From positions 17,422,001-17,486,000 of the forward strand of contig NW_027266286.1 in assembly GCF_022045235.1 (NCBI RefSeq): a DNA stretch of 64,000 nt. Direction: 5' to 3'. The stretch comes from Haliotis cracherodii. Taxonomy: Eukaryota. Under the pieces are notes generated by a model that saw nothing but the letters and a program-made list of their open reading frames with translations, was not told the origin of the DNA and did no database searches. Shown here in pieces: positions 1 through 64,000 of this stretch (its first letter is position 1; each line of letters begins with the position of its first letter). A program made the position numbers and the translations under genes.

Positions 1-13822: not shown

Positions 13823-14695
13823 CTCATCACCCCATTCTCGGTATTCTAGACATTCTCATCACCCCAACATTCTCAGTATTCTGGACATTCTCATCACGTC
13901 AAACATTCTCGGTATTCTAGACATTCTCATCACGTCAAACATTCTCGGTATTCTAGACATTCTCATTACCCCAAACATACTCAGTTTTCTAGACATTCTC
14001 ATTACGTCAGACATTCTCGGTATTCTAGACATTCTCATAACCCCAAACATTCAATATCGCTGAGCATTCTCATCACCCATAATATTTCCAGCATGTCAGA
14101 TATTCTCATCACCCCAACAATTTCAGTATGCTAGACATTCTCATCACCCCAACGTTCTCAGTATTCTGGACATTCTCATCACGTCAAACATTCTCGGTAT
14201 TCTAGACATTCTCATCACCCCAAACATTCTCGGTATTCTAGACATTCTCATAACCCCAAACATTCAATAGCGCTGAGCATTCTCATCACCCATAATATTT
14301 CCAGCATGTCAGATATTCTCATCACCCCAACAATTTCAGTATGCTAGACATTCTCATCAACCCATCATTCTCAGTATGCTAGACATTCTCATCAACCCAA
14401 CATTCTCAGTATGCAGGACATTCTCATCACCCGAAACATTCTAAGTTCACTGGACATTCTCATCACCCCAATTATTCTCAGTATTCTAGACATTCTCTTC
14501 ACGCCAAACATTCTCAGTATGCTTGACCTTCTCACCACCCCAAATATGCTCTGTATGCTAGACATTCCCATCACCCTAAACACTTCAGTAAGCAAACCAT
14601 TCTCATCACCCCGAAATATTTTCAGCATGTCAGATATTCTGATCATACCCGTATCAATGTGCTATAAATTCTCACCACGCCAAACATTCTCAGTA
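13823..14695. repeat. ~36-bp minisatellite with a ~213-bp higher-order duplication
   Basis: cattctcatcaccccaaacattctcagtattctaga; variant block repeated at 14048 and 14261. Confidence 0.92.
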
Positions 14696-14865
14696 ATTGC
14701 AATATTGCTAATACTAATATTGCGGTGTAAAACCATACTCACTCATTTTTCACTCACTATGCTAGACACTGTCAGTACGTTATCACAAACTACTTTGTTA
14801 ACATCAGCAGAAAACATCTTATCATCTACAAATGATAACAAACACAAATTCGTAGGCATTTTAAA

Positions 14866-14871
14866 TTTATT
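14866..14871 (-). terminator. Candidate polyadenylation signal (AATAAA) of the prohormone gene
   Basis: Minus-strand AATAAA about 1.1 kb after the stop, at the end of non-repetitive AT-rich sequence. Another AATAAA overlaps the stop codon. Confidence 0.3.
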
Positions 14872-15988
14872 GACGTCAGCAAATAACGAGACACATCCCT
14901 TTAACATCACAACCTTTGGTAGCCATGGTTACGGTGGGAAATCACACAGTTTGATATTTTGGCAATAGCGATGGATGTGATTAAAGGTGTAATTTGATGA
15001 GCAATATGTTGAATATATAGATGTACTTGTGACCCTTATATAGTAAAGATGGTTTATATGCAAAAATAATGATAAATGATTTGGAGTTCCTAATGAAAAA
15101 TTGAACTTAGAAATATATGTTATCCTCCAGGGAAAGCGTCCATGTTTCATCACTCCAAACGTGTGAATATACTGCGAGCAGCTAGAGCAGTAGGTTGGTG
15201 GGCCGTACATCCAGTACATCTTATATTGATTCAGCAGAGGCATTTAAAGTGATATTCTCTAAAATAAATATGATTTTTAAAATACTTCAGAACATAATAT
15301 TTGTGTGAGGATATGTTGTCTCGGCTCTTTCCGTAAACGACTGCTACGGAAAGTGCCGAGTGATATGATACAGCTACCATATATGGACATTTCCTAAAAC
15401 CGTCGAGTTCTTTATCGTCATACCAACACGCACATACACTAATAGGGAGTCACGTCGAAAAACCAAAATTGTTCACACGTCAACAGATTATTATTTTCTT
15501 TTTACTCAGAGAAATGTGTAAACAAGTTTGATTTTAGGTTATGTTTCATTTCAGTGATGCATGTAACATCGAGATCACGGGGAAGAAAATTAAGCGAGTG
15601 GGATACCAGATCGTGGGGATGGAATAAACACTAAACATTATGCACAATCTAGCACGAGATAACTTTACATTTCTACAACATTGCACATCCACAGAAAAAT
15701 AAATTGGTTGTTGTCTATTCATGTATGGAGATAATTTGTATTTAGTCCCTTTCAATAAATATATTTCACGTTTTCCTAAATATTCCATTTCGCAGACTTG
15801 CCACAGCCATGAACGTCTTTGTACAACACGTGACAAGACACATCACATCCGGTGTTCACATCTCGTCCGTACCGAGAGACGGCGAGATCACAGATACGTC
15901 ACGAGACGTGTTTCTCCAGATGTTAAAGTACAGTTTGATAGAAGTTACTTTGTCTTCCCAACTTCGATCTGCCTATCAAATTGAATCT

Positions 15989-16006
15989 TTATTTTTTCCT
16001 GTACTC
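15989..16006 (-). CDS. Prohormone terminal coding exon (EYRKK-stop), followed by AT-rich 3'UTR
   Basis: Polypyrimidine acceptor gttcttgctttcag|GAG TAC AGG AAA AAA TAA; phase 0 matches exon 3; total CDS 1299 nt = 432 aa + stop. Confidence 0.65.
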   Translation of the reverse strand, partial: EYRKK

Positions 16007-16063
16007 CTGAAAGCAAGAACGAAATACACCATTATAAATTCTGCATCATGATACGATGTACAT

Positions 16064-16330
16064 GTTTGTTTGTTTATTGTTTAACTCCGCACGCAGCAAT
16101 ATTCCAGCTATATGACGGCGGTCTGTAAATAATCGAGTCTGGACTAGACAATCCAGTGATTGACATCATGAGCATGGATCCACCCAACTGGGACACCATG
16201 ACATGCATCAACCAAGTCCGCGAGCCTGACCAACCGATCCCGTTACTCGCATCTTACGACAAGCATAGTCACCTTTTACGGCAAGAATGGGTTGCTGAAG
16301 ACCTATTCTACCCCGGAATCTTCAAGGGTC
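16064..16330 (-). mobile_element. Family B, full length, intronic
   Basis: Identity to other copies. Confidence 0.85.
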
Positions 16331-16380
16331 CCACAACCAACGGTCCTTTTTCTGACTAAGCACAGCTTTTATCGTGCCTA

Positions 16381-16632
16381 GACCGCCTCTGTGGTCTAGT
16401 GGTAGAGCGTCCGCCCGGAGAGCGTCATACCAAAAGACGTTAAAAGATGGTACTTGTTGTTTCCCTGTCTGGTGCTCGGCATTAAGGGGCTAAAACAAGG
16501 ACTGGTCGGCTCGGAGTCAGTATACTATGTCTGAGTGGGGTATTCATGTTAAACTGCGGCATGGTATCTCAGTGTGCTAGCACTATAAATCGGCATCAGT
16601 CCGGACTAGTACAAGCAGCGACACAAACACAC
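16381..16632 (+). mobile_element. SINE family A (B box deleted; breaks at CA tract)
   Basis: Identity to other copies. Confidence 0.85.
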
Positions 16633-16820
16633 ACTTTTATCAACTCGTGTTGATATATTTGATATCAAAAGGCACTCGGGTGAGATTCTCTATACATGAT
16701 TATTTTAAGCAGCGTTGATGATATTTAAATATATACTGGTTTTATTCATTTATATCTGGCTCTACATTAAGATTGGCGAAAAAATTGGTATAAAATAACA
16801 GTACTATCACTTCACACAGC

Positions 16821-17177
16821 GACCGCCTCCATGGTCCAGTGGTAGAGCGTCCGCCCGGAGAGCGTTCGATCCCCGGCCGCGTCATACCAAAAGACGTTAA
16901 AAGATGGTACTTGTTGTTATCCTGTCTGGCGCTCGGCATTAAGGGGCTTAAACTAGGACTGGTCGGCTCTCAGTCAGTATACTGTGCCTGAGTGGGGTAT
17001 TCATGTTAAACTGCGGCATGGTATCTCAGTGTGCTAGCACTATAAATCGGCATCAGTCCTGACTAGTACAAGCAGCCACACACACACACAGACACACACA
17101 CACACGTGCATGCATGTCGCTATATAAGTGTAATAATCCTGGACGCGACGTTAAGCCCAGATTCACCTCACCTCACC
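16821..17177 (+). mobile_element. SINE family A
   Basis: Shares a diagnostic head deletion and 5' flank with the 41293-41628 copy. Confidence 0.88.
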
Positions 17178-17254
17178 GTCTATCGCGCCCATGAGCGTAA
17201 TTTGATAAGATGGCAATTTTAAACGTCCGAATGGGTCCAGTGTATTTATCCAAA

Positions 17255-17372
17255 TATACTACTCAAAAGTAGTTAAGGACCATCACGATGTAGAGGCTAT
17301 GCAATTTCCATGACAGATTACTAGAGTAATATGAAAGAATCGTGTGGTCCTTAACTTATTTTAAGTAGTATA
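17255..17372. mobile_element. Tc1-type MITE (TA-CTACTCAAAAG TIR)
   Basis: ~35-bp imperfect TIRs, TA flanks. Confidence 0.75.
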
Positions 17373-17426
17373 GAATAGTGAGTATGGTGTTGACAACTAC
17401 TGATTCCTAGTCGCTTCCCAACGTAC

Positions 17427-18025
17427 CTCGTAGTATGGGGAATCTTCAGACAGCGCACTAGCGAGGGCCAAGAGTCTTTTATAGGCCTGCTCATAGTCCC
17501 GTTTCTGTTGAGGGATGAAGGCTCCCCAGTGTGTTTGGGGCTCCCGGCTGAAGGGATAGAAGTACCTTTTCCTGATACCTGGCAGATTGCTCATCATCTG
17601 GCGTTTGCTGGGCACGTACTCCGGCTCCTCCTCCTGCTGCTCCACCTCCTCGTATGTCTCAGGGTAGGACTCTTCCACTGGGTACCGCTCGTACGGCTCG
17701 TAGGCTGCCACCTGGGGTGCCTGCTGGTACATGTCTAACAGGGTGGCCACCTCGTCTTCGTACCTCGGCTCGGGACGGTACAGCTCGTACAGATCCTCCG
17801 CGGTGAGCTGTTGGGGGTAGCCTTCTTCATCTCCGTAGGAGTAAGCGTCTATATCGTCTAGGAGGTCTCGCTTGATCCTCTTGGAGCGCTTCACCTCGTT
17901 GTGTATCATGTCCCCCTCTGTGATGGCACGGCTACGTCTCGAGCTGCGACGACGGCGGTAGGGGTAGTAACTGAGATCGTAGGGGTAGTAGTCTTGCTGT
18001 GGGGGGTCATTGTTACGTCCCTTCT
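17427..18025 (-). CDS. Prohormone coding exon 3 (Tyr/Glu-rich, multiple KR/RR/RKR sites)
   Basis: Acceptor tacag|AG completes GAG in frame; continues into ORF 17397..17909; donor GAG|gtacgt, phase 0. Confidence 0.9.
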
Positions 18026-18950
18026 CTGTAAGTAGATGGCAGGGTTACAGAAACTAACCTTCTTGTGATGGTAAAGGATCAGTATGAGTATTATCTACGT
18101 AGATGATACATTTTTTTCCAGACTGTGGTACTAATACGCTTATAGATAAGGGACTGGCGATTTAATATTCTTGAGCGCCTAGCATTAGAATATTGTTTCA
18201 GTGCTTCAAAACATACAGTTTCTTTTCACTGAAAAGTGTAATTATCTTTTCCAAGCATTTAAAGAAAAAACAAGGTCCTCCCTAGAATATGAAATTATCG
18301 GCTCCTAACACACTACAATACATCCTGCCAACATGACATTTACATTCCCTGGTCGCACGTGTTCGCCCAATAGTTGTGGAAAGCCATTTCTTTTCTTTAC
18401 GATCTATTTAATACTATCTTGTGTACTTGACGGTGAAAATTGGGATCATTTGAGTTATTACTAGTTAATTTTACTAGCCAAACCGAACATGTGCAAGGCC
18501 CGGGTGAGGGGTCAAGGGCAAAAGCTGAAAAGACTTGCGTTATCGATTGAAATTGTTTTCTTATTACATATTCCATAATCTATGAGAGAAATGTCTCTCT
18601 GTTGAGTGACGATGAGTGATGGCCACTGTTCTCAGTCGAATATGATTGACATATAGTATATGACAACAAGAAAATGCACACTGTTGCAAAATACCATGTT
18701 GGTCTCATCAAGTGAATCCAAAAATATTAAATGCATTCTTGACAGTTGCATACAAATGTAAACAGTCTTACAAATATATTTCTTCTTTCCCATTCACTCG
18801 ACAAGGCGAACGTGTTATGAAGTGTGAATATCCGCATTTGAGATTTGAGCAGATACTGTTATCTGGATAAGTGCGGTATAACAACAAAAACAACATTACT
18901 TATAATAATATCCACAATGTATTTCTGTCTCCCCTCCCCCGCAGTCTTAC

Positions 18951-19517
18951 CATTTTCCCTCATGTAATAGTATAGGTCCAGGAGCGGCGTGTTCACATCG
19001 TTGTCAGCTTGAGCCACAGCTGCACCTTCTGAGTCGTCTGTCTGCTCAGCACCTTCACCCTCCTCCTCAGATTCCACCTCTTCCTCCTCAGCCGGCACAT
19101 CGTCATTAAGTTCCTCGACAGGAGCCCCAACTGTCTCCACAGGACCTTCCCCCTCACTGCTGTCGGCCAAAATGTCCTTCAGTTCTTCCTCCACAGAGTC
19201 AGCGTCAACCTCGCTGCCTGCATCGCCAACCGGGCCTTCTGGCAGCTGTTGTGTAATGGCGGGAACAACCGGCGCAACCTGTTCCTGTTCTTGATTGTCG
19301 TCTGCTTCCACTGCCGTCTGCTCCTGGGCGCTGCCGGCTACCTGATGCTCTTCGGGGATGAAGTCTTCCTGTTTAGCGGGTACTGCGATGACGGAGCCCT
19401 GTTTATCTAAGCTACTGTCGTCTGCTATGACGGGGACGGCGGGATCACTCTTCTTCTTTTTTAAACGAGGGTCGTTCTGTTGGTTGCCGAACAGGATCGC
19501 CTCCTGGTCGCGCTTGG
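18951..19517 (-). CDS. Prohormone coding exon 2 (KR-DQEAILFGNQQNDPRL-KKKK plus long acidic spacer)
   Basis: Acceptor ttgcag|CC completes GCC (Ala) in frame with exon 1; 567 nt open, GC-rich; donor G|gtaag, phase 1. Confidence 0.92.
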
Positions 19518-20125
19518 CTGCAACGATAAGAAGGCGAATATAGACAGTATACACAGTTTCAACAGTTTAAACACACCGCTACCTGATAGACATTTTATTC
19601 GTATAATCCTTCTTCATCGATGATGCAGATACGATGTCAACCCATATATGGCGCTTTGGGGGCACCCTAGTGGTTAAAGCGTTCGCTCGTCACGCCCAAG
19701 ACCGGGTTCGATCCCCCACATGGGTACATGTGTGAAACCAATGTATGGTGTTCTCCGTCGTGAGATTGCTGTAAAACTAAAAGCAGCATACAACCACTCA
19801 CCCACTCATGCTAATAATGCCCAATGCATTCACCGCTTTCTGAGTTTCTGAACACTGTAAGGCTGTGTTCCCTGGGTGAATGAATTGAGATTAAAATTAA
19901 ATTCTTCCCAATCTGCCTGAATAAATATTATGTGAGTGAGGCAGCTTTAAACTTTATTTCAGCCACTGAGTGCCAACTTGATGTGAGAGGGAAGCAAATG
20001 TGACGTACGTAGGCGTTTATCCCTTTACAGAAACCCTGAGCACAGGTTTCGTGTAAGACCGAAGATCATAATCGGTCCGTTTGGGTTGGAGCCCAAGATC
20101 ATCGGTTCGTGGCATGTTTATAATA

Positions 20126-20362
20126 TATACTACTCAAAAGAAGTTAAACAACACGCGATTATTTCATATTACTGGAGTTAATTTGTAGTTCAGATTCTTT
20201 CATATTACTAGCCGAAATCAGTAGTACCGATTCTTTCATATTGCTAGCCGTAATCTGTTGTTCCGATTCTTTCATATTACTAGAGTTATTCTGACATGCT
20301 ATAATATTAACTATAGTAATACGAAAGATCCGGGTGTTCTTTAACTTCTTTTGAGTAGTATA
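20126..20362. mobile_element. Tc1-type MITE, same family as 17255
   Basis: tactactcaaaagaagttaaa / tttaacttcttttgagtagta; internal ttctttcatatt repeats. Confidence 0.8.
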
Positions 20363-20364
20363 CG

Positions 20365-20583
20365 TTTGTATTTTAACGCCACATCCGGTAATCTTCCACC
20401 TTTTATATGACGGGTATGTAAATAATCGAGTCTTGACCAGGCGCTCAAGTGGTTGACATCATTAGCATCGATGTACGCAACTGGATACGAACAAAGTCAG
20501 CGAGCCTGACCACCCGATCTCGTCGCCTCTTTCGACAAGCCTGGGTTGCTGAAGACTAATTCTAACCCGGATCTTCACGGGTC
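20365..20583 (-). mobile_element. Family B, single-hairpin variant
   Basis: Only one copy of the 22-nt unit. Confidence 0.8.
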
Positions 20584-22050
20584 GACTATATTTTGAAAGA
20601 AACGCTGTACATATTTAACACTACATATGTCTTCCTGAACGTAACTACGCGTTGCTACAACAGGAATGACGCCCACGAGAGAGCTTGATCTAGCTTCTTT
20701 AACATACAACATGACGGCCGTGGTTACAGGTTGGTGTAGATTTCCACACAAAACTATAGATCTTTGAGCAAATTGATTTACCATACTGCGTTCTGAGTTG
20801 GGCAAGAATTTGCTTCATTAGTGGAATCCATCGCTTTGACGGTACGAAAATAAACGGAAAACAAATCTATTAATTGACAACCAGAGAAGTAAAACATGTG
20901 AACATCCCACCAAAGCATGCTCTAGGCGATACATTTCTCGGGATTTAGTTACGAATGTACGTAGACGGGTTATACGTTACCATGGCAACGGAACATACAG
21001 AGTAACCTGTCGTGAATATGCTGAAGTTTAATATTTAGATCAGACACACAAACCGGAAAATTTTGAAATCTGCTTCACTAAATTTTATTCTGAAAGTGTC
21101 CAAATATATTTTTCATATTCCACAATATTTTTGTAGTTATGCTGGTATATTATTTGATGCATGAACAGTTGGTTGTTAGTGGCTTCTGGCTCTGTGCCAA
21201 AGAAAGCAAGAACATAAGTGAGGCAAATTAAATATATCGTGTCACTGTAAACTTCAGTGTAATAAGATATATGGACAGACCCAGACTGCCACCTTCATTA
21301 GTCCATTGACAAGGTTATTGACATTCTGAAATTTAACAAATAAATAATGAATGTCCTACCACGACTAAATAGGAACAGCCTACCTATGTTCGGCTTTCAA
21401 TTTGATGTCATAAATGACACATCACATGACATATTTTAACCCATTTCCAGAGCTTGATATTTACTGAAAATGTTTAACTTCGCTGAACCTCAGCATCAGA
21501 TATGCAATATCCTCTTTCTTAGTCACAGATGATACAATTTTAAGGCTGTTGAAATGTCCTTCAGTGAAACGCGGGAACATGGAGCTCCCCATCACAACAT
21601 GTGCACTGTTCCCGATCAGTCTGCATGAAGCTATGCACTCACAGCCTCGTTTTCGATCCAAGATGGCGAAAGTGTGAAAAAGGTCAATAGTTTAAATATG
21701 AACCTGTCTAATTGCAACGGTTCAGCATAATCGAAGGGATTCTCTATGATTGCTGCCCAGGTTGGCACATTTAGTTTGTCACTTAACAAGTGTTTGCACC
21801 CCCGCGCCCCTACCCCCACCACCCCCACAACATAATTTATGTTCGAATGAAATGCATTACAGAATTCCCCTCTCAAAAATCAATGAGGAATACAGTAGGC
21901 TCTTAAATAAATCATTAATAAATACCAATGGAGAAAAACCCTTTGTCTTGTCTATTATCTAAAACAATATTGGTAAATGTTATATTTACGAACATGAACA
22001 GATACACGGCGAACAGCTGACTAACCGGTCCCGTCTCCTCGGCGTGAACA

Positions 22051-22261
22051 TAAACTGTCGGGCCAAAAAAAGTATACACTTAAAAATGTGATTTGGACAA
22101 ATTGTTCTCAAAACATTACTGATGAAGACACTGCAAACTTAAGATCCAAAACACTACTATGGCATCGATATCGAATACATCGCCATTGAAAAAACATTTC
22201 TTGTGTTTAATTTTAGCCACCACCAAACATGAGTGTATAACTTCTTTTGCTCAGCAGTGTA
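22051..22261. mobile_element. Tc1-type MITE
   Basis: Imperfect TIRs actgtcgggccaaaaaaagtatacac / gtgtataacttcttttgctcagcagtgta. Confidence 0.55.
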
Positions 22262-22847
22262 TGTGCTAATCAAACTCTCTACAAAGACGGATGACTTTCT
22301 GAAAGACGTCCTTTTATCAACAAGGTCATCGGGTAAGAGGTACTTGTCGATTTCGTCGTTCTAATCAATTTCCGAAACTTTCGCATTGAATCATTATCAA
22401 AACAGATCGATAGTCAAACGTGTTTAATGCATTTTATGCGTTACTTAACCAACCGTAAATCTGAATCACTTCTAGAATGTTTTCGTGGATTCTCGTCTTC
22501 AAAACCGTTCAAGTACAGACCCAGGAGCGTCGCTGGTTCTGCCCCGTACTAAATAATGGCAAGAAGACACCTCTAGTCACTGGAGGGTGATGAAAGCCGA
22601 CCACAGGGCCTCTTGGCTGGAATACATTGTCCGTAGAACGGTGACTTATTGGCAGGAGGTGGTGGAGACACCCTTTGGCTGAGTGTATAATGGCTTCTGT
22701 GTACATGATTTACAGGCGCTGTCCTTGTTCCAGCTTGGAGAAGGATTTTGTGCCGGTTGGCTTGTTAGGGATGTTGGTATGTAATTTAACGCCACCAGCT
22801 ATATGACGGCGGCCTCTAAATAGTATCACAAGACATTCCTGTAATGA

Positions 22848-23127
22848 GTGAGTGTGTGAGTTGGGTTTAACGCCGCTTTTAACAGTATTACAGTTATATC
22901 GCGGCGTGTCAGCTTAATGTGGGAGGTAAGCCCGAAGTGATGCAGGTCTCAGACGTTTACTACTTCGGTGAAACCCACGAGCACGGGTATGATGCTGACA
23001 AACCTAGAAACATAATCAGGGCGAACCGGGATTCGAACTTATAATCATAGGTTTCTGGCGCGCCCAAGGGACGCAACTCTGCACAGCGAATAGCGGCGCC
23101 TTAGACGACTGGGCCACCCGTGCCCCC
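22848..23127 (-). mobile_element. SINE family D, full length, intronic
   Basis: TSD tcctgtaatga. Confidence 0.9.
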
Positions 23128-25446
23128 TCCTGTAATGAATATTGTGAATATAAGTGACAAAACCCTTTCCATAATCTAAAGCGATCGATCTGCTGTACGA
23201 TTCCGACAATTCCGACTACATCATGTATTTATGGATCGATGCTCATATTGTCAATCACTGGACTGTCTGGTCCAGACTCGATTATTTACAGACCGCCGTC
23301 ATATAGCTGGAATATTGCTGAGTGCGGCGTTAAACAACAAACAAACAAACACTATCAAATAGTGCTCCCTTGCCTCCCCCTGGGGAGTATACAAGCCCCA
23401 CCAGCATTCATTCTCACCCTAGCGGGTACCCATCGCTTCTGATTAAATAGATGACGTAATATTGTGCCAGTCAATTCACGGTGGGTGTGTTACATAGCTG
23501 GTTATATTTCAGCCAAATGACACATCATAACTATGTGGGAAATCGAACGCGGATTTTCCATAACGAGCCAAGGCTCTCTTAGGTGTTTTAATCAGATTGG
23601 TTCTTGTTCTACGAAGAACTATCTTTATGTTTGAAAAAAAAGGGGTCAGAGAAACTAATGAGGATTATAAATATATACAATTACGTACGAAATAGGACAA
23701 AAACAAATTAGGACAATTTAACTATATTCATGTTTCAATACAAATTACGTGAAAACAATTTATTTTACATGCTTTTAAAAATGTCCAACACAATCACGCT
23801 TGGGCACACCAGAAATGGGCTTTCCATATTGTGTCCTAGTACAACGGGGCTCCTGCGTGCAAGACGTGAAGAACGAACGCTTTAACCACTAGGCTACCCG
23901 ACCGCCCCGTGAAAGGCGTGAAGATCGAACGCTTTAACCACTAAGCTACCAAACCGCTCCGTTTCACGTTTGAATAATATAAGGAATAGGAAACGAAGTC
24001 TAAGAAAAGGGTAAAGAGTTTTCACCGGCAATGACACCAACACAACCGTGGCTGCGTGTCAAGGTGCCTCGCGGGGATCGGGAAGTCTTTAATTATCAGT
24101 GGGGAATTAGATACAAGCCTGCTCAGTCTCTCTGAGCCCAGGATAAGACCATGTAGCATTTCAAGGTGAGCGATCAAGTTAGAATCTGGTTTCTTTGGCC
24201 TAAGCATTTTCTTCACATTCTAATTAAACTTACTTTGTCAAAGGTTTGTTTAAGTTTCTTGTGTAGACGTAAATTAGGAAGAACTTAAAACTTAACGCGA
24301 CCAACCTAAGTTTGTATGGCGCGCGTTATTGATGGCTACATAACGAATGAAAAAAAAATTATATTTGGAAATCGTACTCGATAAATTTGTAACCGATATC
24401 TGAAATGATATCAGATAATGAATATATATTTTTAATCGTATAAAAAAGAAGTCTCATTTTACAACATAGATCTATGTGTAACATAATCATTTCTAATAAA
24501 TCCTAACCAGTAAACCGTTGATTCATTCTGATTGCGATTTGGCAAGACTCTAAATCCACAATTAGCAACGAATTTTTCTGAGAAGGCGAGAGTTTATTTT
24601 TTCCGTCCTCCCAGTGGACTCGACCTAGGGTAAGGTAGAATACGTCACGGACGCTGTGCTGATATCACGTGACGCTCCCCAATTAGATGAAGTTGTATCC
24701 CATCCCTGCCTCCGCGAGACTGTGCCAGGCGTATACCGTATCAGCCATATTCTGTCGGGAGTTGTTTCTGAGACTGCGCCAGTCCAGATCTACTGAGTCT
24801 TGTTCGCCACGTTTGTCCGGGAGTGTCACCACGCTAAAACACGGCTTCGATTGCCGATGCTGGTTAATGTTTGAGTCCCAGCCTCCCACGTCGTCACATC
24901 TATAGAGTATTGATAGATAATAGGGACGAAAATTCATTTCTCACTCACGTCAGTTCGGACAACTATAGATAGAACGGAACCGTCGTATTAACGAGTTTTC
25001 GCTGCCTGAACTCCATCTTCGGTCTTTATACCATGTAGCTTTGTTGAAGGCCCACAGTAAACCAAAATTGTAAACCTATAGAAAGTGTGTTTTGTGTTGT
25101 GATTGGCTAATTTGGGTCACATGACCAAATGTCAAAGGGTGAAAATATGATTTGCATTCCCTGAAGCAAGCGACGTAATCACTGTGTAGAAATACATAAT
25201 TACTCAGCATTTTTTGCATACTAATTAACATGAATTAACATTCATATCACATATTTTGATTTTCTCTATTCATGGGAATTATTGGGATTTTTAATTAAAA
25301 AAATTGATAATGAAATAATTACCAAAAACACAATCACCATAGCAACAACAGAACGTTCGATGTTGACGCCTCACAACCGAGTAAGTACGAGGTGTTAAAG
25401 AGTGCGCATGTTTTTTTCTAAATAAAACAATAGGTTTACAATATCA

Positions 25447-25609
25447 ATAAATACTATGTGTGTGTCTATTTCCGAGATTTTATCGAGTATTGGCATCTTG
25501 GAAATTTTCATTCGAGCCCCTCAAGCTAACGCTTTCGGGTCTCGAGATGAATTTCCAAGATGCAAATAGTCGATAAAATCCCGGAAATAGACACACACAT
25601 AGTATTTAT
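25447..25609. repeat. Long palindrome (~70-bp arms)
   Basis: ataaatactatgtgtgtgtctatttccg... reverse-complemented around tcaagctaacgcttt. Confidence 0.9.
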
Positions 25610-26214
25610 CTTCTAAGCATCTCCCTGAAAGGCAACATTTGATATTGACCTAACCCGTTTTTAACGTTGAAAATCAGTTTCCTACAACATTGTCTTTGAA
25701 TGCTGCTTCAGTCAATGATCCTTCAACTACCTAAAGAGAGTATGCCTGCAGTGATGTTATAAGATGACAAACAAGCTTCCCATTTCACATAAAGTTTTCT
25801 GTGTCCGAACAGAATAGCAAACAACAGAACGTGTGAAGGAATTAAGGGACATTTCCAGCCTCAACACGTCCTGTTAACAATAACACCCCTTCGAGGAATC
25901 AATAGCGGTTGCCCTTGCATTTGTCTAATCAAAGGCAATGCTACACTTTCCAGCCGCCTTCAATTCCGTTTTGTGTTCTGATGTGTCCATATGAACGAGA
26001 ACTAGATTTTGTTCAATTCAACAATTGCATGTTACAATTATGCCCGATAAGGTTTTTGCAGCTTTAAAAATGGACATTTTCAGTGAGCCCCAAAGGACAC
26101 TGATCTTGCCTCGTCCTTTCGTCAACTGGTGAAGCAAGTTCAATCCCATTTTGTCATGATACATGTTAAGATGATATTGGATTGGTAAAACGATACCTGA
26201 TATCATATGCTTAC

Positions 26215-26329
26215 CAACTTCAATATTTTCACCAGCAGCTAGTTCCGGGGCCTTTTCTACGGGAGCAGACGACACAAAGGCCCACACCAGAACGAGACTG
26301 ACCCCCAGGACGGAGAGGCTTCTCATCAT
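26215..26329 (-). CDS. Prohormone (NVP-like/prohormone-2-type neuropeptide precursor), coding exon 1 with signal peptide
   Basis: GCCGCC-ATG context at 26329; MMRSLSVLGVSLVLVWAFVSS|APVEKAPELAAGENIEV; upstream acceptor ctttcag (exon starts 26365); donor G|gtaag, phase 1. Confidence 0.88.
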
Positions 26330-27267
26330 GGCGGCAGACGACTGAGACAGCGGTTTACTTAGATTCTGAAAGTACAACAATAGGTCACGTAAGGTATAAT
26401 CAATGATATTAATATGGAATATTATCAATCAGGCTTGATAGAAACCCTAGAGGCATCAAAGATTTACCCACGTGAATTGATCTGATGAAGGTTTTATAGG
26501 TGAGTACTTTACTTCTAATTGCGACCAGTCAAGCTTCGCTGAAATGACGGGACCTATCAGTCAGCACCATACCCGTGCTCGTGGGTTTCACCAAAGTGGG
26601 AAACGTCTGATGCCTACATCACTTCGAGGGTCCCCACGGTAAGCAAACACGCCGACATATAAGTAATATACTGTTCAAAGCGGCGTTAAAACTAACTCAC
26701 TCACTCTGTCATCTACCATTCATCATCAATCATCTAACATCCACCATCTACTATCCACCATCTATTATCTTCCGTTTATCATCTACCATCTAGCATACAT
26801 CAGAACTGTTTGTGCTTTCAACCAGGCACCTAGAAGCTAGAACAGCCTTCCAGTGGTTAACGACCTCTACAGAACACACTGATTTCACTTCCTGCAACGA
26901 TCCAGAGACGCCTTGTCAAACTTTGGGTTAAAATGTCCCTGATCGAGGCATAACTCGGAATCAAATACTCTTCGTACTTTTCCCCGCGTCATTCTTCATG
27001 ACAAATGATACGCGGTTTGAAAAAAGAAAAGAGAACATGTACATATGATTTCAAACCTCTGTTGGAAATTAAACCCAACAGACGCATAACAGTGCCAAAG
27101 ATTACAACTGTGAACGCGTATTTCAGCTTGTCATTTAATGAGTAGGTTTCTCGGCAGGATAAAGCCAACGGATATAACGGCATCCGTTGTTGTCTTTAAA
27201 TTTAATTATATTTAATGCTTTTTAAGACAATGTTTACTTTCAATACAGGACACAGTTTATTCTCCAT

Positions 27268-27725
27268 TCACTGTTCCAGAACTATATACTTGAACTTGTA
27301 AACATAGGGCGTCATTCACTGTCCCAGAGCTGTAATCTTGTTAATAAGGGTGTCCTACCCGTTTTCAGAGCTATACCCTTGTCAATAAGGGTGTCCTGCG
27401 CTGTTTCAAAGCTACACCCTTGTACACACGGATATCCTACACTCTTCCAGAGCTATACTCTTCAACAAATGAGTGTCCTACATCGTTGCAGAGCTATACT
27501 CTTGTATGAACGGGTGTCCTAAACTGTTCCAGAGCTGTACACTTGTAAGTACGAGTGTCCAATGCTGTTCCAGGGCTATACGTTTGTATAAACAGGCGTC
27601 CTATGCTTTTCCAGAGCTATATTATTGTAAAAACGGGTGTCCTACACTGTTCCAGAGCTATACTCTTATATAAACAGGTGCCCTATGCTAGTTCAGAGCT
27701 TCACCGCTGTATAAACGGTGTCCAC
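27268..27725. repeat. Degenerate ~40-bp tandem repeat
   Basis: gtgtcctacactgttccagagctatactcttgt. Confidence 0.8.
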
Positions 27726-29746
27726 TTTCTACTCCGAGTACGTGCCGCGTAGCGCCATGTATGTCGTGCATGTTACGCTTTTTGTTAAGAAGGTCGATTC
27801 CGATTAGGAATTATGTCTCCTGATGCGGTTCTTTACCAGGAACTAAATGTCTTATAGTTTCCATAATTAGCGTGGAGTGGCAAAAGTATCCTCCAAGGTT
27901 GAACGCATGTCAAACGCAAAGACAAAAACGGTCACGCATTTGCAGTATTGACCACCGATGTTAGTTGATCAAGGAGGTAAAAACAAGTCTTTATATTTCT
28001 GAAACTGGCTGTTATTTGAACAAAGGGAAACTGTGTTCCGGAACGTTAACAGTAGAGACTGGCTTCATACAAAGGTCAGACCATGCAGAGTGATTCACGC
28101 GAGAAGCTGCTTACACTGACTTGACCTTGTCCACTCAGTGTCATGCAATCGCAATGGCGGCCAATATATGTCCAAGCTTTATTGCTTTGGAACTGGTATA
28201 CTTATTCATAGGAATTCTCTCTCCCAATGTTTTTTGTGCGCAATTTCTCCGTAAATATAGATAAGGGGGAAACAGAGCCCCCCCCCGTGCTATTTTTATA
28301 TTTTTGTATTGCAGTGGAATGGCAAATATTTTGCGCATTATTAATGATAAATAATTTTATCTCGACAAGGGTAACAATGAATAAATTAATAGAACACACT
28401 GTGGATGTTCAAAAAGTAATTGTCAATATTCAAAATGAACGACTCGTATATTGGCTAAAGTAACTTTGCGTGGGAAAAAGACGGTAGACAATGAAAACAC
28501 TCATTACAGATACCATAAGACTCATATGAATCCCTGTGAAAGTTTAAAAAATGTAAAACATACACTTTTAAAAAAAAAAAATATCGAAGAAGAGAAAGAG
28601 TTCAAGGACTGCAGTTTTCATGTTTTTCGTATCAGAAAAAAACATGTTAAGATTAGTATATTTATCCATTATCCATTACCCATTGTATTGAATTACATCT
28701 CAGGACGGCGTTCGTCATGCATATACGTACGGCAGCAAGTTGAGAACACTTTCTAGAGCACAATAACTAGAGAAGCTGACAAACAACATTACCACGCAGA
28801 ATATGATGACCATATTAAGACATACATCGGGAGCAGATTATAAATGACGTCAGTACTCTGACACGATTATGATTCACGGACGTAATCAGGGTTATCTCCC
28901 TGCTTGACCCGCTTCATGGGCACGCAAACGTTCGGAATCCGGTCCGCGGCAACGTTGTTAGGGTAATAGTATTTCATAAGCTTCCTTAAGGCGATCTGAA
29001 AATGTTACGGATAATGTACTTCACACGATATCTTGAAGGCTCTGAACGAGAAATGCTGTGATGACCTGAGCGGCTAAATAGTCTGTTTTTACTTGTAGTT
29101 CAGCTAGCCTCAGATACAACCAAACTACTTGGCGACACGACTACATTGGAAAACTGTGCGCCGGCCCCAAATCTACGACATCGAAGCCGGAACATGCGCT
29201 ATTTGCTGAATAGGTAGCTCTTTGTTGATAAATAAGAACAAGGACATTTTACAAAGTTGTGAGTATTATTGCCAAAATTGGTACATGAAGTATCAAGCTA
29301 CAGGGTGCTCTGGATAGCGCTGGCAGGTTGTTCCTGAACATGACCGCTATGGCCCCAAAATGACTTCCTCAGCGATAGAAACTAACATGTTTAGTCCACT
29401 ATTTTCATAATGACAATAAAAACGACAAAAACTAACATGTTCAGTCCACTATTTTTATAATGACAATAAAAAAGACAAAAACCCGAAAAAACAATTATAA
29501 TGACAAAACCCCTAAAAAAGGCAAAATTCGACTAGTCCTTATGACACCTTGGGCAGTTTGGCAAGGACTACAGGACTAGTGACAATTTCTATCCTGCTTC
29601 CTGTGACGAGATTGTCACTGAGTCCACCCGTCATGACGTAGCTCAGGTGTCTGTGCCAAGCTGCTTATAACCGAACGGTCGTACCGAGATGACGACAAAC
29701 AACTGTGTAGGACTTGCCTACATTATTGGTTAATTCGATGACATGA

Positions 29747-30019
29747 GTGAGTGAGTGAGTTGTGTTTAACGCCGCTTTTAACAGTATTCCTGTTATATCA
29801 CGGTGTGCCAGCTTAATGTGGGAGGAAAGCCCGAAGTGATGCAGGTCTTAGACGTTTACCACTTCGGTGAAACCCACGAGCACGGGTATGGTGCTGACAA
29901 ACCTAGAAACATAAATGGGGCGAACCGGGATTCGAACCCACAATCATAGGTTTCTGGAGTGCCCAAGGGACGCAACTCTGCATAGCGAATCGCGGCACCT
30001 TAGTCGACTGGGCCACCCG
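29747..30019 (-). mobile_element. SINE family D
   Basis: TSD tcgatgacatga. Confidence 0.9.
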
Positions 30020-30292
30020 TCGATGACATGAAGCCCATTCTGGTGTCCCCCGCTGTGATATTGCTGGAATATTGCTAAAAGCAGCAAAATACCCAATACT
30101 CACTCACGCAATGTCTTAAAAGTGGGTTTACGCCAGAACCTGACACGAAGCTTAGTGTCGACCTCCAGGTGGAGAAAATCGTCTCACTCAACTAATGTCA
30201 CACCTATTACTCCGAGGGCCGGAGTGAGTGTTCAGAGTGAGTGGGTGCGGTTTTACGCTGCTAAGCAACATCACGACGGGGGACGCCTGGTA

Positions 30293-30537
30293 TTGTTTGT
30301 TTGTTTGTTTTCTTTGTTGTTTAACGCAGCTCACAGCAACTTTCCAGCTATATGACGGCGTCTGTAAATAATCGAGTCTGGACCAGACAATGCAGTGATT
30401 GAAGTCATGAGTATCGATCCACGCAATTGGGATACGATGACATGCATCAACCAAGTCAGCGAGCCTGACTACCCGATCCCGTTAGTCGCCTCTTACGACA
30501 AGCATGAGTTGCCGCAGAGCTATTCTGGCCCGGATCT
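30293..30537 (-). mobile_element. Family B, single-hairpin variant
   Basis: Identity to other copies. Confidence 0.82.
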
Positions 30538-30615
30538 AAACAACAAACAAACAAGTCCTGTCTTCATGTACGTTAGTCACAGATCACTGACAATAAAACG
30601 AGAAGGATAACTTAC

Positions 30616-30830
30616 CCATCTGTGTGATCTGTGTAAAACCTACTCGCGCTGGCAACCACTGCGTCAATACTAATGTACATCGACTGAAGCAATCTACTGG
30701 TATGGATCGTGTGACGACTTTAGCTAATAGGTTGCCTGTTAAAACATGCTAACAACCAATATTGACCTCAGCCTGCAGAAGGTGGTTCTAACATGCCAGG
30801 TGCTCCGACAGATGCTCTGATTGGCTACCG
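30616..30830 (-). promoter_or_regulatory. Candidate promoter and non-coding first exon of the prohormone gene
   Basis: gtaagt donor at 30615-30610; Inr-like TCAGTC at 30687-30682; TGACGCA at ~30660; CCAAT at ~30820. Confidence 0.3.
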
Positions 30831-31296
30831 GCTCATTATCATCTCTACAGTTACCGGTATCTCAGTCATCGCCAGCAGCTTAGGGAGTCAACCTGCTAAC
30901 CATTTACGAGTTACTATGGTGACGGATTAGACGAAACTCAAGGATTATTGGTCAACAGCGGTCATTTTCTGAATACGAATAATTACCATGCAGAACAATC
31001 AGCGAGCTGTTATCATTTATTCCTTGAATGAATGCCCTACAATGGCGCTGATGGTATAACAGCATGAGGCATTGTCTGGTATCATCTACACGAAGCTTTC
31101 AACTGTAAATTCTTTTTGTGATGTTGATGCTTATTATCACTTTTTGATACTGCGTCACTGTTGGTAGCTCTTGGTGAAGCATCATGTATAATGAGGGCGT
31201 TATTTCCACACCTACACCCCTGTTAGCGTTTCAAAAACGTGTGTGTATTCGGGACATATATATATATATATAAATATAAATGCATGAATCATTTAT

Positions 31297-31560
31297 TGTT
31301 TGTTTGTTGTTTAACGCCGCACTCCAGCAATATTCCAGGTATATGACGGCGGTCTGTAAATAATCTAGTCTGGGCCAGACAATCCAGTAATTGACATCAT
31401 GAGCATCGATCTACGCAATTGGGATACGATGACATGCATCAACCAAGTCAGCGAGCCTGACCACCCGATCCCGTTAGTTGCCTCTTACGACAAGCATAGT
31501 CGCCTCTTACGGAAAGCAAGGGTTGCTGAAGACCTATTCTACCCCGGATCTTCACGGGTC
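31297..31560 (-). mobile_element. Family B, full length
   Basis: Identity to other copies; same 5' end. Confidence 0.87.
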
Positions 31561-32739
31561 GCCACCTTGTGTGGTGGTTAATAAAACTTTACGAAGTTCA
31601 TCAGCTGATTATTATTCTGTACCAGCACCGTGCGATAAAGGGCTGACAAAACCGTGTTCTTGTGGGCTATGAAATTGGCAGTACGTTCTCTTACTTAAAC
31701 AGTCCATACCTTCTGAAATTAAAATACGTCTGGACTTTTAGACTTGGACTAGACATCATTTTGTTAAAACAAAAAACATTTTAAGAATAGACCAGATCTC
31801 TTTGAAGTGTGAGTTTATAGCTTGTGATGCGTCCTTGCATGTGAAACATATTATCTGCTGCTAATACACGAATGCCATCGCATGTTGAGTTTTACCAATG
31901 GTAAAACATTCTTTCAATTTGTGGGGCCCTGAACGAGTATTTGATCAATCGCGTGTACGTTTTCACATCCAACTGACGGGGGACAGTGAAAATAAAGAGC
32001 TCTGAACTGGTGGCTTTTAGTTAAACCGTCATTGGTGAAATGTGTGGAGGAAGATGCAGAACTTCTGCATTAACTAGACACAAGTGACAAGAATTCGAAA
32101 ATCAAATATTTTTAGATGCTTAATTTGAATACCTAGGACTCCCAAGCGAGTTCGATACAACTGGGAATTCGGCAGATCCGAGTATAAATGATGACAAATA
32201 TAAAAGGAATTCGCAGGGAACGGAAGATGAGTTAAAGACAAACGGAAATTCGACACACCCAAGTTCGAGACAACGACTACAAATAACGTGGGCATGATGC
32301 AATTTACCTCGGCACAGCACAAATATTTTCCTGGGAACAACACCATATATTTACCTAGGTGTAACGTATTTACTTATATATGCACAACAGAATGACAAAA
32401 ACAATTCTAGGCACAACCCAATTATTACCTTGGCATAGCTCAATTATTTACCTAGGGACAATTCAGTGATCGCATGCCTGCATTATTCTCTTCGGGTAAG
32501 GAGATCCATCGGTGATGTACATGTTCATCCATAAGACCCTATACTAAAGGTTGTTCGTTTGTTGTTTAACGCCGCTCTCAACACTATTCCAGCTATATGG
32601 CGACGCTCTGTAAATACTAGGGTCTGGACAAGACAATCATAGTGACTGACATCATGAGCATCGATCTACGGCATACGATGACATGCATCAACCACATCAG
32701 CGAGTCTGACCGCCAGATCCTGTTTGTCGCCTCTTATGT

Positions 32740-33312
32740 CCCCCTTTCACTTCGACCTTGAATATCCCGAATCACCCCGAATCGGAAACCTTCGAAATTC
32801 GTGATGATTCGGCCAATAATGCAAACTTTCGTGGCTAATCGGTTTGAAAAATATGAAGAATGCCAGGAATTGGTTAAGAAACATGTACGAATTGTAAGAA
32901 TCACCTACGACTAAGTTACGAATATGCCGAATGTTGTTCTTACTTAATTCTTACATGATTCGTACTGTTTCGGGATGTTTTCGGGTTGAGAACAAGAAAT
33001 TTTGGGAGCTACGAATCGCTAAGAATAGCCGAGAATGCAATAGAGTCGATTACGAAGCTGTTACGGAACATAAGAATTAATTACGAATGGATTACGATAC
33101 AGCCACGAAACTGCAATTCGGGGACCCTTCCACGAAAGTTTTTGACAAACAAAAACTTTCTCGCCGATTCGACGAACTCCGCCGAATTGTATGGATGTTT
33201 GGGAATCAAATAAGATTCATTTAAGAACTTCAAAAAATGATTGAGATTTATCTACGAACATGAAAAATGTCCTATTCGGCGTGATTCGGGATATTCGTGG
33301 GTGGCAAGGGGG
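32740..33312. mobile_element. TIR element (PIF/Harbinger-like MITE?) with internal cgaat repeats
   Basis: cccccttt..gaatatcccgaatcac / gtgattcggggatattc..aagggg. Confidence 0.55.
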
Positions 33313-34593
33313 GGGGGGGGGGGGGGGGGATTACTATAGACAAAAGAAGAAAACATATTTCAATATACCCTACCCACCCTTAACAAATCCATAACCATAT
33401 GCTCGGTTCTGGCTGACTACGGTCGGATATCACAACAGCGCTTGGAATTCCATAGGTAGTATGAAGTCTCGACTCTATCTTCTCCGACAAACTACCGCAT
33501 CCATGACTCGTCTCTTAGGCAGATTTTCTCTTTGTCTTTCTAGAAATAGAGTTGTCTGGAATGTTCCGTTTCTGTGGGAGTGTCCCTTGTCAATTAACTC
33601 AGTGACCTCCGAGTACCATCCACAATGGCGGTCTTCATCCAAGAAACACTTGGATGTATGCGGTGCGAAATAACACTAATTTTGAGTGGGTTAACTTCTT
33701 GTAACATGAGATGTCTTTGTTGCAAATGGCCGCATGATACAAAACATTTTTCATTGTGTTTTCTGAGCCGAAATGTATTTTAAAGGCGTCATCATGAGCA
33801 AAATATAAAAAGCACGCTTTTATGTAGGTATTTTTGCATATGCCATGCACAAACAGGAAGATGCGTGTCCATGAATCTCACGGTAATGGCATCAATCATC
33901 GATGTTACACATTGTCGCGTGACGCAATTATTATTAAGTCAGCTTCATGTCAATAACTCTGTGTACATGATTTATGGAAAACCGCACCAAGGAAGAATAA
34001 CTTCAGTCGAAACGGCATTCTGATGGAATAACGGGAGAATATCGATATATGTTTTCTAAAATCATTTTATCCACTACCATGTACGAAGCACAAATTACAG
34101 GAGTTGTTTGCGCACTGGGATCGAGACGTGAGAAGAAGGGTATTGACCGTAGGCGTCACCCTATGTTTCCGCTAGGTCGGCTCCAGCAGGCTCTATCAGG
34201 TCCCTGCAGCCCGCGGATAAGCCTATAACGTGTATAAAAAATGTAGGTTGTCAATATCGTTTTACTCACGTACGGACAAACTGAAGTACATCACGTTAGA
34301 AACACAATCTTATATTTATAGCGTATGTCTTGGTTCTCCTCTTATATTGAATAGAGATTCAAGGACGCATGTGCCGAAAACATGTTTGTATAAAAAAAAT
34401 TAAAAAGCCGCTTAGTAGGTTTATAAAAACGTAAAGATAAGCATCTGGAACGTATCGTGTGTTTCGATGCAAAAATGAATCGTTTTCAATAGAGACTGTA
34501 TGTTAAATAGAAAATAGCCTTTCCTGCTGCTGCTGCTGCGGCATCACGGCCTTGTTTGAGCTCTACTGGAGCGTTGCTGGAGCGAGATCACAG

Positions 34594-34742
34594 ACTATCC
34601 ACCCCAGATAGACACGGGACTTTCCATCCCAGATACACACGGGACTATCCATTCCAGATAGACACGGGACTGTCCACCCCAGATAGACACGGAACTATCC
34701 ATCCCAGATAGAGACGGGGCTATCCACCCAAGATGGACACAG
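34594..34742. repeat. 25-bp tandem repeat, ~6 copies
   Basis: gactatccaccccagatagacacgg. Confidence 0.88.
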
Positions 34743-35940
34743 CACCCTCCTCCCGATTTTGAAAAAAGGACCCTCCACCCTGATTGGACACGGGGCCACC
34801 TAACCCAACCGGACACCGTTCAACATTTTGTTTGAACACCTCCCAATTTCGGAATTTGTATGAACTGAACGACGCTTGAAATTGCCGCACACTAATAAAT
34901 TTGTCATTAAGCTATCTATTTCCGCTATTTAGATTGACCTTACACTGGCGCCAGGGCGTCAAAATGCCCAGTGTTGACTTTGGTAATAACTGCCGTGTTT
35001 CCGCTAGATCTGCTGCTGAAGCTGGGCAGCATCCCGGGCCGATGCCACCAATAGGTGTTGTTGGCGACATGCCTCTTGTACAAACACGCATCCGTGGACG
35101 CCAATCTAACACCGTCAGGTCTTCCTCAAATGAAATTCAACTGAAGGATCTTCTGCCAACAAGCTTACCAAATTCACTTTAGCTTCCATATCCTCCAATT
35201 TAGAGTCTTTTGCAAAACCGGGCTGTGATCAATATGTCTGAAGAGCGCTTAGTGTAATCTGACAAAATTCGGTTTGGCTGTATTGTTGCTGTGTTTGTGC
35301 ATCAGCTTGAATGTTTTGTGGCCATAACGCCTCCAGTGGGACAATAATAACGACGTTGTCTCAACAAACGTTCAAAATCATGTCGGTACTAATGGAGATG
35401 ACATAAGCCATGGGCTTCAATATACATCACAGCATTGAATGAAAACGGACCTTTACTGAAACAACCCATTCGTTTAAAACTGATTATCCATCGATCTAAT
35501 TTACTTGTGAGTTTTTTCTGGAAAGGATTGATAAATGTAAGAGGATGTCGAAGTGTTTAATGCATCAGTTTCTTGCTATGGCGGCCATTATGTGTTGACA
35601 CGGCTGATGCACGAGAGATGCTTCAATTAAGTAAGTGGAAAGTTGTATGTGAACCGGACATGTCTGTCTCAGACATAGATGTAAATCTTAACACTTTCAC
35701 AGACTTTTCGCACAGCTCCTTTAATTAACATAAATGATGGACCGTTCTTTAAGAATGATGACTATATAAGACACGATGGCGTGCAAATTACCACAGAGAG
35801 AGTGACCGGTTTTACGCTGGAATAGTGCAGCAATCCCATGACGGGACACAACCAATGGACGTTACACACCTTGTGGGAATCAAACCCGTAGTGACGACGT
35901 GACGATTGAATGACCTTTCCGTCGTAACTCATAAGTGCAA

Positions 35941-36205
35941 GACCCGTGAAGATTCCTGGGTAGAATAGGTCTACAGCAACCCATACTTGCCGTAAAAGGT
36001 GACTATGCTTGTCGTAAAAGGCGACTAACGGGATCGGGTGGTCAGGCTCGCTGACTTGGTTGAAACATGTCATCGATCCCAAATGCGTGGATCGATGCTT
36101 ATGATATTAATCACTGGATTGTCTGGTCCACACTCGATTATTTACAGACCGCCGTCATGTAGCTGCAATATTGCTGAGTGCGACGTTAAACAACCAACCA
36201 ACCAA
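35941..36205 (+). mobile_element. Family B, full length
   Basis: TSD ctcat(a/t)agtgcaa directly abutting GACCCG. Confidence 0.9.
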
Positions 36206-37654
36206 CTCATTAGTGCAAGCGTTTCCAAACACATTAAATGTTTATTACTATGACATGTGTTAAAATTATCGGGAGATTATGACATCGATTTTGACTGAAT
36301 AGTACGTCGCAAGGTTAACCGCAGCCATTTAACACAATACAGGACGCAGATTGGGATGAATATATCACCCGTGACGTCAACGGCATTTCTATTTACGTCG
36401 TCCCAAACAGTTGGGTGTAAAAAGGGGAGAGAATAAAATGAAAGAAAACGTGTGTTTGGAATATTTTCTTTGGATGTTAACCCTTATTTCGTAGATTCAC
36501 ATAAGTGTTTTTAAATAGGCTTGGCGTCAAGAAATACTTTTATCTTCTTAAAATCTATAGAATAGTTCACAAACGAAACAGTATCTAGCCCGAAAAGGTA
36601 TAACATATACTACTTATCACCATTAACCATCAATTACATTTGAGAGTTGACCCGGCGTAGTGCCAGTTTGCATCCCTTTGATAAATTCAATATCGGTGAA
36701 TATGTAAATCATGACATACAAAAGAAACCGCCTACACAGTGTTTGGACCCCCCTCTGGAGGGGGTCGAATATAGGGGTCAATACAGTCGTCATGGTGACC
36801 CAAGGGGAGAAGCACACTGAAACACTGACTGCATTGGGACCATTATGCAGAACAGCGTTAAATGACCGTCACGCAAGCAAATTAATGCTGGAGTAGGCTG
36901 AAGAAATTCCATACAGAATTGATTTTACACTGTTTTGTAGATCATAACATTCTATTCCCTTATCTTTTGTTTACGAATAGCCTTCCCGTTGTAACATCTT
37001 TCAATTATCCGAGTGCATTTGGAACCAATTGCCTCCGCCACTTTATTGATCCATCAAAACAGACGGTTATTCCGCAGTCGTAGAACCAGAAGATTTCACG
37101 TCAAGATATAATGATTCCTTCACCAAAGGCAATTATTCATTACTCAAAACAGAAAAAGCAAAGCCAGAGAATAACCAGTCTCGATTATGCACTCGAGCAG
37201 ATTCCATTGGGCGTAAAAGGCAAAACAGTGTTGTATCAATGGAGTGGTTTTCGCGACAAGGGTAAACATGCCCTGCCCAACTGGACAGTCTAAAAAAACA
37301 CACGACTAGATATCACTCGGAAAGTACTTCAATAAGGGTCGGTATGCATGTGACTGATCACCTAAAGGAGCTCGTGGTCTAGTGGTGAATACGTTCGCTA
37401 ATCCTGCCGAAGAACCGGGTTCGATTCTTCATAAGCATAATGTGTTTAAGCGCGGATGCAGTTTTTTGAAAAAGAGGGCGCATTTGGTGATTTGGCAATC
37501 CGGTTTAGTAACCGTGTGATTTTGGTGAAAGCATATCACCAAATAAGAATTGATATACGAATATTTTTCGTATCACCTATAAATGTATTCATGTTTAGAA
37601 TGCCTCAAAATGTTTTAAGAAGGTGCGTGTGGACTGCTCACCCCTGCATCCCTT

Positions 37655-37965
37655 CCCGCCCCCGTGGTCGAGTGGATAAACCGTCTTCCCGGGTAGCGAA
37701 AGGTCGGGCGTCATACCAAAAGACGTTAAAAGATGGTTCTTGTTGTTACCTTGTCGCTCGACATTAAGGGATAAAAATAAAACAAGGACTGGTCGGCTCA
37801 GAGTCAGTGTACTGTTTCTGAGTGGGGTTGAATGTTAAACTGTGGCATGCGACACACACACACGAACGCACGCATTCGCGCAACCACACAAACACACACG
37901 CACGCATGCGCATCGCTTCAAAAGTACAATCATCTTGAACGCGACGTTAAACTCCATTTCACCTC
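37655..37965 (+). mobile_element. SINE family A, diverged
   Basis: gtcataccaaaagacgttaaaagatgg core and gcgacgttaaa tail. Confidence 0.8.
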
Positions 37966-38538
37966 AGCTCTCGCCACACTATGTCGACGTGCGACCAGCG
38001 TGCGGCGTGACCTTGGATCGTCCAGCCAGATGACCATGCTAAATCAATACCCTCTCTGCCCATATCGCCTGCATCGTCCACGCCGTCTGTCTTTGACAAT
38101 TTTCGTCCCACGGCATCTGCAGGAGTCTACTAGACAAGAAATATCCCCACGGGAAGCCTAGCCAAATGCGAGATTTAAGGCACAAAACATCCCAAGCAAA
38201 GAATTTCCCCCGTTTATGCCCCCCGGGTAAAACCGATCCTAATGCTGTCATGTGCAAGCCTCGTTGTAGCAAGTAATCATTTTATCTCGACATTTGAAAT
38301 AGATTGATGTAGTTAGCGTCCATATTTCTGATGCTGAGCCGTCGGAGAGCGCACATAAGTGATAGTTTGGGAAAATTACAGTGCCAGTGGTAATCCTTAT
38401 GCGCGAGTTGGACCGAGGCATAGGTATGATCAGTCGTTAGGGATACCCCCGGATACAACGTATTGTGTGTCTAACACCAAATAACCAGCATTGTGGGCAG
38501 TTGCCAGCTTCCACCAAACCGATGTCACAGCCCATCGT

Positions 38539-38924
38539 CTAATGGAGGCGACTGGTTTTGACTAGTTTCTATAAATACGATTGTGCCGACCCTAATGGAG
38601 ACGACTGGTTTTGACTAGTTTCCATACATATGATTATGCCGACCCTAATGGGGACGATTGGTTTTGACTAGTTTCCATAAATGTTTTGACTAGTTTCCAT
38701 ATATATGATTGTGCAGACCCTAATAGATACGACTGGTTTTGACTAGTTCCTATAGATATGATTGTGCAGATCCTAATGGTCACGACTGGTTTTGACTAGT
38801 TTCCATAAATATGATTGTGCAGACCCTAATAGATACCACTGGTTTTGACTAGTTCCTATGCATATGATTATGCAGTCTCTAATGGGAGACGACTGGTTTT
38901 GACTAGTTTCTATAAACATGATTT
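38539..38924. repeat. ~53-bp tandem repeat, ~7 copies
   Basis: ctaatggagacgactggttttgactagtttccataaatatgattgtgcagacc. Confidence 0.92.
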
Positions 38925-39555
38925 ATCATGTATATTCAGAGCATATATGAACATTATTCACCATCTGAAGCCGTGACGTCACATCCGACATTTGCGGTTA
39001 TACAAGTTATACGTTTAGATGATTTGGTATACACAATGAGGCTGTATCGTAGGTTACGCAGATGTTTACAAAGGCTGTGTCTGGGAGGACAGTCGATGGC
39101 ACCAGATGCCTACGGTTATTAAGAGAATAATGCGTTTTCCTAACAAGTAATATATACAGAATAGTTGAGAAGACCTTGCCTTCTGTAGAGACCTTGTTAA
39201 CTACTGAATAATGTCAGGAGGACGTTGACGTCGTTAAGCCGTCGGCGTCGGTGCGATCTACTTGGCCGTTAGAGTGGTCATTTACATGCTGCTCTACCAG
39301 ATATGACGTCTTTAGAAAATAAATCGATACACTTAACAACCAAACAACGTTGAATGAGGATTGACACAATTTTATCATGCTTATATTTATAAAAATTCAA
39401 GGTAATATTCACAGGAGCTGTTTAATAAAGTTTACAGTGGTTTAAAAATGGCAGAGCTGTGGCGATATTACATACACACAAGCACTCACAGACTTTGCAC
39501 ATGGGTCATAAAATAATAAATATCACTAAACAAAATAACTTCCTCTGCATCGACC

Positions 39556-39831
39556 GGGGGTCACGGGTGACCAAGTCGTCTAAGGCGCCGCGATTCGCTG
39601 CGCAGAATTGCGTCCCTTTGTCACGGCAGAACCCTATGATTGTGGGTTCGAATCCCGGTTCGCCCCGATTATGTTTCTAGGTTTGTCAGCACCATACCCG
39701 TGCTCGAGGGTTTCACCGAAGTGGTAACCGTCTAAGACCTGCATCACTTCGGGCTTTCCTCCCACATTAAGCTGACACGCTGTGATATAACTGGAATAAT
39801 GTTAAAAGCGGCGTTAAACCCAACTCACTCA
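39556..39831 (+). mobile_element. SINE family D, full length (tRNA-Leu-like head, V-domain-like middle)
   Basis: TSD ctctgcatc(g/a)acc. Partial copies at ~26555-26705 and 19930-20100. Confidence 0.9.
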
Positions 39832-40393
39832 CTCTGCATCAACCAACCTGTAAATAATGGTATATAGACAGTGTACCTACCCTCCTGGCGTTGGTCTAAG
39901 ACATTCGGAAACATAACAGCCAATGGCGGAGTGAATTATGACATCAACGTTAGGTGCAGGCTCTTGGGTGTTTCAGCAGGTGCATGCGGCGGTCAGTAAT
40001 GACTTGGTTGTGTTGATGGCGCCGACGTATGGTGGGTATGGATGGGAGATCTAATTACGCCGCCAGGACAAGTCGACATACAGGATTGTGGACAAATCAG
40101 TCTTAGTGCTTTATTCAGTTCAGTGTTCCAGGACTGTGAAGACGCACGCTATATGTCAGGGATCGGTAATTATCACCCGACAGAGATTGTTCAAAGGACT
40201 GAGTGGAGAGATCCATTAGGTTTAATTTAATCGATAGAACAGACGGTGTTTCTCTGGTTGAAGAGTGAGAGCTGTCGCACTTTCCCACATATCGACCTTC
40301 ACCTTTGATTAATACCTACACACAAACCACGAACATAGGGTTAATAACAAGTCTCAGAGTGACCGTCCCTGTAACCAGGGGCAACGTACGTGG

Positions 40394-40429
<36 letters not shown>

Positions 40430-40565
40430 CAAAACAATACCCCCCTACAAACGAATCATGTACTTTTTAGCTATTGAGAGTGACCTCCCCTGTTACCACG
40501 GGCAACGCGCGTCACTACGAATAGCACACGGTTTAAAACAAAGAAGCAATATCGCTTGTGGCCCT

Positions 40566-40674
40566 GGGTCCCGTTTCACAAAGCGTTCGTAGTGCTGGTA
40601 CCATCGTATCTTTCGCTGTTTAGCATAAAAGTATAACTGGCGTATCGCTAAGATGGCTTCTCGAAAAGGGACCC
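40566..40674. mobile_element. Small MITE
   Basis: gggtcccgtttcacaaagc / gcttctcgaaaagggaccc. Confidence 0.55.
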
Positions 40675-41292
40675 TATAATGTCATTTTGAAAAGTTGAGA
40701 ATTTTTAGGAAACATTACAGCACTGCATCCCCACAAAGAGGAGACGTTAAAGGGCGATGTTAGCAAAGAACAAATACGGCGATGCATTATCTGAGCCTGG
40801 TATTTCCCCTCGTTCCTTGAGACCATCCCATTAGCAGCGTCATGCACAACGTTTAACCTTCTAAACAGTCGATGGAAATGATGTCTTGTTTGACTTGTTC
40901 TTATAGTTACGAAAATCTATATCCTCATATATATTTCATAGGATCATGTTTCAGATAGACAAATATTCCCTGTCTTTGCCATCTAGCGTTATCTTGAAGT
41001 AATCAGTCACAATTAGCACCAGTCGGGGATAGTCCCCCGCGTTGTCTGCGACACGGGGGCAGATGATGGATTGCTGATGCAGGCCGGATTCAGTGACCAA
41101 GTTACGGCACATACGCCTGGTATACTCCATGTACTTTCAGTGGGGTAGTTAGTGACATATTAAGGTGTTTACGGACGTCTCGGATGCGTCGGCCCCGTCA
41201 AGCTGAAATATGTCCTTATGATAGCATGCTAATATTCTGTACGGGTCTCTAGCATTACGCAGATGTCATCAGAGCCTGTGTGAACTGGGCTA

Positions 41293-41628
41293 GGTGAGGC
41301 GAAATTGGGTTTAACGTCGCGTCCATGATTATTGCACTTATATAGCGACATGCGTGCACGTGTGTGTTTGTGTGGCTGCTTGTACTAGTCCGGACTGATG
41401 CCGATTTACTGCTAGCTCACTGAGATACCATGCCGCAGTTTAACATGAATACCCCACTCAGACACAATATACTGACTCCGAGCCGACCAGTCCTAGTTTT
41501 AGCCCCTTAATGCCGAGCGCCAGACAGGATAACAACAAGTACCATCTTTTAACGTCTTTTGGTATGACGCGGCCGGGGATCGAACGCTCTCCGGGCGGAC
41601 GCTCTACCACTGGACCACGGAGGCGGTC
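41293..41628 (-). mobile_element. SINE family A
   Basis: TSD-like ctgtgtgaa at 41276 and 41630. Confidence 0.88.
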
Positions 41629-41761
41629 GCTGTGTGAAGTGATAGTCCTATTATTTTATGCCAATTATTTCGCCAATCTTAATGTAGAGCCAGATATAAA
41701 TGAATAAAACCAGTATATATTTAAATAACATCAACGCTGCTTAAAATAATCATGTATAGAG

Positions 41762-41904
41762 AATCTCACCCGAGTGCCTTTTGATATCAAATATATCAAC
41801 ACGAGTTGATAAAAGTAGAAAAATTCGAGGCTTGCCGAGGATTTTTGTCACTTTTATCAACGAGTGTTGATATATTTGATATCAAAAGACACGAGGGTGA
41901 GATT
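41762..41904. repeat. Long palindrome (~55-65-bp arms); one arm also at 16633-16690
   Basis: Arms flank central cgaggcttgccgagg. Confidence 0.9.
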
Positions 41905-44900
41905 TTATTTATCATCCAACATCATTCTTCCAACTTTTTCAATTTGTAGACTCTAATTAGCAGGGTCTTCAGTGTAAAAAGTACTGCTATCAGCTTCAGT
42001 AGCAGAGCCATTAGTGATGTCATTTGATTGTGACGTCATGGTAACCACTGACGTCACAATGGTCTGCAAAGCATTGTGATGTAATTTCATTGCAGCGATA
42101 TCTACAGTGTAGATATCGCTTGATCTAATCCAAGCGATATCTCCTGTGGAAGCCAGTTTTGGATGATAAATTATCTCAACCTCCGTATCTCCAGCTGTCT
42201 CCCTGATGAAAGCCTCCAAGCTGCATCAATAAACCCAGTCACCATACAGGAAAAGTATTAGGCGTGTGGAATATTAGCTCTGAAACAATGTAAATGATTT
42301 TGTTGGTAATATGTATCAATGAAGGCCAGTGTCTAGACTGTATCTTGCGCACAGAATGTGACCATTAAATTGGAGCTGATGTCGCAACGAACCAAGGGAG
42401 CCACATTTAGATGGCTGATGTCTGTGTTGAAGGCAATTGTCTACAGAGGTCATCAAACTACTCGTTAGCAATTCTCGCCAGCCTCGCAACAACACGACTT
42501 CATTTCTCGCTCTGTCTCTATGTACCTAATGAGGTGAGCTCCAATGACTGGTCTCGTTGAATCTCGTTGAATCTCGTTAATTCTCGCTGTGTTTGTGCAT
42601 CACATTAAACATGTAAAAGAGGTAAATCGGTCAGCGCTAGCAAATTTTACTTAAGTCGTTTATCTTATTTAAGTATTAATTTATTGGGCTGATTAAAACG
42701 ATTTTAAGAAGTTGATTACCCTATCTCAGTTTCACACATGGTACTAGTTTCTACAGCTATAGGCTGGCAATGGGCTTCAGAACGCTGGTCGCATCATACG
42801 TTAAAAGATGGCGATTGCCGTATGCCTGCCTGGCGTTAAGTGCTGTTCGGTTCGGAGTCAGTATATCGGGCTGGCACCATAAAACCGTCGTTAGTTCCGA
42901 CCAGAACAAGCAGCCTCCCACACACTCACACGCATGCATGTCGCTTTATAAGTGCACTTATCTTGAAAGCGGCATAAGCTCCATTTCTTCTCACCTCACT
43001 GGGAGCTGACAGGCCGTGGTACAACTGAACCACTGATTCTACTTGGAGTCGAACATGTTCCCACGTTATCCCAACCATGAAGTGAAGACGCGGATACGAT
43101 GGACACTCGCCTCGAGATAGCCTCGCAAGTTGCCTCGTCATCTCCACGAGAAGTGTACAAGCAATTGCTTGTATTTCGCCCCGAGGAGAGGTCGTCAGTG
43201 AGATTAGTAACTGTATACAGGACCATTGTTATTGGAAGCACGATAGACATTATAGTACAGAGTTACTTCCCGGGATGATCAGTCGAGAAGGGAATTTCTT
43301 CAATTACATTTTTGTCTCGAAATAATAACATGGCTCCCCGTGGGACTGTTTCTCCATGTCAGCTACTCATACACGTGTCTAACTTCTTGTTTGCAAGTTC
43401 TACATCACATCATGTTTATGTTTCTTTTGCAATAGAGATAGACACATCCCACACTTAAGACTATTGGCCAAATCAGCCTTAAAGATTCGATTTTATCAAA
43501 CTAGTGCAGGGGACTAGTGGATAATGGTCATAAGTTTGTAGCTAGTTCTGCTTGAACGAGACAAAAATGTTTACCATGGTTACATTTCCTGTAAGGTTTA
43601 TTCAGTTCCAATTTGTAGCAAAACTGAAGCATTGAGAACTGGTTCGGAACTATAGCCCTCAAATGTTACCTGTCAATGGGGACTATCATCATTGAATCTT
43701 TGCTTGTCCTTCCTTAGCACAATGCCGTAGAATGGGGATAGTGGACGATCACGGCTGGCCCACGGACACCGCAATTAGCTCACTCAACCTGCCACCTTCC
43801 CTAACTCTTGACTTTCTCAAATGACTTCTAGCTAATTCACGACATATTTTTTATTGTTAAAGCTTCCGGTACTGTCTCAAAGTACTGTAGCTGCCTAAAT
43901 GCCTAAAGCATAAATGTTTTCTTCCTGGACTGATATCGGATTAAAAGCTAGAAACTAAAAACTATCAATACCGACAATGGCTGAGTATTCGACCTACGTG
44001 TTGATATTCAGGTCACGCCTACGTATGCGTCTCCTTAAGTTTTGTTTGAACTCCCCCCGCGGAAGCCAGATTCCCACACCAACACATTGATTAATAGCAA
44101 CATTTCCATAAATGATATTTTCACACATCCGGATTGTATTGTGATTCGTAGGCAGCCAGCCAGGTGCTGCGCACACAAGGTTAGAGGGGATCACGTTACG
44201 TTCTGACACCCAGAGACACGTGGCGAACAGAACAGAGTAGGACTACCATTTCCCACTCATCTTCCCGAGACAAGCGGAACCACTAGACTATATCAAAGCC
44301 TAATTTATGCCTTTGCAACATCAAGGCCATTTTTCTTGGCTCGACCCTGGCGTCACCTCGCGTAGATCACGAGTTTTGCCCTTTGTAATGAAAACGCGAT
44401 GTCCAACCAGATCGCTGTTCTCATCTCGTATAGCTTCACAAAGATGGCGACTACCATAGGTGACGACCTAGTCGATCAGATAGCGAAAAATTCGCCATTT
44501 CATCCCCGACACAAAAACATAGGCAATCTTTGGGGAGTTTAAAAGATGAAAAAGACATGTTCGGGTCAACGAAGACAGGCAGCCGTAAATCACTTTCATT
44601 CGTGGATGTTGATTTTGTGAAGCGTTCTCTGGTTGTACTATCGATATGTGGTAAAGTCCAATCATATTTAGCACAGGAAAGTGGGCTTGATGTGACAAGG
44701 GTGGAAACAAGACTTTGATAAAAAGGCTAGTAGACGCTATTGCCTCGTTATCTCTAAACCGTCAGCGTGATTTTGCATCATAATGTAAATATGAAATGAT
44801 TGCCAGTGGATGCCCAGCTTGGCCCAGTATCTTAAGCGACATAATAGTAATGGAAAACATGGTAAATATGCGGACCTCGAAATGTCACGCTTCATCACAA

Positions 44901-47534
44901 GTACGACGTTGTTAGACTCCCCATTGCTCTCGGTGCCTTAGGTTTGGTACCTCCCAATCTCTTGACTGACATGGGAAATACAGAATGCTGCAGTATTGGG
45001 GAGTCTTCATATTCCGGAAAAGGTTCTGGGTGGGTTCGACGAGGCAGCGCCCCAAGGGAGACGTCCCATTCGCTGTTTGGGGTGCGTGTAGAGGGGGTAG
45101 GGCTACAGTATGATTACCCCGTCAAAGGATCAGTATGGATTCCATTTCATTCTCATCTCCCTGAGGAGTATACGAACGGAGCTGTCTGTGGGGTGCTAGA
45201 AGGTTAACAGTCACATTGCCATCTTCCTTAGAGCAGAGTGACACGAAAACAATTAGCACCTTTGAGAGATGAAGCACCGGACACCTTCCAGCAGTGAAAC
45301 ACAGATGTGAGTGGCCACTTCCAGAAGTCAACACAGACATACACAAACAAACACAGACATACGCAAACATACACATATATACATAGATAGTGTGTGGGCA
45401 GGGCGATACTCAAAAACATCTGCTTTGAAACACAGATGCACGAGACGCTCTCCAGCTGTAACAGAGACAAGCGACAAGGGGGCACAAGACAGAGTGGTGA
45501 TATCCAAACACTGTGTAATTAATTGATAATGTAGCATTTGTTATGTGCAGAAAACAAATAATTTGTTTGTTACAGAATATTCATCCCAAGGTGGAGCAAT
45601 TCCTATAAATGTGTATAATACGTTTGTCTCTAGATTCAAACAAACTGGATGTGACAACGCTGGAGGACAAGCAACAATATAAACTTCGATGAAGACGCGC
45701 AAACGGTTTTGGACTCACAAAACATTAATTGTCAGACCATCCAGCTCTAGTGGACGAATGTTTTAAGTGCTGAAGCCCGAGGACAAAATATTTTTTCCAG
45801 GAGTTTCGGCATCAGAGTATCTTTGAACCTTTCAGGACCCCAAATCAGTACAAGTTACTTATCAACATACATATCGCGAAGACATTGTGACCAGACGCCT
45901 AAACATGGAAGACCAGTGGCTGAAAGTATCATCCACGATCCAGCCTTCTTGACAAGTCAAGTCACATGACCACCCGATTTCAGATTTTTCAAAGCGGAAT
46001 TTTTTGTGTGACACAAATCCAATAACGTACAGAGTCGGTACTGTAAAATAACACCTGCAAAGACCTAATTCCCAACTGTCACACCTTGAACAGGTCCTCA
46101 TCACCCATATGATCTTGTTTTAGACGGACGTAGAATGTTTTGACCTTGACCTTTACTCTGAAGTTATGAGCATTACCTGCTCATTTGCGAACACCTGGTG
46201 CCATTACTCTATCTCTTGGATGTCGTTCCGTTTTCTTTGGGCGCCTTATGATTACCAACGTCTACTCATTTACATTACATAAGTTCTTCACACAGGGCAA
46301 GACGCAAAAAATATCCTTTGCCTCCCTGTGACGTGAATATTGATGACATGAACGTCAATCTGTGCGATACTTTCGTCACTACTACTTTGAACTAAGATAC
46401 ATCCTTGCCTGGTTTGGTGAGATTATCGTCAAAATGAAACGAAGCACGTGAAACACAATGTCCTTTCAGTTCCCAATCTTCTTTTTACTTCAAATGTCAA
46501 ATGAGACAACATTCTATGCTTAGCGACGCGTAGAAAACAACAATTTCTCATTGGCCATAGTTTTGCTAATTTCCTTTTGGTGGCGTGTGACCACGTGACT
46601 GTCCATCACCGTCTCACGTTTTAGGTGTTAAACAGAGAAGCTCCCTAATATCGCATGGCGGGAATTCAACAGGCTTCCATCGAGGCCGTGTAAGTAAGTC
46701 TTCAGAAGGAAATTGCTGACGCGAACAAAACGGGCAATTCCTATTTCATTTTTCAGACTTCCATCGAAACTAATGCCGTTCTGAAGTTGTTTTCACACAA
46801 ACCAGGACGATATTTTATTCATTCGTCAACATTCGTGTCATTCCGGGACAAGTCGAATGGCGACTCGTGCCCCTCTCATGGCCATGTAATCAACTTGATA
46901 GGTTCGCACAAACGGGCATAAGGACAACAAATTGTGGATTTGTGGTACCACATCCGTATTTACCCTGTTGGTTTACATGGATATTTTCTGAATGTAATAC
47001 TGCCGCCATTGACTGCTACTTGTCATTCAGCATGGTGAAACAAATGCGACTGTCATTTTCGTGTTTAAAACTATACATATTTACAAAAATGTATTATGGA
47101 TGCTTCCATTTTAACCAAAGCACTTAGAGCTTACGCGCATCCGGACTTCGTTGTTGTGGTCTCTTAAGACATAGCATTGATCTATAGGGGAACGATTTTT
47201 CCCGCAGGTTACGGAAAACGGAAAGGGGCTGAGTGGGGCTGAGTGGTTTAGTGCTCATGCGCACGCGCATGCGCATGTTCACGCAGGGCGCAGAGACGGG
47301 GAGGACAAAGAACAGTTCTGTATGCGAGGACGGAATGTTGGTGATTTTCTGATGAATCAGATAGTACTGTGTCAAATGTGGTAACTTCAATTTTATAAAA
47401 CAGCACCATTTACAGAAATAGCATGAGAGAGGCCAAATATTACCTACGAGGTCTTATCACTCATATTTTCTGTGTTGTAAATATGTCCATAACATTCAAT
47501 ACATTATCTGATACCGAATTTTCATTTTCATATG

Positions 47535-47961
47535 CGACCGCCCCAGTGGTCTAGTGGTAGAGCGTCCGCCCGGAGAGCGGCAGCTCCGAAGTTGGATCCC
47601 TGGCCAGGTCATACCAAACGACGTTAAAAGATGGTACTTTTTGTTACCCTGCCTGTCGCTCGGCATGAAGGGGCTGAAACAGGGACTGGTCGTAGTATGC
47701 TGTGTATCAGTGGTGAATTCATGTTAAACTGCGGCATTGTATCTCAGGGGGCTAGCACTTTATAAAATCGACATCAGTCNNNNNNNNNNNNNNNNNNNNN
47801 NNNNNNNNNNNNNNNNNNNNNNNNNNNNNNNNNNNNNNNNNNNNNNNNNNNNNNNNNNNNNNNNNNNNNNNNNNNNNNNNNNNNNNNNNNNNNNNNNNNN
47901 NNNNNNNNNNNNNNNNNNTGCAATAATCTTGGAAGCAACGTTAAACCCCATGTCACCTCAC
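47535..47961 (+). mobile_element. SINE family A spanning the assembly gap
   Basis: Head and body before the Ns, tail after. Confidence 0.8.
47780..47918. other. Assembly gap (139 N)
   Basis: Direct; falls at the CA tract of a SINE. Confidence 1.
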
Positions 47962-47964
47962 CCA

Positions 47965-48410
47965 ATACTTTCATATGCAGTGGTACAAATCAAGAGTTAT
48001 CCAATCTCCGAGCAATTCAACAAATGAGATTTGACTGGCTTCTAATCTGTAGATTGGTGGACATCCAGTTTCTTCTAAACAACTCATCGCATTATCCGGT
48101 TGCTCCATCCATTGCCAGTTACAACATCCCCAAAATAGACGCAGCATATCAACACTATCCACCATGGATTCAGCTTATTTCATCCTTCGTTCAGTTATCA
48201 GTGTAGAACAATGGTTGCTGGAGTATGGAGAGAACCTAACCAACACTGCTTCATTAAGGATAATTTTAAGGCCAAAGCCAACGAGTGAAAAACAGAAATA
48301 ATTGCTGATGGATATCCAGTTCTCGTGGAAGACACATGTATAACATTGATCTAGTCTGATCAACTTTAGGGAACATTCTAAACTATTTACATTCCCTTCT
48401 AGCACGCAAC
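47965..48410 (-). pseudogene. Possible LINE endonuclease fragment
   Basis: Weak remnants (LEGNVNSL..KL, CVFHENWI resembling CFTETWL); heavily decayed. Confidence 0.3.
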
Positions 48411-48536
48411 AAGGTGTCGTTATATCTAGCGACGAGCGATTGAATATGAAAATTATGCCCTTTTGAGCAGTATTTCAGTTATTTCCCGGCAGAGGTCATC
48501 AGTAATCCTCACAGTTTGTACCGGCGTGGCATGATC

Positions 48537-48997
48537 CATGGCCACCAGTGGAGGGAACACACGCACAGCCAGGTTAACCCACTGGGTTCATTCAACGCTG
48601 CTGACAAGTATGCATGGCCACCGGTGGAGGGAACACACGCACAGCCAGGTTAACCCACAGGGTTCATTCAACGCTGCTGACAAGTATGCATGGCAACCAG
48701 TGGAGTGAACACACGCACAGCCAGGTTAAGCCACAGGGTTCATTCAACGCTGCTGACAAGTATGCATGGCCACCAGTGGAGGGAACACACGCACAGCCAG
48801 GTTAACCCACAGGGTTCATTCAACGCTGCTGACAAGTATGCATGGCCACCGGTGGAGGGAACACACTCACAGCCTGGTTAACCCACAGGGTTCATTCAAC
48901 GCTGCTGACAAGTATGCATGGCCACCAGTGGAGGGAACACACGCACAGCCAGGTTAACCCACAGGGTTCATTCAACGCTGCTGACAAGTATGCATGG
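48537..48997. repeat. 76-bp minisatellite, 6 copies
   Basis: catggccaccagtggagggaacacacgcacagccaggttaacccacagggttcattcaacgctgctgacaagtatg. Confidence 0.95.
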
Positions 48998-49547
48998 GCA
49001 CTAGAGTAGCATGATCCAGAACATAAACTGACAGGGAGGCGTGGAGGCCTCCCCAGTAGGCTATATCAACGCATAATGCAATTTACCCGCAGTAGGCTAT
49101 TCCCCTACAGCCGTCTAATGCCCTTCGGTAAGGTACTTCACCGCATAATGCAATTTCCCATCTGTAATCTATCCCCCACAATCACCCATTTCCCTTCTAT
49201 AGGTTATTTTACAACGAAACACAATTTCCCTCAGCAGGCTATTTCCCAACAGTAGGGTATTCCCCCACAATTGTATTTTCCCCTCAGTAGGTTTTCACCG
49301 CAATAAAGTAATTTTCACCACAGAAGACCGTACCCCATCAATAGATTATTTCTCTCAGTTGCCTATTTCACCATAAAATGCACTTCTCCACAGAGGGGTA
49401 TTCTCCAACAATCATCTTTTTCGCCTCAGTGGATTATATTGCACCTCAGTAGGCCATTCCTCCACAACTGTCTATTTCCCCTAGTAAGCTATTTCTTACA
49501 CAATACCTAAAGGCTACTAAGGATTCCCCTCGTCACCTATGGAGTCC

Positions 49548-50856
49548 TACAGCTACAACTTTCCAACTTTAAACATGAAATTGCTAAAAACTAACAACAA
49601 AAACTATATCAATGCGAAACACATTGCCCAAACACAACAATGCTCTATGCAGTAAATGATATACGCCCACGGCACGTTTATTATGTAGAAAATGTGAGAA
49701 ACACGAGCTGCTTGGGCAGCCGAAACTAGAGGTGCAATAAGCGGGCCCTGGGTATGATACAGATGGAAGCCACCCATCCCCACATTGCTGTAACTAACCT
49801 GATGCTACAGAGAGACAGGCAAACACCAGACAGGCCAAGAACAGCCAGACCAAGGGTAGCTACGCCCAATGATGTCTGGTACTTGCGTACTTTGCATCTG
49901 ATTCCTGACAGTGACGTCATCAGCGACGAGGTTTATAGTTAGTCGACAGACAGTGGACATGCGACTCAGGGCTCAAAGATTTGGGGCTTACAAACCTTAC
50001 AGAGGACAGTTATTGAAAACGCAACATCATCGTCAGAGATTCATCGGAGATGGGCCCGGACTACACATCGTTGGCAGCGACGTGACTGGCAGAGGGTCGT
50101 CTTCACTGATGAAGGCCGGTTCTGTCTGTTCAAAGCTGATGGAAGACAACGTGTTTACCGCCGATGGGGAAAACGAACGGCGGCATGTTGCGTTCAGGGG
50201 GTCGTTCCGTATGGTGGAGGGGAGGAATTTGTGCGTAGGAAAGAACACCACTGGTCATCGTTAACGGAAATGTGAATGACATTATTCTACCAATCTACCT
50301 TTTGTGCAACAGCTGCCACGTGGTGTCCTTTATCAGCATGACAGCGCTAGATCACATACAGTCTGATTCGTACATAGCTTCCTTGCAGCCAACAACGTCA
50401 ACGTGTTGCCGTGACCTGCACGCTCCCCAGACATATCCCCCATAGAACACCACTTGGATGTCATGGAGCGTCGTGTTCGGCACGACCGCATCCTCCAACC
50501 AACCGACAAGAAATGATCAAGGCCCTCCAAGAAGAATTTTGACGTAGATATTGACGTTTTTGCGAGTCTTGTAGCCGTGGGTGGTCACACACGCTATTAA
50601 TGTGATGTGTAATTTAACTTAAGCGATTTTAGATGTGTGTGCCCTCGTCCATTACGTTGAAAGCTTTGTTTTGCTGCCCCACCTCAATTCGGACAACTGT
50701 CATGCCAATATCGTATGTTGTATTACCGTAATTTAAGTGATGATTTCGTTGAGATTTTTATTTTTTACTTCAATGTTCTTCATCCTTCTATCTTTAGTGG
50801 TTTTTATCATAGAGTGATTTGAAACAATTGTTAAGTTTCTGTTAGCCGTCAGTGTA
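49548..50856 (+). mobile_element. Tc1/mariner transposon fossil
   Basis: DRPRTARPRVAT, SRQTV..RL, WQRVVFTDEGRFCL, YQHDSARSH, P.RSPDISPIEH, GGHTRY*; right end ...ccgtcagtg-TA; left end uncertain. Confidence 0.88.
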
Positions 50857-51566
50857 TGTCCATTGTTTCCGTTTTGTGTGTCCAATTCCAGCCTGTTAAC
50901 TTACGGCCTGTGTGAAGTTGGGTGATGTATTGCTTTGGGTAAGGTAGTATCTTATCACCCACGCCTCTGACTAAAGAAAGTTCCCTCAGTCTAAAGTTCA
51001 GGCAGTCATGTTATGATCACAGCAAACACGTTTTTCAATTATGAAGTTATGTTTATCCTTGCCCAATTACAACCTCATCTATTGCTGAACTTGCCTCCCT
51101 GAAAACCTGCCACTTCGCTCTCAGCGTCCTATACATAATGGATGGTGGTTGACAACGTCTTGACTGCCTCATCCACGCTCACTGCAGGAGGCGTGACGTG
51201 TTCCAGCAACATGAAATATGAAACTTCTAGTGGTTAGATTGATCACAATGTACCAACATGTAGGCCTACCCTACCCTACCCTACACTACCCAACACCCAC
51301 CACTACACGACTCCATATCCTACTCCCCCACCCTTGCCTCACCCATAATCCCTATCCCAGCCACCACCCTATAATACCAAACACCCACTCCCTTGCCACA
51401 ACCCCTTCTCACCTATCACACCCCCACACCCTAATCCCATACTCCAAACTCAACCTCCCCGCTACTCCACTCATTGACCTCTAACCTACTCCCTTAGCCT
51501 CCGCGCCATAAGCCCTCGCCCTATCCTACCTACACACACACCCTGGCTCCTATCCACCCTTCTGCC

Positions 51567-52220
51567 CACCCTATCCGACCATCCTATCCGACCACCCTAT
51601 CCGACCATCCTATCCGACCACCCTATCCGACCATCCTATCCGACCACCCTATCCGACCATCCTATCCGACCACCCTATCCGACCACCCTATCCGACCAGC
51701 CTATCCGACCCACCCTATCCGACCACCCTATCCGACCCACCCTATCCGACCACCCTATCCGACCCACCCTATCCGACCACCCTATCCGACCCACCCTATC
51801 CGACCCACCCTATCCGACCCACCCTATCCGACCCACCCTATCCGACCCACCCTATCCGACCACCCTATCCGACCCACCCTATCCGACCACCCTATCCGAC
51901 CCACCCTATCCGACCCACCCTATCCGACCACCCTATCCGACCACCCTATCCGACCCACCCTATCCGACCACCCTATCCGACCACCCTATCCGACCCACCC
52001 TATCCGACCACCCTATCCGACCACCCTATCCGACCCACCCTATCCGACCACCCTATCCGACCACCCTATCCGACCACCCTATCCGACCACCCTATCCGAC
52101 CCACCCTATCCGACCACCCTATCCGACCACCCTATCCGACCACCCTATCTGCCCACCCTATCCGACCACCCTATCCGACCACCCTATCCGACCCACCCTA
52201 TCCGACCACCCTATCCGACC
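51567..52220. repeat. 13/14-bp minisatellite
   Basis: caccctatccgac(c). Confidence 0.97.
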
Positions 52221-52712
52221 AGCAACTACTCTATGGAATGTAACACACTGTCACTGCCGCAAGTACCCAGCTTCCTATACACGGGGTGGTCGTGATCCGG
52301 GTCGTTATGATATGCGTGTTACAAGATCGGCAGAACACAATCAATGTCTTCACATTTGATGCGAGGAAGATTGATTGTCTTCATTGCCGGTTTAAAGTAT
52401 CACAGCGGAAGATCAACGGTATCAACGTTTGTCCCAGTATGATTGTCAACAAGACAAGATGGCGGTGTATATTTGTACCACTGCAAAATAGCGGTGTATA
52501 ATTCTATACCTATATATTCTTACCATTGCAAGCCCGCATGTCCACAAGATTGTTGGACTTCACAGGTCAAGGTTATGCTGTCTGAAAGGCTGACCAGTGG
52601 ATGAATAGATACACTATACATATTTGCTGCGAATGCGCTACCTGAAAATGGTGTTGGTAACATCAACCTGTTCAAGTCGACTTCAACATTCAACCGATTC
52701 TAATTTTCTTAG

Positions 52713-53068
52713 GTGAGGTAAGGTGAGGGGGTTTATCGTGGCGTCCAAGATTATAGCACTTATGCAGCGACGTGCATGTACGTGTGTATGTGTTTGTGTG
52801 GCTGCTTGTACTAGTCCGGACTGATGCCGATTTATAGTGCTAGCACACTTAGATACCATGCTGCAGTTTAACATGAATGCCCCACTCAGACACAGTATAC
52901 TGACTCCGAGCCGACCAGTCCTAGTTTTAGCCCCTTAATGCCGAGCGCCAGACAGGGTAACAACAAGTACCATCTTTATACGTCTTTTGGTATGACGCGG
53001 CCGGGGATTGAACCCCGGCCCTTCCTCTCTCCGGGTGGACGTTCTACCACTAGACCACGGAGGCGGTC
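52713..53068 (-). mobile_element. SINE family A, full length
   Basis: TSD taattttcttag (52701-52712, 53069-53080). Confidence 0.9.
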
Positions 53069-53396
53069 TAATTTTCTTAGAATTAATTATCTCTAAAGTA
53101 AATTTGATTACGAAATATTTGATGTGACATGAGAAGCCAGCACAGTCTTTGATTGTGAATACCCAGATGTGCGTCTCTGTCAGCTGTGCAGACTGACTGG
53201 CCCTCCGTCCCTTGCTCTGTGTAGCCTTGACGCGTGAACGCAGATCAGAGCGACAGGTGCTCGCCAAAAGTCTTCCGGTAAATCATATTCCATGCACGTA
53301 AATATCGTGTGTGCATCCGCGGCTTTACCATCACGTCAGGTGCTTTGGTAATGTCAAGGTCGTGGTGACACTGGTATCTCAAGGTCAGGAGTGTCA

Positions 53397-53626
53397 GGAT
53401 GTTGACTGTGAAGATGTCGATTGTGAGTGTCAATTGTGACGATGTTATTGTGAGGATGTTGATTGTGAAGATGTTATTGTGAGGATGTTGATTGTGAAGA
53501 TGTTTATTGTGAAAATGTTGATTGTGAAGATGTCGATTGTGAGTGTCAATTGTGACGATGTTATTGTGAGGATGTTGATTATGAAGATGTGTATTGTGAT
53601 GATGTCGATTGTGAAGATGTTGATTG
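53397..53626. repeat. ~15-bp degenerate tandem repeat
   Basis: gatgttgattgtgaa. Confidence 0.88.
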
Positions 53627-55536
53627 TTAGTTTTAATTAAATATATATCGGAAAAAATATTTGGTCTCAACAGAAAACCCCAAGTCTCCACCCATCCTCC
53701 CCAACCCCAAGAATATGACATCGAAATATCAACAAAAACACCACAGCTCGGTTATGTCGAATTTACATGCCGATTTTACGGTTGTATCGAAGAGACTGTC
53801 CAGTGTTTGTTGTGCATATTTCTATTACTGTGCTAGTTTCATCGTTATTGACCTCTTTCTTGGTAGATTGGGGGTTATTATCAAAGGTCTTAGATGAGGA
53901 TTTTGCTTACATATACCTCAAATTGCAGGAAGTTGTATGTTATTCTGTGATAGCCAACTGTCGATTGTATATACCTATACACCACTATGAACATGGACAC
54001 TTCAGTTGAAACTTGACTTTATTGTTACGGAAAGGGGCGAAGTGCGCCGATTGACCTATATGCGTATTTTGCCATGTTCTCCTGTCAGGATCGCGTGACA
54101 ACATCAGTCAAATAATCGTCCCCTATAGAGCAATAGCAGGATGGGCAGATGGACTCGTTGTCATAACCTGTTAACGCCCATCGACAGTTTGAAGGGTCAA
54201 ATGGCCAGTGTTCTATAAAGTCGTATAATCAGAGGCTGGCACGTTACTTAGCGTGTGTTGTTAATACACCTGATGGGAACTTTTGTACGAGCTCTGGCCG
54301 TCACAGCGGTGGTTGGGGAGAGAGGAACTAGCGCCAGCATTGTTTGCCCGACCCCCTAAGGATTTCACAAACTAGCGCCATCAAGTCCTGTCAGATCTTA
54401 GTATTGATCAGGGCGTCCATCTCTCCCATACGTTAGTTAGGGGCGACTTGTTTCACAGGATAACATTGGTAACAGTAGGACTTGTTGGTGAACTCGAAGC
54501 CTTGTCGAGATATTTAAGCCATGGTAGATCCGTTTGAATGAAATGCTATGCTCATTTACGGAATTACATAGGTCGACGCTCATGATGTCAATCGCTGGAG
54601 ATTCTGGTCCTGACTCCATTATTTACAGACCGCGGTCAAACAGATGAAATATTGTTGAGTGCAGCATTATAGAACAAACAAACAAACAAACAAACAAACA
54701 AACAAACTGTCATGTGAGGAAGAGGTCCGTGACAAGAACGACAAACGTTGCAATACACCAATGATCTGTCCGAGATAAGCCGCGGCACATCTGTTTTCGT
54801 TCACGCTTTTCATGGTCGTACTGTTAGTGCCTCTCGCGTTCGTCAACAATATTCTCTGGCTTTTTTAACTTATCGGCACCTCACCACGCCGTCAGTAAAA
54901 GTAATATAGTCGAGAGTATAAGAGTTAATGTGATTGGTTCATAAATCGGATTACACCAAATCACATCACCGTTTACAACTGCAATAGGAGTGTCTTTTTT
55001 CTGTGTACTACGCTCTTCGGATTAGCGCACATTTAGACAAAACCTGGTAACCGTGATTACATAGCCCAGTGTAAATAGCGATTAGAGAGATTCGTTCAGA
55101 TCATTCTTCGTATCGAATCGCGTGTTCGAATTTTAAAGTTTAAAAAGGTTACTAGACAGGCGGTATAGGGGGTTTGAAAGATTACTCTCCTCTCCCCATA
55201 CCGCTCCACACTCCACACCAAAGAAAACTACAGGTTACGGGATAACGGTAGGCAGCTATTTCTAACGCTGTTCCCCGCTCCGTATAGACAGCATACTGAC
55301 TTCGAGTTGACTTATCCCCTTGTCGCCGTGCGCCCTGATGGGTAACAACAAGTACCATCTTTTAACGTATTTTGATATGACGCCGTCGGCGATCGAACCA
55401 CCGACTCCAGGCAGACGCTCTATTATCCAGACCACGGAGTCGGTCCAGATTCCTAATAGTATACATAACACAAGTAGTCCACTCAGCTCTCTAAACATGG
55501 AATGGTTTGGCCTTCGTAGGAATGTGTCCGTCCACA

Positions 55537-55698
55537 TACAGTAAACTACGGTTATAACGAACACGCTTATAACGAACTTACTTTTTGGTCCCGACTACTT
55601 GCTGTAGTCATGCTGTATATATACTTATAACGAACTACGGTTATAACGAACTAAAATTAGTAGTCCCTTTGAGTTCGTTATAGCCGTAGTTTACTGTA
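55537..55698. mobile_element. pogo/Tigger-type MITE
   Basis: TA-cagtaaactacggttataacgaac / gttcgttatagccgtagtttactg-TA; empty site in the paralogous copy at ~57015. Confidence 0.88.
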
Positions 55699-56101
55699 CT
55701 GAGTTTTTACACTCTAACAACGCCAGAGATTGTTAATTGCCCAGGCTCCTGTGTGGTATGGATCTGTAATTGGTGGCTAAACAGTATTACTTCTTCGTGT
55801 CATCAATCATTCAGCGCACTCTCCTTTCATATGTAAACGCTACCTGTCAAAGGATCAGCATCACAAACTGGGATGAATTAGCAGGCCTACAGGGTGTTTG
55901 AACTCGGAGGGACGTCAGTGACATCGGATCTATGGGAAACTCCACCAATGTGATAATAAAACCACAAGGGGTGCCAGTTTGCCTGAGCCTTGTCCCCCTT
56001 TAATGGTTTGTTGTTTAACGTCGCACTCAGCAATAAAAGAGCTATGAGACGACGGTCTGTAAATAATCCCGTCTGGACCAGACAATCCATTTATTCCTAA
56101 G

Positions 56102-56451
56102 GACCGCCTCCGTGGTCTAGTGGTAGAGCGTCCGCCCGGAGAGCGGAAGGTCCGGGGTTCGATACCCGGCCGCGTCATACCAAAAGACATTAAAAGATGG
56201 TACTTGTTGTTACCCTGTATGGTGCTCGGCATTAAGGGGCTAAAACAAGGACTGGTCGGCTCCGAGTCAGTATACTGTGGGGTATTCATGTTAAACTGCG
56301 GCATTGTATCTCAGTATGCTAGCACTATACATCGGGATCAGTCCGGACTAGTACAAGCAGCAACACAAACACACACACACGTACATGCACGTCGCTATAT
56401 AAGTGCAATAATCTTGGACGCGACGTTAAACCCCATTTCACCTCACCTCAC
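56102..56451 (+). mobile_element. SINE family A inserted in a family B copy
   Basis: Family B sequence lies on both sides (56005-56090 and 56470-56600). Further A fragments at ~1175-1355, 42770-42997, 55290-55445. Confidence 0.88.
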
Positions 56452-56744
56452 CACTGATTCATAATATGGCCATTGATCCACGCAACTGGAGTCCAAATGG
56501 TGACATGCATCAACCAATTCACCGTGCCTGACCACTTGATTCATTTAGTCGCATCTTAGGACAAACTTAGGTTGCTGGGAACATTTTATTCTTCCCCGGG
56601 ATCCCCATGGGAATTCCCTTTAATGAAATAAGTTGTAACATTATTGAGACACCTGGGAGTAGAAGAAAGTTGAATTTATGTTGGTTGTTGTGCAACACTT
56701 GTGGGTTCTACGGTAAACCGTATGTGAGTGCGTGTTTGTCCGTG

Positions 56745-56746
56745 GG

Positions 56747-56798
<52 letters not shown>

Positions 56799-56820
56799 TG
56801 TGTGTGTGTTTGTGTGTTTG
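56745..56820. repeat. (GTGC)n/(GT)n microsatellite
   Basis: Direct. Confidence 0.95.
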
Positions 56821-57432
56821 CTTCCAACATACATCATAAGGGAAGCAGGGTTTCCTGTCCATCAGGGTTCCGTTATATGGTTAACGTGAAAGTTTCTTCA
56901 TGCCATCAATATCTTCTTTAAACTGAACCCGGCAGAGTCCGCACAGCTCTCTAAACATGGAAGGGTTTGGCCTTCTTAGGATACACATCTTGGTGCAGGA
57001 TACATGTCTTTCCACTTACTGAGTATTTACACGTCTACAACGCCAGAGATTGTTAATTACCCAGGCTCCTGTGTGGTATGGATCTGTAATTGGTGGCTAA
57101 ACAATTACATCTTCGTGTCATCCATTATTCAGCGGACTGTCCTTTCATGTGTAAACGCTACCTGTCAAAGGATCAGCTTCCTATACTGAGATGAATTAGC
57201 AGGCCTACAGGGCGTTTGAACTCGGAGGGACGTCAGTGACATCGGATCTATCGGAAACACCACCAATGTGATAATACAACCACCACTACACACACTATCG
57301 GCAATGACCATTCATCCTCCCCAACAAATCTAATAATAATCCTCAATCGGTGCTCGTGAACTTGATACGATTGCCCTGATCGAGTATCATTTAGTAATTC
57401 TGCTCCGTGGTTGGTTATCTCTACTTGTACTG

Positions 57433-57700
57433 GACCCGTGAAGATCCGGGGTAGAATAGGCCTTCAGCAACCCATGCTTGCTGTGAAAGGCGACTATGAT
57501 TGCCGTAAGAGGCGACTAACGGGATCGGGTGGTGAGACTCGCTGACATGGTTGATGCATGTCATCGATCCCAATTGCGTGGATCGATGCTCGTGATACTA
57601 ATCACATGATTGTCTGGTCCAGACTCGATAATTAACATATCGCCGTCATATAGCTGCAATATTGCTTAGTGGGGGGTTAAACATCAAACCAACCAACCAA
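57433..57700 (+). mobile_element. Family B, full length
   Basis: TSD-like cttg(g)tactg. Further partial copies at ~8548-8680, 13180-13285, 23230-23350, 32550-32738, 54560-54705, 58935-59162, 62055-62280. Confidence 0.87.
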
Positions 57701-57919
57701 CTTGGTACTGCTTCTACTTTGTGCCAGTATTGAGTCCTGTTCTATACAGTCGGTAATGATCAATGGCAGTAAGTGTTGGGAATTGACGGTATACATGGCT
57801 CTGTGATCGATACTGAACCTTGGTGTCACGGACAGATTGATTCATAGCGCCACATCCACTGGCCATATAAACAGAAGACCTGGTGGAGTAGTATCAGGGA
57901 TAAGACAGCGTGAACGGGT

Positions 57920-58190
57920 GGTGGTGGATTGTGGATTGTGGGTGGTCAGTGGTGGATTGTGGGTGGTCGGTGGTGGATTGTGGGTGGTCAGCGGTGGATT
58001 GTGGGTGGTCGGTGGTGGATTGTGGGTGGTCGGTGGTGGATTGTGGGTGGTCAGTGGTAGATTGTGGGTGGTCGGTGGTGGACTGTGGGTGGTCGGTGGT
58101 GGATTGTGGGTGGTCGGTGGTGGATTGTGGGTGGTCGGAGGGGGGTCGGTGGTGGATTGTGGGTGGTCGGTGGTGGATTGTGGATGGTCG
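57920..58190. repeat. 21-bp G-rich minisatellite
   Basis: ggtggtggattgtgggtggtc. Confidence 0.95.
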
Positions 58191-61100
58191 GATGTGGTGT
58201 TTTGTGGCTGGTTGGTGGTGATGCTGGCTGGTGACTGTGGGTGGGTGGATGTGTCGGGGTGGTTAAGGGGTAGTCACGCAGGGGTAGTTGTGATTTGTTT
58301 GTTGTTTAAGGCCGCATATATTCCGCGATATTCCAGCTATACGACGGCGGCCTGTACATAATTGAGTATGGCCTAGACAAACCAATGAGCGACATTATGA
58401 GCAAATCTTGGACTGGCTTAATTCCTAATAAATTTATCATCGAATCGAATAGAACGTTTTGCATCCATCCTCCATCTTGTTATTAATATTGTATTGTGTA
58501 TATATGTATATACTCATTTACCGCCGTTGGTGGTTTGAAGAACAAACTTGACTGACATTATGAGCAAATCCCGCGCCGTCGGGGTAGGTTGAACAACAAT
58601 ATCCGATCCCCTTACGACGAGCACACTTCGATGGAATCACTATGGATGGGTAGATGTGGTGGGTTTACTGGTGGGCGGTTGGCGAAGATAGCGAGAAGGG
58701 GTGGTTATGGTCGGTTATAAGTCTGGACGTGACGTGTGGTTCGACGGGGCAGCACCACCAGTTAGCTAGACTGTTGGTCGACACCACAACCTCGATTACG
58801 TCAGCTTCAGGTTCCTACATCCACCACAAGGTGGTCACCAGGCTGCATGTACTCAACTCTGTCTCGACGCTACCTGACGAAGCCTAAAATGGTTTCCCGC
58901 AGGGGTGGGGCAGGAGATGGCGTGTGTTCATGTCGCGAAGATCCGGGGTAGAATAGGTCTTCAGCAACCCTAGCATGCCATGAAAGACGACTGCTTGTCG
59001 CAAGAGGTGACTAACGGGATCGGATGGTCAGGCTCGCTTACTTGTTCTAAGAATGTCATCGTATCCCAATTGCGTGATTGTCTGGTCAGAGACTCTATTA
59101 TTTACAGACCGCAGCCATGTAGCTGGACTATTGCTGAGTGCGGCGTTAAACAACAAACAAACATGTCACGAGTACCGACGGTGACGAGTGCATGGAGATG
59201 TCACCTGCTCCGCTGTGAACAGGCGGTGACAGACACAGGTGCACGAACACCATCACCACGACGTGCTAAGCCGCCACTGCTCACGAGGATAATGACAAGG
59301 ATTAGATCAGAGACGGTGCGTTAAAGTCCTTTCGGAGTAGATTGACGGCTTGGGATGAAGCGTGTGGAAAGTAAATCTGTGATTGTGAGAAGTGGAGTCG
59401 AAAGAAGGGATATAGGGAAATAGGTAATAGGTAATAGGTAAATAAAGGCACAGGCAAAGAAGAAAACTTGGGAAATAAGATAGTAAGTAGGGAGAGAGTG
59501 GGGAATTGGATTTTGGAATGGTAATTTTGGAATCGGAAATAGGAAATGGGGTCGGACGTCGGGAGCAGGGAGCGTCGAGAGTCGGAAGTCGGTAGCCGGG
59601 AGCGTCGGTAGCCGGGAGCGTCGGGAGTCGGAGGTAGGGAGTCGGCAGCGTCGGGAGTCGGAGGTAGGGAGTCGGTAGTCGGTAGTCGGCAGCGTCGGGA
59701 GTCGGGCGAACAAGCTAGCGCCATGATGACAAACATTGATATCCAGGGATGATGGAACATCTCCATTTGGAACATACCTCTGTACAATACACATCCGAGA
59801 TGGGAGTGAGCACGGAGTAAATGACGTAGAAGACTTGATTGTCTATATTGAGCGGACACTGGCGAGATGGATGACATCGATACGTACACAAATTGGCCAC
59901 CATAGATGCTCGTGGCCAGGCAGAGAGTCGTCCTTTGACCGTCATGACGTCCGTATCAGTCTGTGACAGGACCATCATTTGACGGACCGTCGGATTAATC
60001 CTAAGTCGGCTTCCGCGATGAATCCATCGATTCTAACCTAAGCCGTACCCTGTCATCAGCGGAGGAACGAAATCAATAACAATCTACTGAGTGATTGTCG
60101 TTCATGTTACCAGAAACAAAAGAATGTAATTCTATGTTATTTATATTCCAAGGATCATGTTGCGGAAACTGGGATGGACATGTAGTGAAAACAGTTCAGG
60201 CAGTGAATGGAATCGAATTTTGAATTGTTTAATGCACAGAGTAAACATTTTTGGAAAGTGATCTATGTTTTAAAAATACCATCCAATACAGCAAAACGTA
60301 TATATCTTAAATGTAAACCTCAAATGTAAACGCAGTATACCAAGTATGCGAGTTAGGTTTTACGCCGTTTTTAGCAATATTCCAGCAATATCACGGCGGG
60401 GAACATAAGAAAGGGGCTTCACACATTGTACCCATGTTGGGAATCGAACTCGGGCCTTCGGCACGAAAAACGAACGCTTTAACCATGCGACCCTGTATAT
60501 TAGGAGATAAGTCTCTGTCGACCAATCAGATTAATAGCCTGGCAGCTATTCCAGACGGAATATTACAGGACACAACAGTCCGTCCCTCTGCTCTAGCTGC
60601 CGCTGCCGCCAGGGCTCGTTCGGGTCTTCCACTGGTGCGTCGAAGCAGGTTCACGACAGTCGTCTTACTTCAATATTCACGATAATTCAGATCGCTATTC
60701 AGATAAAAAAACAAAAAAAGCATAACCGAAAATGTCGTTTTTACAGTCTGCAGTGGTGTACATGACGTGCGTACACAGTAATACAGTTTATTGATTGTAC
60801 CGACTTCTTATCACATACATATTTAATTGACCGTCTCTTGTGACAAGTGTGTCATGTCTTGTGTAGCGTTTATTGATAATTCGTGTCATGTTTCCCATCA
60901 CTGTGGCCCCCCTCCCTCCCCCACCACCACCACCACCCGACGCCCCGCCTCCTCCTCCTCCTCCCCCCGTATCCCTTTGTTGGAAATGTCATGGCACAGA
61001 ACAACATATTGATCCGACAGTGCGTCACGGAGCTGGCACATATCTACAACGAATGTAAATATCTAATTTCTTAAAGCGAAATAAATAAAACATATTAGAC

Positions 61101-62661
61101 AGCCATGTTTATAAAGTAGGTCCTGTTCTCGGCAGAATGAAAATAAAGCAAGGCCTATGGGTTACATTTGCACTCAGCCATTTCTCACGATCTATGGACG
61201 TCATGTAAGAGTCCGTATTATACCCCATCGTTCTCCAACCACTCACTAGCCTGAACTCACGTGTACGTTAGGTAATGAGTTTGGTACATCTGTGTCTATA
61301 TTCAATAGCCGTAGGACCCGTCACAACATGCCTTGTGTGCCCCTATACACTACAATGGAATAGTAAAATGTAACAAAACACTGACACGCCGCTTCTTAAC
61401 GAAATTTATGTATTAGATGCCTTCAAAAACTCGTCTGTGGCACACACTGCTCTATCAAGATACCCTCTTACTGACCGGTACACACTTGTGTGTGTGGATA
61501 GGATATACTCAAGGGTGAGGGATAACAGTAGATATATGTTCATGTCAACTACCAAAATATATACCTGTTGAAACAGGCGTCCACACACACTCCAAACATG
61601 TACAGTTCTTCAATATAACATCTCGATAAATATCGCGAAACGCTGATCTCTTACTGACTCGTACAAAGATCGAAAAAAATCAATTCATTTGTGTAACGTG
61701 TGTTCAAAATTAGAACTGAAGAATTCCGTGTGTGTCAGTCCGTGTGTTTGATCAGACTCGGCGTGTTTACCCTGCAGAGTACGTGATAGGTGTAGACGCG
61801 TGATGTACACGCCATCAGCTGTTAGATCATGGGTTTAACGCAAGTTGTTTGGTGATTCCTGATAGAACACAGCGTTCGCAATAGGTTGGAGAAGACTCGG
61901 GTTTCGCATACGTTAGGTAGCATAAGCATTGTATGGAATTTGTCTCGCACAGTGACCCTTGCCTCAATTAGAAACCCGTAAGGAAAAGTAGACAGAGTTG
62001 TCTCCCCGAACAACTATCCACTTCCGGCGCGTTCATTCGAAACTTTCTTTACTTGTTTGTAAGTTTGCCTCACTCAGCAATATTCCTGTTCGATGACGGC
62101 GGACTGTAAATAATCGAGTCTGGATCAGAAAAACCAGTGACTGACATCATGAGCATCGATCCAAGCATTTGGGATACGATGACAAGCATCAACAAAGTCA
62201 GCGACCTTGACCACCCGATCCCGTTAGTCGCCTCTTACGACAAGGATGGGTTGCTAAAGACATATTCTACCCCAGATCTGCGCAGATCGAAACATGTCGG
62301 GTGATGTAGTAAATGCGTGGCTGTCTGAATCAAATGCCTACTTTAATTGCCTATTTACATTGTTTTAAAAAAGCTACCCATTTACCAAATAATCAACCTC
62401 ACATTTGAACGAAACATGTACAATGTACCTAATACTGGCTTATACACCATTGGTGTTTTCATTCACATTCAGGAATGTGATCTTTGTTACCGGTATATGG
62501 TCTCATCTGTTACAGATAATATCTTTTCTGACAGTGCTTCTTACAGAACATTTTTTGACATGCTATTTGGTGAAACTTCATTTTTGATGCAAACTTCGAG
62601 GCCATTTAACTGTTCTCAGGGAATTATCTGGAACAAATTATTAAAAACAATAAACAGATCC

Positions 62662-62829
62662 CAGGCCCCACTCCAGATTAAGAAACAGTCGGCCTTTTTT
62701 CGTCGAGAAAGGACTTGCCTGTAGTAAGTTTACGTTTCTTTGTACAGGCCCCACTCCAGATTAAGAAACAGTCGGCCTGTTTTCGTCGAGAAAGGACTTG
62801 CCTGTAGTTAGTTTACGTTTCTTTGTACA
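62662..62829. repeat. 83-bp tandem duplication
   Basis: caggccccactccagattaag... at 62662 and 62745. Confidence 0.9.
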
Positions 62830-63282
62830 AAATGAAAAGTATAACATCAATGACCGATTAACCAGCTTGACATATGCCAAACAAAACAAATCTAATCAGA
62901 CACACCACCACAATGGCACCAACGACGTCAGACCTGTTTTTAAGCTGATGTCTACGAATCATGCTCTCAAGGAGATTGATTACATACTTTCATGACACAT
63001 GATGTGAGGATCAAATTGTATGATCGAAAAGGTATTTTTTGAACTACAAAGCTAACTCTTGTATCCAGAGAGACCCAGTTACAGATTGAGAGACGTCGTG
63101 TATCGTAAATTGTGATGTTGGTCTAGACAGTGGAAATGTCAGGAACCTTGAAACGTAAAGAATGGACTCTCTTGGGAATGGCAGATGAATGGTGTTATTG
63201 TCTTTGCTGAAGAACTGACTCCGTGGATGATGACAGATCAGAGGGGACATCCCCCACGGAGACATCGCTACAATTGGGGTGG

Positions 63283-63313
<31 letters not shown>

Positions 63314-63324
63314 TGTGTCAGTCA

Positions 63325-63882
63325 ACGTGTCCCGTGAATACTGATCTGATGACAGATCTGTGGGGTGAGAGGAGGCATTTCTTTAATTGGGAGGGGTCAG
63401 TCAGCGTGTCCCCTGAACATTGCTGTGATGTTAGATCTGTGGGGTGGGAGGGGACATCAACCCAACAGGGAGGGGTCACCTAGCATGTCCCCTGAACAGT
63501 GTTCTGATATCAGATCTGTGGGGTGGGGGGAGACGTCGACCCAACAGGGAGGGGTCACCTGGCATGTCCCCTGAACAGTGTTCTGATATCAGATCTGTGG
63601 GGTGGGGGGAGACATCAATCCAACAGGGAGGGATCACCTAGCATGTCCCCTGAACAGTGTTCTGATATCAGATCTGTGGGGTGGGGGGGAGACAACCCAA
63701 CAGGGAGGGATCATCTAGCATGTCCCCTGAACAGTGTTCTGATATCAGATCTGTGGGGTGGGGGGGAGACATCAACCCAACAGGGAGGGATCACCTAGCA
63801 TGTCCCCTGAACAGTGTTCTGATATCAGATCTGTGGATTGGGGGGAGACATCAACCCAACAGGGCCAGTCAGCATGTCCCCT
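63325..63882. repeat. 79-bp minisatellite, ~7 copies
   Basis: atgtcccctgaacagtgttctgatatcagatctgtggggtggggggagacatcaacccaacagggagggatcacctagc. Confidence 0.93.
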
Positions 63883-64000
63883 AGATATGGCGGGTGACAG
63901 ATATTTGTAATTATGACAAACATACTAATAAACTGGTATGTTTATGTAACATATGTTTTTGGTGTATGTTTCACAGTCGGGTTCGGCTTAATATCCGGAC

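Follow-up and report, generated by a model that had tools for sequence, protein, structure and literature searches.

The gene described here, from the abalone Haliotis cracherodii, is real and belongs, by sequence comparison, to the lophotrochozoan GNXQN/GNQQNxP family; its product is probably a GNXQN/prohormone-2 precursor, which is likely secreted by neurons and predicted to be cut into a few non-amidated peptides that are likely neuromodulators. The homology of this family to insect prohormone-2 was published in 2019, by way of the GN[QHR]QN motif (PMC6425005), and is not a new discovery. One of the predicted peptides, spanning residues 382-401, is a likely counterpart of insect baratin, a correspondence that is possibly new.

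In the 64,000-nucleotide stretch of DNA that was analyzed (the window), the sequence defines four minus-strand coding exons (see the table; the coding part of the first is 26329-26215). They are separated by introns of 6697, 925 and 1420 nt, all of which are GT-AG and which lie in phases 1, 1 and 0, and their splicing yields a single open frame of 432 aa. This product is identical at 432/432 residues to the H. cracherodii RefSeq protein XP_071113598.1, which is titled 'uncharacterized protein'. All three exon joints, seen as skips of 1420, 925 and 6697 bounded by CT..AC, were present in contigs of 4/4 runs examined, out of 24 listed, the runs being taken as RNA by guess; a single contig of 2.46-2.57 kb carried all four exons in three of them (X2, X6 and X13). 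The four-exon gene with canonical, phase-consistent splice sites that an earlier note on this DNA had proposed is thereby confirmed. The first coding exon opens at a splice acceptor at 26365, and the 13-98 contig letters 5' of it map outside 14700-27200, which implies at least one non-coding exon further upstream. At the other end the contigs reach 14855-14889, adjoining an AATAAA signal.

Table. Features of the precursor gene and its product (positions in the window)
Feature	Position	Strand	Details and basis
First coding exon	26215..26365	-	36 nt 5' UTR (26365-26330), ATG 26329 in GCCGCC context, residues to 38; acceptor and GT donor; covered in 4/4 runs
Predicted signal peptide, residues ~1-22	26329-26264	-	Hydropathy
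Second coding exon	18951..19517	-	KR, GNQQN peptide, KKKK, acidic spacer; sequence and contigs
Predicted GNQQN peptide, residues 42-57	19462..19509	-	Family-defining motif; MH+ 1857.91; conservation, scallop counterpart MS-confirmed
Third coding exon	17427..18025	-	RRRR, R-x-K-R site, second acidic stretch, C-terminal peptide cluster; sequence and contigs
Central furin-type site R277-x-K279-R280, then D-L	17868..17879	-	R277 and R280 in 26/26 homologues
Predicted 9-residue peptide 370-378	17574..17600	-	N-terminal Gln; pyroGlu MH+ 973.45 (predicted); mean identity 0.37
Predicted 20-residue peptide 382-401	17505..17564	-	HWGAF block, candidate baratin counterpart; MH+ 2499.19; mean identity 0.51; WGAF in 30/92 homologues
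Conserved C-terminal helix, residues ~404-420	17448..17498	-	Encloses KR410-411; predicted helix 405-420, pLDDT ~72-81; A416 and L419 invariant in alignment A3
Last coding exon	15989..16006	-	5 codons and stop; sequence and contigs; RefSeq models share C-terminus
3' UTR, ~1.1 kb	14855..15988	-	AATAAA 14871-14866; contigs unbroken in 3/4 runs, two pieces in X1; exact end not fixed by contigs

Family membership is indicated by a GN[QHR]QN motif at G49-N53, downstream of K40-R41, and by a profile search that recovered 92 homologues at E<=0.001, most of them unnamed, with the named ones coming from gastropods, bivalves, a cephalopod, a brachiopod, an annelid and a nemertean. Compared by eye, the protein shows the blocks of the sequences that the 2019 supplement of PMC6425005 prints, and its layout is that of the published GNXQN set, HWGAF included. 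The shared architecture comprises a signal peptide, KR, a GN[QHR]QN peptide closed by KK and an acidic spacer, followed by R-x-K-R-D-L, KR-Q-x-L/M-S, F-Y-P...H-W-G-A-F, KR and a helix of the form Y-x-x-L-x-x-L-A-x-x-L. The abalone precursor differs from the oyster one in lacking an amidation signal, whereas the oyster has a large amidated peptide (PMC8398477), and from most homologues in having a KR within the C-terminal helix. The attribution of this DNA to a mollusc, the recognition of a prohormone and the link to prohormone-2/NVP-like precursors, all made in the earlier note, hold, the animal being an abalone. Pfam has no family for the exons or the 432-aa protein at E<=10, nor for P0005, P0004 and P0008, and over 27 members it gave single stray matches only; an OSCP domain in P0012 probably reflects a fused gene model. 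No PDB sequence matched at E<=1, and ESM structure matches reached TM<=0.31 by query. Several family entries in the databases are misnamed as CWC22, IWS1, Ycf2 or LEO1, likely on account of their acidic composition.

By hydropathy the N-terminus is hydrophobic over residues ~2-24. The precursor contains 12 multibasic sites, and in its 432 aa no Gly precedes KR, RR or KK, the sole Gly followed by a basic residue being G230-R; the absence of Gly-KR amidation sites noted earlier thus stands. Among 26 homologues the mean identity is 0.37-0.60 in the peptide islands and cut sites versus 0.10-0.21 elsewhere, the long acidic spacers being poorly conserved in sequence. The GNQQN peptide shows 100% identity in both H. 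rubra and H. asinina and has a mean identity of 0.52 over the 26 homologues, in all of which the flanking K40, R41 and K60 are invariant; the pair before peptide 370-378 is retained as K368 in 23/26 and R369 in 25/26. The conserved motifs are, for lophotrochozoans at large, putative bioactive products. In contrast, KR410-411, taken as a further cleavage site in the earlier note, is probably uncut because it lies inside the predicted helix and is not conserved, with K410 absent from the four commonest residues at its position in the 26 homologues. A low-confidence AlphaFold model of the precursor is mostly disordered with few short helices (mean pLDDT 52, pTM 0.17).

Lophotrochozoan GNXQN/GNQQNxP proneuropeptides are treated in Conzelmann 2013 (PMC3890597), Zhang 2018 (PMC5996578), De Oliveira 2019 (PMC6425005) and Realis-Doyelle 2021 (PMC8398477). 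The scallop GNQQN peptide, which starts directly after KR, has been confirmed by MS (PMC5996578 supplement), as have family peptides in oyster ganglia (PMC8398477), Platynereis (PMC3890597) and the nemertean Lineus (PMC8557429). Relatives are expressed in neurons of oyster and flatworm larvae, the oyster one together with 7B2 in both larval neuron clusters and the flatworm one being used as 'a general marker for neurons' (bioRxiv 2023.01.04.522730). Oyster transcripts are low in adult ganglia (PMC8398477), and those of the scallop member also occur in mantle and foot (PMC5996578 supplement). The latter distribution, together with the acidic, disordered and secreted nature of the precursor, would fit a non-neural secreted protein, for example of shell matrix or mucus, in which basic pairs are incidental; however, there are basic sites that are invariant in 26 homologues, ganglion peptides of relatives are MS-confirmed and larvae of relatives show a neuron-specific signal, and we regard such a role as highly improbable. 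The main text of the peptidome paper on H. discus hannai makes no mention of the precursor, the searched portion of its supplement holds no match, and the MAP peptides in the part of Table 3 covered from the abalone peptidome paper include none that matches it.

On the basis of neuronal expression and processing inferred from published orthologues, and of the gene structure, splicing and family placement established above, the GNXQN/prohormone-2 (NVP-like, baratin) precursor likely enters the neuronal secretory pathway, where prohormone convertases are predicted to cut it at the conserved basic sites. Judging from conservation, the main products would be the non-amidated peptides 42-57 (GNQQN), 382-401 (WGAF), 370-378 (Gln-led) and ~404-429 (helical), which on release are predicted to be neuromodulators, while the acidic spacers likely serve packing. 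By analogy with baratin, of which the beetle form GRWGGFA had an inhibitory effect on hindgut and ejaculatory duct (PMC3140940), the mollusc peptides may be expected to modulate visceral motor output.

Insect prohormone-2/NVP-like/baratin precursors resemble the abalone protein in KRAQE...FGNQQN near the N-terminus (Ramulus, Apis) (Veenstra 2014, PMC4237046 Suppl. Fig. 10; Veenstra 2019, PMC6585902), in a central R-x-K-R-D/E-L and in non-amidated products; near the C-terminus they carry W-G-G-F (Ramulus, Blattella, Zootermopsis, Tribolium), the abalone protein having WGAF. The insect motifs on which the earlier comparison drew do exist but are patchy: the stick insect Ramulus has both, Apis GNQQN only, Tribolium and Zootermopsis WGGF only, and Bombyx neither. 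We give little weight to the central match (RLKRDL or RFKREL at a comparable position in insects), as it is a generic furin-type site, and in the insect match of the C-terminal helix only 2/5 motifs passed. Unlike the insect NVP-like precursor, the abalone one has no LKSELYG block, and an NVP(IYQEPRF)-type peptide is absent from its 432 aa; several insects also have no recognizable copy of the latter.

There is a match between the conserved H/R-W-G-A-F block and insect baratin/NVP-4 (QWGGF, GRWGGF), and GRWGA[FML], found in 7/92 homologues, may be set against beetle GRWGGF. When scored against a PSSM of the lophotrochozoan block, the cores of insect baratins reach 11.7-16.4 bits, with 0.0005-0.012 expected per 350 aa, in a test that was post hoc, regex-anchored and on a short motif. 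The Trp of WGAF gives way to F or Y in 20/60 blocks, and lophotrochozoans have a KR-x-[ML]-x-S block ahead of WGAF, whereas the insect KRFMVS follows WGGF. The likeness of HWGAF to GRWGGF draws support from the motif test but is a short-motif argument with the neighboring block reversed. Three word-based searches and the profile search, most of whose matches are unnamed, gave no named arthropod protein among the matches listed, and therefore the connection to insects depends on motifs; the top ESM Atlas feature match, an arthropod 'prohormone-2-like' cluster (0.87 and 0.77), is a lead only. It is conceivable that the WGAF/WGGF likeness is convergent, the C-terminal cluster being a lophotrochozoan addition and the GNQQN peptide the only one shared with insects, in line with the published account: the reversed block order, the absence of arthropods from the profile search, the frequency of aromatic-Gly motifs in neuropeptides and the lack of WGGF in Apis and Bombyx all point that way. 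Yet the Ramulus precursor carries both motifs in the same order, GRWGA[FML] recurs among the homologues, and both blocks lie near the C-terminus and are followed by a K/R site and a helix-like block rich in Leu. We consider convergence rather unlikely and homology of WGAF with baratin reasonably probable. In the literature searched, as far as its accessible text goes, this correspondence was not found in print: the insect baratin/NVP papers make no mollusc link there, the insect sequences in the accessible part of PMC6425005 are hymenopteran and have no WGGF-type motif, and a Bugula paper (PMC4990251) proved to be a false match concerning a BnVP-like peptide.

Granins (chromogranins, secretogranins, proSAAS, 7B2) are acidic and disordered with many basic pairs, and a cAMP-response element at the promoter is a feature of theirs; the window as a whole contains seven TGACGTCA sites against 1.2 expected, and these do not fix the position of the first exon. 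The abalone precursor resembles vertebrate granins in acidity, disorder, basic pairs and the broad neuronal expression of its relatives: its mature form has a pI of 4.27, a net charge of ~-45 at pH 5.5 and no Cys, and 27/27 aligned members have a pI of 4.15-5.04 and 7-14 multibasic sites, with a Gly-dibasic site in only five. This acidic, Cys-free, disordered layout, along with the use of relatives as neuron markers, suggests by analogy a possible additional granin-like role. More tentatively, such a role might be the main one, with the precursor being a pan-neuronal acidic protein of dense-core vesicles that helps to form granules or sorts or chaperones other prohormones, and the peptides being a by-product or a second role; such a reading agrees with a neuropeptide precursor and differs in the primary job. 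The co-occurrence with 7B2 in oyster larval neurons and a proSAAS cluster ranking fifth in the ESM feature search (0.79, under the tool's bar) would agree with it. However, Granin, secretogranin and ProSAAS Pfam matches were found in 0/27 members at E<=10, ordinary prohormones commonly have acidic spacers, hymenopteran members appear less acidic by eye, and bioactivity is reported for baratin-type peptides (PMC3140940), and we think it doubtful. The titles and abstracts of the granin papers retrieved hold nothing on the GNXQN family. That the GNQQN/NVP-like family is the protostome granin counterpart, a pan-neuronal granule protein that has yielded GNQQN and WG[AG]F peptides (the receptor being an orphan) since the protostome ancestor, is still less likely, and true homology to proSAAS or granins is very unlikely.

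With the neuropeptide precursor as the preferred reading, the gene itself is an ordinary find, already modelled in RefSeq and from a published family, so that it can now be named, and the modest added value is a candidate second peptide common to insects and lophotrochozoans. If WGAF is a baratin orthologue, an insect orphan peptide with reported visceral-muscle activity would gain mollusc and annelid counterparts, and with them a cross-phylum ligand set for receptor search. A granin-like role, if true, would bear on the question of which proteins take the place of granins in the neurons of protostomes.

The abalone GNXQN/prohormone-2 precursor is encoded by a real gene. The four coding exons postulated in the earlier note, with their GT-AG ends and phases 1, 1 and 0, are all present, and their joined frame specifies 432 amino acids with a single stop. 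The spliced product is identical over 432/432 residues to the H. cracherodii RefSeq entry XP_071113598.1 ('uncharacterized protein'), reached via a cluster containing the H. rufescens protein; this makes black abalone the most likely source of the window, and a model of the gene already exists. In four runs from four studies, chosen among 24 listed and presumed to be RNA (no tissue label), assembled contigs skip each of the three introns whose junctions the earlier note wished to see spliced; in three runs a single contig crosses all exons. The 3' UTR in the contigs reaches about 14855-14889, adjoining an AATAAA, while 13-98 additional letters 5' of the first coding exon indicate at least one non-coding 5' exon outside 14700-27200 (above 27200). 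Three H. rufescens RefSeq accessions have one common protein, hinting at alternative UTRs.

Features of the window (window positions)
Feature	Position	Strand	Remark
Coding exon 1	26329-26215	minus	read in sequence
Coding exon 2	19517-18951	minus	read in sequence
Coding exon 3	18025-17427	minus	read in sequence
Coding exon 4	16006-15989	minus	read in sequence
TGACGTCA sites	14871, 28845, 36372, 38974, 42031, 42049, 49912		perfect copies
Dispersed repeat, eight copies	3259, 9242, 16399, 16839, 41585, 47554, 53025, 56120		none expected by chance
207-codon open frame	10369-10989	+	by eye like a decayed LINE reverse-transcriptase piece
Assembly gap	47780-47918		139 N
Tandem arrays	718-1114, 13833-14645, 48537-49001, 51554-52221, 63328-63864		

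The window holds seven perfect CRE-type sites against 1.2 expected. Two of them lie 18 bases apart within 42031-42056, some 15.7 kb 5' of the start codon, and may be regulatory. The dispersed repeat, which we take to be SINE-like, has a head of tRNA-derived appearance; no tRNA gene was called. Such intronic repeats have very deep cover in the four runs. Pfam yielded nothing at E<=0.01 for the 207-codon frame; of the remaining long frames in the window, most coincide with tandem arrays.

The protein adds a further member, so far without a name, to an established family. The central proposal of the earlier note, a resemblance to insect NVP-like/prohormone-2, was correct and has been in print since 2019: in the parts covered of this and the other sources cited here, De Oliveira et al. 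cluster the GNXQN family with insect prohormone-2 via a common GN[QHR]QN motif, and the molluscan members printed there share the abalone layout, including HWGAF (PMC6425005). Exon 3 as query gave 4 matches out of 728 candidates, namely proteins of abalone (90-99%) and one from Solemya (36%), and a profile built from six sequences and run against 1.84 billion representatives recovered 92 proteins at E<=0.001, with named relatives in gastropods, bivalves, Octopus, Lingula, Owenia and Tubulanus. GN-x-QN occurs in 45/92 and the C-terminal block pattern in 60/92, the remaining 32 including N-terminal fragments and variants outside the pattern. Misleading automatic names occur among the family records P0008, P0078, P0100 and P0106: CWC22 homolog (Patella), IWS1 homolog (Lingula), Ycf2-like (Aplysia) and LEO1-like (Octopus). 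Another member, P0012 (645 aa), also contains an ATP synthase OSCP domain (E 1e-39) and is probably two adjacent genes merged into one model.

Alignment of the abalone protein P0005 with 26 near-full-length homologues, hand-picked from the 92, reveals islands of mean identity to the abalone protein of 0.52 (GNQQN peptide, 42-57), 0.60 (central KRxxRxKR site), 0.37 (peptide 370-378), 0.51 (WGAF peptide, 382-401) and 0.37-0.43 (residues 404-429), against only 0.10-0.21 elsewhere. K40, R41, K60, R277 and R280 are invariant, and KR368-369 and KR402-403 are retained in 23-25 of the 26. K410 is absent from the four commonest residues of its column, and residues 405-420 form one predicted helix, with the highest model confidence after the signal peptide; the rest is modelled as disordered (mean pLDDT 52, pTM 0.17). 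We therefore expect a single C-terminal peptide, rather than the two that the earlier note obtained by cutting at KR410-411. Processing is on record for relatives in scallop, where the peptide SEEGIGFGNQQNLPK directly follows KR (PMC5996578), oyster ganglia (PMC8398477), Platynereis (PMC3890597) and Lineus (PMC8557429), as is neuronal expression in oyster and flatworm larvae (bioRxiv 10.1101/2023.01.04.522730; PMC13551398). The H. discus hannai ganglion peptidome does not name the family in its main text or in the part of Table 3 covered, and the part of its supplement covered has 0 matches to five motifs; other files may list it (PMC6523705).

Baratin, DNSQWGGFA, is released from the cockroach NVP-like precursor (PMC12604039); beetle GRWGGFA, identified by MS, inhibits hindgut and ejaculatory duct (PMC3016957, PMC3140940), and beetle baratin transcripts are CNS-biased (PMC13478068). 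The stick insect precursor has KRAQE..FGNQQN followed by QWGGF, in the abalone order (Veenstra 2014, PMC4237046), whereas Apis has only the former and Tribolium and Zootermopsis only a QWGGF-type motif (PMC4237046; see also PMC6585902). The insect sequences inspected from the 2019 supplement are all hymenopteran and lack WGGF (PMC6425005), which may be why a single motif was reported. WGAF is present in 30/92 homologues and GRWGA[FML] in 7/92. In a post hoc test, four insect cores reached 11.7-16.4 bits against a PSSM derived from 25 distinct lophotrochozoan 6-mers, with an expectation of 0.0005-0.012 per 350 residues. Against homology, Trp is missing from 20/60 C-terminal blocks, the helix-like block is matched in only 2/5 insect motifs, and KRFMVS follows WGGF in insects whereas a similar block precedes WGAF in lophotrochozoans; the central site, a generic furin-type motif, deserves little weight in this comparison. 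On these sequence comparisons, we consider it rather probable that the two blocks are homologous, a link we did not find in print, with thin coverage of subscription journals, figures and several supplements.

The spliced abalone transcript encodes a product with a signal peptide and conserved basic sites. By extension from relatives and established convertase biology, the precursor would be made in neurons and cut at KR and RxKR sites with subsequent trimming of basic residues, releasing three or four conserved, non-amidated peptides, with Q370 possibly as pyroglutamate. In analogy to baratin, the peptides would act as modulators of neurons and of visceral muscle; we met no receptor for them in the literature covered. 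The main rival suggestion is that the precursor itself serves a granin-like packing or chaperone role. Judged by general granin properties, its acidic pI of 4.3, disorder and lack of cysteines, the 7-14 multibasic sites in 27/27 members and a weak ESM match to proSAAS (0.79) suggest this, but Pfam granin matches number 0/27, and we do not class the protein as a granin. Relatives are also expressed alongside 7B2 and serve as a general neuron marker (bioRxiv 10.1101/2023.01.04.522730), in keeping with the granin-like role. Both the possible homology to baratin and this granin-like role stand as leads.
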